In this document: positions 1-64,000 of the stretch, in pieces
Position numbering within the stretch: the first letter of the stretch is position 1
Layout of the letters: the number at the start of each line of letters is the position of its first letter
NCBI GenBank assembly: GCA_019057635.1
Contig: DXJL01000104.1
Coordinates: forward strand, 43,512 to 107,511
Length of the DNA: 64,000 bases
Source of the DNA: Candidatus Heimdallarchaeota archaeon
GTDB lineage: Archaea > Asgardarchaeota > Heimdallarchaeia > Hodarchaeales > Hodarchaeaceae
Reading direction: 5' to 3'
The notes under the pieces: generated by a model
What the model was told of the DNA's origin: nothing
What the model saw: only the letters and a program-made list of their open reading frames with translations
Databases searched by the model: none
Made by a program: the position numbers and the translations under genes

Positions 1-55
1 CGACCCGTTTTAAAACGAATTTTCTACACCGCTGAGTTCAATTAGAATATCGGAT

Positions 56-292
56 TTGACAAATATGAATTATGATATTAAATTACCAGAAGAACTAGTT
101 AACTTCTTCGATTCTGTTTTTACAGTGTTCGATTTAGAATTTACCGACAAGGAAAATATGTTGAAGCACGTATTACTCGAGAGTCTCGAGCATAGATTAG
201 AACATATGGCTGAAAACCAAAGTTTTGAGCAACATAAGAAGTATCACAATTTAATTGGTAATGAAAAAGTTAAATGTGTTAGTTCTGAGTGA
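56..292 (+). CDS. Small hypothetical protein, possibly ribbon-helix-helix
   Basis: 78-aa ORF; YDIKLPEEL strand followed by two helical segments resembles RHH/CopG spacing. Confidence 0.4.
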   Translation: MTNMNYDIKLPEELVNFFDSVFTVFDLEFTDKENMLKHVLLESLEHRLEHMAENQSFEQHKKYHNLIGNEKVKCVSSE

Positions 293-352
293 TTTCACAT
301 TATCCAATTTATATTCTGAAACTCCTCAAGAGCGCATATCCTTGAGGATACT

Positions 353-538
353 TTATTCTTTTTCCCCGTATTCAATTTCCAGAGAAATTTTTTGAATATC
401 CATTCCTTTTATACGTAATGAACTTACCATTCCAAAAGTTGAGTATCCAATAAAGTCTTGAACAAACTGTTTGAGGCCAATAGACTTACCATTTACTTTG
501 AGCTTTAATTCATTAACTTCTTTCATTTTCAACACCAA
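353..538 (-). CDS. Small protein resembling the C-terminal domain of archaeal MobB (stand-alone)
   Basis: LKVNGKSIGLKQFVQDFIG...GMVSSL pattern. Confidence 0.6.
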   Translation of the reverse strand: MVLKMKEVNELKLKVNGKSIGLKQFVQDFIGYSTFGMVSSLRIKGMDIQKISLEIEYGEKE

Positions 539-607
539 GCCATATTTTAGAATCTTCAGGAGATAATTATTAAAATTCTATCCTAGAATTTAGGGGAGTG
601 TGATCCG

Positions 608-1357
608 GTGTCAGTTGTGAACTTAATTAATCTTGAGAATGTATCCAAATATTATACAATGGGAGAAGTCCAAGTTAATGCACTATCGGACCTTTCCTTA
701 GAGATTGATAGAGGGAAATTTGTCGTTCTGATAGGTCCCTCTGGTACTGGAAAAAGTACATTATTAAATATAATAAGTGCGATTGATACCCCATCTAAAG
801 GAAGAATTCTAATTGAAGGAGTTGATATCTCATTCCTGACCCGAAAACAACGTGCTCAATTTCGAAGACACAAGATTGGGTTTATATTTCAGTTTTTTAA
901 TCTTTTACCAACCTTAACTGCAGTAGAAAATGTTGAATTCGGTCTTGCATTAGTAGGTGTTACCAATTCATCTGGAAACATTTCCTACGATACAAGAGAC
1001 ATTCACTCGACAGCTTTGGGATGGCTTGAAAAGGTTGGATTAACTCACAGAGCCAATCACTTTCCCAGCCAAATGAGTGGGGGAGAACAACAAAGAGTTG
1101 CAATTGCGAGGGCATTAGCTAAAGATCCTCCTATTATAATAGCTGACGAACCAACAGGAAATTTAGATTTTCGTACAGGGATTAAAGTTCTTAAATTAAT
1201 GAAAGAATTAAACAAACAAACTCAGAAAACATTCATCATTGCTACTCACAACAGTCAACTTGCAAAAATTGCTGATTATGTAATTTCTCTTCAAATGGGA
1301 GGGGTAGAAACCTATGATCAAATACCCAAGGAAGATCTTGACAATCTCATATGGTAA
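608..1357 (+). CDS. ABC transporter ATP-binding protein (LolD/MacB family)
   Basis: Walker A GPSGTGKS, signature [15 protein letters not shown], Walker [12 protein letters not shown]. Confidence 0.95.
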
Positions 1358-1360
1358 GAT

Positions 1361-4048
1361 ATGACAAAAAGGACGAAGAATATGAATTTTCTTTCTCAAT
1401 ATTGGCGTAAAAAACTGATTGGAGATATCAAACAGCAAAAGTTGTTGTTTTCAGCCTTATTTTTCCTTTGTATCTTTGGAGTAGGTTCCTATGTAACTCT
1501 CACCATGGGATATACGAATTTATATGCTTCTTTGGATAGAATATATGCAACTACTAATTTTGCTGATGTGGAAATAAATACACACTCTGATATATGGTTT
1601 AATATCTCAGAAGTTGAGTCATTCGTCAAAAATTTTTCTAAACAGAACCCTGAAGTCGGTACAATAAATTTTCGTCTATTAGCCGCATCAGGATATAATT
1701 CGTCAATTGAAACTAAAGACGGTACTCGTTTTCAGCTTACTGCTGGACGAGCTATTGGAATTGACTGGACTTTCTCTCAAACTGAGATGGTTAATGGATT
1801 TATTTTTACAGAAGGGATGGAAAATCCTAATCCAGTGAATAATTCGATCCTTTTAGAAGCTCATTATGCTCGTACTTACGATTTGCATGTCAATGATTCA
1901 CTCCAAACTAAGATAAACGGACAGGAATTTAATCTTACTATTCAAGGTATTGTTTATAATCCAGAATCACTAATTGTAATTCCTTCACGTCATGATTTTT
2001 TACCCAATAATCGATTTGGTAATATTTATCTACCTTTAAGAGCTTTACAAGAATATACTAATCTCACTGATCTAGCAAATAATATTATAATTAAATTAGC
2101 AGATGATTTACACGATGAAGCGCGTTCTTCAATAGTTTCTAACTTCTATAGAGAGCTTAATCTATACACCACCAATTCGTTTGCACCACCTATTTTTCAA
2201 GAATACCAGGTCTCGAATTGGGCAATTAATATGGATTTAGAGGAAATCAATAAAATTGCTATTGTCCTACCTATTCTAATTCTTGGTGTAGCAAGCATTG
2301 CCATTTTTATTACTTTAAATCGTCTAGTACAAAGTCAACGTCGAATAATCGGAATTGCTTCAAGTCTTGGTTATACACCCAATGACATTCTTCTCCATTA
2401 TACCTCTTTTTCCCTAATACTGGGGATTTTAGGGAGTCTCGTAGGAATAATTTTGGGAATTTTATTATCTGGAGGTATAACCTGGGTATATGCCTACTTC
2501 ATGGGTTTTCCAGCCATTATTTCGGTGGAATTACAACTAGAAGTAATCCTAAGTGCATTTTTCATCGGGGTATCAGTGACATTTATCAGTGGTCTAATCC
2601 CCGCTGTTAAAGCTAATTTAATTTCACCACGAGAGGCACTTCAGGGGAATATCACAGTCGGAAAGGGACGATTTTCATTCATTGAGAAGTTATTAAGGAT
2701 TCGATCATTTCGTATCCGCTTTACAATTCCTCTTCGTAATCTTTTTAGGCAAAGATCGCGCACTATTGCAACGATATTCGCGATTTCTGCCTCTGTGATG
2801 ATTTTAGTTGTATCAGGTGCATTTAACGATTCAATAAACACTGGAATCTCCAAACAATTTTCTGAAACATCACCGTATCACTTAACGGTTAGTTATGATG
2901 GTTTTAAATTTGCAGACCTTGGATTACTAGATGATATTGCTTTTATTGAACAACTACCAGGTGTTGAGTCAGTAGATCCAGTTTTAGAGCTTCCCTCTAT
3001 ACTTGAGACAAGTAGTCGAAAGGAAGAAGCTCTAATCATAGCATGGAACTCCTCATCTCCTCGAGCTCACAATTTTCAATGGACTTCGAAAGGAGATCAA
3101 TTATTACCCAACAGCAGTCTTATACTCACTTCTGGTCTAGCTAGGACTTTAGGTTCCTCTACAGGCAGTATTTTATCTTATGGATATCCAAGAATTCCTT
3201 ATTTGAATTCTGCTTTTGAAATTGCTAATGCAACATGGAATATATGGTTTACATTTGGTGAAGAGCGTGCTAGAAATGAGACTTTAGATGAAATATATTC
3301 ACTCATCACCCGAAACAAAGAACGCTTATCATTCTCCCAGACCTCGGAAGGTGTTAACCTTAGGAATGCAGATATCACGGTAACAGGAGTATCTGAAGAG
3401 ATATGGGGCAGTGTAGCTTATACCACTGTACAAACTCTTACAGAATCAATGGGTATTGATATTTTCAAAAATTCTCATCTTGACATTGACTTATCTCCTT
3501 ATTCCAAGTTAATTCTAAAGGTAAAAAATCCAAACAATCTTACTATTTTAGAAAATATAAAAACAGAGATCAGTTCTCTTAGTGAAATACGTTCTATTAC
3601 TTTTGGGTACGATTTCCGAACATCAGTCAACCTCACTATGACTGCTTTCAATGTAATTGTAACCATTTTCATTATTTTTGCCTGTATTTTAGCAGGAGCT
3701 GCAATTTTCACAACTATACACATAAACTTTCAAGAACGAGCACGTGAAAGTGCCACAATGTTAACACTTGGTTTATCGGATCAAGAATTCCTATTCATCA
3801 TTACAATTGAAAATGTCTTCCAAACAATAATGGGTATCCTCGGTGGAATTCTTCCTGGTCTTTTACTTGCAGATTGGATTCTTAGTAATGCTTTAAGAAC
3901 TTTTTACTTCAGGATCATAGTTACACCCCAAACCTGGATTATTTTATGGTTTGGTGTATTATTAATTGTCCTTATATCACAGATTCCTGCGATAATACAA
4001 GGAGTCAAGATGGATCTTGCAGAAGTCACAAAGGAATTTTCTCATTAA
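1361..4048 (+). CDS. FtsX/MacB-like ABC permease (duplicated)
   Basis: 895 aa with two repeats of TM + large extracytoplasmic domain + 3 TM; starts 3 nt after the ATPase stop. Confidence 0.9.
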   Translation: MTKRTKNMNFLSQYWRKKLIGDIKQQKLLFSALFFLCIFGVGSYVTLTMGYTNLYASLDRIYATTNFADVEINTHSDIWFNISEVESFVKNFSKQNPEVGTINFRLLAASGYNSSIETKDGTRFQLTAGRAIGIDWTFSQTEMVNGFIFTEGMENPNPVNNSILLEAHYARTYDLHVNDSLQTKINGQEFNLTIQGIVYNPESLIVIPSRHDFLPNNRFGNIYLPLRALQEYTNLTDLANNIIIKLADDLHDEARSSIVSNFYRELNLYTTNSFAPPIFQEYQVSNWAINMDLEEINKIAIVLPILILGVASIAIFITLNRLVQSQRRIIGIASSLGYTPNDILLHYTSFSLILGILGSLVGIILGILLSGGITWVYAYFMGFPAIISVELQLEVILSAFFIGVSVTFISGLIPAVKANLISPREALQGNITVGKGRFSFIEKLLRIRSFRIRFTIPLRNLFRQRSRTIATIFAISASVMILVVSGAFNDSINTGISKQFSETSPYHLTVSYDGFKFADLGLLDDIAFIEQLPGVESVDPVLELPSILETSSRKEEALIIAWNSSSPRAHNFQWTSKGDQLLPNSSLILTSGLARTLGSSTGSILSYGYPRIPYLNSAFEIANATWNIWFTFGEERARNETLDEIYSLITRNKERLSFSQTSEGVNLRNADITVTGVSEEIWGSVAYTTVQTLTESMGIDIFKNSHLDIDLSPYSKLILKVKNPNNLTILENIKTEISSLSEIRSITFGYDFRTSVNLTMTAFNVIVTIFIIFACILAGAAIFTTIHINFQERARESATMLTLGLSDQEFLFIITIENVFQTIMGILGGILPGLLLADWILSNALRTFYFRIIVTPQTWIILWFGVLLIVLISQIPAIIQGVKMDLAEVTKEFSH

Positions 4049-4106
4049 TTTTATCATATACGATTGTCTACAAAATAAGATTTGTGGGTCATGTGTCTAT
4101 AGTGGA

Positions 4107-5510
4107 TCAATCAGAGGTGGGTATGTTGGCAACAACTCGTCCATCATGTTTTAAGTCGATTAGATCACGCTGATGTAACGGCTTAAGCTGGTTTTCTAAA
4201 ACGATTGGATCCATACCAACACTTTTGGCTAAGGCATCTAAGCTCATTTCCCCATTCATTCTAATAAGGATTGTAATCGGTGCATAGTTAGAAAGGGATA
4301 GAACTTGTTCAATATAATCATTAATATTTCTAACTCTGTTCAAAGTTTGAGTTGTGATCTTTGTTAGCTTTATTTCTGATTCACGATCCCTAGCTTCTTC
4401 TAATTCTGCGTTTACTTTATCTATTTCTATTTTATAATCTGTTAAATTTTTGGATATATTGTCATTTAGCTCTACGAGCTCCGTTATCTGTACATCCATT
4501 TGTGTTGCGTTATTTTCAAGTGAAGCATTTCTTGCAGATAATTCTGTAATTTGAGTATGCAATTCTTTCGAGATATCAGCTTTCTTTGTTTGAGCTTCTA
4601 CCAGTTTAGCTTGTAGTTCTTCTATTTCCGCCTGGAATTGTTTGGTGTTATCTCTTAAGCGCGTTTTAGCTGATTCTTCATATTCTTGTTTAACTTTAGT
4701 TAATGAGATCTGGAACTGCTCGTTTTTAAATTTGTATTTTTCTTGTTGCTCTTGTATTAGCTTCTGATATTCTTCCTGTTGTTCAGAATATGCACTGGCC
4801 CAAGTTTCCATTGCTTCCGATGCTTGAGAATCCGTAAGAGAGTTTAATCGGGAAATTTCAGCAGTTTTGTCAATTAATTCCATCTGTAAGGAGGCATTTT
4901 TCTCTTCTAGCGTAACGAAATTTTCACCTTTATTATCTAACTTACTTGTTTTTTCACTCAATTCGTTTACAGTTTCTTCCAGTTGAAATGATAAATCTTC
5001 ATTTTTGGTTTTCTCTTCGATTATAAGATTCTGCATTTCTTTTTGATAACTGTCGAATTTTGACTCAATTTCAGCATACTCTTTCTCTTTCATCTTTAAT
5101 TGTTCTTGCAAGGATTCATTTATATGATTCAATCGGGACAGATCATTAGTTTGATTTTTTAGCCTTTCTCGGTCGTATTTGGTAAATTTTTCGTTTGCAC
5201 CTGTGTCATCGAACGTAACATCTTGGATTAACATATTTTTTATCCAATTAAATGAAGACATTGTAATACGTGTTAATTGGCTCTCGATAGACCTATTAAC
5301 ATCATCATCAAGTGATTTCAACAATGAATCAACATATACTCGATCTTCATGTCGTGTGATGATATTCGACCGATTCAGTAGGTCATTTTTGAATCCACTG
5401 AATGACACTCCCAATGTTTGAATTGCTATCTTTCTATCCTTCGCTAAATCCTTAATAAATTCTAACCCATATTTTCGTAATTTGGATTCATTCGATTCAT
5501 CCATGGTCAT
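4107..5510 (-). CDS. Long coiled-coil protein with C-terminal winged-helix-like domain
   Basis: E/K/Q/L heptad-rich body; C-terminus MSLDALAKSVGMDPIVLENQLKPLHQRDLIDLKHDGRV fits HTH + wing. Confidence 0.8.
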   Translation of the reverse strand: MTMDESNESKLRKYGLEFIKDLAKDRKIAIQTLGVSFSGFKNDLLNRSNIITRHEDRVYVDSLLKSLDDDVNRSIESQLTRITMSSFNWIKNMLIQDVTFDDTGANEKFTKYDRERLKNQTNDLSRLNHINESLQEQLKMKEKEYAEIESKFDSYQKEMQNLIIEEKTKNEDLSFQLEETVNELSEKTSKLDNKGENFVTLEEKNASLQMELIDKTAEISRLNSLTDSQASEAMETWASAYSEQQEEYQKLIQEQQEKYKFKNEQFQISLTKVKQEYEESAKTRLRDNTKQFQAEIEELQAKLVEAQTKKADISKELHTQITELSARNASLENNATQMDVQITELVELNDNISKNLTDYKIEIDKVNAELEEARDRESEIKLTKITTQTLNRVRNINDYIEQVLSLSNYAPITILIRMNGEMSLDALAKSVGMDPIVLENQLKPLHQRDLIDLKHDGRVVANIPTSD

Positions 5511-5564
5511 TTTTGTCCGACAAAGTGATTTTCTTCATATTCGCTGACCTCTCTCTCTCACAAC

Positions 5565-5574
5565 CTTAAAAGGT
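5565..5574 (-). promoter_or_regulatory. Candidate archaeal BRE/TATA promoter (ACCTTTTAAG) for the coiled-coil gene
   Basis: The same 10-mer lies upstream of the MTase gene (43116-43125); about 55 nt upstream of ATG 5510. Confidence 0.45.
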
Positions 5575-5931
5575 CTCCCTCCCTCACATCTTCAACCTTG
5601 AGGTGATGAAAAAAATACTTCCTTAGCTCCAAGGTCATAATCTCTTGTAACTTCGTTAGACGAGTTACCCGTCAAAGGCAAGAGAGCATTGCCCCAAATA
5701 TGTTGAAAATTATTGATGTTGTGGATGTCAAAACTAGATGTGTTTCAAGTAGTCCCAACGGAAAGCATACATTCTCTTGTTGCTAACCTGCCGGATAGTA
5801 GATGTGTGACTCATCCAGTCCATAACTATTTTTCTAAATAGTTGTCTGACAAATTTAGTCATGAGACTTTTATGTAGAAACTGCAGCAAAAATATTCGCT
5901 AACAGATTGGTGATCCTGCAAATATTTTTAA

Positions 5932-6978
5932 TTATCCTTTCCACACATTGCTAGTATTGCGAGGAACGGGAATATCTTTCATTGTATAGAGTCCTTCACT
6001 GGAATTACATGCCTGTGGAATTAAATTTACGACCATAGCTGCTGTACCAAGATCACCATGTACGCCTCCAATTATTTTTTGATTGATATTAGGCGTTCCT
6101 TGTATATTAACACTATCATATTCCTCATGATCCCCAGCGAAGGCAATAAAATCCATTGAGATGAAAATTTCTCCTTTATCCAAATTTATTTGAGTAGCGT
6201 TACTTTTCAAGCCACAAACATCCCCTTTTTGAATTAATTTACCATAGGAAGTCATGAAATCCTGTGTAGCAAGTATGGGTTCAGGGAGTGATTCTACAAT
6301 CCTTCCGTAAGATAAACCTAATGCTCCGATAATCATCTGAATTGATTCTTTTAATCCTACATGACCAGTTATTTCTTTCTTCTTAATTTTATCTTGAAAC
6401 TCACTCGGTGACAAACCCGTACCAATCTTTCTTTGAAAGGGTTCTCTTCTTTTAGATGAGTTCATCATTCGTGTAATAGATATCTTTTCTACTTCTTGAC
6501 AGGGAGCTGTTAACACTATTGGTAATAGATCCATCAAATATCCTGGATTAATACCCGTTCCAATAATAGTACACCCCTTTTCCTTTGCCAATTTGTCTAA
6601 CTCCTGTGACAATTCTGGGTGGTTAATATATGGATAAGAAAGCTCTTCACAGATAGATATGACATTTATCCCCTCTAAGACTATCTCTTTGATAGTAGAT
6701 GCAGCACTTATTAAGGAGGAGGTCGTAGCAACGATAACAACGTCAACTTGGGTACTAGCCAATATTGGTTTGAAGCTCTTTTGGATTTTAATTTGAGGAG
6801 CTGATGAATTTTCCAAAACATCACTTAATAATTGACCCTCAAGCTGAGGATCAATATCTACAACCCCTAGAAGATTGATATTTTCACGAGAAATTAGCAA
6901 ACTGGTAATAAGTTTACCCATTGGACCTAAACCGATTTGTACAATATTAAAACCTTTAGCCATTCTAATTCGAACCAC
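5932..6978 (-). CDS. 2,4-diaminopentanoate dehydrogenase-like / DapB-like NAD(P) oxidoreductase
   Basis: Rossmann GLGPMG, CEELSYP, GTGINPGYLMD and GDLGTAA motifs. Confidence 0.8.
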   Translation of the reverse strand: MVRIRMAKGFNIVQIGLGPMGKLITSLLISRENINLLGVVDIDPQLEGQLLSDVLENSSAPQIKIQKSFKPILASTQVDVVIVATTSSLISAASTIKEIVLEGINVISICEELSYPYINHPELSQELDKLAKEKGCTIIGTGINPGYLMDLLPIVLTAPCQEVEKISITRMMNSSKRREPFQRKIGTGLSPSEFQDKIKKKEITGHVGLKESIQMIIGALGLSYGRIVESLPEPILATQDFMTSYGKLIQKGDVCGLKSNATQINLDKGEIFISMDFIAFAGDHEEYDSVNIQGTPNINQKIIGGVHGDLGTAAMVVNLIPQACNSSEGLYTMKDIPVPRNTSNVWKG

Positions 6979-6980
6979 TT

Positions 6981-7940
6981 TTATTTGCTTAAATTAAAGA
7001 ATTTTTCTGCATTCTTCCAGTAAAAATGTTCCAAGATCTTATCTGAAAGATTCAAGCCATTAATGTATGTCGGGGAATTTGGATTATCTTCATCAGGAAA
7101 AGGAAGTTCAATTTTTTGGTGGTTACTTTCCCAGAATAACCTCTGGGCCCAATAACGAGTAGCTAGATACTTTTCGTCGCGGTCTTCCCATCCAACAGAT
7201 AGATCTGTTGCAAAAAGTATCCTTTTGTAATGTTGTTCAAAGAATTCTTTTGTACGTTCGATATTATTCCCTAGTTCCCTAATCATCCATTTAGTTGAGG
7301 CCGTGTCAATGTAGAGGTTTGGAAAATCATGTAAATCCTGAGTAACTTGTTTTAAATTCTCTGGGAGACTATGAAAATGAACACTAATTAATTTCAAAGA
7401 CAAATGATTTCTCATTACTTCTCGAAACTCGCTCAATGCCTGCTCTTTTGATCTATATCGCTCCACGTCTTGATATTTTGTGGCATACCAGATGTCTGGA
7501 TCAGCAACATGAATATCCATTGGAATGTGGTAATTTTCAATTAATGTAAAAGCTGGATCGAAAATTGGGAGATTAAGAGAAAATGGTTTATCTGCTTCAA
7601 AAAAATCAAGGAATCTAGGACCAAACCAAACCTTAACCATCGAGTAATTTTCCAAGTGCGCTTCTTCAATAGCAGTGAGTATTCTCTCTGGTTCATGTTT
7701 GGCAAATGCATCAATCGGGAGATAATAAGCAAACTTGATCAGATCGTCGTGTCCATCCTCTTCTAAAGTTTTTTTTACATCAGGCGCAGCGATTCCCATG
7801 AAACGATGCACACCATATTTCCTACCAATCTTTAATAATGGTTCAAAGGCATCAGCGCTCCATATGTGAACATGCGAATCCCATATCTTCGTATTAAGCT
7901 TTGATAGTCCGTTTAGTGGATTAGAAAGATCAAACTGCAT
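6981..7940 (-). CDS. Amidohydrolase_2 family metal-dependent hydrolase
   Basis: DSHVH metal motif, IHVADP, VHFH, LYIDT, ILFATD. Confidence 0.8.
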   Translation of the reverse strand: MQFDLSNPLNGLSKLNTKIWDSHVHIWSADAFEPLLKIGRKYGVHRFMGIAAPDVKKTLEEDGHDDLIKFAYYLPIDAFAKHEPERILTAIEEAHLENYSMVKVWFGPRFLDFFEADKPFSLNLPIFDPAFTLIENYHIPMDIHVADPDIWYATKYQDVERYRSKEQALSEFREVMRNHLSLKLISVHFHSLPENLKQVTQDLHDFPNLYIDTASTKWMIRELGNNIERTKEFFEQHYKRILFATDLSVGWEDRDEKYLATRYWAQRLFWESNHQKIELPFPDEDNPNSPTYINGLNLSDKILEHFYWKNAEKFFNLSK

Positions 7941-8154
7941 GTTTTTGCCATTTTCTCATCAATGCAATAAACTTGATGTTTTTTGAAAAGGTAAAATTGA
8001 GTTGAAGTTTTAGTAACAAAACAGATCTCAGAAAGGATTAATAAAACTAAAAGACACCAACCTTTAAGATCACACAAAAAATTACTCTATGTGGAAGATA
8101 ATAAACGACTATCATGAAAAACAGTTTTTCCTTACCAGGATATTATCAAACTAG

Positions 8155-8889
8155 TTGATGGAATCGAATCATATGTCTAACTTAACTCCTGTATCACTTA
8201 AAGCTATACTTTTTGATTTCGATGGCACTTTGGTCGACACAAAATCATTTTATTTCGGACTAATTGCTGATTATCTTGGTACAGACCATATCAAAACAAT
8301 TTCCTTAGCGGGTGAGATTATCGAGGCTAAATTAGTACCTGAAGATGCTAATGTAAGATGGAAAATTATAAAGGCTTCCTACCAAGTTTCCCGAAAAATG
8401 GGATTTGGTATTATTCGATCCCTGAAGGCAATTTGGTATCTTTCACAAAATCATTCTAAGCATTTCTCCTCTGCGAAACCAACAGAGGGGACAATTCAAG
8501 GGATAATTAAACTAAAGAAACTAGGAGTTCAAATTGGGATTATCAGTTATACTTCTCGTAAAAAAATCTTATCTTTCTTATCTAAGTACTTTCAAGACAG
8601 TAGCATAATACCAGAAAGAAATATTCTGGCTAAGGGAGAATTTGGAAAATCGAAGGAAGCGGGAATTGAAAAATTCATTAGATCATTTGACCTTGTAGAA
8701 CATAAATATTTGTGCGCAATTGTTGGTGATCTAGGAGGAGATATTCTTGCAGGCAATAATCTTGGTATCACAACAATTGGATTAACAACGGGTTATGCCC
8801 CCTCAAAAATACTAAAATTAACTAAACCCTCTAAGATATTTAATTCGGTAATCGAATTAGCCGAAGCCGTCGAAATCCCTTCTAACTAG
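8155..8889 (+). CDS. HAD-superfamily phosphatase
   Basis: Motif I FDFDGTLVDT, motif IV VGDLGGDI. Confidence 0.85.
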   Translation: MMESNHMSNLTPVSLKAILFDFDGTLVDTKSFYFGLIADYLGTDHIKTISLAGEIIEAKLVPEDANVRWKIIKASYQVSRKMGFGIIRSLKAIWYLSQNHSKHFSSAKPTEGTIQGIIKLKKLGVQIGIISYTSRKKILSFLSKYFQDSSIIPERNILAKGEFGKSKEAGIEKFIRSFDLVEHKYLCAIVGDLGGDILAGNNLGITTIGLTTGYAPSKILKLTKPSKIFNSVIELAEAVEIPSN

Positions 8890-10396
8890 GATCTACCCAT
8901 GCTTTGGCCTTTGTTACCGCCTTATTCCAATAGTGAAGGTGTTTTTTACGTTCATCCTCACTCATACTCGGCTTAAAAATCCTATCAACAGCCCATGTTT
9001 CCTTTAGCTCCCTTAAATCCTGCCAGTATCCTACAGCTAACCCCGCTGCGTATGCGGCTCCTAAAGCTGTGGTTTCCTCAATTCTTGGTCGAATGCACTC
9101 AATCCCCAAAATATCCGCTTGAAATTGCATCAACAAGCTATTCTTTGATGCCCCTCCATCTACTCTTAAATTAGATAACTTAACTTTACTATCTACTTCC
9201 ATGGCATCGAAAACATCTACAGATTGAAATGCGATAGATTCCAATACAGCACGGGTGATATGTGCTTTGTTACTTCCTCTAGTTAGCCCCACGACTGTTC
9301 CACGCGCAGTTATATCCCAATGGGGGGAAAATAGTCCAACAAATGCAGGGACAAAATACACTCCTCCATTGTCTTCAACCGAAGATGCTAATTCCTCAGA
9401 TTCCTTGGCCGTTGAAAAAAAACCTAATTGATCCCTTAACCACTGTACAGCTGCTCCACTTATCGCAATGCTTCCTTCCAACGCATAAGTGATTTCGTTA
9501 CCAACTCCATAGCCAACCGTTGTAATTAATCCTGATTTCGATTGAACAATATTTTTTCCAGTATTCATAAGAAGGAAGTTACCAGTTCCGTATGTGTTCT
9601 TTGCATTTCCACTTTCAAAACAAGTTTGTCCAAACAAGGCTGCTTGTTGATCTCCTAAGTCACCACATATAGGGGGACCTTTTCCTTCGGCTTTCCATAC
9701 GTATCCATAAATATTTGAATCGCTAGAAGGACGAATATCAGGTAACATAGATCGAGGAACTTTTAAAATTTCTAATAGCTCATCATCCCATTTTAGTGTT
9801 TTTAAATTCATCAACATTGTACGAGACGCATTTGAAAAATCTGTGACATGAACTCCACCTTTAATCCCTCCAGTTAAATTCCATAGAATCCATGTATCAA
9901 TATTCCCAAAAAGAAGCTGTTGATTTGTAACTTTTGAGCGTGATTTACTTACATTATCTAAGATCCATTGAATTTTGGGACCTGAAAAGTAAGTTGCTGT
10001 AACTAAACCAGTTCGAGCTTTGATCTCATCTTCTAATCCTTCCCTCTTTAACGATTCACAGATGTCATTAGTACGAGTACACTGCCAGACGATGGCATTA
10101 CAAATCGGGATTCCAGAATTTTTATTCCAAACAACTGTCGTTTCTCGCTGATTTGTTATACCAATAGCTTTTAAATCATCAATAGATAACTTAGCAGATT
10201 GCAGGGCTTTATGTATGGCGAAATCCGTATTTTTCCATATTTCCAGAGGATCATGCTCTACCCACCCAGGTTTAGGAAAGATTTGTTGATGTTCTTTGTA
10301 GTGCGAACTAACCAAATTACTTTCGTGATCAAAAATCATGAATCTTGTGCCTGTGGTACCCTGATCAATAGCACCTATGTACTTTTCTGTGACCAA
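8882..10396 (-). CDS. glpK: Glycerol kinase
   Basis: DQGTTGTR, GITNQRET, YFSGPK, DQQAALFGQ, TYGTG and VDGG motifs. Confidence 0.97.
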   Translation of the reverse strand: MVTEKYIGAIDQGTTGTRFMIFDHESNLVSSHYKEHQQIFPKPGWVEHDPLEIWKNTDFAIHKALQSAKLSIDDLKAIGITNQRETTVVWNKNSGIPICNAIVWQCTRTNDICESLKREGLEDEIKARTGLVTATYFSGPKIQWILDNVSKSRSKVTNQQLLFGNIDTWILWNLTGGIKGGVHVTDFSNASRTMLMNLKTLKWDDELLEILKVPRSMLPDIRPSSDSNIYGYVWKAEGKGPPICGDLGDQQAALFGQTCFESGNAKNTYGTGNFLLMNTGKNIVQSKSGLITTVGYGVGNEITYALEGSIAISGAAVQWLRDQLGFFSTAKESEELASSVEDNGGVYFVPAFVGLFSPHWDITARGTVVGLTRGSNKAHITRAVLESIAFQSVDVFDAMEVDSKVKLSNLRVDGGASKNSLLMQFQADILGIECIRPRIEETTALGAAYAAGLAVGYWQDLRELKETWAVDRIFKPSMSEDERKKHLHYWNKAVTKAKAWVDPS

Positions 10397-10475
10397 AGGG
10401 AATGAACTCCATAACTAGGATTTTAGACGATTAAACTCTTATTAAACAATTTTGTAAATGTCAATACTGGTGAGT

Positions 10476-11006
10476 CTACTTCCCCTGAGAAGTCTTATCT
10501 ATTTTTCTTTTCACTTGGTTCAAGAGAGACTGGTTCTTACCAAAACTACATCGAAGCACTTCGTAATCAAATTTTAAACTAAATTCAGATAGAAAATCAT
10601 CAAAAATCGATTCACGAAGAACTATTATATTCCCCTGAGGTCGAGTAAGGGCTGTTTCAAGTACAGGAAAGTACCCTTTTCCATCCATCTCCAAAATGCC
10701 AATTTCATCGATGAAAAGGTATGCACAATCCTGTCCACTAGAAATATGTTGTAGCGCAAGTTGCATGTTCTTTTCACTAATTCGAAATTTCCCAATAGAA
10801 ACTGAGGATTCGTGATTTTTAGCCTCAAATGAAATTTTCTCTTCGCTTTGAATTAAATAAAAACATCTCACTGTGTTCAGGATGGTGATAACCCCTCCAG
10901 CAGAGAGTTCATGGTTTTGAATATGATTTAAAATTTCTAGACATAAGGTAGATTTCCCAGACTTGCTCGGCCCTGTAATGAGAAATGAAGGGTTCTTACT
11001 TACCAT
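10476..11006 (-). CDS. THEP1/NTPase_1 family nucleoside triphosphatase
   Basis: ITGPSKSGKST, SIGKFRI, FIDEIGILE. Confidence 0.85.
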   Translation of the reverse strand: MVSKNPSFLITGPSKSGKSTLCLEILNHIQNHELSAGGVITILNTVRCFYLIQSEEKISFEAKNHESSVSIGKFRISEKNMQLALQHISSGQDCAYLFIDEIGILEMDGKGYFPVLETALTRPQGNIIVLRESIFDDFLSEFSLKFDYEVLRCSFGKNQSLLNQVKRKIDKTSQGK

Positions 11007-11158
11007 GATTAACCCTTTTTTACTCTATTTATAAACTCGTATTAGTCTAAATTTCATAATTTGATTTGGTAGGCAACTTAAATTTAAGAGTTCCGAAAGA
11101 AGAATTCGTACTTCAGTTTTTCTATAGCCCACAATTTACACTCGGTTTGGTACAAGGG

Positions 11159-11210
11159 TTGACAATAGTCAATATTTCTGTGGACAAATAGAGACAAATA
11201 TGGACAGATA
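11159..11210. promoter_or_regulatory. Candidate operator: TTGAC-N4-GTCAA palindrome followed by three 10-bp-spaced GACA(A/G)ATA repeats
   Basis: Directly visible in the radA-NTPase intergenic region. Confidence 0.35.
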
Positions 11211-11273
11211 TCCCAGAGAAAAGGTGGTTTTCAAGGAAAATTCATATCTCCCTAAAAACCGAGAAATGGCAGG

Positions 11274-12359
11274 CTAGTTCACATCGATAATACCATCGCC
11301 AGTGATTGCGAATACTGTTTCATTTTCAGGCAAAAGAGGTGAGTCGGCAATTCGAGCAATCCGGCGTTCACCCTTGGATTTTCGAAGGTAAACACGAGTC
11401 TGACTTGCATGAGCTACAATATGTCCACCAACAGGCAAAGTTGGATCACCAAAAAACATATCTGGTTTAGAATGGACTTGATTAGTGAGAATGACTGCCA
11501 TATTTCCGACTTCGGCCATTTTTAGTAATGTATGGATATGTTGATTCAATTTTTGTTGTCTGGTAGCTAATGTTCCTCTGCCGATATATTCCGCACGAAA
11601 ATGTGCAATTAAGGAGTCAACTATGACCAATCCGATTGGCTCTGTTTGGCTATCTTGAGCTGCTTTTTCAGCTAGAACCATTTGATGGTCACTATTATAT
11701 GCACGGCCATGCATAATGTTTTTTAAGACTTGTTTGACATCCAAATCACCTTCCCATCTCTTAGTCATATTTAAAATACGTTCAGGCCGAAACGTACCTT
11801 CAGTATCGATATAAATTACTTTTATTGGACCATCAACACGTAATCCTCCTAATTCACGCGGTAGCTGCGCAGCAACACATAATTGATGAGCTAATTGAGT
11901 TTTTCCTGTTCGGAATTCCCCATAAAGTTCAGTAACTGCACCAGTTTCAATCCCACCTCCGAAAAGGTCATCCAACGATGCTGAACCAGTAGTAATCTTT
12001 AACATGTTCCGTCGGCGTTCTAATATTTCATCTGCAGATACAAAGCCGAAATTAAGTGAATCTCTCGCCGCTTGGATAATTTTACTCGAAGTAGCTTCTC
12101 CAAGATTCCCCACTGCAACTAACTGGCCAATACTCACCGTAGCGAGTGATTCCAGTGTTCCAAAACCTGATTCCCTCAGTTTTTTTGCGGTTGCAGGACC
12201 AATACCTGGAAGATCATCAATACTTCCCGTTGATGCTTCATTATTAGTAGCTACATTAGGAACAGAAGTGGAATTTTCTGACATTGTACCTTCCAACACA
12301 CCTTCTTCCTCAACAATTTCATTCTTAGCATTATTTGATTTTTTCTTGCGGGGTGGCAT
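11274..12359 (-). CDS. radA: DNA repair and recombination protein RadA
   Basis: N-terminal HhH LPGIGPATAKKL, Walker A GEFRTGKTQ, YIDTEGTFRPER, LATRQQKL, GGHIVAH. Confidence 0.97.
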   Translation of the reverse strand: MPPRKKKSNNAKNEIVEEEGVLEGTMSENSTSVPNVATNNEASTGSIDDLPGIGPATAKKLRESGFGTLESLATVSIGQLVAVGNLGEATSSKIIQAARDSLNFGFVSADEILERRRNMLKITTGSASLDDLFGGGIETGAVTELYGEFRTGKTQLAHQLCVAAQLPRELGGLRVDGPIKVIYIDTEGTFRPERILNMTKRWEGDLDVKQVLKNIMHGRAYNSDHQMVLAEKAAQDSQTEPIGLVIVDSLIAHFRAEYIGRGTLATRQQKLNQHIHTLLKMAEVGNMAVILTNQVHSKPDMFFGDPTLPVGGHIVAHASQTRVYLRKSKGERRIARIADSPLLPENETVFAITGDGIIDVN

Positions 12360-13051
12360 CCTAAATCACACCGTAGATTTCATATGAGATGATAAGACAT
12401 GATTCACACATCGTTTTAACTAAACAGAGCATATTATCCAAATGATTTTTTGCTTAATCGTAATTCAATGGACTCTACTAGGTAAATCAAAAAAAATATG
12501 TCTGATCTTTGGAAGAGAAGAACAAAGATTTAGTTTCAAGTAGTTATCCCAGCAAGAAATGCGGTAATTACAGGATTTCGTTCATATATTTGCAACTCTG
12601 CAGTTAAATAGATATTCTGGTTTATTCTTGTCATTTTCGAGGAAGTCACTCTCACTCCAAGAGGTAGTTTTAGAATAAGTCCTTGTTAATCACTTTCATT
12701 TTACTCTCTATTGAATAACAATTATCTAGAAAAAAGCAAAGAAGAATCTTAGTAATTGTTTTTAGATATCTCATCTGGTGGTTCTGACAAAAGCTCCGTA
12801 AAACTTCGTTGAACTCTATTTACGAAAGAAAATCCAGAAACATCAACACACTACGGGAATTCTCCTGACTCTAAATCACTTATACTTACTCCTCAACCAT
12901 CTATCTGCGGTTAACCCATATTTAGTTACTATTTGATTTTAATAACTGTGTCCTTAAGACTTTTTTACGAAGCGACAATATATTCACTTAATACCGAATT
13001 AAAAGGTAACTTTCTGATTGAACCCGACTTAATTCTGTTCGAGTTGAAAAA

Positions 13052-13098
13052 GTCAACTACCCCGCGGTAAAGCATTGGGGTTTCCTTGAGTTGAAAAA
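13052..13098 (+). mobile_element. Minimal IS200/IS605-family end remnant (PATE-like scar)
   Basis: GTCAACTACCCC-GCGGTAAAGCATT-GGGGTTTCC resembles IscB-associated IS200/IS605 end hairpins; flanked by an 11-nt direct repeat GAGTTGAAAAA. Confidence 0.6.
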
Positions 13099-14382
13099 AT
13101 GAATACCAATAAAAATTACTCTTTTTCAGATCTTTTTGGTTCTCATCCAACAGTTTTTCGCGAAGATGATGGTGATGTAAATCAAGGAGAAAAAGTGTTT
13201 ACATCTTCATATACACCTCATTCTATCTGGCATCGGGAAGATGAAATGAAAGCCCTTGTTTCATATTTTAAATCTATCATCACAAGTCCGACTGCTTCTT
13301 CAAAGAAAGTAATTCTTTATGGACCAGTGGGGACTGGAAAAACTGTCATCTCCCATGCTTTTGGAACTGAATTGACAACTTATATAGCTAAAAATCGTGA
13401 TCATGGAGAGCCGAGATTTAGATATTTTCATATTAATTGTAGGAAGACTAAAACTCCACATCTCATTCTAACAACCATCCTAAGATATCTAGTGTCAGGA
13501 TTTCCCTTGAGAGGGTTTAGTGTAGATGAATTATTACGAATGTTCACCCTCTTACTATATGAACAGAACTTAACAGTGCTCCTTGTCTTAGACGAAATTG
13601 ATTACCTGTTACCTGAGGAAAGGACTGACTTTCTTTATTCTCTTTCCCGATTAGAAGAATCACCTATTATTAGAGAAGAATTCGAGCTTTCTCAGGACCG
13701 TTTAGAGTCCCGTTTTAATCTTCTCACGATTACTCGGGATAAGAATTTCCGTTATTATTTAGATACTTCCACCGCTTCATCTTTAGGTCGCAATTATATT
13801 ACATTTGCCCCATACACTCGGTATCAACTATTCGATATACTAGCAACCCGAGCAGAGCTGGGGCTATGTGAAGATAGTTATAGCGATGAGCTACTAGATA
13901 CAGTTGCCAGTCTTGCAGAAGAAAAAGGTGATGCTAGATTTGCTATTGAACTTCTTTGGAGAACTGCAAAAATTTGTGAAGCCGAGGGAGAAAAAAAACT
14001 TAGTACAGAGCATGTTAGACGAGCAGTTGTGGAAGTACTACCAATTGAAAAATCAATAATTGATGATTTAAACACCCACCAAAAACTTGTGTTGCTCAGT
14101 ATTGCCCGTCTTCTTTCGGTTTGCAATCAGTCATTTGTAACTACTCTCGAAGTAAAAGGGGAATACGAAAGGGTGTGCGAAGAAGCAAGTATACGTAGTA
14201 GACGGCAAACACAAGTATGGGCATATCTAAAGGATTTAGGTCGACTTGGTTTAATTCAACAAGAAGTGGAAAATCGTCATACTAATGGTCGGTCTTTAGG
14301 ACGAATTTCAACCATAAGGATTCGTGACTTACCGACAGAGGAAATTATCACTTCCCTTGGATCTTTGTTGAACGGAGACTAA
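13099..14382 (+). CDS. cdc6: Orc1/Cdc6 replication initiator
   Basis: Walker A GPVGTGKT, HINCR, Walker B LVLDEID, GDARFAIELL, C-terminal winged helix. Confidence 0.95.
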   Translation: MNTNKNYSFSDLFGSHPTVFREDDGDVNQGEKVFTSSYTPHSIWHREDEMKALVSYFKSIITSPTASSKKVILYGPVGTGKTVISHAFGTELTTYIAKNRDHGEPRFRYFHINCRKTKTPHLILTTILRYLVSGFPLRGFSVDELLRMFTLLLYEQNLTVLLVLDEIDYLLPEERTDFLYSLSRLEESPIIREEFELSQDRLESRFNLLTITRDKNFRYYLDTSTASSLGRNYITFAPYTRYQLFDILATRAELGLCEDSYSDELLDTVASLAEEKGDARFAIELLWRTAKICEAEGEKKLSTEHVRRAVVEVLPIEKSIIDDLNTHQKLVLLSIARLLSVCNQSFVTTLEVKGEYERVCEEASIRSRRQTQVWAYLKDLGRLGLIQQEVENRHTNGRSLGRISTIRIRDLPTEEIITSLGSLLNGD

Positions 14383-14393
14383 AAGAGAAGAGG

Positions 14394-15491
14394 TTACATC
14401 CCAAAGCTCAATGCAACATATATCCAATCAACGGCAAACCAGATAATTGCTCCAAGTACTGCAGTTACTGGAACGGTGACTACCCAAGAAATAACAATTG
14501 TATTCACCATTTTTCGTTGAATTGGTAATCTTTCAGCCCAACCAACGGCAATCATTGCGGCTATAAGAACATGGGTTCCACTTAATGGAAAACCAGCCAA
14601 TGTTCCTATTGTCATAACTAGCGTCACAGCTACCATGGCCGACAAAGCCGAACCTGCATTCATTGAAACGATTTCCTTCGCAACAACTTTGATAACTTTC
14701 CAACCAACCAAGATTAAACCCAAAGCCATCCCCACCCCCCCAATAATCATTAAATATTCAGTAAAGGTTCCAGGAGAGGTACTATCATTTAGAATCTGTA
14801 ATGATAAAACTGGGGCGATAGAGTTCGCGACATCATTCCCAGCTCGAGATGCGGAACTCAGTATTAAAAAAAAACTAAGCAGATATGTATAAACGCGATC
14901 TAAACGTTCTCGCTCGGTCATTTGAAACCCTACCGCTTGTTCCTCATCTATATCCTTTTCTTCAATGTCTTCCAGTTTTTTGGTAAAATAAGTCTCCTCG
15001 AATCGCTGTAACCAGAACTGAACCGTTGAAGCAGCAAAAAATCCAATTATTGGACTTAAAATCCAGCCTGCAGCAATTTCTGTAAGTTGCCAATAATCAA
15101 CTGAGAAAACACCCCATTCTGGGGATTTCAATCCTGCAACTACACATACACCAATTATCGCACCAATCACCTATTGTGTGGTTGAGATAGGTAAACCCTC
15201 AGCTATACTTGTTGATACAAGAACGATTATCATTGCTATCAATATTGAAATTATCATAGGGTCAGTTAAAACACGATTTCCTATCAAATCTTTCCCTATT
15301 TTCTAGGCAACAGGTGCACCCATAAGAAACGCACCTAGAACACTAAAGATAGCTCCAAGAATTACAGCCGTACGCAATGTAAATACACCCGAAGCAATAC
15401 CAGGTGCCATCATTTCATCATTTGTACCTGCAGCAAAAGCTACAGCGAAAGCCATGGCAAGGGCAAAAAGAAAAATGATAACTTCAATCAA
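14394..15491 (-). pseudogene. PiT-family inorganic phosphate transporter with two in-frame TAG codons (pseudogene or amber readthrough)
   Basis: One frame, 365 codons: GTNDE...GAPVA*KIGKDLI...GLPISTTQ*VIGAIIG...AGNDVANS...GFPLSGTH. TAG at 15305-15303 and 15173-15171. Confidence 0.85.
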
Positions 15492-15500
15492 AGAGCGCCC

Positions 15501-16181
15501 TCATTGCCCATATTTTACTGTCATAACTTGAATATAATCAGATGTTTGTTCAGCTGCTTCTGCAACGACAATCAAACTAACGGATATCTTATAGCAATAA
15601 TATGCATCTTTGGCATCATAATCAGGTGAATTTATCCTCCCAAAAATATGGAAATCTAAATCTCGCGCTTCTTCACGGGTACTATCTACCTTCCCTGCAT
15701 ATTTTCTTGCCTTCTCGTGATCCGCATCAACATATTTTAGTGCATCTTGTAAAAAATCAGTGCACTGATGTACTTTCTCTGCTAAAATCGGCATCTCATG
15801 GGGAATTCTCTGTGGAAAATCCTCCCGAGCGACAAGCCGACGGATTACTACTTCTGTTTTATTGACAATATTATCCATATGTCGGACTAACCGATGTCTA
15901 TCTTCTGTTGCTTGCGGTAGGTATGCTCCCTTAGAGAAAATAGTGTCTATCAACTCTTCTTTAATGTCGTCGCATCGACGTTCGGCTTTCACAATTTCAT
16001 CCTTTAAATGCATAATCTTTGATCGAGCTTCTGGATCTTTCTCATGATTTGACCAAATAATAATTGCATCAGCTAGTTTAGCTGAAGCTATTTGTAATTC
16101 CTTTGCTAATTGCACAAATAGCTCCTCGCCTCGTTTCCACAGTTTTTTATCTCTTCGAAATAACAAAAATTCACCATCCAC
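15501..16181 (-). CDS. DUF47 / PhoU-like phosphate transport regulator
   Basis: ERRCDDIKEEL...F...EDRHRLVRHMDNI pattern; directly upstream of the PiT gene, the usual pairing. Confidence 0.85.
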   Translation of the reverse strand: MDGEFLLFRRDKKLWKRGEELFVQLAKELQIASAKLADAIIIWSNHEKDPEARSKIMHLKDEIVKAERRCDDIKEELIDTIFSKGAYLPQATEDRHRLVRHMDNIVNKTEVVIRRLVAREDFPQRIPHEMPILAEKVHQCTDFLQDALKYVDADHEKARKYAGKVDSTREEARDLDFHIFGRINSPDYDAKDAYYCYKISVSLIVVAEAAEQTSDYIQVMTVKYGQ

Positions 16182-16356
16182 TAAGAATGTCTTTGATAAC
16201 CATCCTCCAATAATTCATTTATGAATTCCTCGCATTATCCTACAACTAAGTTACATATTCATCTCGGGATATGTTCCATAAATGAAATCTTTATATCCTC
16301 ACCTCCAGTTAATTTGGAAATGAAACTATGCTTTCCGCTAGAGGTTTGTTTTCACA

Positions 16357-17325
16357 TTGTCAAAAGAAAAAGAGTTCTTAATTCAAGATTTAACAATTGA
16401 TGATGAGTATGATACAATTTCAGCCAATGCTTCAGTACAAGAAGCGGCATTAAAAATGAAGGAAAAAGGAATTCCGGATTTGGTTGTCCTTGATGACGAT
16501 AATATGTATCAGGGCATCATAGCTGATTTTGATATTGTAACTGGCTTGGTTGCAGAAGGGTTATCCGTGGATAAGTCGAAAGTAACCGAGATTATGTACA
16601 CAATTGACCCAGTCACAAAAAATACAACAGTATCCGATGCTTTTGCTCGTATGAGAGACTTAGATGTATCAGTCGTTCCTGTTGTAGAAAATAATGAAGT
16701 AATCGGAGTTGCTACGATAACTGATTGCTGGGGATTTTTACCTGAAAAGTATGAAGACCAAAAAGGCCTTATACCTGTTTCTAATCCTCGATTTGCAAAT
16801 TATAGTTTTACCATTCTTATGTCGGTGTTATACCTATTTTTCGGGATTTTTGCTCCCCTTATAGGTATTGTTGGTTACCTAAAAGCACCGATTGCAAGCC
16901 AAGGGGGTTTCACAGCCACGTACTATCTTTTTGAGGCTCGAGGAGCTAGTTTTTGGATCCGATATACAGACATCCAAGGTCAATTTAACTTTTTATGGCT
17001 TTCCCTGTCAATCTTTGGGGTTTTATTTATCGTTCTTGGTCTTGTAAGCATTTATGCAATTTTCCAATGGGCATATGCAGATTATAAGATGATTAAAGTC
17101 AATCGAAATTGGCATGCTATTGGTACATTATTAGGTCTGTTAGGAATTATAGTAGAATGGCTATTCTTTGTTTCTTTCATTCTGATGGATGTCCTACGTG
17201 TTTCTAGTACTCAAATTGATTTTGGTGGATTGTTATTCTCAGTTATAGCCATAATTTGTCTACTCGCAGCCGTTTCTCGTGACCTTGTATTCCGCGAAAC
17301 GTCCGCCACACCCGAGGAGGAATAA
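16357..17325 (+). CDS. CBS-pair protein fused to a four-TM membrane domain
   Basis: Two CBS repeats (SVQEAALKMKEKGIPDLVV; TVSDAFARMRDLDVSVVPVV) followed by four hydrophobic segments. Confidence 0.8.
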   Translation: MSKEKEFLIQDLTIDDEYDTISANASVQEAALKMKEKGIPDLVVLDDDNMYQGIIADFDIVTGLVAEGLSVDKSKVTEIMYTIDPVTKNTTVSDAFARMRDLDVSVVPVVENNEVIGVATITDCWGFLPEKYEDQKGLIPVSNPRFANYSFTILMSVLYLFFGIFAPLIGIVGYLKAPIASQGGFTATYYLFEARGASFWIRYTDIQGQFNFLWLSLSIFGVLFIVLGLVSIYAIFQWAYADYKMIKVNRNWHAIGTLLGLLGIIVEWLFFVSFILMDVLRVSSTQIDFGGLLFSVIAIICLLAAVSRDLVFRETSATPEEE

Positions 17326-17329
17326 AAAA

Positions 17330-19012
17330 ATGCCTCGTGGTGGTGGTGGATTTCGAGGCGGCGGAGGGGGCGGTTTTCGCGGTGGTGGTGGGTTTAGAGG
17401 TGGAGGTTTCCGAGGTGGAAGCCGAAGCTTCCGAGTAGGCTCAGTAAGAAGCTCAGGACGTCCATTTGGCCGAACTGGTTCTCGTCGAACTGTTTCCCGG
17501 GCTCCACGATCTCGTCCAGGAAGAAATTATCATCGCAGACGTCATCGACGTTATTGGGGTGGTTATTATCGGCCATGGTATCGTCGATGGTGGCATTGGA
17601 ATTGGTGGTGGGGATATCCATACCGAAGATGGTATTATGCACCTGTTTATTGGGGTGGTGGTGCAGTGTTTGGTATCATTGCCCTACTTGTAATTTTGCC
17701 AATAATTGGTATGGCCTTTATTCCTTATCCATTTGCTAGTAGTAATGCAACTGGAACAGTCACATATCAGGATACACAGACTATTTGGTATAATGAGTAC
17801 TGGTATGAACGAGAACCGATGCAAGAAGATCAAATAATCGATTATAGTGTCGAAGCAACGTCTAAGGTGACGTTTTTAATTTGGGATCAACCGTTTGAGA
17901 ATTTACCGCAAGACCAAGACTTATCTGGGAGCTATTCTGAAAGTATAGTTGTTCAGGCTGATCATGACTATGAATACATTGGGTACTTCTTAAAGCCTGG
18001 TTCTGAATTAACCTACCAATTTAACGTGACCTTAGGCGGTGATATCGAATTCTTTGTTGCTGATGCAAATGCCCTTAATCGTTGGAACAATTGGGAGACA
18101 ATAATACCCGAGGATTCCTACACTGGCTCTGAATCCTATGAGAATAACTTTGTGGTTACCTATGCCCAAGATTGGTACTTAGTATGGTACAACCCGACGG
18201 CTTCACCAATTCAGATAGATTTTGTAGTAGATTATGTTGCCACGGACAATATTGATATCTCTGCAGCTGAGTATTATATTGAAGATGTCGAGGATCGACA
18301 ATCTGATACATTTCCTGTGCCCAGAGATGGCACCTGGTATTTCTTCATATATATGAATCCATTTGTCAACTCTGAAGAATCTGTAGACATTACTTTTGAG
18401 GTTCGGTATAATACAGAAGTGACTTACGAAGACCATTGGAAGGATGCAAGGCCAGTTTTGTTCATTATAGGCTTTATTGTTGTCCTAGTTCTCATAGTGG
18501 CAGTAGTTCAAAGAAAAAGTTCTAAGAAAAGTGCAATTGCAGCAGCCACGAGTACAGGTACATCATCAACACAGACTGCTACAACTACTACGGCCCCGTC
18601 ACCTCAAAAGACTGAGTGTCATCGATGTAAAGCGGTTTATAGACCAAGTGATGTCTTTTGTACAAATTGTGGGGCTAAACTTCATGGGCGTGACTATGGT
18701 ACACCTAAAGCGACAACTCCTGCAAATTCTAAATGGTGTAAAAATTGTGGTGATACTTTGAAGTCAGATAGTCGTTTCTGTAAGAATTGTGGAACACCAG
18801 TCGAGCAGAAGTCCGAATCTCACAAATTTTTCCCTGATGAAAGAAAATCTTTCTTTTGTCAATTAGACAATGAGCAGCATCCCTCAACTGACTCTGCTTA
18901 CCAATGTGATCAATGTTCACGAATGGTTTGTGCGAATTGTTATGATGACATCGGAAAAACTGGCATCAGAGTTTGCCCCTATTGTAAAGGAAATCTAAGT
19001 AAAGTTCAATGA
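17330..19012 (+). CDS. RGG-rich, two-TM protein with zinc ribbons and C-terminal RING-like finger (APD1-4-like architecture)
   Basis: Likely start is ATG 17330, just after the upstream stop; FRGGG repeats, TM, beta-rich domain, TM, four CxxC pairs, then CxxD-x12-CxxC-x4-CxxC-x11-CxxC. Confidence 0.8.
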   Translation: MPRGGGGFRGGGGGGFRGGGGFRGGGFRGGSRSFRVGSVRSSGRPFGRTGSRRTVSRAPRSRPGRNYHRRRHRRYWGGYYRPWYRRWWHWNWWWGYPYRRWYYAPVYWGGGAVFGIIALLVILPIIGMAFIPYPFASSNATGTVTYQDTQTIWYNEYWYEREPMQEDQIIDYSVEATSKVTFLIWDQPFENLPQDQDLSGSYSESIVVQADHDYEYIGYFLKPGSELTYQFNVTLGGDIEFFVADANALNRWNNWETIIPEDSYTGSESYENNFVVTYAQDWYLVWYNPTASPIQIDFVVDYVATDNIDISAAEYYIEDVEDRQSDTFPVPRDGTWYFFIYMNPFVNSEESVDITFEVRYNTEVTYEDHWKDARPVLFIIGFIVVLVLIVAVVQRKSSKKSAIAAATSTGTSSTQTATTTTAPSPQKTECHRCKAVYRPSDVFCTNCGAKLHGRDYGTPKATTPANSKWCKNCGDTLKSDSRFCKNCGTPVEQKSESHKFFPDERKSFFCQLDNEQHPSTDSAYQCDQCSRMVCANCYDDIGKTGIRVCPYCKGNLSKVQ

Positions 19013-20001
19013 TTTCCTTTCAAATTCTCTTTTTTCATTTCAGGTATTAAATTGGGGGGTATTAATCCCTTTTCGATTGCAATAATATTCTCTGCAACCA
19101 TGATTGCCATTGCTTCACGAGCTTGTTTCGTTGCAGATCCAATATGGGGAGTTAATACTATATTCTTCAATTCGCGCATCTCTTTGGGAATTAATGGTTC
19201 ATTATAGTAGACATCTAGACCCGCACCAGCAATTTTACTTTCACTTAGTGCTTTAATTAGAGCTACTTCATCAATAACCTTCCCGCGCGATGTATTAATC
19301 AGAAAAGCGTTATTTTTCATCAAATCCAGCTCATTTTCCCCAATAAGGTGATGCGTTTCGTCTGTATATGGTACATGGAGACTTACTATATCACAAGATT
19401 CTAATAATTCTTTTAATTTCGGAAGGTATGTCACTTTCATTGATTCGGGTAGATTGTTTGATTTCGAGCGAGAATAATAACAAATTTTCATATCAAAACC
19501 CGTCCCTCTTTTAGCCACCGCTGAACCAATTCGCCCCATCCCCACGATCCCAAGAGTTTTCCCAGATAATTCATACCCTAGCATGTACTCAGGTGCCCAT
19601 CCTGAAAATACAGCTTGTCGACATTCTTGATCCCCTTCAACTATTCTACGTGTAATTGCAAGAATTAAAGCCCAAGTTAGGTCTGCAGTAGCATTAGTTA
19701 AAACATCTGGAGTGTTAGTTACTGGTATACCACATTCAATTGCAACATTGACGTCTATATTATTATAACCGACGGCATAATTCGCAATTCCCTTCAAATT
19801 TGTACAATTTCCTAACAGATTGCTATCTATCCTCACTGATAAAAGAGAGACAAGATAATCAACTGTAGGTAAGATTTTACTCAATTGGATATCTGGTGAA
19901 CTACCAGAATCTAATATAACAACCTCAAAATGGTTCTTTAAAAGTTCTATACCTTTTTTTGGAATTTTATGTGTTAAAAGTACTCGAATTTTTCTTTGCA
20001 T
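19006..20001 (-). CDS. gyaR: Glyoxylate reductase / D-2-hydroxyacid dehydrogenase
   Basis: AVGYNNID, NTPDVLT, GMGRIG, INTSRG, LDVY, TPHIGSAT. Confidence 0.9.
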   Translation of the reverse strand: MQRKIRVLLTHKIPKKGIELLKNHFEVVILDSGSSPDIQLSKILPTVDYLVSLLSVRIDSNLLGNCTNLKGIANYAVGYNNIDVNVAIECGIPVTNTPDVLTNATADLTWALILAITRRIVEGDQECRQAVFSGWAPEYMLGYELSGKTLGIVGMGRIGSAVAKRGTGFDMKICYYSRSKSNNLPESMKVTYLPKLKELLESCDIVSLHVPYTDETHHLIGENELDLMKNNAFLINTSRGKVIDEVALIKALSESKIAGAGLDVYYNEPLIPKEMRELKNIVLTPHIGSATKQAREAMAIMVAENIIAIEKGLIPPNLIPEMKKENLKGNH

Positions 20002-20047
20002 TTCTAATCATCATTTCTCCATTAAGAGTGATAGTTCAGAACGGTTA

Positions 20048-21622
20048 TTACATAGGATTTGAAGTTCCATCGTGCACACATAATCCTTCTACATAAGTTT
20101 GTTCAATTCTTAATTCCTTTATCTCACTGGAGTTAATTGTAAATGGCGATTTCTCTAAAATAATGAAGTCAGCATATTTACCCTTCATGATATTGCCTAA
20201 TTCATGCTCTACTGAGAGAGCTACTGCATTACTAATAGTATATGCTTTAATTGCCTCCTCAACAGATATATGGATGTCTTTTGAGGGGAAATTGACTGAT
20301 TGATGTATCCCAAATAATGGAGAAAGGGGCATATTATCAGAGCCGAAAGATAGATTGGCCCTTAGCTGCAGAATTTTATTAAAACGATTTAATGAATATA
20401 TTCTATCTCGTCCGAGCCGTTGCTCATATAATTCTCCAGGATATTGCCATTTCAAGAAATTAGGCTGCATTGACAGTATAATTCCCAACTTGTTAGCTCG
20501 AACAATTTGAGAATCAGATATCATTTCCGCGTGTTCAATTCTATGTTTTTGTTTTGTAGATGTATTTCCTGCATTAGTTATCCCTTCTTCAAAGCAATCT
20601 AGTAATTTTTCTATTGCCTGATCTCCAATTGCGTGTACACATAGGGTACAATGATTTTCCTCTGCAAACTTAACCTGAGATGCCAAATCAGCTTCATCTA
20701 GAAACTTATCTCCCTTTCCACCTTTATCAACATATTCAAAACTTAACATAGCAGTATGAGATCCTATTGCACCATCAAAAAATCCTTTATACCCCGAATA
20801 TCGTATTTTATTCTTCCCTTGATTTCGACGAATCCCTTTTTTAACATATTCTTCCATTAAATCACGAGTTGGATTCAGAAATACTCGTATTGGTATTTCA
20901 TTATTCATTTCTAGCTCAAAATATTCTTTCAAAATATTTTGTTGTCCTTCTGGCACGATGGTGAGATTATCAACAACAGCGGTTATTCCTACAGATGCAG
21001 CAATCTTACATGAGGCTTTAATACTTTCAGAAATGAGATCTTGGAAATAAGGGGTGAGATTAAGCCAAACATCTTTTAAAACTCCCGTCGGATGCCCTTC
21101 AGCATCTTTCATAACTCCTTTATTCTCTAAAGAAACTGGTAACTGCTCAAGTGCTAGTGAATTTACAACAACAAGATGTCCATCCTCTCTTTTCATATAA
21201 AGTGGATTGTTTTGACTTATCCTATCTAAATCTTTTAATGTGGGAAATTCTTTTTTGTCTAACCAAAAGGATTCATCCCAACCAGAAAGAAAGACCCACT
21301 CTCCAGGTTTTTTTGACTTAACTACGATTTCTACTTTGTTTAAAGTTTCTTTATATGTAGAAATTCCAGTTAAATCGATATTTATTATGGGGGCTTCAAT
21401 CCAAAGGTGTGTATGGAGGTCAATAAACCCTGGAAGAACAGTTTTTCCTTCTATATCTATGGAACTGATTGCGTTTTGGATCAATTCTTCATTATGGTCT
21501 CCAACATAACTAAATTTACCATTTGTAATCGCAATCATCTGTGCAGTTTTAAAATTATCGTCAAATGTTACTATATGACCATTATAAATCACTGTGTCAT
21601 TTCGTTCGAGAGTCACTTTCAT
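20048..21622 (-). CDS. YtcJ-like amidohydrolase 3
   Basis: PGFIDLHTH, KGFFDGAIGS, HAIGD, RIEHAE, FGSD. Start moved to ATG 21622, which has GGAGG upstream. Confidence 0.9.
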   Translation of the reverse strand: MKVTLERNDTVIYNGHIVTFDDNFKTAQMIAITNGKFSYVGDHNEELIQNAISSIDIEGKTVLPGFIDLHTHLWIEAPIINIDLTGISTYKETLNKVEIVVKSKKPGEWVFLSGWDESFWLDKKEFPTLKDLDRISQNNPLYMKREDGHLVVVNSLALEQLPVSLENKGVMKDAEGHPTGVLKDVWLNLTPYFQDLISESIKASCKIAASVGITAVVDNLTIVPEGQQNILKEYFELEMNNEIPIRVFLNPTRDLMEEYVKKGIRRNQGKNKIRYSGYKGFFDGAIGSHTAMLSFEYVDKGGKGDKFLDEADLASQVKFAEENHCTLCVHAIGDQAIEKLLDCFEEGITNAGNTSTKQKHRIEHAEMISDSQIVRANKLGIILSMQPNFLKWQYPGELYEQRLGRDRIYSLNRFNKILQLRANLSFGSDNMPLSPLFGIHQSVNFPSKDIHISVEEAIKAYTISNAVALSVEHELGNIMKGKYADFIILEKSPFTINSSEIKELRIEQTYVEGLCVHDGTSNPM

Positions 21623-21769
21623 ATTCCTCCTTATCCATATAGCCAACTTCTTGAAATAATGTATGTAAAGAAGCACATAAGAACTATTAAAAGTATTTTT
21701 CCGATATTTAGTTTAGCAGATCGATACCAGTTAATTTCAAGTGTACGCTGATGCTCATAAGGAAGGCAA

Positions 21770-22819
21770 TTGATATTGGACAACATTGATTACAAAATTG
21801 TGGAACTTGACATGGGACAGGGAGGAAAGAAAATGGATACTCTCCTTGAATTCATAACAAATCGTATTAAAATAAAAAAAGTTTCTGATGAGGGAATTGG
21901 AGTTGAATCATTCGATGATGGAGCAATTATTCCCTTACCCAATCGATCAATCGATTTGGTACTCACAACTGATTCTTTTACTGTCTCACCATTATTCTTC
22001 CGTGGAGGGAATATTGGTACATTAGCCGCAGCTGGTACAATAAATGACCTTCTCATGATGGGAGCCAAACCTATTGCAATGACATTGGCACTCGTAATAA
22101 GGGAGGGGTTAAAATTCGATGTTCTAGCCAATATTATTGATACAATTGCGGAAATTACCGAAAAATTTAAGATTGCCATAGTTGCAGGTGATACCAAAGT
22201 CATGCCTGTAGGTTCGATGGATGAAACTGGATTAATAATAAATACTACTGGCCTGGGGGAGATACCAGCAGGACAACGAATAACTGACAGTTCAATTCAA
22301 CCAGAGGATATTATATTAACAACAGGCACGCTTGGAGATCATGGATTTGCCATGCTTGTGACGCGAGAGGGAATTGAGTTAGAAACAGAATTAAAATCTG
22401 ATGTTGCGCCATTACAATCCTTAATTCAACCCATTTTACAATATCGTATACATGCAATGAAAGATCCTACTCGCGGAGGCCTAACAGGTGTTTTAACTGA
22501 ATGGGCAATGAAATCGAAAGTGTCAATTTGGCTTGATGAGAAGTCTCTCCCAATTTCTGATGATGTCCAAATTATTTCTGATATATTTGGAATTGACCCT
22601 TTGCATGTTTCCTGCGAAGGAAAAGCGATCATCGCCGTTCATCCAGAAGATGCTGATAAGGTCTTGAGTTTATTAAGATCTAATCCTTTAGGCATTCATG
22701 CGGCAATTATTGGAAAAGTAAAAAACTCTCGAAAAGGACGAGTATTTCTTAAAACTGTTATAGGTGGACATAGAATATTGGATAAATCTGTCGGTGAACC
22801 GATTCCGCGTGTTTGCTAA
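21770..22819 (+). CDS. hypE: Hydrogenase maturation protein HypE
   Basis: GQGGK, TTDSFTVSPLFFRGGNIG, GDTKV, MKDPTRGG, C-terminal PRVC. Confidence 0.95.
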   Translation: MILDNIDYKIVELDMGQGGKKMDTLLEFITNRIKIKKVSDEGIGVESFDDGAIIPLPNRSIDLVLTTDSFTVSPLFFRGGNIGTLAAAGTINDLLMMGAKPIAMTLALVIREGLKFDVLANIIDTIAEITEKFKIAIVAGDTKVMPVGSMDETGLIINTTGLGEIPAGQRITDSSIQPEDIILTTGTLGDHGFAMLVTREGIELETELKSDVAPLQSLIQPILQYRIHAMKDPTRGGLTGVLTEWAMKSKVSIWLDEKSLPISDDVQIISDIFGIDPLHVSCEGKAIIAVHPEDADKVLSLLRSNPLGIHAAIIGKVKNSRKGRVFLKTVIGGHRILDKSVGEPIPRVC

Positions 22820-23073
22820 GATTGTTGTAGAGAGTTTCTTCCCTCTTCCTCTGATTTCCAAAGCTCCTCCCAAAGATCTAATGTTTCCTTCGCTTCTTCT
22901 GGAGACATTTTTGAAACAGCATAACCCGTATGAATGAGAATCCAATCTCCAACTTGAAGTTCCTCACCTAATAATGCAATACTTACCTCTCTTTTCACTC
23001 CACGACCGAAATCTGCAATGATAAGATAGTCTTCTAGGAATTCTTGAACTTGTGCTGGTATGGCTAGACACAT
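22816..23073 (-). CDS. hypC: Hydrogenase maturation chaperone HypC
   Basis: MCLAIPA N-terminus (start ATG 23073), VGDWILIHTGYA. Confidence 0.95.
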   Translation of the reverse strand: MCLAIPAQVQEFLEDYLIIADFGRGVKREVSIALLGEELQVGDWILIHTGYAVSKMSPEEAKETLDLWEELWKSEEEGRNSLQQS

Positions 23074-23224
23074 TGTAGGAGGAACCATCCGAATAATTGG
23101 ATGAGAGAGATGAAAAATGAGTGAGTAAAAAATATTATGGCCTATTTTTCAAAGGAAGTCTGTTGGAAGCAGTTATTACTCCGTCCGATACCCCATCGAT
23201 CAATCTCAATATTGAGGTAAGTAT

Positions 23225-25606
23225 GTGTACTGTCAAATCATGATAAATGGTGTGGTTCAAGGTATCGGATTCCGACCATTCGTCTACAATCTTGCTGTAA
23301 AACACAAATTGTTGGGATTTGTCCTCAATAGAGGAGACGCGGGAGTAGAAATACAAATAAAAGGATCAAGAGAGCAGATAAACACATTTATTTATGAACT
23401 ACAGCATAATAAACCTGCTCTTGCTAGATATGAAAAATTTGAATCTGTTTTAGACTTTGAAGCTATAGATGTACAGAATTTTGATAGTTTTCGAATTGCT
23501 AAAAGCACGTTAACTCGTGGGAATGAAGGATCATATATTCCCCCAGATTTACCGATATGTGACAAATGTATGGACGAAATGGGATTTGATCCTCGAAGAA
23601 TTAATTACCCATTTACATCATGTGTGGACTGTGGTCCAAGGTATTCTGTTATTACCTCCTTACCTTATGATAGGCCTAGAACTGTAATGGATGAATTTCC
23701 ATTATGTTCCAAGTGCTTAGCAGAATATACTAATCCAAGCGATAGACGGTTTCATGCTCAAACAACCTGTTGCTGGGATTGCGGACCTCAATACCAACTA
23801 CTAGATAATAAGGGGAATCTAGTACTTTCACCTGAAGAATTCAGGAGAAAGGGGAGTTTACCGTCAAAACTTCTTAATGAAGGCAAGATAATCGCAATTA
23901 AAGGAATTGGCGGTACTCATATTGCATGTAGAACATTGAGTGATGACCCCATCTTAAAGATACGTGATTGGAAAGGTGCCAGAGGAGAAAAACCCTTTGC
24001 AGTAATGTCTAAAAATCGACAAACTACCCAACAATTCGCTCATTGCTCAAAACTTGAAGCAGAATATCTTAATACCCACATCAGACCAATTCTACTTTTA
24101 AATAAAAATGACAAATACTCTTTATCGAAGCATATCTCACCAAATTTACACAATATAGGTGTGTTATTTCCGTATGCGGGGATACACATTACATTATTTG
24201 AGGAGATAAATGATCCAGCGTTAGTGATGACTTCTGGTAACCCCTCCAACTTACCGATACTAATTGAAAATGATCAAATCCAAAAAAACCTGTCTTCTAT
24301 CGTAGATTACTTTTTATTACATGATAGACAAATCTTCCAACGTATTGATGATAGTGTATTACGCCTTCATACATTCAATGACCATAAATATCCATTAATT
24401 ATCCGGAGAAGTAGAGGGTATGTTCCTGAACCAATATCCCTGCCTTGGAAGAACATACATCCGACAGTGATAACGTTAGGAGCAGAAATGCATTCTGTTG
24501 GTTCTATTGGAGTAGGTAATAGAATTTTTCCAACTCAACATATTGGTCACCTTAGTACGTTAGAAAATATAGAATTTCTCAAATCCAGCTTAATACATAT
24601 GAAATCTTTACTCGGAGTTGATAAAATTCAAGGTATTGGCGGCGATTTACACCCACAGTTCTCTTCTACTGCTTTGGGAGAGGAATGGGCTGAAAAAAAC
24701 GGAATAAAGTTTTACCAATTTCAACATCATTATGCCCATTTAAGCGCTTTAGCCGTTGATGCAGGTGTGAGTCCTGAAGATAACATTATTTGTGCAACGT
24801 TAGATGGTACAGGCTATGGAACTGATGGAACTATATGGGGAGGAGAAATATTAATGGGGAATTTCTCAGATTTCAAGAGAGTAGCACATCTAGAACCATT
24901 AACCATCCCTGGAGGGGACTTAGCAATAAAACAACCTCATCGAGGGTTATTAGCATATCTTCTTTCATTCATGTCTCCAGAGGAGATAACTACAAGTATT
25001 AATTCACTTCCCTGGTTAAAATGGATAACTAATTTGGAAAATTATTCTCTATTAATTAGTTCCATGAAGAAGCAGATCAAAACCCAGAATATTCCAAGAC
25101 ATAACATAACCTCTAGTTGTGGTCGTGTTCTCGACATTCTCAGTGTTATGCTTGGTGTGACTAAATATCGTACTTATGAAGGGGAGCCAGCGATAAAACT
25201 TGAATCATTTGCATGGAAAAAGAATAACGATTCAAAGTTAGAACTAGAAATACCATATAGAGAAAATAATCGAGGTGCAATTGAAATTCAGACTAAACAT
25301 CTTTTAAGGGATATTTGGAATAGAATTCAAAAGGATCAGACCAGACATTTATTAGCAGCTGCAGCAGAGAAAGCCCTTGCAAAGACAGTAGCAGAAGTTT
25401 CAATTCTAATGGCGGATAAACATGGCATACACAATATTGGAATGTCTGGGGGAGTGTGCTATAATCAAGCTATATTTTCTGAATTTTATCGAAATATAAT
25501 AAGTGCGGGTAAAAAATACACTTCCATCTATCACAAACAAATCCCATGTGGAGATGGTTGTATATCTATTGGCCAAGTTCCTTTAATCCAAACTAAATTG
25601 ATGTAA
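23225..25606 (+). CDS. hypF: Carbamoyltransferase HypF
   Basis: Acylphosphatase GVVQGIGFRPFVY, zinc fingers, KGIGG, DLHP, QHHYAH, DGTGYG, GDGCISIGQ. Confidence 0.96.
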   Translation: MYCQIMINGVVQGIGFRPFVYNLAVKHKLLGFVLNRGDAGVEIQIKGSREQINTFIYELQHNKPALARYEKFESVLDFEAIDVQNFDSFRIAKSTLTRGNEGSYIPPDLPICDKCMDEMGFDPRRINYPFTSCVDCGPRYSVITSLPYDRPRTVMDEFPLCSKCLAEYTNPSDRRFHAQTTCCWDCGPQYQLLDNKGNLVLSPEEFRRKGSLPSKLLNEGKIIAIKGIGGTHIACRTLSDDPILKIRDWKGARGEKPFAVMSKNRQTTQQFAHCSKLEAEYLNTHIRPILLLNKNDKYSLSKHISPNLHNIGVLFPYAGIHITLFEEINDPALVMTSGNPSNLPILIENDQIQKNLSSIVDYFLLHDRQIFQRIDDSVLRLHTFNDHKYPLIIRRSRGYVPEPISLPWKNIHPTVITLGAEMHSVGSIGVGNRIFPTQHIGHLSTLENIEFLKSSLIHMKSLLGVDKIQGIGGDLHPQFSSTALGEEWAEKNGIKFYQFQHHYAHLSALAVDAGVSPEDNIICATLDGTGYGTDGTIWGGEILMGNFSDFKRVAHLEPLTIPGGDLAIKQPHRGLLAYLLSFMSPEEITTSINSLPWLKWITNLENYSLLISSMKKQIKTQNIPRHNITSSCGRVLDILSVMLGVTKYRTYEGEPAIKLESFAWKKNNDSKLELEIPYRENNRGAIEIQTKHLLRDIWNRIQKDQTRHLLAAAAEKALAKTVAEVSILMADKHGIHNIGMSGGVCYNQAIFSEFYRNIISAGKKYTSIYHKQIPCGDGCISIGQVPLIQTKLM

Positions 25607-25759
25607 ATTTAAAATTTTTATCATATACTCCCCTATATCACCTCTTTAGGAAAATTTAGTCATGAATAGATTTAAATGTTCAATGTCCTAGAATTTCGTA
25701 GAAAGAGGCTACTGTCTAAATTTATTTTCTTTTATCCGCAATAAAGACGTGAAACTATC

Positions 25760-26335
25760 ATGGTTAACCCAGATGATGAAACAAGATCCTATCAAGATTA
25801 TTTTGAAGAAGTTTTTGATTCACTGTCATTACTTAAATCACAAATAGATACACCGTTAGAAAAGCCTGATGAGGCTTATAAACAATTAGGTACTATAGAA
25901 GATGTTTTAGAAACTCTATTAAACTGGATAAAATTACAGAAAAATGGTTTACGTAATTTTGATACGATTGTCGATTGGGTGAAGAAATTAGCAATCGATT
26001 CCACTTTGACCAAAGATGAAATTCGTAGTCGTTTACGAATTATTGTTCTCCCTCAAGTTGAATCCTTTACGCAGAATCTCACAACCAATGAAAAAAGCGC
26101 ATTAAAGGTTCTTGATGCTGTAAGCAAAAACTTAGAAGCACTACCTGATTTCTTAAAATCTATTCAGCAGAAAAATTTTAAATTATTAACGCTAATTGGT
26201 TATGATCCTCAAACGGGTTCTTCTCAACTTGATTTGATGTTTCAAAATCTCTATCAAGGTCGTTTTAATGATTTTCAAAAAGAGCTAGACCAGTTAAAAG
26301 AGAATCTGATTCCAAGGAAAGATACTTCCGAGTAA
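25760..26335 (+). CDS. Hypothetical all-helical protein
   Basis: 191-aa ORF with ATG start and amphipathic-helix composition; no motif recognised. Confidence 0.7.
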   Translation: MVNPDDETRSYQDYFEEVFDSLSLLKSQIDTPLEKPDEAYKQLGTIEDVLETLLNWIKLQKNGLRNFDTIVDWVKKLAIDSTLTKDEIRSRLRIIVLPQVESFTQNLTTNEKSALKVLDAVSKNLEALPDFLKSIQQKNFKLLTLIGYDPQTGSSQLDLMFQNLYQGRFNDFQKELDQLKENLIPRKDTSE

Positions 26336-26484
26336 TTTTTTATTCATTTTTCAATAGATATTAAACCGTTATTTTAAAAAGTAAAATCATCTATATAGAG
26401 ATTAAAACCGAAAGTAATAGTAAATTATTTCGATATTACTTCAAATCATCGTATTTCGTAAAATAAAATAGAGGGTTCAGAACT

Positions 26485-28431
26485 TTGGCCAGTAACAATC
26501 CCAAACTTGCTTTTATAAGAAGTATTGCCCAACAAGCTCGAAGATTGGAACATGAAATTTCCTCTGAAATGAAAAGCAGTGTAAATAAACTTTATTCACG
26601 ACCGAAATCCTACTATACGTTGCAAGATGTAGAAGAAGTCATAGAAAGCTTAAAAGAGAAAATGATTGTTTTAAATAAGGAAGCACATACAGAATTTTCC
26701 AAAAGAGGGATGAAAGACATTGATAATATTGACCTTGTGCAACCAGAGTCAGATTCAACACTTATAGCAAAATCTGAACTTCAAAGATTGCAGAATGAGA
26801 TTGAATCCTTAAGTCAGCAAGCAACAGATTTGTCACCCTTTGAAAAAAAAATTGCCGATTTGGAAATCTTATTAGAAGAAAAAGAAGCAGAAATTTCTCT
26901 TTTAAATTCAAAGACTGGGTTAACATCTGAAAAATATCAAAATCAATTAGAAGAGATAAATCGTATCCAGGAGCTACTTGATGAAGCTCAAAGAGAATTG
27001 AAACAGACAAAATTAGAAAGGGACAAAATTGAAGCGGAGTATGAAGTCATAGGTAATACATTGATGACTACACGTTTAGAAATTGAGGAACTACAGACAG
27101 TAATAGGAAACAAGGATATAGAATTAGAAAACTTGAACTCGGAAGTACAAGTTCTTACTAGTCATGCAGAAGATAATATTATTCTAAAAGAACAGAACAT
27201 TAAGCTAAATGACGAGATAGCAAATCTCAAAACAGTTGTTCAAAATGAAATTGAGAAGGTAAAAAAAGCATCTTCTAAACAATCGGATGATCTGTTAGAG
27301 GATAAAGAAGCTCTGAATTCACAAATTAGAGAAATTAAAATTGCTATGGCTGAATTAGAAGAAAAAAATCAAATATTGGAGAAAGAGAATGAAGATCTTT
27401 TAATTGATTCAGGAGAAACGACTGAAGAAGCCTTAACTGTTAGAAAAGAATTATCTGAATCTAGAGTTTTGCTTGACCAGAAGATCAAGGAAAATGAAGA
27501 CCTGAATCGTCGATTAAGCGATCTTGAAAATCAGGTTGAATTGCAAGAAAAAGAGAAAGTCGAATTTAAACAAAAACTTGCATCAAGTGAATCTTCTAGG
27601 GAAAAAGTGGAAGGCAATTTGACACATACACAACAAGAAATGGACGATAAGGATGCGCTTATTGAAAAAATTCAATTGCGACTTCAAGAAGCAAAAGAAG
27701 CAGAAGATAAATTACGTACTGAAAATCGTGCTTTTGTAACTTCAACAGAAGACTTACAAGTGGAAATCCAAGGTAAAAATGAACGAATTGACGTAATAGA
27801 AAAAGCTTTGAATGAAGCCCGAGAAAATCTAGCTAATTTGAAAATACATTTTGAAAAACAAAAGTCTTCTATACTCGAGCAGGAGACCCAACTCAAAACA
27901 AAAGACTTGGAAGTAGTTGAAGCAATGAAGGAATTAGACACCATCAGAGAGAAACATGAAAATTTGAGGGAGGAGATTGATGGTTCAAGAACAAAGAGTG
28001 CGGCTTTTGAGCGACAAAAAGAGACATACGATATAGAAATTAAGAGTCTAGGACTCCAGCTTGCTGAAGCGAATAAGGAAAATAAAAGATTAGATAAGAA
28101 AATTAATTCGTTCAAGAATGAAATCACAAAGAGTAATGGGGAAAATGATGCTCTTAATCGTCAGGTAACAAAACTGAAAGAGGAATCTGAACAGTATAAA
28201 CAAGCTGTCGAAGTTCTGAAAATAAATCTGTCCAAAAATCCAAAATATGCGATACTCTTTGTTCTCCAAGATATCCAACAGGCTTCAGTGGAAGAATTGG
28301 CTAAAACTGTCGCAATTCAACTTGTATTTGCAGAACGTCTGATGAAAGAATTAGAATCTGAAGGATGGATTGATTACAATGTAGATCGAGCACAAGTCAC
28401 CCTGAAAAGAAGTTTCTTAGATCTTGAATAA
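26485..28431 (+). CDS. Long coiled-coil protein with C-terminal winged-helix-like domain
   Basis: About 500 aa of heptad-rich sequence, no Walker motifs; C-terminus ASVEELAKTVAIQLVFAERLMKELESEGWIDYN. Confidence 0.85.
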   Translation: MASNNPKLAFIRSIAQQARRLEHEISSEMKSSVNKLYSRPKSYYTLQDVEEVIESLKEKMIVLNKEAHTEFSKRGMKDIDNIDLVQPESDSTLIAKSELQRLQNEIESLSQQATDLSPFEKKIADLEILLEEKEAEISLLNSKTGLTSEKYQNQLEEINRIQELLDEAQRELKQTKLERDKIEAEYEVIGNTLMTTRLEIEELQTVIGNKDIELENLNSEVQVLTSHAEDNIILKEQNIKLNDEIANLKTVVQNEIEKVKKASSKQSDDLLEDKEALNSQIREIKIAMAELEEKNQILEKENEDLLIDSGETTEEALTVRKELSESRVLLDQKIKENEDLNRRLSDLENQVELQEKEKVEFKQKLASSESSREKVEGNLTHTQQEMDDKDALIEKIQLRLQEAKEAEDKLRTENRAFVTSTEDLQVEIQGKNERIDVIEKALNEARENLANLKIHFEKQKSSILEQETQLKTKDLEVVEAMKELDTIREKHENLREEIDGSRTKSAAFERQKETYDIEIKSLGLQLAEANKENKRLDKKINSFKNEITKSNGENDALNRQVTKLKEESEQYKQAVEVLKINLSKNPKYAILFVLQDIQQASVEELAKTVAIQLVFAERLMKELESEGWIDYNVDRAQVTLKRSFLDLE

Positions 28432-28471
28432 AAAATTCTATAAATTAGCTTAAACCAAAATTCTGGGTGAC

Positions 28472-29332
28472 TTGATGCAAGTACAAATGATTCTTAGCAA
28501 GTGTAAAGAGAATTTAGTTGATTTAGATGATCACATCATTCTTATTTTGAAGGCTATTGATCAAAATATCAGTATTATTGTAGAAGGAGAATCAGGAACA
28601 GGGAAAACAGAACTAGCAAAAACCATTGCTTTTGCCCTTGAAAGGCCATTTTACAGAGTTGATGGAGATGAAAATCTAACAATTACACAACTTCGTGGTT
28701 GGTTTGATCCGTCTTTAGTCATCGAATCAGGTTTTGGAGAAAAATCTTTCATACCAGGTCCTCTAACATTGGCAATGTCAAAAGGAGGATTATTCTTCTT
28801 TAATGAAGTCAATCGCGCGCCAAGTGAATCAATTAATGGAGCACTTTCTGCGATGGATTCCAGCGAAAGATCCATTGAAATTCCACAATATATGAATATT
28901 AAGGCAAGAGACGATTTTTATACAATTTTTACCCTTAATCCTTCAGAATATATTGGTACTAATCCGTTACCTGAAGCATTTTTTGATAGATGCATTAGAA
29001 TCCATTTAACACATAAAACTGGAAAAATTGCAGAGGAAATAGTCAAATTAAGGACTAATTGTGCTGATGATGACTTAATACACAAATGTGTATTATTCAC
29101 TGAAAAAACTCGTTCCAATACTGATTTCGAACGTGGTGCAAGTATTCGAGCAGCTATTCAGTTAACGCAATTATTGATGAATGAAGAAAACCAAGATAAA
29201 CACATAATTCAAGCGATCAATGCAGTTTACTCTGGTAAAATTAAACTACAACCTGATATTTCTCGATCAGTCGAAAAGTGTTTACATGAGATAGCTGACG
29301 AGGTTTTTTTTGAGAATAGACCAAAAAACTAG
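28472..29332 (+). CDS. MoxR-family AAA+ ATPase (AAA_5 type)
   Basis: Walker A GESGTGKT, FIPGPL, Walker B variant FFFNEVNR, TLNP, LPEAFFDR, sensor-2 ASIRAA. Confidence 0.92.
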   Translation: MMQVQMILSKCKENLVDLDDHIILILKAIDQNISIIVEGESGTGKTELAKTIAFALERPFYRVDGDENLTITQLRGWFDPSLVIESGFGEKSFIPGPLTLAMSKGGLFFFNEVNRAPSESINGALSAMDSSERSIEIPQYMNIKARDDFYTIFTLNPSEYIGTNPLPEAFFDRCIRIHLTHKTGKIAEEIVKLRTNCADDDLIHKCVLFTEKTRSNTDFERGASIRAAIQLTQLLMNEENQDKHIIQAINAVYSGKIKLQPDISRSVEKCLHEIADEVFFENRPKN

Positions 29333-29354
29333 AAAAGCGGGACGGAGAGCCCGC
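29323..29354 (+). other. Putative -1 programmed ribosomal frameshift signal
   Basis: A_AAA_AAC at 29323-29329, 0-frame TAG at 29330-29332, stem GCGGG(29337-41)/CCCGC(29350-54). Confidence 0.75.
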
Positions 29355-30363
29355 GGTATCAGAACACTCAATTAAATTATCTCACCCTACTCATCAGTAT
29401 GATCTGATTGAAACTATCCTTGAATATCGACTTCAGCAAAAGCTTGATACTTCGAAAACTATCGAATTTACAGAACAAGCACTCAAATCGCGAAATTTGC
29501 ATGCAGTTGAAATACTAGCTGAATCATATCCTCACGTCGTGGCAGACGTCATACAGATGGAAAATTTCGACTCTAATCTTGTTTTAGAATCAAAAAGTCT
29601 AGTTTTTCAAATAAAAGATCATCTAGATCCCTCAATTGAAAAAAAATTGATGCAAATACTAATCCCAAGGATGATAAAACACTCTGAATCATTATTTCAT
29701 AGCATCGATCGTTCAAAATATCCTATCCGAATACCATATATGCCAGGGAGAAAATGGAATGTCGAAAAAACTGTAATGAAATTCTTGGTTTCAGGGGATA
29801 CAAATTTAAACTACTCACATGTCGTTTGTGAGGAACGAAAAGAAAGGAAAGCAACAGTAGTCCTCCTAATTGATAAGAGTCACTCCGTTATTCAGCACTT
29901 GAGATTTATTATTATTTCAGCAATAATATTCAGTTTAGCATTACAAAATAAAGATATAAGTATAATTAGTTTTGACACACGACCATCTGTAGTTAAGAGT
30001 ATGAAAGATAGGCGCGACTCAAGTACTCAAATTGTGAAAAAACTGATAAAACTTAGCTCAGGTGGAAAAACTGATATTTATTCTGCTCTGTTAAAAGCTC
30101 AAAAAGAATTTTCTACTGTCATAAGCAGAAAAAAAACACTCGTACTGATATCCGACTTATTAGCAACGTCTGGAGAGGACTTTTTACCTATTTTAAGAAC
30201 ATTTAACGATGTTAGGATCATTGTAACACCTAGGCGTCAGACTTTACAACTGACAAAACCTCTACTCGGCCATTTACGCAGAATGAATAATGTCAAATTA
30301 TTTCTCTTACCCGAAAATGAACGATTAATCCTTAATATGTTAGAAAAGGTTTTATTTTTTTAA
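29329..30363 (+). CDS. vWA (MIDAS) domain protein, probably the frameshifted C-terminal extension of the MoxR ATPase
   Basis: MIDAS DKSHS...GGKTD...ISD. The frame is open from 29320 with no ATG/GTG/TTG until 29497. Confidence 0.85.
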   Translation, partial: LEKRDGEPAVSEHSIKLSHPTHQYDLIETILEYRLQQKLDTSKTIEFTEQALKSRNLHAVEILAESYPHVVADVIQMENFDSNLVLESKSLVFQIKDHLDPSIEKKLMQILIPRMIKHSESLFHSIDRSKYPIRIPYMPGRKWNVEKTVMKFLVSGDTNLNYSHVVCEERKERKATVVLLIDKSHSVIQHLRFIIISAIIFSLALQNKDISIISFDTRPSVVKSMKDRRDSSTQIVKKLIKLSSGGKTDIYSALLKAQKEFSTVISRKKTLVLISDLLATSGEDFLPILRTFNDVRIIVTPRRQTLQLTKPLLGHLRRMNNVKLFLLPENERLILNMLEKVLFF

Positions 30364-30365
30364 TC

Positions 30366-31856
30366 CTAATTGTTGGACACTATATCTTCAGAATTTGTGG
30401 TATCAGGTTGTTCACTTAGAATCTCATCAAGAATCTTGCTGTAATTTTGTGGATGAAAGATTTTATATATTTGTAGGATTCTTGTCCTGAAACTTGGGTG
30501 ATCACTATCTTTCTCTGGAGTTTGTAGGATTTCATGCTCAAATACCATTTTTTGAGGATGAGAAAGTAATGTAACAATAAAATTATCAAGTTCTTCTGCT
30601 TCTAAGTAATAACTTTCGTCTGAATCAAACTTTCTCCAATCAATTGTCTTTTCCTTCAACTTAGTCGGAGTGAGGACTTCATCATTTTCAACCATCGATT
30701 CGAAAAACTTTGTTCGTTTTTCCAGTAATGAAGGAACAGCCTGCGTTATTAGCTGATCTCGATAATCTAGATCTATTTTTAATCCATAGGCTGTCATTAA
30801 TCGATGTAGCTTTTCCTCGAGAAAAATCCTTGGAGCCATTTCTCTGGCTACATCCTCATTTAACTGAGTTCGAGGGAATCGATGATTTATATTACGCATA
30901 AAATCAGCTGAAGGTTTTTTTTCTCCTGCTAAACCATTTAGCCATTCAATCTCGTGAGATAAGATTTGCATTGTTTCACTTCTTTGACCCAGATGGATCA
31001 ACGAGTTGATCAAGATATCGGATCCGACTGTTTGTGCAGCGAAATAATCAGACAAAAATTCAGCCTGTCTATTTGCTGAATACAAGAACCTTACAGTAAA
31101 CTTTGTTAGTATTGCTATGACTAAATATATTAATCCCAAAAATAATGTTCTCTCTATTGCATCAATTAATCGAAATGTTTCAAACAGTGCATTTTGGATA
31201 CCGGTTAGAACCTGGAGATAAATGAATAAATAAGCAAGATTAAGAAATAAACGAGGTATAGACAAGATTAGCCGAAACAAGCTATCCCCATGTTTAACAT
31301 GGGCAAGTTCATGTGCTACAACTGCTTCAATCTCATTATCACTAAGAATTTCTAGCACATTTGTATTTAATACAATATAAGGTCTTCGCAAAAATGGAAT
31401 TGGGATCAAATCCAGACTAAACGCATTAGGTACGCTTTTTCGATAAATAAATATCTTTTTGACCTTAATTTTTGTTCGTTCTGCGACATTTGAAACAATA
31501 TTTATTGTTTTATTAACTAGCTTTTCCTCTTCTGGTAAGTGAGCCATACCTTTCTTAGGTAGTGGGAAAATTTGTATCATATTCTTGTTAGAAAAAACAA
31601 CATTTACTAAGAAGATTAATAATAGGATTTGTAATCCTCCTGTGAGGATTACCAGAACTGCAGTGAATCGTAATTCTGAAAATGGATTAATTGAAATGTA
31701 AAAACCGAGAATTTTTGCGAAAGTGAAATCTGATCCTTCATCTGGAATTTGACTGATAGAAATCCAAGATACTATAATCATTTGCAGGAGTGTTAATAAG
31801 AAAAATACACTTGCATTAAAAAAACGATATACGCGGATCCTTCTAATTGAAACCAT
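30366..31856 (-). CDS. M48-family membrane zinc metalloprotease with large insert
   Basis: PNAFS, HELAH, RQAEFLSD, distal HPSFRTRI; N-terminal TMs. Confidence 0.85.
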   Translation of the reverse strand: MVSIRRIRVYRFFNASVFFLLTLLQMIIVSWISISQIPDEGSDFTFAKILGFYISINPFSELRFTAVLVILTGGLQILLLIFLVNVVFSNKNMIQIFPLPKKGMAHLPEEEKLVNKTINIVSNVAERTKIKVKKIFIYRKSVPNAFSLDLIPIPFLRRPYIVLNTNVLEILSDNEIEAVVAHELAHVKHGDSLFRLILSIPRLFLNLAYLFIYLQVLTGIQNALFETFRLIDAIERTLFLGLIYLVIAILTKFTVRFLYSANRQAEFLSDYFAAQTVGSDILINSLIHLGQRSETMQILSHEIEWLNGLAGEKKPSADFMRNINHRFPRTQLNEDVAREMAPRIFLEEKLHRLMTAYGLKIDLDYRDQLITQAVPSLLEKRTKFFESMVENDEVLTPTKLKEKTIDWRKFDSDESYYLEAEELDNFIVTLLSHPQKMVFEHEILQTPEKDSDHPSFRTRILQIYKIFHPQNYSKILDEILSEQPDTTNSEDIVSNN

Positions 31857-31996
31857 TTATTCCACCTTTGCAAGGAGAATCTTCGAATAACGCATGTCAA
31901 AATATACCACGAGTGTCGATTAAATTTCTTTGCTTAGAAAATAACTCGTTGATATATGATTTGTAAATTCATAATTACTCCATATTGGCTTTTTCT

Positions 31997-34747
31997 TCAC
32001 CAATATCCTGCCAAGTAGTGTAATTGTGGTACATTCTTAGCAAGAAATGTACGTATTTCATCAATAAGAACTAATATACTGCCAACAAAAATAACTACAA
32101 ACCAATCGATTAGTCCTAAACCTGTTGTATCAAATATTATCTGAAGAGGGGGAAGATAAAGAATCATCAAATGAAGAGCAATAGAGCTTGAGATAGCTAA
32201 CAGCAGGTAAGGATTTCTAAAGAATTCTTTCCCAATCAAAGAATGCTCTTCTTTCCGAATATTCAAGGCCATAACCATTTGAAAAATAATAAGCATAGTA
32301 AAACTAATTGTTCTGGGGTAAATTATCTCGTCAGGGGTAGGTGCCACACCATTCACAAGATTAGGCCATAAATATAAGAAAAACAATAGCAATGAGCCAA
32401 TTCCGATCATAACACCTGAATAGATGATAAAATATATTGATTTCTTAGTTAATATTTGTTCGTCAGGATCACGAGGTTTTCTAATCATAACATCTGCATC
32501 TGGTGGGTCAAATCCAAGGGCTAAGGCAGGTAAACCATCTGTAACTAAATTTACCCAAAGAATTTGAATCGCGAGCAAAGGTAAAATGGGTTCTTTGAAA
32601 AGAATAGAGGTCAAAATCATACCCAATAACATTACCATTATTTCTCCAGCATTGCAGGAAAGCAAATAGAGAACAAATTTACGCATATTATCATATATAG
32701 TTCTTCCTTCAAGGATCGCACCGACGATCGTTGAGAAATCGTCATCAGCTAACACCATGTCTGATGCCTCCTTGGAAACATCTGTCCCAGAGATTCCCAT
32801 CGCAACACCAATATCAGCTCTTTTTAATGCTGGAGCATCATTAACACCATCACCAGTCATTGCAACAATTTGATTGCTACCCTTTAATGCCGTGACTAGT
32901 CTTAGTTTATGTTCTGGAGAAACCCGGGCAAACACATTTACCTCCTTCACTTTCTCGGATAATTCTGAATCCGACATTTTTGATAATTGGTGTCCCTCCA
33001 ATGCAATATTGGATTCTGTTTCTTCAATTAATCCAATTTCAGAGGCAACTGCAATAGCTGTTTTCAGATGATCTCCAGTAATCATTATAGGTCGTATTCC
33101 AGCTTGCTTACAAGTAGCGATTGCTTCCTTTGTACCTCGTCTTGGAGGATCCATTATTGCAACGGCTCCAATGTAAATCATCCCGGATTCTATCTCTTCA
33201 TTATCCTCAGAAAATATATGTAATTCAGCTTGTTCCTTTTCTATTTGTTTCGATGCCATTCCAAGCATTCTATAGCCCAATGTAGCAATTTTCTGTTCCT
33301 GTTCCTCTAACATTACACGTGCGCTTTCTTCTAGGGGTTTCACTTTTCCTTTCGTTAAATAATGAGTACAAATCGTAATAAGGACATCTGGAGCACCCTT
33401 CATTAATACCGAATACTTTTCACTTGAATCTTTTACAACTACACTCATTCTTTTTGAATCAGAATCAAAAGGAATTTCAAACACTCGTTCAAAGGAAGAT
33501 TTGGCTAGATTCAATCTTTTAGCTACTCTCAATAAGGCTAGTTCTGTTGGATCTCCAACAGCTTTCTCAGTCCGCTTTTCACCAATTTGGGCATTATTAC
33601 ACTCTCTCCCAATCACTAGCAATTCATTTACTGCACTATTTAATTTTAGCTTTTTTGTAACATCAAATTCAGCGTCTACAGTTAATATTTTTCTAACGGT
33701 CATTTTATTCATTGTTAATGTCCCCGTTTTATCGGAACATATGACTGTAGTAGAGCCAAGAGTTTCAACAGAAGGTAATCGTCGAATAATTGCATTTTTC
33801 TTACTCATCTTCTGCACCCCTAGAGCTAATGAGAGGGTAACAACTGCTGGAAGACCTTCAGGTACAGCGGCCACTGCAAGGCCGACAGATACGATAAACA
33901 TCTCAAGAGCTTCCCTACCCAGAATTATTCCAATAGTAAAAATGACTGCGCATATTGCAAGGCTTCCAACACCGATATATTTGCCTAAAATACCTAATCT
34001 TTGTTGTAATGGGGTTTCTTCTTTGGTGTCTTCCATTAAACCCTGAGCGATTTTACCAAACTCAGTTTTCATACCTGTCTGTGTAATAATAACCTGACCC
34101 CGTCCTCTGGAAACATTAGTTCCACTAAACACAGAATTCAGCATTTCTGCGATTTGGGCATCTTTAGATACATTGGCATTTACATTCTTGGCAACTGGAA
34201 AGGATTCACCTGTTAACATGCTTTCATCGATTCTAAGGGCAAGAGATTGAAGTAGTCTTCCGTCAGCAGGAATTTTATCTCCTTCCTCAAGAAATACAAT
34301 ATCTCCAGGAACTAGGTGGGTGGCTTCAATACGTGCTTTTTTTCCGTCCCGAACTACTGTTGAAAATGGAGCTGCCATAGATTTAAGGGCTTCTATAGAC
34401 TTTTCAGCCTTATATTCTTGAACAAAACCAAAAAAGGCATTGAATAAGACAATAACTGAGATTGCAACGGAATCAATGAAATATTCGAGTTTTGCATGTT
34501 CATCTGTAGAAAAAATACCTATTGTTATTGAAATAACAAGGGCCACGAGTAGAATCACTACTAATGGGTCAGCAAATTGCTCAAAAAATAATGTAATAGG
34601 TGATTTACTATCGCTTTTTTTCAACTCATTCAAGCCATATTTACCTATACGGCGAGAGGCTTCTTCAGATGATAAACCTAAATCATCTTTTACTCCTAAG
34701 TCAGCCATCAATGTACGTGTATCAACAGAATACCTATTATCTACCAT
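31997..34747 (-). CDS. P-type ATPase, type IIA (Ca2+/Mn2+)
   Basis: TGES, VPEGLP, DKTGT, KGAPD, TGDGVNDAPALK, NLVTDGLP. Confidence 0.95.
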   Translation of the reverse strand: MVDNRYSVDTRTLMADLGVKDDLGLSSEEASRRIGKYGLNELKKSDSKSPITLFFEQFADPLVVILLVALVISITIGIFSTDEHAKLEYFIDSVAISVIVLFNAFFGFVQEYKAEKSIEALKSMAAPFSTVVRDGKKARIEATHLVPGDIVFLEEGDKIPADGRLLQSLALRIDESMLTGESFPVAKNVNANVSKDAQIAEMLNSVFSGTNVSRGRGQVIITQTGMKTEFGKIAQGLMEDTKEETPLQQRLGILGKYIGVGSLAICAVIFTIGIILGREALEMFIVSVGLAVAAVPEGLPAVVTLSLALGVQKMSKKNAIIRRLPSVETLGSTTVICSDKTGTLTMNKMTVRKILTVDAEFDVTKKLKLNSAVNELLVIGRECNNAQIGEKRTEKAVGDPTELALLRVAKRLNLAKSSFERVFEIPFDSDSKRMSVVVKDSSEKYSVLMKGAPDVLITICTHYLTKGKVKPLEESARVMLEEQEQKIATLGYRMLGMASKQIEKEQAELHIFSEDNEEIESGMIYIGAVAIMDPPRRGTKEAIATCKQAGIRPIMITGDHLKTAIAVASEIGLIEETESNIALEGHQLSKMSDSELSEKVKEVNVFARVSPEHKLRLVTALKGSNQIVAMTGDGVNDAPALKRADIGVAMGISGTDVSKEASDMVLADDDFSTIVGAILEGRTIYDNMRKFVLYLLSCNAGEIMVMLLGMILTSILFKEPILPLLAIQILWVNLVTDGLPALALGFDPPDADVMIRKPRDPDEQILTKKSIYFIIYSGVMIGIGSLLLFFLYLWPNLVNGVAPTPDEIIYPRTISFTMLIIFQMVMALNIRKEEHSLIGKEFFRNPYLLLAISSSIALHLMILYLPPLQIIFDTTGLGLIDWFVVIFVGSILVLIDEIRTFLAKNVPQLHYLAGYW

Positions 34748-34927
34748 TAAAATCCCTGAAAGACGATTTGTATCTCAATTTTTTCATCAATGCTAGTATA
34801 CTCAACGTATTCACTCTATTAGTATTCGGCAAAAAAAGTTAGGGCATCTTATCGCTTTTGTGAGATATTCTTTGTAATTGCGGAATTTTCGCAAGTAATA
34901 CCAGTCATTTTTTAAGCCCTTTTTAAT

Positions 34928-35028
34928 ATTCTGATAAGGGACTTGAGTTAATATCTAATACAGCTGATCTTAAACGGGTAGGGACATTTAAGTGAATAAA
35001 ACTCAAGTCTGTCAGAATTCCCCTTGTC
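34928..35028. repeat. Long imperfect inverted repeat / hairpin
   Basis: GACTTGAGTT(34940-49) pairs with AACTCAAGTC(35000-09); ATTCTGATA(34928-36) pairs with TGTCAGAAT(35010-18). Confidence 0.6.
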
Positions 35029-35077
35029 GAGAAGAAAGAAGTTCCTAACATTTCGTGAATTTTTAGAGTGATTTTTG

Positions 35078-36256
35078 TTACGCAAATACTTGAATAACGT
35101 CGCCATCTTCTAAAATCCGATCTAATCCTACTTTTTCACCATCAAACTTTGCAGATTTTCCCCATACACGTGCAAATCGAAAAAATCTTAACATTTTCTT
35201 TGATAAGACTTCAATAGCATTTTCTATTGTACTTCCTTTGTCAAGAATTATTGGTCGCTCTGAGATATCTCCAACATTGTTTCTAGTAAATACCCTAATT
35301 TTATTGAGTTTATTGAAAATTGTCTCTTCTATAGAATCAAATCCTTCATTATTAGAGCTAGATACGGGAATTATCTCTAGTGGTAATTTATTAGTAGAAA
35401 TATATTCCATTAGTGTTGAATAATTAGATTTCGATCCTTTCACATCTCCCTTCGTAGCAAAAATTATCGCAGGAAGGTAACTTATTGTATAATCCAAAGC
35501 ATCAAAAAATTGATCTACAGTTGTAGGTCCATGAAATCTCACGATAACATTCATGTAGCCCTTTGTTCTCATAATTTCAGTAATTTCATCATTTCCTTTA
35601 CCTTCATAATAATGAGAATTGAAAACCTGAATATTCCCTGATCCTACTTTTTCAATTATCACTGATGGTTTTTCAGTGTTTAATCGTATTTTTCCGACAG
35701 AAAGCTCCTTTAAAATAAGTTTCAGCTGTTCAACTGGATTATGGGTTAAATCGATGGTTAATATTACACAATCTGAATTGCGAATTCCTGCTAAAACTAA
35801 TTTTCCAGACATTTCTCCGCGGACACTTCCCTCAACAATTGCTGGAAGTTCAACGAGTTGTAAACGAGCTCCTCTAGCTGTTGTCGATCCCACTTCAGGT
35901 TTAACAGTCGTGAATGGATAAGCGCCAACCTTTGCAGCAGAATCTGAATGAGACAAAGAATTCAATATAGATGATTTCCCTGCATTTACAGTACCAATAA
36001 TTGCAATTTGTGCATCTTCACCCTTAGGAACTAACCATCTTTCTCCTGAACCTTTCTTAGCTTGGCGCATTTTTTCCTGGGTGGCTTTTAAGCGTTTTAA
36101 TTTCTGCTTAGCCATCCTTAGATGGTTTTCAACCCCTTTATGCTTTACGACAACCCCCACAAATCGTTCAAGATGTGCGATTTGTTCTTCCATAGAGGAA
36201 GCCTCTAAGTATTTGTCCCATTCAACTTGAGCTTCATGATTGAGATTTATGGGCAC
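35078..36256 (-). CDS. DRG/Rbg1-family (OBG) GTPase with TGS domain
   Basis: KHKGVENH, G1 GTVNAGKSS, YPFTT, G4 ATKGD, TGS ARVWGKSAKFDGEKVG. Confidence 0.9.
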   Translation of the reverse strand: MPINLNHEAQVEWDKYLEASSMEEQIAHLERFVGVVVKHKGVENHLRMAKQKLKRLKATQEKMRQAKKGSGERWLVPKGEDAQIAIIGTVNAGKSSILNSLSHSDSAAKVGAYPFTTVKPEVGSTTARGARLQLVELPAIVEGSVRGEMSGKLVLAGIRNSDCVILTIDLTHNPVEQLKLILKELSVGKIRLNTEKPSVIIEKVGSGNIQVFNSHYYEGKGNDEITEIMRTKGYMNVIVRFHGPTTVDQFFDALDYTISYLPAIIFATKGDVKGSKSNYSTLMEYISTNKLPLEIIPVSSSNNEGFDSIEETIFNKLNKIRVFTRNNVGDISERPIILDKGSTIENAIEVLSKKMLRFFRFARVWGKSAKFDGEKVGLDRILEDGDVIQVFA

Positions 36257-36372
36257 GGAGGTTAATTCCTATATGGATCAATAGAAAAATTTTTTGTTAG
36301 TCGTCTATTAAAGGTTCTACTAGATATTGATTCTATTCTCCTTTGAATTTTATGCTTTATATTACTAGCGCC

Positions 36373-37293
36373 TCAATGTTCCCCTAACATTTCTCGAGTA
36401 TATTCAATGATTTCTCTTGGCTTATTCATTAAGAGTATATTTTTTCGTGCGTTTGCTGCATAGCGGAAATGTTTCAAGAAATCAGAAGACTGTACTCGTA
36501 AATTAAAAAGATTATAATACTCTGTATTCTCCATATATTGTACTAAACGATCATATACATATTGTGATGATAATTGTGGCTTTTTTTGAAATATTTGAGG
36601 ATTTCCACGAGCTGATCTCCCAATTGCAACACCTTTCACTCCGAATTGGTTAATTACTTGACACGCATGATCATAAGATCGAATATCCCCATTCGCTATT
36701 ATCGGGATGGTAGAATATTTGACTGCTTGTTCCCAATAACCCCATTTCGCAGAAATTTGGTAATTATCGGTTGCGAGACGAGAGTGAAAGGTAATAAAAG
36801 ACACACCAGCTTTTTCTGCTATTTTTATCACTTCAGGATAAGTAATTTCATTAAAACCTGCCCGGATCTTTAATGCAAATGGTAATTTTGAGCTTGTACT
36901 TCCGATTTCAAGCAATTCCTTCAGCAAAATATGATTTTGTACAGTTAAAAGGTATGCTCCGAGTCCCGCATTTGTGATTTTAGGTTTAGGGCACCCTAGA
37001 TTTAGTTCTATAAAATCAGAAAGATTTTCTGATTCAATGAGTTCAATTGTGTTCACTAAGTCGTCTGGGCTATTGGTTAGCAATTGTATGCCGTACTTTT
37101 CTTCGGTTTTTGCTCGAGTGATCCTTCTTAATGACTTAGGATCTTTATATAATATGCCCTTTGCGTAGGTCATCTCACTTATAGTTACTGCTCCAAACTC
37201 TGCACATATCCTACGAAAGGGGGGGATAGTAATTTCTGCAAGAGGTGATAAAATCAAAGGATTTTTTAAACCGAGTACAGATACTTTAATCAC
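36373..37293 (-). CDS. tRNA-dihydrouridine synthase (Dus)
   Basis: SPLAEIT, NLGCP catalytic Cys, KIRAG, HSR, ANGDI, IGR. Confidence 0.9.
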   Translation of the reverse strand: MIKVSVLGLKNPLILSPLAEITIPPFRRICAEFGAVTISEMTYAKGILYKDPKSLRRITRAKTEEKYGIQLLTNSPDDLVNTIELIESENLSDFIELNLGCPKPKITNAGLGAYLLTVQNHILLKELLEIGSTSSKLPFALKIRAGFNEITYPEVIKIAEKAGVSFITFHSRLATDNYQISAKWGYWEQAVKYSTIPIIANGDIRSYDHACQVINQFGVKGVAIGRSARGNPQIFQKKPQLSSQYVYDRLVQYMENTEYYNLFNLRVQSSDFLKHFRYAANARKNILLMNKPREIIEYTREMLGEH

Positions 37294-37369
37294 CTAAGGA
37301 ACAATTTATCCCCCAGATAGTAAACTCTAAAGAATACTTCTCAACGCTTCTTCACCATGAGGATAGTTT

Positions 37370-38059
37370 ATGAAGCCAAAAGCTCTTCTTTTTGATTTAG
37401 ATGGCACTTTAGTGAATACTCTCCGCGTTTTCCCTCAATTAATCGCACAGGAATTCATGTTCAATCCAAATTCAAAGAGTGTACGCAATTACCTTCATAG
37501 ATTAGGGGTTATATATAATTCTGGCAACAAACATTCCTGGTTTAAACCAGAATTTTTCCTTACTCTAAAAGCGGATTTTAATCTCTCATGGTTTACATTA
37601 GGTAAAGGTTTAATGCGTGTTTTGTGGTTATTTCTGAAATGGGACAGTACTCCACATATAATTCCTGGTGTCATCGAAACTCTTACCCAACTCAAATCAC
37701 AAGGATATTTTCTTGGAATTGTATCAAACGGTTCTCCTCGACTTTTAAAAAAACGGTTTGGTGCCTATTTAGACCTTTTTGATGTTTTAATAGAATCTAA
37801 AAGTATTGGAGTTTCAAAACCATCGCCTATTCCACTGTATTATGCTTGTTCGAAGTTAAAAATTAATAAAAAGGATGCGATCTTCATAGGGGATACTTTA
37901 GTTGATTTATTGGCAGCAAAAAACGCAAAAATGCGAGTCATCCTTGTTCGAACAGGTGTTTTTGGGGATAACTTTCCTATTACAGAAGTTGAATATGAAC
38001 CAATATCTATAATTCCTACTGTCGGAAAGGGTCTTATTAAAGTTCTTTCTAAGATGTAA
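37370..38059 (+). CDS. HAD-superfamily phosphatase
   Basis: FDLDGTLVNT, VSNG, SKPSP, IGDTLVD. Confidence 0.88.
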   Translation: MKPKALLFDLDGTLVNTLRVFPQLIAQEFMFNPNSKSVRNYLHRLGVIYNSGNKHSWFKPEFFLTLKADFNLSWFTLGKGLMRVLWLFLKWDSTPHIIPGVIETLTQLKSQGYFLGIVSNGSPRLLKKRFGAYLDLFDVLIESKSIGVSKPSPIPLYYACSKLKINKKDAIFIGDTLVDLLAAKNAKMRVILVRTGVFGDNFPITEVEYEPISIIPTVGKGLIKVLSKM

Positions 38060-38100
38060 GAGGAAGTAGGAAAAGTACCTACAACATCCTCTTCTACAGC

Positions 38101-39249
38101 TTAATTTTCCTTTAGAGTTAATCTGCTAGCAACCACAAGCATTAAGACAAAGCTAATTTGAAATAATAGTCCAAAATTTAAAGGCTCTAGAACATACCCT
38201 TCTATCGCGATTTGTCGTAATAAATCGACAGAATAAGTGGTTGGTAATAAATAACTAACCCATCTGATAATTTCAGGAATTTGGCTAAGTGGAATTACAA
38301 TACCAGAAAGTAATAAGACTGGAATTATTGTAATAGGAATGAATTGCACCGCTTGAAATTCTGATCTAGCAAATGCTGAAAGGAAGATAGCAAGTACCAA
38401 ACCCGTCCAACCAACTATTATTGCTGCTATATAAAGTGAAATGTAATTAGCAATTGTAACTCCCAAGGATACTTGGAAAACAAGTCCTGCTATAAGAATT
38501 ATCAGAGTAGTTTGGATTGTACTGACGATTGAAAATGCAGCTAGATACCCTAAAATTATTTCAATTTTATCATATGGACATTGAAGAAGTAATGATAATG
38601 TTCCTGATCTTCTTTCTTCTATTAATGTCATTATAACAAGCATAAAAGAGAAAAAGAAGACACCATAGACAATCATACCCGGTGTAAAGAAATCTAAAGT
38701 TGAAATATCTTTTCCATAAGCGTACGTAACATCAAATCCAAGATTTGCACGAAATTCGCCAGTAGCTTGTTGGAAAGACTCCTGGATTGCCTGAATTACT
38801 ACTCCTCCTACCTGTGGATTAGAGTTATCAAAATAAATCTCCAGAGATATATTTGACCCTTGGGGGCTTACAAGATTATAGGTGAAATTCACAGGAATTA
38901 GTACTGCACAAGCATATTTTTTATTATCAACCTCTTTCTTAGCTGATTCGTAATCTGTTAGATGAGTGACATCAACTCTAGGATCATCAAGATCAAGTGT
39001 GTTAGTAATTGAATCACCTAATGATGAAACAGTTTCATTAAAAACAATGAAGATACCGTATGTTATGACTACTTCAGCATCACTATCATTATTGATTATG
39101 GCAATGGGTACATGTTCAATCTCTCCACCAAAGGCGATTCCAAACATTACCATAAAAAGAGCTGGAGCGACTACAACTAGACCGACAGTTCGATGATCTC
39201 GTGATAAGGTTCGAAAAAGTCTTTTCATTATAAGAAATGTTAACCTCAT
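38101..39249 (-). CDS. ABC-2 type permease
   Basis: TM + extracytoplasmic domain + 5 TM, EERRSGTL, LLSGIVIP. Confidence 0.9.
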   Translation of the reverse strand: MRLTFLIMKRLFRTLSRDHRTVGLVVVAPALFMVMFGIAFGGEIEHVPIAIINNDSDAEVVITYGIFIVFNETVSSLGDSITNTLDLDDPRVDVTHLTDYESAKKEVDNKKYACAVLIPVNFTYNLVSPQGSNISLEIYFDNSNPQVGGVVIQAIQESFQQATGEFRANLGFDVTYAYGKDISTLDFFTPGMIVYGVFFFSFMLVIMTLIEERRSGTLSLLLQCPYDKIEIILGYLAAFSIVSTIQTTLIILIAGLVFQVSLGVTIANYISLYIAAIIVGWTGLVLAIFLSAFARSEFQAVQFIPITIIPVLLLSGIVIPLSQIPEIIRWVSYLLPTTYSVDLLRQIAIEGYVLEPLNFGLLFQISFVLMLVVASRLTLKEN

Positions 39250-39995
39250 TGTGTTTCCCCCTTAATCAGTTCAAAAAACATATTTTCCATATTGTGCTGA
39301 TTTGTTTGTTCCATGAGTTTTTGTGGTGTCTCTATGGCTATGAGTTTTCCATCTCTCATAACACCCACTCGATCAGCCCATTCAGCTTCATTTAAATAGT
39401 GAGTGGTGACAACTATTGTTGTATTTTGAGATCTTGCGATTTGTTTGAAATATTCCCAGAATTCTCTTCTAAGTACAGGATCTAAACCAACAGTAGGTTC
39501 ATCAAGAAACACTATTTGAGGATTATTAACCATAGCAGACGCTAAGGCTGTTCGTTGCTGGGTACCACCCGAGAGATGGACAGCTAATTTTTGTTGATGT
39601 TCTGTTAGTGATAACCTTTTGATCATTGCACTTGTGTTAATCTTAGCATCACTATTTGAGAGTCCTTTCGCTTTTGCAAAGAACTCAATATTTTCTCGTG
39701 CAGTAAGCATATCATAGAGGGCTTTTCGTTGGGGTAAATATCCCATTATTTTCCTTAACTTCTTTTTCTCTGCTGGGATATTAAAACCCTTGACACGAAT
39801 GTTTGTATCTCCTTTCTCTGGTTTAAGAATTCCTAGTATGAGTTTAATTGTTGTTGTTTTACCTGCGGCATTTGGTCCAACTAAACAGAAGATTTCTCCT
39901 TGCTTAATATTTAGATCCAAATTATCTACAGCATTTATCGTACCAAATTTCTTATTGACATTTCTTAACTCTACATCATATTTCAACAATTGCAC
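39246..39995 (-). CDS. ABC-2 type ATP-binding protein
   Basis: GPNAAGKTT, LSGGTQQR, FLDEPTVGLDP, TTHY. Confidence 0.93.
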   Translation of the reverse strand: MQLLKYDVELRNVNKKFGTINAVDNLDLNIKQGEIFCLVGPNAAGKTTTIKLILGILKPEKGDTNIRVKGFNIPAEKKKLRKIMGYLPQRKALYDMLTARENIEFFAKAKGLSNSDAKINTSAMIKRLSLTEHQQKLAVHLSGGTQQRTALASAMVNNPQIVFLDEPTVGLDPVLRREFWEYFKQIARSQNTTIVVTTHYLNEAEWADRVGVMRDGKLIAIETPQKLMEQTNQHNMENMFFELIKGETQ

Positions 39996-40082
39996 CCGTT
40001 AAGTTTGAATGAGAGAATTAGACATTTTTCTTCACGACTTTGTCTAATTTTACGTCCAAAATAAATTATTGATTTATGTTTC

Positions 40083-41051
40083 TCACTTTGAGAGAAGAAA
40101 AATTTGTTGAGCACGTTTCAAGAATTCTATATTTAATTCCTCCATATCGTGATATGCGCTCAAAAGTTCACTAAACCGCTTTTCTATTACAGCTCTATTA
40201 GGTAAAATTGATCTATAGAGGATTGGAAACGTTACTACTACTAAACCATAATTTAATGAATTATTGAGCTTTATCCGTTCATCGACATGGTCTTTTTCAG
40301 TCATCCTAAACCCATAAACTAAACTATGATATTTACTAAAGGGACTTGGAGGTTGAATCGTCTCTTCTTGGTGGTTATTGGAAGCTATAAACGGATGAGG
40401 ACTAGGAACAGGTAGTTCGTATAATCCTTGTGCATAATCATGTCCTGTCCCCGTAGCAGACATGTAATGTGTCCCTAATTTCACAAGAAAGCTTTCTCTG
40501 TCTTGTTCAGATTCAAATGCATTTTCAAAAGGAAGAGGGGATGTGAGATATGGCTCGGGTCCTACTTGGCCAAATTTGAATACGGAAATTGACAATTGTG
40601 TGGGATCAGCTTCCAAGCGTTTAGCTAGGACAGTTTCCTGCAGTAATTTTCGTTCAAGCAAGAGGGGAACAATATTTTCTTTAAAATCTGCTTGTAGGAG
40701 ATCTTCTTTTGTGATATAATCTTGAATACCTAACTTCATTGCCTGCACGGCAATTTGTTCCGATCCTAAACCAGTTACCATAATGATTGGAATTTCTGGA
40801 TTCAAATTTCTAATTTCTCGTATCACATCAATGCCAGAAAGTTCTGTTGGAAGACTATAATCCACTAGAATTAGGTCATAATCTGGTTCTCCCTTAATCT
40901 TCTCAACAGCTTGTTCACCTGTTTCACTTATCGTGATATTGTGGATTCCAAGGCTATTTAGACGTTTTACAAACAGAAGTTGATGATCTTTCGAATCCTC
41001 AACCAGAAGTACCCGTGCGTTGATAATGGGATCGATATTTTCATCACTCAT
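40083..41051 (-). CDS. Response-regulator receiver domain fused to a putative uDENN/longin-like domain
   Basis: REC: LLVEDS, LILVDY, MVTG, DYITK. C-domain: VFKFGQVGPEP...GLYELPVP...SLVYGF...DER. Confidence 0.8.
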   Translation of the reverse strand: MSDENIDPIINARVLLVEDSKDHQLLFVKRLNSLGIHNITISETGEQAVEKIKGEPDYDLILVDYSLPTELSGIDVIREIRNLNPEIPIIMVTGLGSEQIAVQAMKLGIQDYITKEDLLQADFKENIVPLLLERKLLQETVLAKRLEADPTQLSISVFKFGQVGPEPYLTSPLPFENAFESEQDRESFLVKLGTHYMSATGTGHDYAQGLYELPVPSPHPFIASNNHQEETIQPPSPFSKYHSLVYGFRMTEKDHVDERIKLNNSLNYGLVVVTFPILYRSILPNRAVIEKRFSELLSAYHDMEELNIEFLKRAQQIFLLSK

Positions 41052-41194
41052 GTGGGTACCTTCATGATATAATCGTTACGTAGTAAATTCTGATTAGGTT
41101 AGAGAAATTATGTTTTTTATTTGTATCTAAATATTTGTATATTCTCCTCCTTAGTCCTCCCTTTTCTGGATGAGAGAATCTCTCTAAAGTAACC

Positions 41195-42226
41195 CTAATC
41201 CACATTTTGCTTTGGCGGAAAATACCCGTGTGATGTTAACCATTCATACGACTCATCAAGTGTAATTTCCATGTTCTTTTCTGGTTCAAAGTTGAGTTCC
41301 GTTTTTATTTTCGTATCATCATAACGGCGAGACTTGGCAAATTTTGTTACACGATACCTATTCAATGTCGTTTTTCGACCTGAGATCTTTGAATAGAGTT
41401 CGGATAATACAGCTACAGTGTAAACAAGACGGTAATTCATTGGAGAGGGGGCTTTGGTCGGATTAACTAATTTAACAATATACTCTAAGAAATTCATCAT
41501 TTTACTTTCAAAGGATCGGATATTGTATGCTTGTCCTTTCGAACGTGACTTATTAGAATCTAACAGAAGTAGTGCAGAACAAAGATCGAGTGGGTGAATA
41601 AATGTAGCATACATATCTCCTCCTCTTAAAATTGGGAATTTATGTTCATAGACTGCTTTGAATATTTCACCTATCGTTTTAGTGTCTCGTGGTCCTATTA
41701 CACTAGGTGATCTAACAAGACTGAAATTTTCCCATCCTTCATGTTCCTTCAGCTCCCATAAATGCTTTTCCTGGTAATATTTACTCTTTTGATATATACT
41801 TGTAGGATTAAACCGGTATGTTTCAGTTATTCGTGTACTAGGAATATAATGGCCGTAAACTCCCGTAGAACTCACGTGAGAAATGAATGGATCGGTATTA
41901 GCATTCCGACAAACTGATACTAAATTCTCTAGTCCTTCGACATTAACCCTGTAAAGGTCTTTCCATGTAGCCCAATCATCTGCTCTCGCTGCTAAATGAA
42001 TAACAGAAGTAACATCTTTAATTGCTTTCTTTAGACTGGTAATGTCATTTAAATCAGCTTCAATCGGAGTTAATCCGAGTTTTTCAACTTTCAGCCTACT
42101 CTCGGAATTACGTACAATGACACGACATTCACTCTCGTTTAATGAAGGTGTAGCGGTAAATTTTTCTAGTAAAAAACTCCCTACTAGACCAGTACCACCA
42201 GTAATTAAGAAAACCATACTCACCAC
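41195..42226 (-). CDS. Extended SDR (NAD-dependent epimerase / 3-beta-HSD-like)
   Basis: TGGTGLVG, HLAA, SSTGVYG, YQKSK. Confidence 0.9.
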   Translation of the reverse strand: MVSMVFLITGGTGLVGSFLLEKFTATPSLNESECRVIVRNSESRLKVEKLGLTPIEADLNDITSLKKAIKDVTSVIHLAARADDWATWKDLYRVNVEGLENLVSVCRNANTDPFISHVSSTGVYGHYIPSTRITETYRFNPTSIYQKSKYYQEKHLWELKEHEGWENFSLVRSPSVIGPRDTKTIGEIFKAVYEHKFPILRGGDMYATFIHPLDLCSALLLLDSNKSRSKGQAYNIRSFESKMMNFLEYIVKLVNPTKAPSPMNYRLVYTVAVLSELYSKISGRKTTLNRYRVTKFAKSRRYDDTKIKTELNFEPEKNMEITLDESYEWLTSHGYFPPKQNVD

Positions 42227-42290
42227 GGATGTATTCGTGTTTTGCTCCTTGAATTACTGTAATTAATTAGTTGTTTGAAACATTCATGAA

Positions 42291-43088
42291 TCATTTCCCA
42301 GTATCACTTAACCAGAAATCTAAGCTAGTATCCTTAGTGCCAAGATCGATTATTTGGTCTTTTATCCGTCTTTCAGCAATTTGATAGATTTTTTCTGATA
42401 ATTCAAAGCCGATGAACTGTCTATTGTATTTTATTGCTGATAATACCACACTCCCACTCCCTAAAAAGGGTTCAAGTATGGTATCACCCTCATTACTTCC
42501 CATTCGTACACATTTATCAGTGATTGCTAAAGGAAGTCGAGTTGGTGTCTTTTCTCCCCCTTTCTGATAATCTCTGTTAATACGCCAGACATCCTCAAAA
42601 TATAGTTTCCCTGGGGAACTGCTATATTCAGGTACCCTATTAAACGTCCGTAATCTATCCTCCTTCACCCCTAATTTAGTGAAATACAGTATATGGTAAT
42701 GACTTGTGACAAACCGTTTTTTTGTAAACACTCCGAATTGATATTTCCATACAATGTGATTGATAATCCGAAACCCTAATTCAGCAAGCGCATTCAAAAT
42801 ATCCCCCAAATGGTTCCATCCACTGAAAATATAACCACTAGCCCTAGGTTTCATAGCTTCCCAACAGGGTTTCAACCAATTTAAGGTAAAATCATAATAT
42901 TCATCAGCAGAGACCTCATGGTACATTTTACCGAGCTCTTTCTGCTTTCTGTTGTATTGAGTTCCAACTTTATGAAAATCTATTCCGAAAGGAGGGTCGG
43001 TTAGTAAAAGATCAATTGAATTCTTCTCAAGCTGAGCTAGGCCATCAATACAATCCATATTATAGATTTGATTAATATCTAAGGGCAT
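42291..43088 (-). CDS. Site-specific DNA methyltransferase (N4-C/N6-A, beta class), orphan
   Basis: Motif IV TDPPF near the N-terminus, motif I EPFLGSG near the C-terminus. Confidence 0.9.
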   Translation of the reverse strand: MPLDINQIYNMDCIDGLAQLEKNSIDLLLTDPPFGIDFHKVGTQYNRKQKELGKMYHEVSADEYYDFTLNWLKPCWEAMKPRASGYIFSGWNHLGDILNALAELGFRIINHIVWKYQFGVFTKKRFVTSHYHILYFTKLGVKEDRLRTFNRVPEYSSSPGKLYFEDVWRINRDYQKGGEKTPTRLPLAITDKCVRMGSNEGDTILEPFLGSGSVVLSAIKYNRQFIGFELSEKIYQIAERRIKDQIIDLGTKDTSLDFWLSDTGK

Positions 43089-43115
43089 GGGTAGTCATTT
43101 ACTCCCTGAATTTCA

Positions 43116-43125
43116 CTTAAAAGGT
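43116..43125 (-). promoter_or_regulatory. Candidate BRE/TATA promoter (ACCTTTTAAG)
   Basis: Ends 28 nt upstream of the MTase ATG, a spacing typical of short-leader archaeal transcripts. Confidence 0.55.
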
Positions 43126-43225
43126 TACAGTTGATAATTCTTTAGATATGAGTTATTAGAAGAAATACCAATCAGAATCGATTGATTGAGGAGGAGTCTG
43201 TTACTATGCTGATAGTGGAGTAACA

Positions 43226-44632
43226 CTATTGCTGAGTTTGAACTCCGTCCAATAATTTGAGCACAATGTCCTCATAAATTGCAGAAAATTGTAACATCGA
43301 TTCTAAGTCAATATATTCATCTACACCATGAATATTTCCTCCTTTGGGCCCGATGTCAATTGCAGGTACTCCAAACATGGTTGCATAACGAGCATCTGAT
43401 GCGCCTTCTTGTTCTTTAGGGGGTTCGTCATCGTCCATTAACTTGTATGCTTTCATAACCTGAGTTGAAATTGTGACCAAAGAATTAGAAGGATCAGTAT
43501 AGAAATAACCAGAGGAACCACGGCATTCAAGCTCTACTTGTTCAAATGATCCTAAACTACTGGTAACTGCATCAATTATCCTTCCTTTTTCATCAGGTGA
43601 CAGAAAGGCACGAATATCGAATTGTACCGACGTACCATCAGTAGTAGAATACGATAAAATATTCGGATTCATAGTTATCCCAAAATCGCTCCGCTTTTCT
43701 GTCTTCACTTTGCTTAAGACTAAACTTCGGAGTATTCGTAATATTTTTGTTAAATTTTCATCATATGTAACCTGTTGCGTTAAGTCAGATTCCGTTTGAG
43801 GATCTACAACGGTGGCATGTACCGTATTTGGGATCACATTCCCCTTTACCCACTCACCGGAAATTGTATTGATTTTTACATGAGGGTTGATGTGTAAATA
43901 CTTGGATAATAATAATAGAGCATGAGAATCTACTCCAGGTACAAAATAAGCACTGTGTCGATTATTATCATATAGAATGCGAGTGAAAAACACTTTCTCT
44001 TTTACTGACGCTGTTGTTTTTTTAACTAATGGTGGGGCCGTCAATCGTAGGTTAAATCCTGCTCGTCTTTTGAAAACTACCTTTGGGCCTCCGTCGACAT
44101 TAATCACACGTTTTGGTAGAATATCAGATTTTTTAGCATAACTAAAAAATTCCCTTGCCCCATATTGCCCTCCACTCTCTTCGTCAGTTGAAAGAAATAA
44201 ACCTATTCTGTTGACTACAGATTTGGCTTTAGGATTTAGATTGATTTTTTTTAAAAACATGAGCACAGACACAACAGATCCTTTGCAATCCTTTGATCCT
44301 CTACCAAAACCCAATTTCTCATCTTTTATTGTCAATTCAAATGGATTGGAATTCCAATCACTTGTAACTGGAACAACATCGAGATGTCCTAGAAATACAA
44401 TATCACTTGGTTTAGTAATATCATTTGATATATAAAGAGAACTATACTTCTCAGTTTCAAAAATTTTCGATTTGTATTTAGGATTCCAACGAAGGAGAGT
44501 TTCTTGAATATCTGCAATAATACTCAGATCAGGAAATTGATTTTCGGAAGGATTATTAACAGTATTATAGTGTATTAAACTTCTTAAAAGATCTATAGCT
44601 GATTCTTCCCAAGTCACTTTCAAGCCATCCAT
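43226..44632 (-). CDS. M20-family metallopeptidase/deacylase (ArgE/DapE-like)
   Basis: GHLDVVP, GRGSKDCKG, DEESGG, GASDAR, IHGVDEY. Confidence 0.9.
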   Translation of the reverse strand: MDGLKVTWEESAIDLLRSLIHYNTVNNPSENQFPDLSIIADIQETLLRWNPKYKSKIFETEKYSSLYISNDITKPSDIVFLGHLDVVPVTSDWNSNPFELTIKDEKLGFGRGSKDCKGSVVSVLMFLKKINLNPKAKSVVNRIGLFLSTDEESGGQYGAREFFSYAKKSDILPKRVINVDGGPKVVFKRRAGFNLRLTAPPLVKKTTASVKEKVFFTRILYDNNRHSAYFVPGVDSHALLLLSKYLHINPHVKINTISGEWVKGNVIPNTVHATVVDPQTESDLTQQVTYDENLTKILRILRSLVLSKVKTEKRSDFGITMNPNILSYSTTDGTSVQFDIRAFLSPDEKGRIIDAVTSSLGSFEQVELECRGSSGYFYTDPSNSLVTISTQVMKAYKLMDDDEPPKEQEGASDARYATMFGVPAIDIGPKGGNIHGVDEYIDLESMLQFSAIYEDIVLKLLDGVQTQQ

Positions 44633-44700
44633 ACTAAACGAATACTTTTTTAGGAGGTTGCCTAATAATTCAAACTATGGTATGATTAGGGGAATTACTC

Positions 44701-44904
44701 ATGAAGTTAACTGAAAAAATCATCGATTCTACGACTGGACTCAAAATGAAATCAGGCGCAATAGTGGAAGTACATGTCATTCATAGTCAGAACAGTGATG
44801 AAAAAAGCTTAATGATAAAAACAGATGATGGAGTTCTCTCCCTAGACCAAGATGACATCTCCAGTTTCATGGATCTCTTTAGTAAGTTCCTAGAAAGTTT
44901 TTAA
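44701..44904 (+). CDS. Small hypothetical protein (beta-strands + C-terminal helix)
   Basis: 67-aa ATG ORF co-oriented with, and patterned like, the N-domain of the next gene. Confidence 0.65.
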   Translation: MKLTEKIIDSTTGLKMKSGAIVEVHVIHSQNSDEKSLMIKTDDGVLSLDQDDISSFMDLFSKFLESF

Positions 44905-44923
44905 AATGCAGGATTGATATATA

Positions 44924-45868
44924 ATGGATGTTGAGTATCAAAAAAAGGAAGTTACCTGGTGCTTAGATCGTGTTGGTCCAAAGATTTGTCTGAAAGCAGT
45001 AGCAATAAATGATAAACTTCAACAACTCGAGATTACCAGTGAGGACTTCATTTTAGAATTTGAGAATGAAGAAGCAAGAGAATTTTTAGATATCTTAGGA
45101 AAGATAATTTCTGCGAAACCAGCCTCTATTCTTGAACCTGTAGTGGTATCACCCCATGTTAAACATGTTGAGAAACCCAAAGAAGAAATCGTTTCAATTC
45201 CCGAAACAAAGGTAGTAAAACCAAAACCCATTCTTAAACTCGATACGGCGGAAATTTTAGAAGTATTAAAACAATCCGAGAGTAATGATGAGGAAGAGAG
45301 AATTTCTTTCGTGAAAAAATTTGCTGAAAATGAAGCACTTGTTAAGGAACCTACTACACTACCAATATCACAACAGGTGGCAGAAGAACCTGTACCGGGT
45401 ATATCTGCTGAAGAAAATGTTCGACCATCAGAGATTCTTAGAGAAAAATTAGATACGGCATCATTTTTCGGGGAAGTGGAAGAAAAATCTCCCCTTGAGC
45501 AATTGCTAGAAGAAAAAGAAGATCCTGCTGAAGAAGTTATAACATCAGATCCACTTTCGTCTAGTACAGATTCGTTTACCGAACCAGAAGAAACTCAACC
45601 TCAATCTGAAACAAACGTTCCTTTTTCTCCAGATGACTTAAATTCTACTTCTTTTGTAAGTAATTTTAGTACTGGTTCATTTGAACAAGAAATAAAATCT
45701 GAAAAATTAGAAACTGAAGAAACTGAATCACTAGCCGAACTCGATCATCAAGAACCAGAACCAGATGAACAAAAAGCTTTTTTAAATGAAGAAGAACGAA
45801 AAAAAGATATCGAACGGCAACGTACAGCGAGGAAAAAGCGACTGTGGGAACTTACACGCGGTTTTTAA
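44924..45868 (+). CDS. Hypothetical protein with small N-domain, long acidic disordered linker and basic C-terminal helix
   Basis: E/P/S/T-rich middle; ends ERQRTARKKRLWELTRGF. Confidence 0.75.
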   Translation: MDVEYQKKEVTWCLDRVGPKICLKAVAINDKLQQLEITSEDFILEFENEEAREFLDILGKIISAKPASILEPVVVSPHVKHVEKPKEEIVSIPETKVVKPKPILKLDTAEILEVLKQSESNDEEERISFVKKFAENEALVKEPTTLPISQQVAEEPVPGISAEENVRPSEILREKLDTASFFGEVEEKSPLEQLLEEKEDPAEEVITSDPLSSSTDSFTEPEETQPQSETNVPFSPDDLNSTSFVSNFSTGSFEQEIKSEKLETEETESLAELDHQEPEPDEQKAFLNEEERKKDIERQRTARKKRLWELTRGF

Positions 45869-45916
45869 ACTAATCGTTTGATTTACTTTTCTTCAACTTG
45901 TTCTCAGTGATATCAT

Positions 45917-47116
45917 ATGCTAGATAATGATATTAAACCCGAGATAGTCATCGTTTGTCATGCATATCAGCCCCCTAATCAAACTCCAGAAGTTTTAGAT
46001 CGTATTATCAATAATTGTTACATCCCAGTCGCTGAAATGTTAGAGGAAAATCCCGAGATAAAGCTCACTTTGAATTTCAATGCTAGTCTTAGCGAAATGC
46101 TTGAAGCAGGATATACAAATGTAATTGAGAAGTTCGCAAATCTAGCTAGAAATGGCCAAGTAGAATTTCTTGAATCTGGGGCTTATCACCCAATTTTACC
46201 TTTACTATCAGAAAAAGAATCCCGTTACCAAATAACATTGAATCACCAGATGAACTTGAGGATTTTTGGCTCAGTTTGGCATCCAGTTGGTTTTTGGCCA
46301 CCAGAATTAGCTGTATCGCCGATTTTGTTAAACCAGTTAGAATCTTTAGGGTATCAATACACTATTATACCCGAGATTGCCGTGAGTAGTAATGAAAACC
46401 ACCCATCACCTCTATTTCAGAAAATCCCAGTTCATCATTCTGCTCCAAATCTAGCGCTTATCTATAGAAATCGTGAACTCTCAAATAACATTTCCTTCAA
46501 AAATTACCCCAGTGTTGACAATTTTATTGAGCATGTGAATCTTTTAAAGGCTAAACAACCTCAACAATCGGTTCTAGTTGTTGCTACTGATTTAGAAACT
46601 TTCGGAGAGCATCATCTCGGTTATGAGAAATTTCTGAAAAAATTTTTGCGAAGATCTGTTACCCATACAGTTAAAGATATTTTAACATTTCCCAGAGAGA
46701 AAATTGAAGTATTTCAGGAAAGTAGTTGGAGCACATCTGAGGAGGATCTCTATAGGAACATTCCTTATCCTCTTTGGGCGTTTCCTGGCAATTCAATTCA
46801 TGAAATCCTGAATTTTCATTCTGATATTCTCTCGGAATCGTTGGATTTTTTATTGAGACATAAGGAAGAAAGTGATTTTGAAGTACGTCAGGCATTGAAG
46901 GAAGTGGCAAAGGCTCAATACAGTTGTCAGACATGGTGGGCCTCCGCAAAAGATCATTTCAGTAAAGAACTAATAATAAAAGGATTCGAAGAACAGAAAA
47001 AAGCATTAAATGCCATTTTAAAAGCAATTGGGTCGAATTATCCTCATTCTATATTAAATGCAACCTCTGATAGGCTTGAAAAACGATTAAAACGCTATTT
47101 ACAAAGGATTACGTGA
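45917..47116 (+). CDS. Glycoside hydrolase family 57
   Basis: HAYQP, YHPILPLL, nucleophile WPPELA, acid/base TDLETFGEHH, SSWS, AQYSC. Confidence 0.9.
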   Translation: MLDNDIKPEIVIVCHAYQPPNQTPEVLDRIINNCYIPVAEMLEENPEIKLTLNFNASLSEMLEAGYTNVIEKFANLARNGQVEFLESGAYHPILPLLSEKESRYQITLNHQMNLRIFGSVWHPVGFWPPELAVSPILLNQLESLGYQYTIIPEIAVSSNENHPSPLFQKIPVHHSAPNLALIYRNRELSNNISFKNYPSVDNFIEHVNLLKAKQPQQSVLVVATDLETFGEHHLGYEKFLKKFLRRSVTHTVKDILTFPREKIEVFQESSWSTSEEDLYRNIPYPLWAFPGNSIHEILNFHSDILSESLDFLLRHKEESDFEVRQALKEVAKAQYSCQTWWASAKDHFSKELIIKGFEEQKKALNAILKAIGSNYPHSILNATSDRLEKRLKRYLQRIT

Positions 47117-47151
47117 GAAGCAGTGGATATACCTTAACTTGAGTCTAATTT

Positions 47152-48147
47152 CTAGCTCAATTCTGGTATCAGAAGAGGGTCAGTTTCATTAGATAAAATA
47201 ACCAAACGACTTACTTCAGATTCTGCAACGATTTTATAACCAGTTAAATTTTCAAGTTGTTTGGCAAATTCCATTATCCTAGAATGTGATGGCATCGCTG
47301 TACGTGGTAATCGCTTTTCAGCTGCACCAACGTGAACTACTCCTTTCACTTCTACAAAAGACGGTTTCATCATTCCAGTTATCATTTCTGCATACCCTTC
47401 TGGATCGATAAGATTTAATCCTTCAGCTACAGTCAATCGTGCAACAGTCCGAAAAGGTACACCTTCTCCGATAATTCTTAAGCTCTCATTAATATTTTCT
47501 AAAGCCTTTTCTTTTTCAAGGGGCCTATGTACACTCAGAAAATTTTTTACTCCAGGAGTGGGTAGAGTTATGTACAATTGTGTTGGATAAGCTCGCTTTT
47601 CTAGAATGGAGCGTAAAGTACTAGGCACACTCCCATTAGTAACGATAAAAACGGTCAAATTTCGACTTTTTAACTCATCAATTAATTCAGGTATCCACGG
47701 ATAAAGAAAGGGTTCTCCTGTTAAACTCAAAGTCGCATGTTTCGGTTTCATTGCTTCATCGTACTTCAAAGTTGAGACATATGGTTTATAACCGCAAATA
47801 ATTTTCTGTTGACTCACAAATAATGCATCTACAACATCTTTAGGGGAGTCAAAGATTTCTATCAGTCTTTCCTGATCTTGCGGATCATATTGCCTAAACA
47901 TGTTTTCAACCCCGATATCAGATTCATGTACTCGCCAACAAAATTTACACAGAAAGTTACAAATTAATACTGGTGAAAATTGTATGCATTGATGTGACTT
48001 AATACCATAAAAGTGCTTGTAACAGTACCTATCCTCTCTTAAAGAATTATGTGTCCATCTACACTTTTTAACAGCAGTATTTTTTCCTGATATTTGGTAT
48101 TTTTGTTTTTTCAGCAGTGCTTGCATTTTAGGATCCGCAAAAGACAT
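47152..48147 (-). CDS. taw1: tRNA 4-demethylwyosine synthase (radical SAM)
   Basis: VKKCRWT, CYKHFYGIKSHQCIQ, CNFLCKFCWR, SLTGEP, VEVKG. Confidence 0.93.
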   Translation of the reverse strand: MSFADPKMQALLKKQKYQISGKNTAVKKCRWTHNSLREDRYCYKHFYGIKSHQCIQFSPVLICNFLCKFCWRVHESDIGVENMFRQYDPQDQERLIEIFDSPKDVVDALFVSQQKIICGYKPYVSTLKYDEAMKPKHATLSLTGEPFLYPWIPELIDELKSRNLTVFIVTNGSVPSTLRSILEKRAYPTQLYITLPTPGVKNFLSVHRPLEKEKALENINESLRIIGEGVPFRTVARLTVAEGLNLIDPEGYAEMITGMMKPSFVEVKGVVHVGAAEKRLPRTAMPSHSRIMEFAKQLENLTGYKIVAESEVSRLVILSNETDPLLIPELS

Positions 48148-48257
48148 AATGAACTCACTAGAGCGAATGTTAATATCTTTGTTTAGACGATTTCAATCAA
48201 TTCTAAAGATGGTAGAGTGATAAATGGTCCAAAAATATGATTCAAAAGTTACATTTC

Positions 48258-48590
48258 TTAACGATAGAAATCTAATAGGTTAGGGTCGTCTTCATTACTC
48301 TCATGTGGGTTGAGAATGATACGAAATAGATCCCAAACGATCTCACTTGCATAGCGTCCCCGATTTGATAATACATATAGGATTTCTGTATTATTCTCTA
48401 TTTTAATCTTATAAACCAACCCAATTGCTGCAAGGGTTTTGAGGCTTACTGTTACTTTTTTAGGATTTGCATGGTGCTCGATTGATGCGCAGATTTGACT
48501 AAATGTTTTACCTCTTGGATTCAAATGCAAATATTGAAGTATAAGAAGAATGTACTCTTGTTCGAGCTGTTTTAAAGGATTTCCTGCCAA
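48258..48590 (-). CDS. Winged-helix (HxlR/MarR-like) transcription regulator
   Basis: KTFSQI...NPKKVTVSLKTLAAIGLVYK...YVLSNRGR. Confidence 0.75.
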   Translation of the reverse strand: MAGNPLKQLEQEYILLILQYLHLNPRGKTFSQICASIEHHANPKKVTVSLKTLAAIGLVYKIKIENNTEILYVLSNRGRYASEIVWDLFRIILNPHESNEDDPNLLDFYR

Positions 48591-48674
48591 TTCTTTATCC
48601 CATTCAAGAATTATCTTGATCTTTTTTAAGGATTAGGTTATTACCATATTAAGTTTGGAAGTACTGCAGATTAT

Positions 48675-50126
48675 CTATGTCTTCGGTAAAACTACTTTTA
48701 CAGTACTCCCTTTATTCCTCCCGGGAGATACTAAACTAATTTTTCCCCCGTGAATATCTTCGATAATTTTCTTTGTGATAGACAGTCCTAATCCAGTTGA
48801 TTTTGAATGTATCTCGAATCGAGAAAATGGTTGGAAGATTTTCTTTAAATCAGCCTTTCGGAAACCAAAGCCATTGTCTTGTATTGTGATTATAATTACA
48901 TTTTGATGTCCTGCTTTTTTTTCCTCAACATATACCTCTATTTTACCCTTTTCGGGAGGTGAATATTTGATGGCATTATCTAACAGATTTTGTAATGCTC
49001 TCACAATTAATTCTTTGTTTGCTACAATTTCTAATGATTCTGGTACAAAATATGATATTTTTTGACCTCTACGAATCATCTGAGGAAGAACCGCCATTTT
49101 TGCATCTTCGAGAATTGAAATTAAATCGAAAGTCTCCCTTTCCGCAATGTAGGTTGATCGATCATATTGCTCGAATTCAAGAAGACTATCAACCATACGA
49201 ACGAGACGATGTGTATTAGTAATAATTGTACCAAGCTGTTTTTTCATTTCTGGGGTAATCGGTCCGGATAACCCATGTAGGATTACTTCAGAATAACCTT
49301 GGATTGATGCCAGGGGAGATTTTAAATCATGAATAACCGTCGAAAGGATCTGTGTTTTTTGATTGTATTTTTGTTTCAATGAATGAAATTCCATTAAGGA
49401 GATTAAATCTGCGGGAATCTCATGAGAACTTCTAGATTTCCCTTCCTGGGTTAAATAAAAAGATAAAGTTGACTCTAATATGTTACGCTGAGTTGATATT
49501 TGAAATAACTGTTTTTCTAATCGTTCTATCTCCAGTTTTTCTGCTTTCAATTCCTTTATCAGGATTTCTATGGGCTGATATAATTCTCTAAGTGATTCTG
49601 GAAACTTTCTGCTAGAGCCATCATCGTAATAGAAATTTGGATAGATTTGAGAAGGAGTTAAACACAGATATGGAAATCTTAGGGCCAACTGTCGAGATTG
49701 TTGTTTAGAGAGGTGTTGTTCATTAAATATGACAAAAATAGTACACTCGGAATTATTTTTGATGAGATGTTTTTCGAATGTGTCAACAATTAGTAAAATC
49801 TGCTTCGTAGGTAATTTAATATTCGAGAAATCCAAAAAGAGATGGATTTCAAGTGCTGATTTAGGGACTTCTAAAAGGCAGCTTTTCATTTTTTCATTAA
49901 GAAAGGTAAGAGATGTCTTTTTTCGCTTCGTTGAAGCGATCTCTATGAATTTTACATCATATCTTTTTGTAATTTCTGCTTGAAAACCAATAGGTTTTTT
50001 CCCCTCCTCCTTAATAGAGATTAGACAACGTAGAATATCAGATTGGGCAAGATCACTTAGAAAGAATGATTCTAGGCCCTTTACATCACGAAAGAGGCAA
50101 AATACTTTCGTCTGTCTAATTTCCAA
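48675..50126 (-). CDS. Soluble sensor histidine kinase with degenerate MEDS-like N-domain
   Basis: H-box HDLKSPL, N-box NLLDNAIKY, DNGFG, TGLGLSI; the N-domain ends FPYL...NFYY as MEDS domains do; no TM. Confidence 0.88.
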   Translation of the reverse strand: MEIRQTKVFCLFRDVKGLESFFLSDLAQSDILRCLISIKEEGKKPIGFQAEITKRYDVKFIEIASTKRKKTSLTFLNEKMKSCLLEVPKSALEIHLFLDFSNIKLPTKQILLIVDTFEKHLIKNNSECTIFVIFNEQHLSKQQSRQLALRFPYLCLTPSQIYPNFYYDDGSSRKFPESLRELYQPIEILIKELKAEKLEIERLEKQLFQISTQRNILESTLSFYLTQEGKSRSSHEIPADLISLMEFHSLKQKYNQKTQILSTVIHDLKSPLASIQGYSEVILHGLSGPITPEMKKQLGTIITNTHRLVRMVDSLLEFEQYDRSTYIAERETFDLISILEDAKMAVLPQMIRRGQKISYFVPESLEIVANKELIVRALQNLLDNAIKYSPPEKGKIEVYVEEKKAGHQNVIIITIQDNGFGFRKADLKKIFQPFSRFEIHSKSTGLGLSITKKIIEDIHGGKISLVSPGRNKGSTVKVVLPKT

Positions 50127-50165
50127 GACGATAAGACCCCTCTATGTACATTTCTTAATAATTGA

Positions 50166-50570
50166 TTATGTAATAAAAACATTTGTAATATCAAAATTGG
50201 ACAATCTAGCATTACTAATCCTGTAAAGCTGACGAATCAAAGTGATACCCTCATCAGGGGTTGTAACTACTCCTAGGATTGAATTTACTACCAGTGCAAC
50301 TTTATTTCTACTCTTTCTCTCCTTTAAGATAATCAAACGAACTAATTTTTGGTCACAATCCCCTCTAACATCAATAATTTGGCCTTTATTTCCCTTAACA
50401 ACTATCAAACCTTTCTTCCAGTCAGTTAAATCCCCTATAAGACATTCACTCATGTCTTCATTGAAAATGACATTATTAAAATCTTCTATCGATTCAACAA
50501 CAGCAGATTCTATTGAAAAGTATTCATCTTCAATTTTCACGATGAGTAATCGCTTACTTTGAGCTTGCAG
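50166..50570 (-). CDS. CheW-like protein (start uncertain: CTG 50570 or GTG 50540)
   Basis: RLLIVKIEDEYFSIESAVVESI...KGLIVVKG..GQIIDVR...RLIIL...VALVVNSILGVV follows the CheW strand pattern. Confidence 0.65.
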   Translation of the reverse strand: MQAQSKRLLIVKIEDEYFSIESAVVESIEDFNNVIFNEDMSECLIGDLTDWKKGLIVVKGNKGQIIDVRGDCDQKLVRLIILKERKSRNKVALVVNSILGVVTTPDEGITLIRQLYRISNARLSNFDITNVFIT

Positions 50571-50597
50571 ATTTAATACAACCTAATAGTGATATAT

Positions 50598-51194
50598 TCA
50601 CTCAAATTCAAAACGGGAGTGAATTGAATTATGAAACGCCATATCTTGTATTGACCGTTTCAGTCCAAGGTACCCCTTATCTGCAGTTTTACCAACTGGT
50701 ATTAATCCAATAATTGATAATTCTTCATTTAATCCTAGCATTTCTTCAATAGAATCATCAAAATCGACTATTAGATTAGTTCCCAAATTCATTGTTGTGG
50801 CTGCAAGTATCAATTGATTACTAGCAATAATAGCATCAATGATATTCTTATCGTCATTTTCATCCTGAACAGCAACTACAGCAAATATTACTGCTGCATT
50901 TCTTACATCAATTTCTTTATTAGCAATTTTTTCAGAGATATTTGCCTTCAAATTGGGATCAGTAATGATTATATAAGCGAAGTTCTGAATATCACTCAAA
51001 GATGGTGCTAATTGAGCACAGGCTAATAGTTGCTTTAATTGATCATGATTAAGAGATTCTTCTGACTGGAAAGAGTTATATCTCTTATTCTTAATAATGG
51101 TTTCAAAAAAATCCATAAAATCATCTCTGTTACTCATAAAAAAAAGTTGAAAGGGGTTATCTCCTTTCACCATTCTTTCATTTTTAAGAGTCAT
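50598..51194 (-). CDS. Nitroreductase family protein
   Basis: KNKRYNSF, AQLAPSLSDIQNFAYIII, LAATTMNLGT; the true start may be a downstream Met. Confidence 0.85.
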   Translation of the reverse strand: MTLKNERMVKGDNPFQLFFMSNRDDFMDFFETIIKNKRYNSFQSEESLNHDQLKQLLACAQLAPSLSDIQNFAYIIITDPNLKANISEKIANKEIDVRNAAVIFAVVAVQDENDDKNIIDAIIASNQLILAATTMNLGTNLIVDFDDSIEEMLGLNEELSIIGLIPVGKTADKGYLGLKRSIQDMAFHNSIHSRFEFE

Positions 51195-51402
51195 GACTAT
51201 TCATTAATTTATCGCAAAAAAAATTGAAAGAAACTTGTATTCAAACACAAGAGATAAGCTATTAAAAACTGCTTTGTTTGTGCAGATTGATATAAATAAA
51301 ACTTCACATTGAAAGAAACAATTGAAAAGATGGTTTCTCTCATTATAAGAGAATAAGAATGTTCCATTCTGAATTTAATAACGAGTATCAGGCGATGATG
51401 AA

Positions 51403-52290
51403 ATGACAAACTCAAATGATCAATTAAAATTATATTATGATCAACAGAGAGAGTTAATTGATCAAATAAAGACTATGAGAAAAGAGCTAGATCAAGAACA
51501 AAAATTAACAACTCGCTATAGGAAACAACGTGATCGATATAAAGCAGAGCGACAGTCATTACTACAAAAAACGACACCTGATGTAGAGGGAAGAGACTCT
51601 AAGAAAGACTTATTAGAGGGATTAAAGAAACGACGTGATTTTCTGAGACGTCAAGCCCAACGAAAAGAAGGGGCTCCATTCAAACTACTTACAAACATTG
51701 AGCTTGAAAAGCTAACAATTGTTGAGCTTAAATTCCATCTTTATGAACTTGAATTTAAACAACAAACAAGTTCTCTCGACAGAGAGGAGGAAGGATTGCT
51801 AATTGACGAAATAAGACGAATTGAAGAAAGAGTTGTTCTTTTGGAAAAACGTAATGAAGCTATCGTAGCAAATTACTTAGGAGATATACCTAAATCCAAA
51901 GAGAGAATTCAAGAAGAAATTTCAAGCATCGAACAGAAAATCTCCGAAGAAGAAAATCTTCGGAAAGATGTTCAGACTAAAATTCAGAAATTATATACGA
52001 GGATTGGTCCATTAAAAGAAGAAGAGGATAAAGCTCATCAAGAATTCGTTGATCATCTTCAACGTGTAGAAGAGTTAAAAGAAGTAGTCCAAGCGAAGCA
52101 AGAAGAACTGGATTCATTGAAAGCGAAGATATCGCAAGTTAAGAAAAAATTGAAGATTGAATCGCAACAAGAGACTTTTGGAAAGATAGAAGAAAGAATC
52201 CAGGGGTTATTAAAGAAAAGGGATGGAGATCAGGTACTTTCACCAGAAGAACAGGAATTTCTAATGAGCTACGGTCATGTTCCATTCTAA
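51403..52290 (+). CDS. Archaeal coiled-coil protein (COG1340-like)
   Basis: LEFKQQTSSLDREEE..LIDEI and C-terminal LSPEE motifs within a coiled coil. Confidence 0.7.
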   Translation: MTNSNDQLKLYYDQQRELIDQIKTMRKELDQEQKLTTRYRKQRDRYKAERQSLLQKTTPDVEGRDSKKDLLEGLKKRRDFLRRQAQRKEGAPFKLLTNIELEKLTIVELKFHLYELEFKQQTSSLDREEEGLLIDEIRRIEERVVLLEKRNEAIVANYLGDIPKSKERIQEEISSIEQKISEEENLRKDVQTKIQKLYTRIGPLKEEEDKAHQEFVDHLQRVEELKEVVQAKQEELDSLKAKISQVKKKLKIESQQETFGKIEERIQGLLKKRDGDQVLSPEEQEFLMSYGHVPF

Positions 52291-52466
52291 TATTCAAATA
52301 TTTGTAATCAATTGATTGATTAGTATTCGATTAGAGCTATTTTCAGTAACACTTCAATCTAATGATGCCAGAAGACCATAAGAAATTTAAAACAATTCCA
52401 ACTTATTGATACACTCTTGAAAACGAGCTACTCACGTTACAAATAAAAAAACGAGACTCTTTGCGA

Positions 52467-52482
52467 CACCTTAAAAAAGGTG
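52467..52482. promoter_or_regulatory. Palindrome CACCTT-N4-AAGGTG, candidate operator
   Basis: Perfect 6-bp arms about 80 nt upstream of the Fe-S oxidoreductase gene. Confidence 0.3.
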
Positions 52483-52563
52483 AATTCAGATTGTATAACC
52501 TGAATTAACACATTATTATCTTAAAGACTTTAGGAAACTTCCTATGATTAGGATTCTACGAAA

Positions 52564-53736
52564 GTGAACCTAAAAAGCTTACAATATTATGATGAACTAT
52601 ATATTTGTGCTTATTGTGCATATTGTGTCAATAACCAAGCTTCATGCCCGACTTATCACTCTGTACTTCACGAAATTGTCACAGGTAGAGGGAAAATAAT
52701 AACCGCTCGGAATCTCGCAGAAGGGTTACTTGATTCAGAGGAAGGGTTAGATGCATTGAGAGATGGGTTATTCCAATGTACTTTTTGTGGTGCATGTGAA
52801 GAGAATTGTATAGTAGATATTCCTCTAACAAAGGTCTATTCTGAACTAAAAACTCTAGTTCAAGATAGATTACCCAAAGACACTTATAAACTGTTTGAAA
52901 AATTGGATAAGGAACATAATATTTATGGATTAGATCAAGAAGACAGAGAAAGTTGGAGCTTTGAGATTGAAGAGCAGTATAATGAATGGGTAAATCTTTC
53001 TCACGAAACTGGTTTTTTCCTTGGATGTGTTTATTCATATTCAGGAAGAGCCGAACGTGGTCCAGTAGCAGTTTTAAAACTCGCAAAGATGGCAAATGAA
53101 AAAATAAGTGTATTTTCCCCAAGTGAATACTGTTGTGGAAACCCCTTCTTATTAGGAGGGCAAAAAGATAAAGCCAAGGAATTTGCGGAACATAATGTAT
53201 CAGAAATTGACAAATTGGGAATTAAGAACCTAATTATCTCTTGTGCAGGGTGTTATCGAGTTTTCACAATAGAGTATCCTCAATTATTGGGAAAGGAGCT
53301 TCCTTTCAAAGTTATCTCTCATATGGAATACCTATTATCATTAATACAGGAGAAAAAATTAATCGTGTCAAATGACTCTCCTCTCAAGGTTACTTACAAA
53401 GACCCATGTGAGTTAGGACGCCATTGTGGAGTATATGATGTTGCTCGGGATTTATTGGCAATTCTACCTGGAGTTGACAATCGGGAAATGTCTAGTCACA
53501 AAGAAAAAGCTCTTTGTTGCGGATCTGGTGGTTTAATCAAAACTAATCATCCTACAATTGCAAATGAGATAGCAGTTCGATTAATTTCACAAATGGAAGA
53601 GCAAAATGTTGATCTCTGCGTTAATGCTTGTCCCTCTTGCCTTTTAAATATTGATGAAAACTTAAGATTGGAAGCATCGAAGATCAAATCCTTAGATATA
53701 GCAGAACTGGTATTGAATCGGACGAAAGATTCATGA
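52564..53736 (+). CDS. HdrD/GlpC-like Fe-S oxidoreductase (CCG domains)
   Basis: CAYCAYC...CP, CTFCGACEENC, two CCG motifs, DPCELGR, ACPSC. Confidence 0.9.
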   Translation: MNLKSLQYYDELYICAYCAYCVNNQASCPTYHSVLHEIVTGRGKIITARNLAEGLLDSEEGLDALRDGLFQCTFCGACEENCIVDIPLTKVYSELKTLVQDRLPKDTYKLFEKLDKEHNIYGLDQEDRESWSFEIEEQYNEWVNLSHETGFFLGCVYSYSGRAERGPVAVLKLAKMANEKISVFSPSEYCCGNPFLLGGQKDKAKEFAEHNVSEIDKLGIKNLIISCAGCYRVFTIEYPQLLGKELPFKVISHMEYLLSLIQEKKLIVSNDSPLKVTYKDPCELGRHCGVYDVARDLLAILPGVDNREMSSHKEKALCCGSGGLIKTNHPTIANEIAVRLISQMEEQNVDLCVNACPSCLLNIDENLRLEASKIKSLDIAELVLNRTKDS

Positions 53737-54566
53737 GCCTCTCAGAAGAGCTAAAAATTGTTGCTTTGCAACCAACAATAGCACTCCATAATCTAGAAAA
53801 AAATATTGAAGAATATCGATTATTTTTTCAAGAAAAATTAGATAAGATGAACCAAGTTGATGTCATATGTTTTCCTGAGTACTGGAACGGTTTACGGATA
53901 AATAGTACATCCGAAACGGCCTTTTCTGATTCTGTACAATATTTAAAATCTATTGCACATACGTACTCTACATGGATTGTTGGAGGAAGCCAAATTGTAA
54001 ACGAAAAAAATCAATTCTATAATCGATCATTGATCATTAATCAAAGGGGAGAGATCATTGGAAAATATGATAAACAACGGCTTTTTGGGTACGAGTTAAC
54101 TCAAGAAATCAGCCCTGGAAAATCACTTTTCACATGGAATATAGGAAATTTTCGGGCAGGAGTTCGTATATGTAATGATCTTTGGAACCTAGACTTAGCA
54201 CAAGAACAAATTACGAAAGAAATCGATGTATTATTCGTACCTGCTTTAACAGTGGTTCCTGAAGAATCGTTAACAAATTATGGACAGTATATATGGCATA
54301 ATTTAGCTTTTATAAGAGCAAAAGAAGGAGCAATGGCTGTAGTAGTTAGTGATACAGCCAAATCCATTCTTTCAGATCCATATTGGAGTACAGGCGCATC
54401 TTGTATCGCAGATCCATCCCAGAATTTTACCAATCAGGAACCATATGGTAAGAATATGTTAAAGAAAATAGATTCAGGAGGTCGAGGGGTTCTCACAAAA
54501 ACAATAAACTTGCAGCAACTGAGAGCGCAAAGAAGATATCGAAAAACAGTTGGCCTTTTGGTTTAA
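53733..54566 (+). CDS. Carbon-nitrogen hydrolase (nitrilase superfamily)
   Basis: Catalytic E-K-C: FPEYW, YDKQRLF, RICNDL. Confidence 0.9.
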   Translation: MSLSEELKIVALQPTIALHNLEKNIEEYRLFFQEKLDKMNQVDVICFPEYWNGLRINSTSETAFSDSVQYLKSIAHTYSTWIVGGSQIVNEKNQFYNRSLIINQRGEIIGKYDKQRLFGYELTQEISPGKSLFTWNIGNFRAGVRICNDLWNLDLAQEQITKEIDVLFVPALTVVPEESLTNYGQYIWHNLAFIRAKEGAMAVVVSDTAKSILSDPYWSTGASCIADPSQNFTNQEPYGKNMLKKIDSGGRGVLTKTINLQQLRAQRRYRKTVGLLV

Positions 54567-54609
54567 ACCTTCAATATGCTAAGAAAAAAGGAAAGGAGGG
54601 AGAAAATAT

Positions 54610-56388
54610 TCACACGGTGAATGTAGATAACCCTGTTGCAATCAACGCGAGACCGATAATTATCATTATCCACATGAAAACCCAGTTTGCGCCAGACCAT
54701 CGATTGTGGAATGTTTTCCCTTCTTCAGTTACTATCTTCCAAACTTGTAAGACGGGTTGGGGAGAGCGATGATACCATCCATACGCTTTAACTTTCATTC
54801 CACGAAGACCTGGTGCACGGAATAAGGCGAAAAAGAAAGACATGAAGCCCAAAATAGGACTATAGTTTAGAGTAATTATTCCTGTTTCATCCTGAATAAC
54901 CAGATCTTCGCTTAAGAAATATCCAGGTGTTCCTCTTCCAACGACTTTCCCCACAAAAACTGCACCTTTCCCACGAAGGGGAGACACCTCGTAATAGCTA
55001 TTTTTCGTTTGATCAGTTAAACAATGTGTTATAGTAACAACCGGATCAGAAAGTCTTAATTTCGGATATTTTTCCCAGCGCCGTAGCTTCCAGACTAACG
55101 CAGCCAGTAAAATACCAGTTCCTATACCAATGTTAATATTGATACCTACGTAAGTAGCGAAGATAGCAGAAAGTACGGGTAGAATGATAAATAAGAGAGG
55201 AGCAAAGTACAAAAGAACCAAGTCAATAAGAAATTCATCCCATAAGCTTTCAGGGAGCTTTACTTTTCCCATTTGAGGAAATTCAGGTTCTACGCCACGT
55301 TCTTCTTGCATTGCATTTAATGCGAGAATTCGTTTTGCAGGTAGAGGATGAGTTGACGAAAGTTCTAAAAAACGTCCCCATGGATTAGAAAGATCCCATT
55401 GGGCTGCTTTAGCCACACTTTCATTGTCAAGGCTTAAACCTCGACCGTAAGAAGAAAGTGCTAAATTTTTCGCACTAGCGACATCAAATACTCCTAATGA
55501 ACGCATACCAGTTGTAAAGGCAGATTTTTTTGATGCTTGTCTGCGAACAGTTGGAGAGGCGTTTTCATCACTTATTTTTTCAGCGTTAATTGCATCCTCC
55601 TTAACCATACCATATGCGATCTTTACCAAAGCTCGAGAAAGGGCCCCTGGTTGGCCAGTGGCTTCTGCAGAAAAACTATCGGCATAATACTCTCGAACAC
55701 GGGATAGAAACAGAACTATATATTGAGAAATCCAATATGCAATAAAGGCCCCAACAGCAGCTACCATTGCTGCAGCTCCAACTTTTTCCGCACCCTCACT
55801 TCTACCACCGCTTCTTGAAGTAACTCGTGCGTAAATCCATAATCCTTGATAGAAGGAGTATAATACTAAAGGAATAGCAGCGGCAACTGTCATCCAAATA
55901 AAATCACGATGTACTATGTGTCCAGATTCATGTGCAACTACCGCTAACTGTTCGTCTTCCGTTAAGTAATTGAGAATTCCTTCCGTAATAGCCATACGAG
56001 CACGTTTTTTGGTGTGTCCGTATGTGAATGCATTCGGATTATTATCGTGAATGATTGCCACCCATTTGAGAGAAAAGTTATGTAACTCCATTTGCTGATG
56101 GAGGAAGCTCCGAATGTGTGGAGGAAGCTCATCAACCTGATATTTCGTAGCATCATAAACCCAACCAATAATAAAGTCCATAAGCCATGGAGATATAAGA
56201 AATTGAATTCCTACCATTAAAAATGCGAATAGAACTGGTATTACGATTGCTAGATATTCAGATCCAGGAGGTATTACACCAGGCAGTGCTAATGAGATTA
56301 CTGTTATTAGAACCATCCCTACTACGAATACAAACCCCCAAAGAACTGTCATTACTGCTAAAGAACGTATGTACAAATTTTTTGGCAT
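54610..56388 (-). CDS. htpX: HtpX-like M48 zinc protease with C-terminal membrane extension
   Basis: PNAFTYG, HESGH, SRVREYYAD, STHP; about 230 extra C-terminal residues. Confidence 0.85.
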   Translation of the reverse strand: MPKNLYIRSLAVMTVLWGFVFVVGMVLITVISLALPGVIPPGSEYLAIVIPVLFAFLMVGIQFLISPWLMDFIIGWVYDATKYQVDELPPHIRSFLHQQMELHNFSLKWVAIIHDNNPNAFTYGHTKKRARMAITEGILNYLTEDEQLAVVAHESGHIVHRDFIWMTVAAAIPLVLYSFYQGLWIYARVTSRSGGRSEGAEKVGAAAMVAAVGAFIAYWISQYIVLFLSRVREYYADSFSAEATGQPGALSRALVKIAYGMVKEDAINAEKISDENASPTVRRQASKKSAFTTGMRSLGVFDVASAKNLALSSYGRGLSLDNESVAKAAQWDLSNPWGRFLELSSTHPLPAKRILALNAMQEERGVEPEFPQMGKVKLPESLWDEFLIDLVLLYFAPLLFIILPVLSAIFATYVGININIGIGTGILLAALVWKLRRWEKYPKLRLSDPVVTITHCLTDQTKNSYYEVSPLRGKGAVFVGKVVGRGTPGYFLSEDLVIQDETGIITLNYSPILGFMSFFFALFRAPGLRGMKVKAYGWYHRSPQPVLQVWKIVTEEGKTFHNRWSGANWVFMWIMIIIGLALIATGLSTFTV

Positions 56389-56549
56389 ATTTATTCAACA
56401 AATTACCGTTGTTTTGCTCAAAGAAAGTCAAAGCTACATTAATGGTAAAAACTTTTGGATTGAAGAATTAGCCTAAATTCTTGCGAAATATTGATTTCTT
56501 TAACAAAATGTTACCTCCCTCTACTTTTACATTCAATGTGCAGTACTAT

Positions 56550-57857
56550 TCATTTCTTAAGTTTTATTTCCTTAGCTCTAACCTGCAAAATCGCATTAAG
56601 TTCTCCTTCATTGATTGATATGTACTTAATACATCTAAACCAACATAATGCAGCAATTAAATAAAAAACTAGGCTTATACTGAACACAGAGTAATAATTA
56701 AGGAAAAGAAGAAAGAATGTAGAAACAAATACACCAAGAGCAGCTCCTAAATGGTCAGTAAGTGAATATAAAGCACCTAGTGTACCACGAAATTCAGGTA
56801 AGGAGATATTGAATAATAAAGAGGTACGATTTGGACCAGATGCGGCTCCAACAAAACTTCCAATCCAAAATAAAAAACCAAAAACAACTTGATTGAATGC
56901 TGATGAATTTAAGATACAGAAAGCTCCAAAGAAGAACAGCGCCTGACTTGCCATCCCCAATCCTGCAATCTTCGCCCTTATTGCGGAATTAGAAGATCTA
57001 GCTGATAGAATATCCCCTAATTTTCCGAAAACTAAATACCCAGGTGCCCTACCACTAGCTACTATAATAGAGATAATACTCGCCTGTTCAATGGAGATCG
57101 CCATTCCTTCAGAAGATGCCAAAAAACTGACCAACCAATAAGTAAAAACGGTGCCAGGAATTAAAGCGAAGATTCCTTGAGCTAATAACCAAAATAAACT
57201 TCTTGTTTGAAATGCTTGGGGGACTATTCCAAAGTTTATGCGCCAAGGATATTGGTATTCTGCGATATCAGAAAATGCTGGTTCCTTCACTCCCCGAATT
57301 GGTATTTTCACTAAAAATTGCCAACAAAATAAGATTAATCCAATTAAAGCTAGTACTCCGAATGAATAATACCAATTTGCAGTAAAAAACGCACCTAATA
57401 TTATTCCCACAGCACTAGAACCAACCCATGCAAGATTTAATCCTGCAGAAATAATTCCACGATCTTCATACTGAGCAAAATCGGCAATAATAGAGTAAGA
57501 AAGTGGAGAAAATGCTGCCAAACCAACAGCCATCGTCAACCTCCCAATAAAATAAATTGCCAATGAATTAGGGAAGAAAAATATGACAGCAGCGGGTATC
57601 AACCAGATAACATTTGCTATTAATAATAATGAACGTCGGTCATATTTATCTACTAAATATCCCCAAATGACTAAAGCGATCATTGAAAAAACTATGAAAA
57701 ATGCTTCAACAATTCCAATTAGTGGAAAATCATATTGTTGCCCAATAATCTCTAGATTTGGTATAGGTAAAGTCACACCTACGCCATTAAGTAGAATTAA
57801 ACTAAATAAAAAAATCAAAGAAGTAAGAGAATTCCGTTTAATGAAGTCAGCAATCAT
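56550..57857 (-). CDS. MFS transporter
   Basis: About 12 TMs, motif A WGYLVDKYDRR, PEFRGT. Confidence 0.9.
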   Translation of the reverse strand: MIADFIKRNSLTSLIFLFSLILLNGVGVTLPIPNLEIIGQQYDFPLIGIVEAFFIVFSMIALVIWGYLVDKYDRRSLLLIANVIWLIPAAVIFFFPNSLAIYFIGRLTMAVGLAAFSPLSYSIIADFAQYEDRGIISAGLNLAWVGSSAVGIILGAFFTANWYYSFGVLALIGLILFCWQFLVKIPIRGVKEPAFSDIAEYQYPWRINFGIVPQAFQTRSLFWLLAQGIFALIPGTVFTYWLVSFLASSEGMAISIEQASIISIIVASGRAPGYLVFGKLGDILSARSSNSAIRAKIAGLGMASQALFFFGAFCILNSSAFNQVVFGFLFWIGSFVGAASGPNRTSLLFNISLPEFRGTLGALYSLTDHLGAALGVFVSTFFLLFLNYYSVFSISLVFYLIAALCWFRCIKYISINEGELNAILQVRAKEIKLKK

Positions 57858-57891
57858 TCCAAGAACCTTAATTTCACTTCGAAATTAGCTT

Positions 57892-59361
57892 TTAAATCCC
57901 AAAAAGTGCGCCTAATCCAATTCCAATAAACGAAAGGGCGGCCCCTACGTACCCTAGAGCTTTGGCACCCATCGTTTTCACGTAAAACTTCAAATCTCTT
58001 TGGACCGAAACCACAATAGAACGTCCAGAAATTATTCCTTCTTGGTCTTCAACTGATATATTCAAAACATGAGTTCCAAAACGATTCGGTCTGAATTGTA
58101 GATTCACTGCATCACCTACTTGTAAAATGCTGCTTACTAATCTTAAAACATCCATTGACTCGGTTGATGAAGAAATTTTTAATGATTGTCCATGTTCAGG
58201 GAGTTTGATTGAGCTCGAGTCTAATGAAAGTGTCTGTGATGCATCATCCGGATCAAGACTACTCATTGAGGTTTGAACCTGTAATCTGACCTTTTTCTTA
58301 TTTTCATAGAGGTTGAGGACAAATACTGTTACTCTGAAAGGATCTATGTTCCCTATATGCGTGCTAGGATGAACAATAGTGATGTAATTGTTTTTATTAC
58401 GTAAGATGTGAATATTCTCAGTGACAAGTACAAATATTCTTTGAACTAGTTTAAATATTTCTGGAATTTCCCTTCTTACATCTCGAATAATCGTAAAAAT
58501 TGTTTTAAGTGATATTTTTGACTTCTTACCCATAATGAAATCGGGCATAAACCTTTCCAGGATAATTTCCTTCATTTCAGAATTAAAAATATCCTCAGAA
58601 ACAAGTTCTGGAAGATATTGCTTAAGGTAGACTAGTAGAAATATTTTCTCACGTGCTTGTTCAAGTCGATTGTGATCATTATGTTGACTAGCAAATTCGG
58701 GGTTCATCGCCTCAGAAATAGTATTTGACCACTCATCCATCTGCATACGTGTTATAGGATCTAATCTAGGAATTATAGAGTCAGTTAAGATGTTGTCCAA
58801 TTTCAATGTTAAGCTCCGAGGCGAATAATACTTCATTAATCCTCCAGGTTGTATTGCTGACTTATTTGGTAAACGTAATAATATTGATGCTCCGCTAGAT
58901 ATCGCTAATAACCCAATACTTGCTACAAAGATGAAAAATCTTGCGAAAATCGCTAAATTCTCATCTGGGTTTAGTAATAATGCAGAAATAAACACAAGAT
59001 AAGAAATAAGAACACTGACTGTAATTGAATAGGAAGCTCTGTACAAAAGCTTGATTTTATTCTGAACTTCATCAAATCCTTCCACACCTTTTATGAGTAA
59101 TCCTGTATTGATTATTCGTTTTATTTCATCATTAAAAGCCCTTTCCATTAGGAATCCATTAAGTGAGAAAGGAATGGCGATGAGTATCAACACTATATAC
59201 AATATTGACGTTAATAGATGCAATTCTCCATACAAATCAGTATCCGTTGAAGGAGAAAAAGCCAACAACATTAATGAAATTGATAAAACAATAGGTATGA
59301 GACTTAAAAACCATATTCCTATTTTTCTACAATAAGTATTGAGTAATGAAGTGAGATCCAT
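57892..59361 (-). CDS. Hypothetical membrane protein (about 4 TM, helical region, Ig-like beta domain, C-terminal hydrophobic helix)
   Basis: Hydropathy pattern; beta-rich NLQFRPNRFGTHVLNISVED segment. Confidence 0.75.
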   Translation of the reverse strand: MDLTSLLNTYCRKIGIWFLSLIPIVLSISLMLLAFSPSTDTDLYGELHLLTSILYIVLILIAIPFSLNGFLMERAFNDEIKRIINTGLLIKGVEGFDEVQNKIKLLYRASYSITVSVLISYLVFISALLLNPDENLAIFARFFIFVASIGLLAISSGASILLRLPNKSAIQPGGLMKYYSPRSLTLKLDNILTDSIIPRLDPITRMQMDEWSNTISEAMNPEFASQHNDHNRLEQAREKIFLLVYLKQYLPELVSEDIFNSEMKEIILERFMPDFIMGKKSKISLKTIFTIIRDVRREIPEIFKLVQRIFVLVTENIHILRNKNNYITIVHPSTHIGNIDPFRVTVFVLNLYENKKKVRLQVQTSMSSLDPDDASQTLSLDSSSIKLPEHGQSLKISSSTESMDVLRLVSSILQVGDAVNLQFRPNRFGTHVLNISVEDQEGIISGRSIVVSVQRDLKFYVKTMGAKALGYVGAALSFIGIGLGALFGI

Positions 59362-59440
59362 GTCAATATCAACCTTTGTTAACTGTTCTACAGAATTGAG
59401 GTTTAAATAGATAACGTAAAAGAAACGTCAGACGAATTAC

Positions 59441-60652
59441 TCAATCCTCCTCAAAACTATCCATGGTGTTATTATCATATCCTTCTGACTCTTGATCCCC
59501 TTCAGTTTCATTTTCCTCAAATTTGATGTCGCTTTCCAACGATTCTGATTGAGGTTCCTCTGATGTTTCAGTAAGAGGAGTAAATTCTTGCACTTCCGAT
59601 TCAGCATTAGATTTTGTGTCTTCATCTTGAATTTCTTCAGGAATTAGATCCCCACTAGCAGTGACGAGTGTAACAGAAGTTATTCCAAATCCGACATCAA
59701 TTGAATCAATAATCCGCCTGTAGAAAGTCCCCTGGAAGAAAATATTATAGAAAATGGCAATAATTGTTACGATCAGTGAAACATTCACAACACAGAAGAT
59801 TACTAGATCGAAGATTAGTTGCAATTTTGGGAGAAGATCTTCAACAGCTGTGGCTCCCAATCCAATGATTGCACCAACAGTAATAATACCAGCAGTTAAA
59901 TTCACCACTTTTTTGCCTACGAGCCAATTCAATTTTGTGAATGAATTATAAGCCTTTAATTTAGCATCTACTAGCATCCAACCAACGGGATATACTAAGG
60001 TGAATATTAAAGGTACCAAGAAAAAAATAACTAGTGTTCTAATTAAGAAAAGCAACCAGTCACGGCCAGGATTTAGTATCGATGATGGATTTCCTCCTAA
60101 AATGATCCCTGCTATCAGTTGTAATAAAAATGCGGAGAGGGAGACCCAGGCGATGATCAAGGCAATATATTTGTTCAAAATATGGGGCATAGCAATTTTT
60201 CGTTTTTCTACAGGCACATATTCTAGATAGTGAACGTGTCCTTTTGTGAATAATAACTTCAGAATTTTATTATCAACAAGGTAGTGGGCTGCCTTAGGAG
60301 TTACTTCAATCCCCACAAGAAACCAAAGATAAATTTCTAAAAAGGCAATTCCAAAACTAATCAGAATTCCAATTACATTCGGGTAGATAGTAAACGAAAA
60401 AAGCTCAATACCACGACTCGTTCCTGTAGTAAAAAGATAAGGTCCAAGAAAGAAAAAAAGCGAAATAATCGATAACACCACGGATATTATTATCCCAGAA
60501 GGTGCAAATTTGAATTCTGGATGTCTTAACCCGTTAAACATCTCTTTCAAAGTTGTTATCATATGCTTTTGTATTTTATATCGTCTAGTTAGTTCACCTT
60601 TTTGTATACTAATCTCATCAGTCATTGGATCAAGATCTCCTTTATTAAACAT
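59441..60652 (-). CDS. Hypothetical multi-TM protein with very acidic C-terminal tail
   Basis: About 6 hydrophobic segments; the last ~65 aa are D/E/S-rich. Confidence 0.75.
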   Translation of the reverse strand: MFNKGDLDPMTDEISIQKGELTRRYKIQKHMITTLKEMFNGLRHPEFKFAPSGIIISVVLSIISLFFFLGPYLFTTGTSRGIELFSFTIYPNVIGILISFGIAFLEIYLWFLVGIEVTPKAAHYLVDNKILKLLFTKGHVHYLEYVPVEKRKIAMPHILNKYIALIIAWVSLSAFLLQLIAGIILGGNPSSILNPGRDWLLFLIRTLVIFFLVPLIFTLVYPVGWMLVDAKLKAYNSFTKLNWLVGKKVVNLTAGIITVGAIIGLGATAVEDLLPKLQLIFDLVIFCVVNVSLIVTIIAIFYNIFFQGTFYRRIIDSIDVGFGITSVTLVTASGDLIPEEIQDEDTKSNAESEVQEFTPLTETSEEPQSESLESDIKFEENETEGDQESEGYDNNTMDSFEED

Positions 60653-60720
60653 TCTTACAGTGCTCTCCGATTAATTTACGATTGTAATTACCAATTATCC
60701 TTCGTCAGAATTCATGATTA

Positions 60721-62829
60721 TTAATGTCTTCTTTTTCCCCAATCAAAACTTTTCCAGCTTGAATCAGATTTTTTATCGTCTTTCTGATCGATGAGGACAG
60801 AATTTCGTAGCTTTGCAGAATCGACTTGGGCCAATTTAAAGCTTATATTTTGCTCAAGTGTCTGTAGTGACTCTTCGAAAGATTTCGATTCCACTCCTAT
60901 TTCTTTTAGCTTTGGCAAAATCAATTCGTTAAATTGAGTTGATATAGTCTTTAAATATTCAATAATTTTCACTAAAGCTTCGCCATTAAGAGAAATGGAC
61001 GATTTAGTTACTTCACCAGAGGGGAGTTCAAGTGATTCTTCCTCCACCATTTCACCTGGTGTAAAGACGATTGTGGAAGATTCTGACTCCCTTTCGTCAC
61101 TTACAAAATCTGTACTGATAATTTCAATACTATGATCAATGGAAATTATGGTTCCTTCGCCTTCCTTCCATAATAATCCTTTAACGGGTTCAGTATGACG
61201 ACAAACTTCTTTTACATTGATTATGTTTGGACCATCTAACTCCATTTGGAAAAGAACATTTTTTGCTGCAAAAAACAATTGCGAGTTATCTACAACTTTA
61301 ATGCATTGGATCGACGCAGAGGAGGTGTAAGATCCAATCTTACGATTTGTTGTCTTTTCTAGCAATAATATCTCCCCATTATCAAGACCTACGACATTAT
61401 AAGCAAATTCAAGCGTTGTATATATGGACTTAACTGGTGCAGAAACTTTTAAAGAGCTAATTAACTTACCTGAAGGGTTCCAAAAACGTACGAGTTTATC
61501 ATCAGATCCAGATACGATGACTTCATCATTTAGAAAGAACACCGTACTAATGTAATCGTCATGAGCCGCCCAGCTAGTTATTTTTTTACCCTCTGTATTG
61601 AAAATATGAATACTATTATCTCCACTACAACCTGCTGCAAAGAAGGTTTCTGAAGGAGATAATGCCAATGTTGTTACGAGAGGAACTTCCTTGATTCGTT
61701 TCAATTCCGTTCTTTGTGTTAATTGAAAGAGAGAAATACTATCATCGAATGACCCCGCAATGATTGTTTGTGTTCCTGAAATATAGGCCACTGAAGATAC
61801 TGTTTCCGAATGTGAAGTGAGACTTTCATCATTACCCGAATTAAAGTCCAATCTATGAACAGCATTATCTCCTGATCCATACACTAGAGAATGATTATCT
61901 AAAAATGTTACTGATTCTACTGTCTTCGAACGGCCTTTTGCTGTATCTAGAATCTGTCCTGATTTAGAAAATTGAGAAATACTATTTTCTCCTGATCCTC
62001 TGAGAATGTTACCATGCAAAGTAATTATTGGATTACATCCCGAGAGTTCTTGCGGAGTTAATTCAAGCTGACCTGTCGGCATATCAACGAACAGTAAGTA
62101 TCTGTCACCAGAGACAACAATAATTCTGTGTTGGGAACTGAAAATGACACTTTGAGGAGTGAATTTAAGTTTGAAACCAAATTTCGGCTTGAAATTAAGA
62201 TCATGGACTTTACCTGTTCCATCTTCGGATACTGTTATGATATCCTGTCCATCTCTATGAATTGAAGTGATTAATCCATCGTGTATTTGGTATTCCTGAA
62301 TGATTTCTCGTTCATCACAATCTATTACTGCAATGCTCCCATTACGCTTTGGAATACCTACAGTATGGTTATCAAGCCATATTAAGGAATCACCAGAGAC
62401 ATTATCCACAACAACACGAGTACCTATACTATCAGTGTCATGATTGTAGATATACAACTCATCATCAAATGTGACTATAGCTGTCTTTGAACTATCGGGG
62501 CTAGTTCCAAGAAGACTTCGGAAGACTTTACCTTCTCCTATTTCTCGTTTTGAGTTCTTTCTTAAATCATGTGCATATGCTTTTGAAGAATCAGCAAGAA
62601 CTACAATGAGTTTTTTGTCATCAGGTGTCACTTCTAAACCTTCGATTGCTTCTGGGAAAAAAAATAACACCTTTTGCTGTTTCATTTCATCCCAGATCCT
62701 CACTGTCCCATCAAATGAACACGACGCAAATCGATTTGAGTGATGAAAGGCAGCTAGTCTCATCACACTAAATTTGTGGCCAGTAACACCAGAGAATAAC
62801 ATTTTAGGTCTAGACTTCATGATATTCAC
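60721..62829 (-). CDS. WD40-repeat protein (probably two beta-propellers) with helical C-terminus
   Basis: GH...SCSFDGTVRIWD, VSEDGTGKV, GSFDDSISLF, SGSDDKLVRFWN repeats over about 575 aa. Confidence 0.9.
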   Translation of the reverse strand: MNIMKSRPKMLFSGVTGHKFSVMRLAAFHHSNRFASCSFDGTVRIWDEMKQQKVLFFFPEAIEGLEVTPDDKKLIVVLADSSKAYAHDLRKNSKREIGEGKVFRSLLGTSPDSSKTAIVTFDDELYIYNHDTDSIGTRVVVDNVSGDSLIWLDNHTVGIPKRNGSIAVIDCDEREIIQEYQIHDGLITSIHRDGQDIITVSEDGTGKVHDLNFKPKFGFKLKFTPQSVIFSSQHRIIVVSGDRYLLFVDMPTGQLELTPQELSGCNPIITLHGNILRGSGENSISQFSKSGQILDTAKGRSKTVESVTFLDNHSLVYGSGDNAVHRLDFNSGNDESLTSHSETVSSVAYISGTQTIIAGSFDDSISLFQLTQRTELKRIKEVPLVTTLALSPSETFFAAGCSGDNSIHIFNTEGKKITSWAAHDDYISTVFFLNDEVIVSGSDDKLVRFWNPSGKLISSLKVSAPVKSIYTTLEFAYNVVGLDNGEILLLEKTTNRKIGSYTSSASIQCIKVVDNSQLFFAAKNVLFQMELDGPNIINVKEVCRHTEPVKGLLWKEGEGTIISIDHSIEIISTDFVSDERESESSTIVFTPGEMVEEESLELPSGEVTKSSISLNGEALVKIIEYLKTISTQFNELILPKLKEIGVESKSFEESLQTLEQNISFKLAQVDSAKLRNSVLIDQKDDKKSDSSWKSFDWGKRRH

Positions 62830-63004
62830 CTCACGACTGTAAACTTTTTTTTCTTTTGGGTAATTATTCTATAAAATATTTGTATCTAAAGAACAAATGG
62901 CATATATACTGGTTATAACAAATTTACGGGGTTGAAAATAAGAGAACTATGTCAAAAACAGTTGGTTCTCTAAAAGATACTCTATTCCATAATGAAAACT
63001 GGGT

Positions 63005-64000
63005 TTGGAAGTATTGAAAAACGAAGATATTCAACAACGTCGAAGTGGGATCCTTCTGCATCCGACAAGCTTACCGGGCAACCATGGGATCGGAGATATT
63101 GGTCCAGAATTATACCGATTTATAGATTACTTACATAAATATGGACAAACTCTTTGGCAAATTCTGCCTCTAGGACCGACAGGGTATGGAAATTCTCCTT
63201 ATCAATGCTTCTCTGCTTTTGCAGGTAATCCATTACTAATAAGTCCTCAAATACTAATGCAAATGGATTTATTAACAAAACATGATTCTACTCCTCCTAA
63301 ATTTAGTAACAAGTCACGAATTGAATACGAATCTGTTATTACTTATAAACAAAAAATAATCGAAATTGCTTATAGAAATTACACTCAGAAGGCTGATCCT
63401 ACCTTAGAAGCTGAATTAAATAATTTTATTGAAGTTCACGGTTATTGGCTAAACGAATTTGCATTATTCATGTCATTAAAAAAAGCTAACAATATGAAAT
63501 CATGGATTGAATGGAAAACTTCTTTTAAAAAACGAGAGCCATCTACAATCGCAAAATGGATCGAAAACAACACATATGATATTGAGCTGTTTAAATTTTC
63601 CCAATATTTATTCTTTAAACAATGGGAGATGGCGAAAAAGTATGCGAATCAAAGAAACGTAAAAATTGTAGGGGACATCCCTATTTTCGTTGCTTATGAT
63701 TCCGTTGATGTCTGGTCTAATCCTGATTTATATTTTCTGGATGATGAAGGGGAATTACTATTTGTTGCTGGAGTCCCACCTGACTACTTCTCCGAAACAG
63801 GGCAAAGATGGGGGAACCCATTATATCGATGGGACGAAATGAAGAAGAATGGCTATGAGTGGTGGTTAAAAAGAATCAAACACAATTTGGAACAAGTAGA
63901 CATCCTTCGAATTGATCATTTCAGAGGTTTTGAATCTTTTTGGCAGATTTCTGCTGAAGAAGAAACAGCTGTGGAGGGGAAGTGGATTAAAGGACCTGGA
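63005..64000 (+). CDS. malQ: 4-alpha-glucanotransferase (GH77), truncated by the window end; absent from the ORF track
   Basis: Manual translation: RRSGILLHPTSLPG..GIGDIG, WQILPLGPTGYGNSPYQ, GDIPIFVAYDS, AGVPPDYFSETGQRWGNPLY, RIDHFRGF. Start is TTG 63005 or 63014. Confidence 0.95.
   Translation, partial: MEVLKNEDIQQRRSGILLHPTSLPGNHGIGDIGPELYRFIDYLHKYGQTLWQILPLGPTGYGNSPYQCFSAFAGNPLLISPQILMQMDLLTKHDSTPPKFSNKSRIEYESVITYKQKIIEIAYRNYTQKADPTLEAELNNFIEVHGYWLNEFALFMSLKKANNMKSWIEWKTSFKKREPSTIAKWIENNTYDIELFKFSQYLFFKQWEMAKKYANQRNVKIVGDIPIFVAYDSVDVWSNPDLYFLDDEGELLFVAGVPPDYFSETGQRWGNPLYRWDEMKKNGYEWWLKRIKHNLEQVDILRIDHFRGFESFWQISAEEETAVEGKWIKGPG

Follow-up and report, generated by a model that had tools for sequence, protein, structure and literature searches.

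A Two-Pass APD-Like Membrane Protein with a RING-Like Finger as a Candidate Ubiquitin Ligase of an Asgard Archaeon

A gene on the forward strand (17330..19012) of the 64,000-nucleotide stretch of Candidatus Heimdallarchaeota archaeon DNA analyzed here (i.e., the window) encodes, based on the list of open reading frames and its translation, a two-pass membrane protein of 560 aa plus stop, which combines an ectodomain that, as judged from profile comparisons, is a homologue of the lumenal domain (APD1-4_N/M) of eukaryotic APD proteins with a C-terminal finger of the RING superfamily. We give an even chance to the reading that this protein is a membrane-anchored RING-type ubiquitin ligase, in which the finger was probably added to an older, APD-like Asgard scaffold. 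Ubiquitin, E1, E2, soluble RING E3s, and ESCRT are known from Asgard archaea; to our knowledge, the selection of membrane proteins for ubiquitination in these archaea has not been described. The window protein, which carries a eukaryote-type lumenal/extracellular recognition domain on one face of the membrane and a RING-like finger on the other, would be a candidate for this selection and may, going by its sequence, represent an archaeal precursor of ubiquitin ligases anchored in membranes. A literature search found nothing linking APD, DUF4792, or DUF4793 to archaea; supplements of published papers may list the protein.

Gene Start, Domain Order, and Membrane Topology

The ATG at 17330 is the likely start codon because all 26 aligned orthologues begin at the position of the MPRGGGG motif or within three residues of it; a longer version of the gene starting from a GTG at 17279 is possible. 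From the N-terminus, the protein contains an Arg/Gly/aromatic tail, a first transmembrane segment (TM1), the ectodomain, a second transmembrane segment (TM2), a Thr-rich linker, a double zinc ribbon, and the finger. The original prediction had read a transmembrane segment, a beta-rich domain, a second transmembrane segment, a Thr-rich linker, zinc ribbons, and a finger from the DNA; all of these were recovered by hydropathy, AF2 modeling, and inspection of the sequence, and every Cys motif that it listed was found at the predicted spacing and is invariant in 27 of 27 sequences. These sequences make up a genus alignment whose members are 56–72% identical to the window protein and in all of which (27/27) the seven finger Cys, D513, H517, and the eight ribbon Cys are invariant, indicating that the motif pattern exceeds chance. 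Homologues of the window protein numbered 227 at E ≤ 0.001; among the 120 homologues listed, all source names shown were Asgard-type, and the closest homologues carried Hodarchaeales-type labels. An NCBIfam scan of the window protein yielded noise only, and a search of the sequences of solved structures with the whole protein gave nothing usable.

TM1 (about aa 110–134; 17657..17731, forward strand) lies in a hydropathy span of about aa 103–138 and is conserved and hydrophobic in the alignments, and TM2 (about aa 376–398; 18455..18523, forward strand) lies in a span of about aa 370–398 that is followed by QRKSSKK. The N-terminal tail (aa 1–108; 17330..17653, forward strand) consists of RGG/FRGG repeats and then a W/Y/R-rich stretch beside the membrane; its 108 residues include 26 R, 27 G, 10 W, and 10 Y, with K, D, and E all absent. 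In conservation, the tail matches the remainder of the protein, with many columns invariant in the 27 sequences. This tail had not been described in the original prediction. The Thr/Ser/Ala-rich linker that follows TM2 (aa 399–428; 18524..18613, forward strand), which is putatively cytoplasmic, varies in length and sequence in the alignment. The N-terminal tail and the zinc-binding C-terminal tail are on one side of the membrane and the acidic beta-sandwich is on the other; by the positive-inside rule, the N-terminal tail is probably cytoplasmic, and both tails would therefore be on the cytoplasmic side. Since the protein is archaeal, the ectodomain would face the cell exterior rather than a lumen.

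An Ectodomain Homologous to the Eukaryotic APD Domain

The extracytoplasmic domain (aa 136–375, about 240 aa; 17735..18454, forward strand) was modeled by AF2 as all strands with a pLDDT of 87.5 and is acidic (45 D/E vs. 9 K/R). Profile matches and hhalign place a core homologous to APD1-4_N/M, with a GOLD-like sandwich, at about aa 201–371 (17930–18442, forward strand). The resemblance of the middle domain to APD proteins, which the original prediction had proposed, was borne out by several lines of evidence. In the window protein itself, Pfam APD1-4_N matched aa 204–234 with 16.8 bits (E = 0.0055), which is below the gathering score of 27, and APD1-4_M (gathering score 25 bits) had no match; two of four Lokiarchaeial orthologues scanned exceeded the APD1-4_N cut-off (P0045, 29.1 bits; P0053, 29.0 bits), and the other two fell just below it (P0071, 26.9 bits; P0064, 24.4 bits), with a faint 12-bit match to APD1-4_M in one Lokiarchaeial orthologue only. 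When 400 Asgard genomes were scanned with APD1-4_N, 31 had matches at E ≤ 0.001 and 11 had matches over the cut-off, as compared to none of 14 controls.

Profile A3, built from 29 ectodomain sequences, matched 144 of 1.84 billion proteins at E ≤ 0.001, including eukaryotic proteins with APD1-4_N/M. One of these, P0173 (A3 match at E = 7.3e-10), exceeds both Pfam APD cut-offs, has a EukProt source label, and has eukaryotic APD clusters as its nearest Atlas clusters; another, P0260, is a canonical APD protein (163 and 137 bits for the two APD domains, respectively) matched by A3 at E = 8.3e-4. Among 85 distant A3 matches scanned, APD1-4_N was found in 22, APD1-4_M in 21, and EMP24/GOLD (EMP24_GP25L) in 16. 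The set A5 (85 sequences) comprises the A3 matches P0164–P0262 minus 14, i.e., six fragments or family-like entries as well as P0166–P0171, P0174, and P0185; P0241, P0244, and P0256 are also among the omitted entries. Of the eight entries omitted by name, P0166 is a zinc-ribbon family member by scan, and the other seven were never scanned with Pfam. An hhalign comparison of A3 with A6, a profile that was itself built from matches of the A3 search, gave a probability of 99.3% (E = 1.8e-20) over 158 columns, which cover the N domain of P0173 together with part of its M domain. A search of sequences of solved structures with the ectodomain profile gave no matches at E ≤ 10, and a Protein Atlas search with the window ectodomain returned leads below 0.9 only, to unnamed bacterial and archaeal clusters and to one archaeal cluster with EMP24 in 19% of its members.

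The fold of the ectodomain model is GOLD-like, in agreement with the GOLD check proposed for the middle domain. Foldseek matched the model to the GOLD domains of p24/TMED and SEC14L proteins with a probability of 1.0, with TM scores of 0.64–0.78 for the small p24/TMED targets; these matches include 5azw (p24beta1; E = 4.2e-6, TM score on target 0.78), 7rrm (TMED1; TM score 0.77), 5gu5, and the GOLD domains of SEC14L3/4. Pfam EMP24 had no match in the window protein. Two proteins among the relatives, P0184 and P0207, carry a homologous GOLD-like ectodomain fused to a canonical RING-H2. A homologue search with P0184 returned only P0184 itself, and a genome search with it matched 252 of 400 Asgard genomes, mostly through its zinc-ribbon/RING-H2 tail; these tail-dominated matches do not support the whole P0184 architecture as Asgard. 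To call the ectodomain a "sensor", as the original prediction did, is a guess.

A C4C4 RING-Like Finger Confined to One Genus

The finger (aa 508–556; 18851..18997, forward strand) was delimited by ligand invariance, the AF2 model, Foldseek, and profile A8, and has the pattern C-x2-D-x12-C-x2-C-x4-C-x2-C-x11-C-x2-C (C510-Q-L-D513-x12-C526-D-Q-C529-x4-C534-A-N-C537-x11-C549-P-Y-C552-K), with C510, D513, C526, C529, C534, C537, C549, and C552 as its proposed zinc ligands. These data indicate that it belongs to the RING superfamily and is a C4C4 variant in which ligand 2 is Asp. The AF2 model of the finger (pLDDT 81.7) retrieved RING or related U-box-type E3 and spliceosome domains in the first 13 rows of the Foldseek results (probability 0.94–1.00), with the RINGs of Bre1, Cbl, RING1B, and RNF4 as top matches (TM scores of 0.51–0.58 and rmsd of 2.3–3.6 Å in most rows); the E-values of these matches are weak (0.03–0.2), and ZZ and U-box domains match too. 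Profile A8, which contains 29 fingers (10 of 18 orthologue fingers and 19 of 20 fetched paralogue fingers, with L085 left out of the latter as a near-duplicate of L084), matched 1WEO, a cellulose-synthase RING-type domain, at E = 1.9e-5 along the full finger (positions 17–65 of 68), 8vi0, a cellulose-synthase zinc domain, at E = 3e-4, and Bre1, TRIM37, TRIM32, Ring1B, and Cbl at E = 3e-3 to 1e-2. In the proposed comparison of the C-terminal finger with RING domains, the finger modeled like RINGs in Foldseek, at weak E-values, and A8 matched 1WEO.

No Pfam RING family reached its gathering score in the window finger or in the family fingers. The window finger scored 23.1 bits for zf-UDP (cut-off 27.1) and 18.6 bits for zf-RING_4 (cut-off 27), and the best E-value over all finger members was 1.1e-5, for both families. 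Always below the cut-off, zf-UDP matched 18/18 orthologue fingers and, as the commonest Pfam match, 20/29 family fingers, and zf-RING_4 matched 18/18 and 12/29, respectively; zf-C3HC4_3 matched five of 18 fingers at E ≤ 1 (best E = 0.0072) and one of 29 at E ≤ 0.01. Across the 29 family fingers, ligand 2 is Asp in 24 and Cys in five, and ligand 6 is lost in three fingers, all of which have Cys at ligand 2; this covariation is consistent with a cross-brace site composed of ligands 1, 2, 5, and 6. L512, I541, P550, and K553 would sit at the E2-contact and linchpin positions of RING E3s, which hints at a putative E2-binding and ligase activity. A complex prediction for the finger (A4) with the best-scoring E2 (A7) and two zinc ions, carried out without controls, gave no answer (both scores 0.00; mark 0.32) and counts neither way. 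Two other assignments of the finger were dropped; a FYVE or lipid-binding finger had Pfam FYVE matches at E = 0.036–0.063 only and showed no basic FYVE motif on inspection by eye, and a B-box reading had weak matches only.

The finger occurs only in a single archaeal genus and forms an expanded family there; in the genome that contains the window, it is also fused to LRR, to an extracellular WD40 with a TM segment, and to other modules. Fusion to varied modules is a way in which RING E3 families diversify. Most orthologues have no finger, so that the conserved core function of the family needs no RING; none of the 11 Lokiarchaeial loci examined has it, nor do two orthologues labelled Hodarchaeales and Heimdallarchaeota LC_3. 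Because the finger occurs in this genus only and orthologues elsewhere end after the zinc ribbons, the RING end is probably a separate, lineage-specific gain rather than an inheritance from the APD architecture.

These data also bear on a second reading, which we regard as possible though less probable than a ligase, namely that the protein is a non-catalytic receptor or scaffold, i.e., a p24-/APD-like adaptor whose finger serves protein–protein or self-association, as in cellulose synthase. The best profile matches of the finger are to cellulose-synthase zinc domains (1WEO and 8vi0, with zf-UDP as the commonest Pfam match), which serve oligomerization and are not known to be E3s; other Asgard lineages keep the same scaffold without the finger; and the ectodomain has the GOLD fold, which in p24 proteins is a cargo-binding module. 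However, the great majority of the finger's structural neighbors are active RING E3 domains, the fusions of the finger family to LRR and WD40 resemble those of E3 families, and the genome contains a full ubiquitin system.

Cytoplasmic Tails and the Neighboring CBS-Domain Gene

The double zinc ribbon (aa 430–488; 18617..18793, forward strand) consists of two C-x2-C-x10-C-x2-C units (C430-H-R-C433...C444-T-N-C447 and C470-K-N-C473...C484-K-N-C487) and matches Pfam DZR with 37.8 bits at aa 430–488, over the gathering score of 27.3. Its eight Cys show no variation in either the genus alignment or a cross-Asgard alignment, and the ribbon is the sole cytoplasmic domain that is retained across the whole family. 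Together with the finger, it would be expected to give the cytoplasmic tail (aa 399–560) four Zn. The C-x2-C-x10-C-x2-C spacing had raised the possibility of NZF-type ubiquitin-binding ribbons; this assignment was dropped, as Pfam gives DZR and the Asn/Trp positions of NZF are not conserved.

Immediately upstream, a gene (16357..17325, forward strand) encodes a membrane protein with a CBS pair, as identified by Pfam CBS (57 bits), hydropathy, and tblastn; 4 nt separate its end from the start codon of the APD-like gene, and its product has three hydrophobic spans, the last of which is long enough for two helices. By tblastn, all 30 loci have this gene as a neighbor of the APD-like gene (partial where the locus ends), and no conserved regulator gene was present beside the pair within about 1.5 kb of flank in the loci examined.

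The tails and this neighbor suggest a third, improbable reading, in which the protein would act in transmembrane signalling or sequestration, with the ribbons, finger, and RGG tail holding nucleic acid or a regulator that is released when the ectodomain senses an outside cue; this model resembles a membrane tether of the anti-sigma type or an RNA-binding protein fixed to the membrane. In its favor are the family-wide retention of the double zinc ribbon alone among the cytoplasmic domains, the RGG/aromatic tail (26 R, 27 G), as eukaryotic RGG tails are RNA-binding, and the tight linkage to a CBS-domain membrane protein, as CBS pairs commonly sense adenosine ligands. However, the window protein matched no DNA- or RNA-binding family in the Pfam and NCBIfam scans, the lack of a conserved regulator gene in the flanks examined speaks against a released regulator, and both the RING-like fold of the finger and the expansion of the finger family are left unexplained.

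Ubiquitin System and Proposed Role

The genome yielded two ubiquitin, five ThiF/E1-like, and four E2 matches, so that the components for which the original prediction proposed a search are all represented; they include a GG-ended ubiquitin, and the clusters concerned are on contigs C20, C150, and C82. On the three points on which that prediction was open to refutation, we found a finger that models like RING domains, APD similarity of the middle domain, and a ubiquitin system. The APD-like gene lies outside both ubiquitin gene clusters of the genome, and the finger showed no significant similarity to the two finger proteins of these clusters in pairwise BLASTP (E = 0.59 and 0.078). The ESCRT/ubiquitin cluster has a finger protein of its own as well as a UEV-like one. 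This, along with the finding that the retrieved eukaryotic APD-cluster relatives mostly end in Pro/Tyr-rich tails rather than RINGs (Pro/Tyr-rich tails recruit separate HECT ligases), would suit a protein that is itself a ubiquitination substrate or ubiquitin receptor, i.e., cargo-like, with a tail recognized by soluble Asgard RING E3s or by ESCRT/UEV. The tail after TM2 does contain 16 Lys, but nothing ties these to modification and the RING-like fold of the finger is unexplained, and we hold this to be the least likely of the readings considered.

If the protein is a membrane-anchored RING-type ligase, its ectodomain would bind a ligand outside the cytoplasm or the exterior portion of a membrane protein and its cytoplasmic finger would recruit a ubiquitin-charged E2; by combining these two activities, it could mark itself or neighboring membrane proteins for ESCRT- or proteasome-linked handling, with the always-adjacent CBS-domain membrane protein as one possible partner. 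The finger would probably have been added, in the lineage of the genus, to an older Asgard APD-like scaffold that ended in zinc ribbons.

A broader, tentative reading, which we hold to be less likely than not, would derive the eukaryotic APD family from an Asgard membrane protein that already had the full layout (Gly/Arg/aromatic tail, TM, APD/GOLD ectodomain, second TM, and zinc-binding tail). In the Hodarchaeales-type lineage, this scaffold would have been joined to lineage-expanded C4C4 RING fingers, also present on LRR and extracellular WD40 receptors, and outside recognition would be coupled to inside ubiquitination in these archaea. If true, it would supply a missing input step for pre-eukaryotic, ubiquitin-dependent ESCRT sorting of membrane proteins. 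Whether or not the window protein is a ligase, the APD family joins the eukaryotic trafficking and ubiquitination proteins with clear Asgard relatives, a poorly understood plant and animal family gains a prokaryotic model, and an expanded, genus-specific finger family on varied recognition modules offers an archaeal example in which E3-like diversification can be tested.

Comparison with Known Systems

The eukaryotic APD family (PF16040, APD1-4_N; PF16041, APD1-4_M) shares with the window protein a homologous ectodomain, two flanking TM segments (from hydropathy here and from an alignment of the APD cluster), N-terminal tails rich in G/R (G/R/H) and aromatic residues, and a cytoplasmic C-terminal tail tied to ubiquitination, with the retrieved relatives having PY-rich tails or zinc ribbons. 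Plant APD1-4 proteins have a C-terminal RING of the C3HC4 type, whereas the window finger is of C4C4 type with an Asp; in addition, the window protein, unlike the APD family, has an extra double zinc ribbon, and its ectodomain would be outside the cell instead of in a lumen. The likeness to plant APD1-4 drawn in the original prediction holds for the ectodomain and the two TM segments; at the RING end, where the finger is C4C4, it probably reflects a separate acquisition.

A second type of Asgard APD-like family (type 2; about 370–413 aa; loci L102–L105) shares with the window protein the RG-rich tail, TM, APD domain, second TM, and zinc ribbon; in tblastn, it connects with both the window protein (E = 1.3e-11) and the eukaryotic P0173 (E = 2.6e-15) and so forms a link between the two. 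Type 2 proteins are closer to Pfam APD1-4_N than the window protein is (scores in the protein scan: L102, 34.1 bits; L104, 26.3 bits; L105, 25.0 bits; cut-off 27), and four of four type 2 loci were over the cut-off in the genome scan; they have a single long-spaced ribbon without a RING-like finger and no CBS neighbor within about 1 kb.

The ligand spacing of the window finger matches that of 1WEO/zf-UDP and of the NOT4-type C4C4 RING (zf-RING_4), but the second Cys is replaced by Asp and an invariant His-Pro follows the first ligand pair, and those RINGs occur in a protein context unrelated to that of the window protein. The RING E3s encoded in Asgard/archaeal ubiquitin/ESCRT operons come from the same phylum and would have the same presumed partners (E1, E2, and ubiquitin); a preprint describes an Asgard E1/E2/RING E3 cascade as reconstituted (bioRxiv 10.1101/2023.07.25.550441). 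These E3s are soluble and encoded within ubiquitin operons, whereas the window protein is membrane-anchored and encoded elsewhere. The p24/TMED cargo receptors share the beta-sandwich (Foldseek; TM score on target 0.77–0.78, rmsd 2.3–3.2 Å). While p24 proteins cross the membrane once and have a coiled coil as well as a short tail that binds COPI/COPII, the window domain is larger and lies between two TM segments in a protein with zinc-binding tails.

Gene Product, Topology, and Conserved Gene Pair

The gene at 17330–19012 (+ strand) of the window encodes a conserved two-pass membrane protein of 560 aa, as counted from the ATG in the ORF list and translation. A GTG located 51 nt 5′ of this ATG would lengthen the ORF; the ATG is the likely start because all 26 aligned orthologues begin no more than three residues from MPRGGGG. 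The protein begins with a tail of 108 residues (17330–17653, + strand) that contains 26 Arg, 27 Gly, 10 Trp, and 10 Tyr, and no Lys, Asp, or Glu; this tail, which was absent from the original prediction, includes near-invariant stretches common to Asgard orthologues. A hydropathy scan identified two hydrophobic spans (residues ~103–138 and ~370–398), separated by an acidic loop (45 Asp/Glu vs. 9 Lys/Arg), and the region following the second span is basic and Cys-rich. From the positive-inside rule and the requirement of zinc fingers for a cytoplasmic environment, we infer a cytoplasmic location for both tails and an outward-facing loop. The translation also contained, at the predicted spacing, the Cys motifs of two zinc ribbons (CHRC…CTNC and CKNC…CKNC) and the C-terminal motif C510-QL-D513-x12-C526-DQ-C529-x4-C534-AN-C537-x11-C549-PY-C552-K.

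A word-indexed protein search identified 227 homologues at E ≤ 0.001. The nearest (56–72% identity, ~550–570 aa) carry source names of Hodarchaeales, Heimdallarchaeota, or Promethearchaeota MAG proteins, and a second tier (~40–45% identity, ~480–500 aa) carries the names Lokiarchaeota, Hermodarchaeota, or Promethearchaeota. An alignment of 27 full-length sequences shows no variation in any zinc ligand, in D513, or in H517, and much of the N-terminal tail is likewise invariant. By six-frame search, the ectodomain was detected in 156 of 400 genomes of the phylum, many of them incomplete, including 18 of the 21 further genomes from the window's genus, 96/135 in family f20, 11/14 in f19, and just 1/31 in f4. 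Two proteins of the same ectodomain family presented other arrangements by eye: P0123 (875 aa) has a long TPR-like N-terminal region before the aromatic stretch and first transmembrane (TM) segment, and P0124 (652 aa) has WD40/beta-propeller-like repeats after the ectodomain.

Just 4 nt separate the APD-like gene from the gene immediately upstream (16357–17325, + strand), whose product combines a CBS pair with three hydrophobic spans; its membrane part matched no Pfam family. This upstream gene adjoins the APD-like gene in all 30 loci from the genus and from Lokiarchaeia, with 36–99% identity, and the two therefore represent a conserved gene pair. Other ORFs in the vicinity, annotated by eye, include an Orc1/Cdc6-like AAA protein (13099–14382, + strand), adjacent 258- and 62-aa membrane ORFs that may be one transporter in pieces, beside a 226-aa ORF (14394–16181, − strand), and ORFs resembling the hydrogenase-maturation proteins HypE and HypC (21770–23088).

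Homology of the Ectodomain to Eukaryotic APD Proteins

The ectodomain is of the APD/GOLD type and is homologous to that of the eukaryotic APD family. While the window protein itself presented a weak match to Pfam APD1-4_N (16.8 bits; cut-off 27), two of the four Lokiarchaeial orthologues scanned were above the cut-off (P0045, 29.1 bits; P0053, 29.0 bits) and the other two slightly below it (P0071, 26.9 bits; P0064, 24.4 bits); one of the four also presented a faint APD1-4_M match. A profile built from an ectodomain-only alignment of 29 sequences taken from genome loci yielded 144 matches at E ≤ 0.001 among 1.84 billion representative proteins, most of which have no taxonomy. The nearer matches comprise members of the family and shorter variants with zinc ribbons. 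Among 85 distant matches selected from rows P0164–P0262 and scanned, Pfam identified APD1-4_N in 22 (best E = 1.2e-48), APD1-4_M in 21, EMP24/GOLD in 16, and zf-RING_2 in two. These include P0173 (profile E = 7.3e-10; source label EukProt), which is above both APD Pfam cut-offs and lies nearest, in the Atlas, to eukaryotic APD clusters that are commonest in Streptophyta and Mollusca, as well as P0260, a canonical APD protein (163 and 137 bits; profile E = 8.3e-4). Alignment of the profile with 22 APD-cluster proteins by hhalign gave a probability of 99.3% (E = 1.8e-20, 158 columns); these 22 proteins were drawn from the profile's own hits and the two alignments are not fully independent, but the Pfam labels are. 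The proposed APD similarity of the middle domain is borne out, and the motifs named in the original prediction as APD-like (YEY..YFLKPGS and DWYLVWYN) sit inside the aligned core. The AF2 model of the ectodomain is all-beta (pLDDT 87.5), and Foldseek matched part of it to the GOLD domains of p24/TMED and SEC14-like proteins (probability 1.0, TM on target ≤0.78, rmsd 2.3–3.2 Å), in agreement with the suggested GOLD likeness.

Full-text searches for DUF4792, DUF4793, and APD1-4, covering main texts (supplements may list the protein), returned, among the papers listed, plant papers plus one unrelated sensor-array paper, and a search for "aberrant pollen development" with "archaea" returned nothing but unrelated plant work. 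In the passages covered, Makarova and colleagues' ESCRT survey describes GOLD domains near archaeal ESCRT systems and does not mention the window's family; a structure-based survey of Asgard signature proteins from 2026 contains no GOLD, APD, p24, TMED, or "ubiquitin ligase" in its main text.

The C-Terminal Finger

The window protein carries a double zinc ribbon followed by a genus-restricted finger of the RING superfamily. The finger was found in all 19 loci of the window's genus but in none of 11 Lokiarchaeial loci; two shorter orthologues (source labels Hodarchaeales and Heimdallarchaeota LC_3) also stop after the ribbons. In six-frame searches of the 400 genomes, the finger profile matched 44 at E ≤ 0.01, including all 21 other genomes of the genus (3–11 matches each), with weak matches only outside the genus; the finger is therefore an expanded family restricted to this genus. 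The window's genome contains six matches in five open frames. The four other frames (contigs C203, C111, C60, and C58; loci L078–L081) are a 368-aa frame with a tandem pair, a 137-aa frame, a leucine-rich-repeat protein with the finger at its N-terminus, and a WD40-like protein with the finger in its cytoplasmic tail, preceded by WD40-like and Asp-rich repeats and a TM segment; the leucine-rich-repeat and WD40-like assignments were made by eye.

Pfam zf-UDP and zf-RING_4, the cellulose-synthase RING and the NOT4-type RING, matched all 18 orthologue fingers (best E = 1.1e-5), with every score under the cut-off. Against solved structures, the profile of a 29-finger alignment matched the cellulose-synthase RING-type domain 1WEO over the whole finger (E = 1.9e-5), followed by further cellulose synthases, aS34, a ribosomal protein of archaea (8e-4), and, at 3e-3 to 1e-2, TFIIH p44, TRIM37, Bre1, Ring1B, TRIM32, and Cbl. 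The match to aS34 (PDB 9fhl chain a), a 72-residue small-subunit protein, spans its whole length including a CPYC ending (E = 0.011 with the orthologue-finger alignment and 8.3e-4 with the 29-finger alignment). For the AF2 model of the finger (pLDDT 81.7), the best Foldseek matches were the RING E3 domains of Bre1, Cbl, RING1B, RNF4, and CTLH/GID (probability 0.94–1.00, TM 0.51–0.58, weak E values of 0.03–0.2); ZZ and U-box domains were also among the matches.

Ligands 1, 3, 4, 5, 7, and 8 are invariant in the 29 fingers, while ligand 2 is Asp in 24 and Cys in five, and ligand 6 is Cys in 26. All three fingers without a ligand-6 Cys have Cys at ligand 2, a pairing that fits a zinc site formed by ligands 1, 2, 5, and 6, i.e., a cross-brace. 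These three are close paralogues, and their pairing may therefore represent one evolutionary event; two more paralogues show the same pairing by eye. The RING claim of the original prediction is supported by the 1WEO match and fits the Foldseek matches, but the finger reached no curated Pfam family threshold; we place it in the RING superfamily, nearest to the C4C4 types.

Ubiquitin System and Possible Function

The genome of the window (3.19 Mb, 214 contigs, 91.6% complete) contains a complete ubiquitin toolkit, with two ubiquitin, five ThiF, and four UQ_con Pfam matches, which answers the original question of whether ubiquitin, E1, and E2 are present. One cluster (contig C150, L043) includes two ubiquitin-like genes, E1, E2, a JAMM-type deubiquitinase (by eye), and, as its last gene (L043 6177–7289, + strand), a multi-TM protein that carries a Cys/His-rich finger at its C-terminus, has no Pfam match at E ≤ 0.01, and represents a second candidate membrane-anchored E3, inside a ubiquitin operon. 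An ESCRT/ubiquitin-type cluster (contig C20, 16000–33000; L042) includes a GG-ended ubiquitin carrying a 3-residue extension, E1, an E2 of 150 aa, a UEV-like member of the E2 family that is greatly extended at its C-terminus, two ORFs resembling small GTPases, and a 448-aa protein whose N-terminal part bears a Cys-rich finger, all annotated by eye except the Pfam-matched ubiquitin, E1, and E2. The APD-like gene lies outside both clusters.

We infer that the cytoplasmic finger may recruit E2, and the window protein would then be a membrane-anchored E3 coupling recognition on the outer face of the membrane to ubiquitination on the inner face. L512, I541, P550, and K553 would occupy the positions of E2-contact and linchpin residues in RING E3s; the cellulose-synthase domain, which is not a known ligase, is also hydrophobic at the equivalent positions. 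The main rival reading is a non-catalytic adaptor in which the finger serves association. A preprint describes a reconstituted Asgard E1/E2/RING E3 cascade in which the E3 is soluble (bioRxiv 10.1101/2023.07.25.550441).

Comparison with Eukaryotic APD Proteins

The APD1-4-like architecture of the original prediction holds for the homologous ectodomain between two TM segments, but most of the family has no finger, and the RING end is probably convergent with that of plant APDs. Because most members are without the finger, we place the ancestral function in the ectodomain together with the ribbons and the CBS partner. Two metagenomic proteins (P0184 and P0207) combine an RG-rich tail, a TM segment, a single GOLD-like domain related to the window's ectodomain, a second TM segment, and a tail made up of a zinc ribbon plus a canonical RING-H2; this tail by itself matched 252/400 Asgard genomes, with up to at least five matches per genome.

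The APD1-4_N model matched 31 of the 400 Asgard genomes at E ≤ 0.001 (11 above the cut-off) and none of 14 control genomes. The top matches (35.7 and 37.3 bits) are f19 proteins of ~370–413 aa. They belong to a second Asgard APD-like family (type 2; L102–L105 in genomes G135, G137, G139, and G140 of f19) with an RG-rich tail, a TM segment, APD1-4_N, a second TM segment, and a single zinc ribbon with long spacing; in the genome scan all four loci were above the cut-off, and in the protein scan one of three was above and two were slightly below. In tblastn searches against these loci, the eukaryotic P0173 gave E = 2.6e-15 and the window protein E = 1.3e-11. By sequence, the type 2 family is nearer than the family of the window protein to eukaryotic APD proteins, and it bridges the two. 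Several eukaryote-type APD-cluster proteins also have a Gly/Arg/His-rich and aromatic N-terminal tail before the first TM segment, and C-termini in this cluster are Pro/Tyr-rich tails or zinc ribbons; the likeness between Asgard and eukaryotic proteins therefore goes past one domain to the overall layout.

Follow-up and report, generated by a model that had tools for sequence, protein, structure and literature searches.

Among cellular genes, Escherichia coli dnaX (tau/gamma) and Saccharolobus solfataricus fucA1, the classic archaeal frameshift case, are known to shift by -1 at an A_AAA_AAG or A_AAA_AAT site followed by a 3' hairpin. In dnaX the shift truncates the protein; in fucA1 it is needed for the only functional product. 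To our knowledge, only a small number of cellular frameshift sites in archaea have good support. A further system is fs-chlD, the frameshifted chlD of Mg/Co chelatases, for which two reports (PMC3711429, PMC9227772) describe how the reading frame moves by -1 at a slippery poly-A stretch, often accompanied by a 3' structure. In these genes, an upstream AAA+ part and a downstream VWA end give short AAA-only and long AAA-VWA subunits, the halves are annotated as two adjacent genes, in-frame fusion relatives exist, and archaea (Methanocaldococcus, Methanococcus) have such genes too. For NorQ-NorD and CbbQ-CbbO, PMC13036017 describes a hexameric AAA_5-type ATPase with a VWA/MIDAS protein, and it reports for midasin that the MIDAS domain docks on the ring centre. 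One VWA finger occupies the central pore of the ring in NorQ-NorD and in midasin. Midasin/Rea1, a eukaryotic AAA+ protein of ribosome assembly with a single C-terminal MIDAS domain, carries AAA_5-type modules and MIDAS/VWA on the same chain.

The locus described here shares with fs-chlD the -1 layout on a poly-A run between an AAA+ and a VWA part, with NorQ-NorD and CbbQ-CbbO the pairing of ATPase and VWA protein (predicted here), and with midasin the combination of both domains on one chain, the predicted long form. It lies in a window of 64,000 nucleotides from Candidatus Heimdallarchaeota archaeon, the whole stretch of DNA that was analysed. Judged from sequence comparison, one transcription unit is probably decoded in two ways, as ATPase and as ATPase-VWA, by -1 programmed ribosomal frameshifting; we put the probability of this reading at roughly 0.8. 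A full-text literature search of limited coverage found neither a frameshifted MoxR/VWA pair nor a frameshifted cellular gene of Asgard archaea described, and supplements of the chlD literature might list related clusters. The features of the locus are collected in Table 1.

Table 1. Coordinates of the ATPase/VWA locus within the window
Feature	Position	Strand	Details
AAA+ ATPase ORF, zero frame	28472..29332	+	286 aa from TTG 28472
TAG closing the -1 frame upstream	29317..29319	+	leaves a 10-nt overlap, 29320-29329, essentially the heptamer
Slippery heptamer A_AAA_AAC	29323..29329	+	X_XXY_YYZ phase: last A of CCA, then AAA, AAC
-1 frame ORF read after the predicted shift	29329..30363	+	344 codons plus TAA
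Zero-frame stop TAG	29330..29332	+	ends the ATPase-only product right behind the heptamer
Predicted stimulatory hairpin	29337..29354	+	GCGGG 29337-41, loop ACGGAGAG, CCCGC 29350-54
MIDAS motif D-x-S-x-S	29872..29886	+	GAT AAG AGT CAC TCC

The 3' end of the ATPase ORF reads CCA (29321), AAA (29324), AAC (29327) and TAG (29330-32), with an A6 run at 29323-29328. Judging by the orthologues, which begin there, the true ATPase start is likely ATG 28475, giving 285 aa. Relative to the ATPase ORF, the VWA ORF is shifted to the -1 frame, which opens 10 nt ahead of the ATPase stop. This frame is open from 29320 to TAA 30361-63 (347 codons) and holds no ATG, GTG or TTG for 58 codons, the earliest being TTG 29497. 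The original prediction had named a slippery heptamer in the correct phase, an overlap reduced essentially to this heptamer by a TAG in the -1 frame, and a VWA ORF lacking an independent start. All of these were found as described, and the orthologues likewise have no conserved start.

The assignment as a MoxR-type ATPase with a VWA partner also held, as did the Asgard origin. Pfam placed the ATPase in AAA_5 (E 8e-18, 65.2 bits vs a cut-off of 22) and AAA_3 (1e-11), and the -1 ORF in VWA_CoxE (2e-10) and VWA_2. Walker A is GESGTGKT. Walker B is FFFNE, with N-E in place of the D-E of hhhhDE, throughout the family and its paralogue; here the ATPase differs from NorQ/CbbQ, which have D-E. A Foldseek search with the model of a natural fusion relative returned NorQ (E 1e-15, TM 0.81) and CbbQ (E 1e-14), and the structures most similar to the AAA module were entries of NorQ-NorD and CbbQ-CbbO (PDB 9qh4-9qhg, 6l1q, 5c3c; TM 0.76-0.84). 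The ATPase is of the MoxR type and, as modelled, closest in fold to NorQ/CbbQ. The -1 ORF begins with a conserved, start-less N-terminal part consisting of a flexible linker and a helical domain, the latter conserved across families, and continues with the VWA domain at about 29812-30213. The MIDAS columns D184, S186, S188, T250 and D278 were invariant in an alignment of 13 sequences (A3), so that DxSxS-T-D, as the motif is defined in PMC13036017, is complete. In contrast to NorD and CbbO, which are separate, much larger VWA polypeptides with their own start, the VWA domain would here be joined to the ATPase protomer by recoding.

We considered whether the locus encodes the D subunit of a Mg/Co chelatase. 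No Pfam Mg_chelatase (PF01078) match was found in the ORFs of the locus at E<=0.01. The chelatase models stayed far below their cut-offs, with 27.9 bits vs 499.55 for TIGR02031 (BchD-ChlD) and 15-17 bits vs 779 for TIGR02442. CobN/ChlH (PF02514) gave 0 matches in the metagenome-assembled genome of the window (214 contigs, 91.6% complete), while the control was positive in 5/14 named genomes. The AAA module was nearer to NorQ/CbbQ (TM 0.81) than to BchI (TM 0.43). A chelatase motor was therefore ruled out, because the ATPase belongs to another AAA+ family than that of fs-chlD, its fold is nearer to NorQ/CbbQ, and CobN/ChlH was not found in the 91.6%-complete genome. The likeness to chlD concerns the mechanism and does not make the locus a member of that family, and the frameshift was most likely invented here independently of fs-chlD. 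A specific relationship to midasin was dropped as well. The midasin match of E 6e-26 is a sum over six repeats, and the best single module reached 34.4 bits, equal to bacterial MoxR, NorQ and CbbQ. In midasin, moreover, six AAA modules are arranged in tandem on a single chain of ~4,900 aa, whereas a single AAA module is present here.

A single-protein scan of genome contigs yielded two close relatives only. The orthologue sample comprised 29 loci and 24 further loci, which correspond to 46 distinct genomes in two families, with both ORFs on one contig. An orthologue split over two contigs (G014) and one on too short a contig (G079) were left out of the counts. The VWA ORF occupied the -1 frame and ran on uninterrupted past the ATPase stop in 29/29 and 24/24 loci, that is in all 46 genomes, a count that overstates independence because the genomes are related. 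An in-phase A_AAA_AAN heptamer was present in 46/46 genomes as well, and the ATPase stop followed 1-15 nt past the A-run. Heptamer and stop, whose conservation in orthologues had been proposed as a check, are kept in every genome. The codon ahead of AAA varied (CCA, ACA, TCA, TTA, CGA, AGA, ATA, GTA) and always ended in A. The A-run began at codon position 3 in 27/29 and 24/24 loci; the two exceptions are A9 and A11 runs, each containing an in-phase heptamer. Protein conservation starts at the slip site, and in relatives the tblastn/HMM matches already set in at residue 1-2 of the open frame.

The GC stem that had been proposed downstream of the heptamer was recovered at its place. In the window it is short, with 5 GC pairs, an 8-nt loop and a spacer of 7 nt to the heptamer (29330-36), a canonical distance within the expected 5-9 nt. 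Folded by itself it reached -10.1 kcal/mol (z -1.57), and 12/200 shuffles were as good, which is not significant. Within the window's genus, GCGGGA-N6-TCCCGC was kept at the exact 7-nt spacing in 17/20 loci. Synonymous-site variability at this hairpin was 0.39-0.45 bits vs an ORF median of 1.33, and the stretch had the lowest third-codon-position entropy among 338 windows along the ORF. The hairpin is written in rare codons, CGG in 17/17 and CCC in 17/17 loci, vs 4.4% and 12.9% elsewhere in these ORFs. The encoded R-D..P-A residues could account for part of its conservation. With no variation in its sequence, the genus hairpin provides no compensatory changes. An Rfam search of 29200-29500 gave no match at E<=1. 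As far as the comparison of sequences goes, what rises above chance is that relatives keep the entire layout, not the window hairpin alone.

Compensatory changes, which orthologues had been expected to show, were found in the second family (22 distinct sequences). It has a different, two-part hairpin 8 nt after an A7 run. In this hairpin, 94.9% of cells were paired, vs 26-60% with the partners slid. All inner pairs (6/6) had compensatory changes, and the covariation score was reached by 0/500 shuffles. In 7/9 second-family loci of the first batch, an ATG lies about 23-25 codons into the -1 ORF, and the peptide ahead of this ATG is conserved; independent initiation at this ATG could occur to some extent.

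The A-run itself suggests another route to the fusion. If the polymerase added one A on the run in some transcripts, an in-frame ATPase-VWA message would arise with no shift by the ribosome. The site is a homopolymer and ranges from A6 to A13 among orthologues, and loci with A9-A13 could use polymerase slippage in addition or instead. However, 41/46 loci have only A6 or A7. Runs of this length are short for efficient polymerase slippage, judging by bacterial cases. Transcriptional slippage also needs neither the heptamer phase nor the A at the preceding wobble position, and both are always kept. The conserved structures 7-8 nt 3' of the run correspond to ribosomal geometry, while hairpin-stimulated transcriptional slippage uses a 5' hairpin. 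The longest runs, A10-A11, occur at those genus loci in which the hairpin is not intact (L018-L020), a point in favour of polymerase slippage; these runs also fit the rise of frameshifting with poly-A length that PMC3711429 reports for fs-chlD. Altogether we regard transcriptional slippage as unlikely.

Natural in-frame fusions provide a comparison for the proposed long product. A Kariarchaeaceae-type genome of a third lineage (G044) encodes a stand-alone ATPase of 277 aa and, 8 nt further on, an in-frame ATPase-VWA fusion of 638 aa; this fusion keeps K-K at the homologous junction. The AAA-module tree joins the stand-alone and fused copies of this genome weakly (84/85), with long branches meeting. 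Four further natural fusions have 633-635 aa, one of them named as Candidatus Kariarchaeaceae. The AlphaFold model of a natural fusion (pLDDT 79.9) places the junction K-K at residues 285-286, and a disordered linker (286-312) extends from the junction on, between the AAA lid and the helical domain. Because the junction is at the onset of this linker, a join at K-K should, according to the model, disturb neither fold. The combination of split gene and fusion in G044 independently indicates that AAA-only and AAA-VWA proteins are probably both wanted.

These fusions also bear on the alternative of two ordinary genes, with the VWA protein starting at a non-canonical codon, by termination-reinitiation, or at TTG 29497 or later, and no fusion made. 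According to PMC13036017, a MoxR ATPase and its VWA partner are as a rule two distinct proteins. A 4-nt stop/start overlap likewise yields a -1 frame relation, and in one orthologue (L013) the zero-frame stop overlaps a TTG. However, the earliest ATG, GTG or TTG of the VWA frame varies widely in position, between -67 and +572 nt when counted from the ATPase stop. A start at TTG 29497 would cut off 56 conserved codons and with them part of the helical domain. Two separate genes would moreover leave the in-phase heptamer and the spaced hairpins without a role, and natural in-frame fusions exist. We consider this arrangement very improbable.

Mis-assembly of an in-frame fusion with a true A7 had been raised together with the original prediction. 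A contig of run X2, 1,238 bases long and covering 28863-30100, had 6 substitutions and 0 gaps relative to the window and carries A6. X2 and the possible source run belong to different studies, and the check used Logan contigs, in which rare length variants are invisible. A search for RNA runs with this locus found none. A contig of X4 (29084-29351) also had 0 gaps; it ends 23 bases past the A-run, too short to count as bridging, and X3 had no coverage of the slip site. An artefact or decay, be it a homopolymer assembly error (true A7, plain fusion) or a recently frameshifted pseudogene, has next to no probability: homopolymer length errors are common in assemblies and the window stems from a metagenome, but the -1 offset is alike in 46/46 genomes from many assemblies, the independent study has A6, both ORFs are intact at 26-95% protein identity, and none of these genomes has lost the zero-frame stop just behind the run.

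Under -1 programmed ribosomal frameshifting, most ribosomes would terminate at TAG 29330, the end of the ATPase ORF, releasing a NorQ/CbbQ-like MoxR AAA+ protomer of ~285 aa. A fraction would pause over A_AAA_AAC, the GC hairpin 7 nt downstream being placed at the entrance of the mRNA channel. With the P- and A-site tRNAs re-paired one base back, translation would go on in the -1 frame to 30363. That the slippage is ribosomal, we infer from the layout. The long product of ~630 aa would comprise the full AAA+ module, the flexible linker, the helical domain and the VWA domain with complete MIDAS. Whereas the shift in dnaX truncates the protein, it would extend it here. Short and long forms may co-assemble into hexamers, with the frameshift efficiency setting the number of VWA-bearing protomers per ring. 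By analogy with NorQ-NorD and midasin, we infer mixed hexamers with a substoichiometric, tethered VWA adaptor. Such a complex may remodel, or load metal into, a client bound at the MIDAS site.

This arrangement suggests that the VWA adaptor of MoxR rings can be attached covalently, in a dose set by translation, as in chelatase I/D subunits. The signal is kept in dozens of Asgard species with two independently evolved hairpins, and a natural "resolved" control exists in the form of a separate gene plus a fusion. Archaeal ribosomes are close to eukaryotic ones, and the locus is a clean system for the response of archaeal ribosomes to eukaryote-style A_AAA_AAC signals. For annotation, such loci are now split into an ATPase gene and a truncated or mis-started VWA gene, and the predicted long product is missed. 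The locus also offers a testable route to the client of this Asgard-specific MoxR system.

A paralogous ATPase/VWA pair was observed across the phylum. It has the -1 layout at in-phase U_UUU sites in 48/54 loci from at least 17 families, with stable, family-specific structures just downstream; the cassette of G000:C113, for example, combines U_UUU_UUA with CCCGAG/CTCGGG. That -1 frameshifting is a general and ancient Asgard way to express this MoxR/VWA clade is a speculative extension that we think doubtful. If true, the remaining paralogue loci would represent sporadic resolution, either to a fusion in frame or to genes with separate starts. One VWA/MIDAS "finger" tethered to an otherwise homomeric AAA_5 ring would reproduce the topology of midasin, with frameshift efficiency replacing gene fusion in fixing a subunit ratio of roughly 5:1. 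The closest archaeal relatives of eukaryotes would then have a recoding-built functional analogue, conceivably a forerunner, of the midasin architecture. A T8 run is present at 29304-29311, upstream of the A6 run. The idea that it is a relic of the U_UUU site of the paralogue was dropped, because BLASTP aligns both ATPases only over residues 34-234 and homology of the sites cannot be shown.

The genome neighbourhood gives no client. An upstream coiled-coil protein and a convergent M48 peptidase were ruled out as conserved partners, since their synteny is confined to the genus. The second-family loci are flanked instead by a beta-lactamase/Pab87-type protein and a YdjM membrane protein.

The features of the locus and of the models compared with it are collected in the table. 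The original prediction was read against the sequence: the phase of the heptamer, the -1 frame and the GC stem all proved correct. The stem starts 7 nt past the heptamer in DNA of otherwise 32-39% G+C. The claim that the VWA gene has no standard start ahead of TTG 29497 was borne out as well. The ATPase ORF matches Pfam AAA_5 and AAA_3, and residues 165-298 of the -1 ORF match VWA_CoxE and VWA_2. The listed TTG start of the ATPase abuts an ATG at 28475. Since the orthologues begin with M-Q-V-Q, this ATG is probably the true start (285 aa). An in-phase U_UUU_UUU (GTT TTT TTT) lies 12 nt 5' of the A-run, and T-rich runs encoding F-F recur at this position across the genus. A -1 shift at this run would be unproductive because that frame holds TGA 29311-13 and TAG 29317-19.

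Coordinates of features in the window, in the natural G044 fusion and at the paralogous locus
Feature	Position	Strand	Remark
Coiled-coil protein	26485-28431	+	648 aa
ATPase ORF (zero frame)	28472..29332	+	last codons CCA AAA AAC TAG
Walker B of ATPase	about 28772-28792		ATPase residues ~101-107; F-F-F-N-E
T8 run	29304-29311
-1 frame upstream closure	TAG 29317-19	+	sequence reading
A6 run	29323-29328	+	sequence reading
Slippery heptamer A_AAA_AAC	29323-29329	+	in X_XXY_YYZ phase
Hairpin stem	GCGGG 29337-41 / CCCGC 29350-54	+	5-bp GC stem
First ATG/GTG/TTG of -1 frame	TTG 29497	+	start-codon reading
-1 frame ORF	after TAG 29317-19 to TAA 30361-63	+	347 open codons
M48 (HtpX-like) peptidase	30366-31856	-	convergent
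P-type ATPase	31997-34747	-
AAA module	residues 1-280 of G044 fusion		AlphaFold model
Disordered linker	residues 286-312 of G044 fusion		AlphaFold model; onset at junction K-K (285-286)
Helical domain	residues 311-427 of G044 fusion		AlphaFold model
VWA domain	residues 431-636 of G044 fusion		AlphaFold model
Paralogous ATPase L034	C113 1939..2820		own genome, outside window
Paralogous VWA L034	C113, open from before 2818		annotated ATG ORF 2883..3887

The length of the A-run, A6 or A7, had been named as a check, and it was carried out on assembled contigs of public sequencing runs. A 1,238-base contig, from a study other than the possible source, spans 28863-30100 with six substitutions and zero gaps, and is thus gapless across A6. 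The contig of a second run stops 23 bases beyond the A-run and was considered too short to bridge it, and a third run did not cover the site. No indels at the locus were listed in the assembled contigs of any compared run.

Orthologues of the -1 ORF were searched in 61 related genomes. Full-length matches began at residue 1-2 of the open frame, with 47-95% identity within the genus and about 30% in the second family. A profile search of 400 genomes across the phylum confined strong matches (E<1e-80) to three groups: the genus (21/22 genomes, the window's included), the second family (27/31) and a single genome of a third family. The VWA frame was -1 to the ATPase and open through its stop in 29/29 two-gene loci, and the same layout was found in all 24 further loci with both genes. 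Once duplicates were dropped, it held in 46/46 genomes, a count that omits G014, whose orthologue is split between two contigs, and G079, whose contig is too short. Run lengths in the 20 genus loci were A6 (7 loci), A7 (8), A9 (1), A10 (2), A11 (1) and A13 (1); all 26 second-family loci carried A7. The first A of the run occupies codon position 3 in 27/29 loci and 24/24 further ones; the two exceptions (A9 and A11) still include an in-phase heptamer. The preceding codon encodes P, T, S, L, R, I or V and always ends in A, the X position of the heptamer. Thus the proposed conservation of heptamer and stop was confirmed, with an in-phase heptamer in 46/46 and the zero-frame stop 1-15 nt 3' of the run. 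The earliest possible VWA-frame start was scattered from -67 to +572 nt among 29 loci.

Next to the slip site, 17 of the 20 genus loci carry the hairpin GCGGGA-N6-TCCCGC at exactly 7 nt past the heptamer. The window and its nearest relative have A·G at the sixth pair and hence a 5-bp stem; one genus locus carries TCGGGA. Third-position entropy has its minimum for the whole ORF (338 seven-codon windows) in the first ten codons past the slip site, at 0.39-0.45 bits versus a median of 1.33. Codons in the hairpin arms are CGG (17/17), CCC (17/17) and GAC (14/17), whereas elsewhere in the same ORFs CGG makes up 4.4% of Arg, CCC 12.9% of Pro and GAC 24% of Asp codons. The genus hairpin is constrained beyond coding needs. 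An intact hairpin is missing from L018 (genome G009, A10), L019 (G001, A11) and L020 (G016, A10); L018 resembles its neighbour L008 minus six 5'-arm bases and plus three A's. With their longer A-runs, these hairpin-less loci suggest that run length and stimulator trade off against each other.

In the second family, 22 distinct sequences revealed a different structure, with an onset 8 nt past A7 and two helices, the outer of 3 bp and the inner of 6 bp. Pairing held in 94.9% of cells versus 26-60% with slid partners. Both-sided changes occurred in 6/6 inner pairs, and 0/500 shuffles reached the covariation score. The predicted stem conservation with compensatory changes was therefore observed in this family; for the genus, conservation stood but covariation did not appear, because the stem never varies. 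Both families have a slip site with a 3' structure, and thus the slip site was retained while the structure itself was swapped, as would be expected if the structure stimulates frameshifting.

Ribosomal -1 frameshifting at A_AAA_AAC with hairpin stimulation is the best-supported explanation of these sequences, and the original interpretation is supported by the uniform -1 layouts, phased heptamers and family-specific 3' hairpins. The 3' hairpin would stimulate the shift, which would yield an ATPase of ~285 aa and an ATPase-linker-helical-VWA protein of ~630 aa. Production of the long form by transcriptional slippage is unlikely: the A-runs are short, their phase is conserved and conserved structures are positioned 3' of them. 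Independent initiation or reinitiation of the VWA is highly improbable, as a conserved start is absent, the peptide upstream is conserved and natural fusions occur. An artefact or pseudogene is hardly credible given the same layout in 46 assemblies and A6 in an independent contig. The observation itself is genuine, and at the sequence level its comparative support is unusually clean.

One natural fusion comes from the third family. G044, its Kariarchaeaceae-type genome, encodes a stand-alone ATPase (277 aa, 44.5% identity to the window ATPase) and, starting eight bases after it, an in-frame ATPase-VWA fusion of 638 aa with a diverged AAA part (36%). The homologous junction in the fusion retains K-K (CCG AAA AAA CGC). 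The protein collection held four further fusions of 633-635 aa, one named AAA family ATPase of Candidatus Kariarchaeaceae. Thus, this lineage makes AAA-only and AAA-VWA proteins from two genes, like ChlI/ChlD, and a frameshift in window-type loci would give both product types from one gene. A tree joined the two G044 AAA copies weakly (84/85) on long branches, and no order of events was read from it. The stand-alone copy has a Walker B of the N-E type, as in the window family. The fused copy has Q-E, with G-S-G-K-R as Walker A; these motifs are a hint that the AAA module of the long subunit is degenerate, like that of BchD.

The identification as MoxR and VWA adaptor was upheld by the top Foldseek matches, the Pfam VWA match and the MIDAS residues DxSxS-T-D, which are invariant in the alignment. 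For the natural G044 fusion (AlphaFold model from 52 natural rows, pLDDT 79.9), Foldseek ranked NorQ (E 1e-15, TM 0.81) and CbbQ on top and BchI at rank 33 (TM 0.43). Asn replaces the usual Asp in Walker B; the paralogous ATPase has I-N-E. The best NCBIfam match, GvpN, stayed far below its cut-off (72.9 vs 266.8 bits), as did the BchD-ChlD model (27.9 vs 499.55). No CobN/ChlH gene was found in the window's own genome (91.6% complete). Chelatase identity was rejected, and because of the fold match, the sub-threshold score and the missing CobN/ChlH the modelled system is a NorQ/CbbQ-like MoxR. Midasin was the first match among PDB sequences (E 6e-26), but this value is summed over six AAA repeats, of which the best scored 34 bits on its own, on par with bacterial MoxR (2r44), NorQ and CbbQ, and a specific affinity to midasin was not supported. 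For NorQ-NorD, the VWA domain is described as inserting a finger into the hexamer's central pore, and the single MIDAS domain of midasin as docking in like manner (PMC13036017). By analogy, short and long forms may co-assemble with about one usable VWA per ring, and frameshift efficiency might tune the VWA dose.

The closest precedent is the frameshifted chlD genes (fs-chlD), described with -1 shifts on poly-A runs and efficiencies in E. coli reporters of 10% (A7), 40% (A9) and 63% (A11). These loci are annotated as two genes, have fused relatives and were found in Methanocaldococcus and Methanococcus (PMC3711429); they are reported to give small and medium chelatase subunits alike (PMC9227772). 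The parallel drawn in the original prediction holds for the mode of working, a -1 poly-A shift with fused relatives, but tests of the window system for fs-chlD membership came out negative. Full-text searches of one literature library returned no paper on frameshifting in MoxR/VWA pairs or Asgard cellular genes. Judged by sequence, this is a putative recoding-built AAA/AAA-VWA pair in another AAA+ family and lineage than fs-chlD.

As a control, a paralogous AAA_5/VWA pair was inspected, for which ordinary two-gene operons were expected. A profile search found it in 248/400 phylum genomes (E<=1e-25); its ATPase is 42% identical to that of the window across residues 34-234. On C113, another contig of the window's genome, the paralogous ATPase ends CGT TTT TTA TAA, an in-phase U_UUU_UUA, with a CCCGAG-N6-CTCGGG hairpin about 8 nt 3' of it. 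The VWA lies in the -1 frame, open through the ATPase stop, and this pair too looks frameshifted. Its annotated ATG, 65 nt downstream, reads ATG, CTG, CTA or TTG among congeners, and the peptide ahead of it is conserved with synonymous changes. The -1 layout was present at 48 of 54 loci, which represent at least 17 families; four (one family) were in frame +1, their ATG lying 10-13 nt past the stop, and two (one family) were in-frame fusions reading ..D-F-F-R... An in-phase T_TTT lay within two codons of the stop in 46 of the 48; the other two had A_AAC_CCT and A_AAT_TTC. An overlap of the stop with ATG or TTG was seen at only 7/48. The 40 nt past the stop folded at a mean of -9.35 kcal/mol versus -4.27 in native control windows of the same loci, and at 25/48 loci <=5% of control windows folded equally well. 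At most loci the post-stop structure was more stable than that of the control windows. Many hairpins were family-specific (GGAGGC/GCCTCC, GGAGGT/ACCTCC, GGGAATTC/GAATTCCC). These loci point to widespread -1 recoding of this AAA_5/VWA clade in Asgard archaea, and the frameshift pattern may extend across the phylum. The paralogue case is less secure than that of the window, because many sites are bare U_UUU tetramers beside the stop, a clear hairpin is lacking in some families and termination-reinitiation has to be taken more seriously as a rival. If true, -1 recoding is not confined to the window-type module.

The genes adjoining the locus are not the same in the genus and the second family. 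The upstream protein is mostly coiled coil with ~200 conserved C-terminal residues and no above-threshold Pfam match; it is present at all genus loci (42-96% identity) and missing from second-family loci. Synteny of the M48 membrane peptidase that comes after the locus extends to all genus loci, though not to the second family; in the window, the peptidase is followed by the P-type ATPase.
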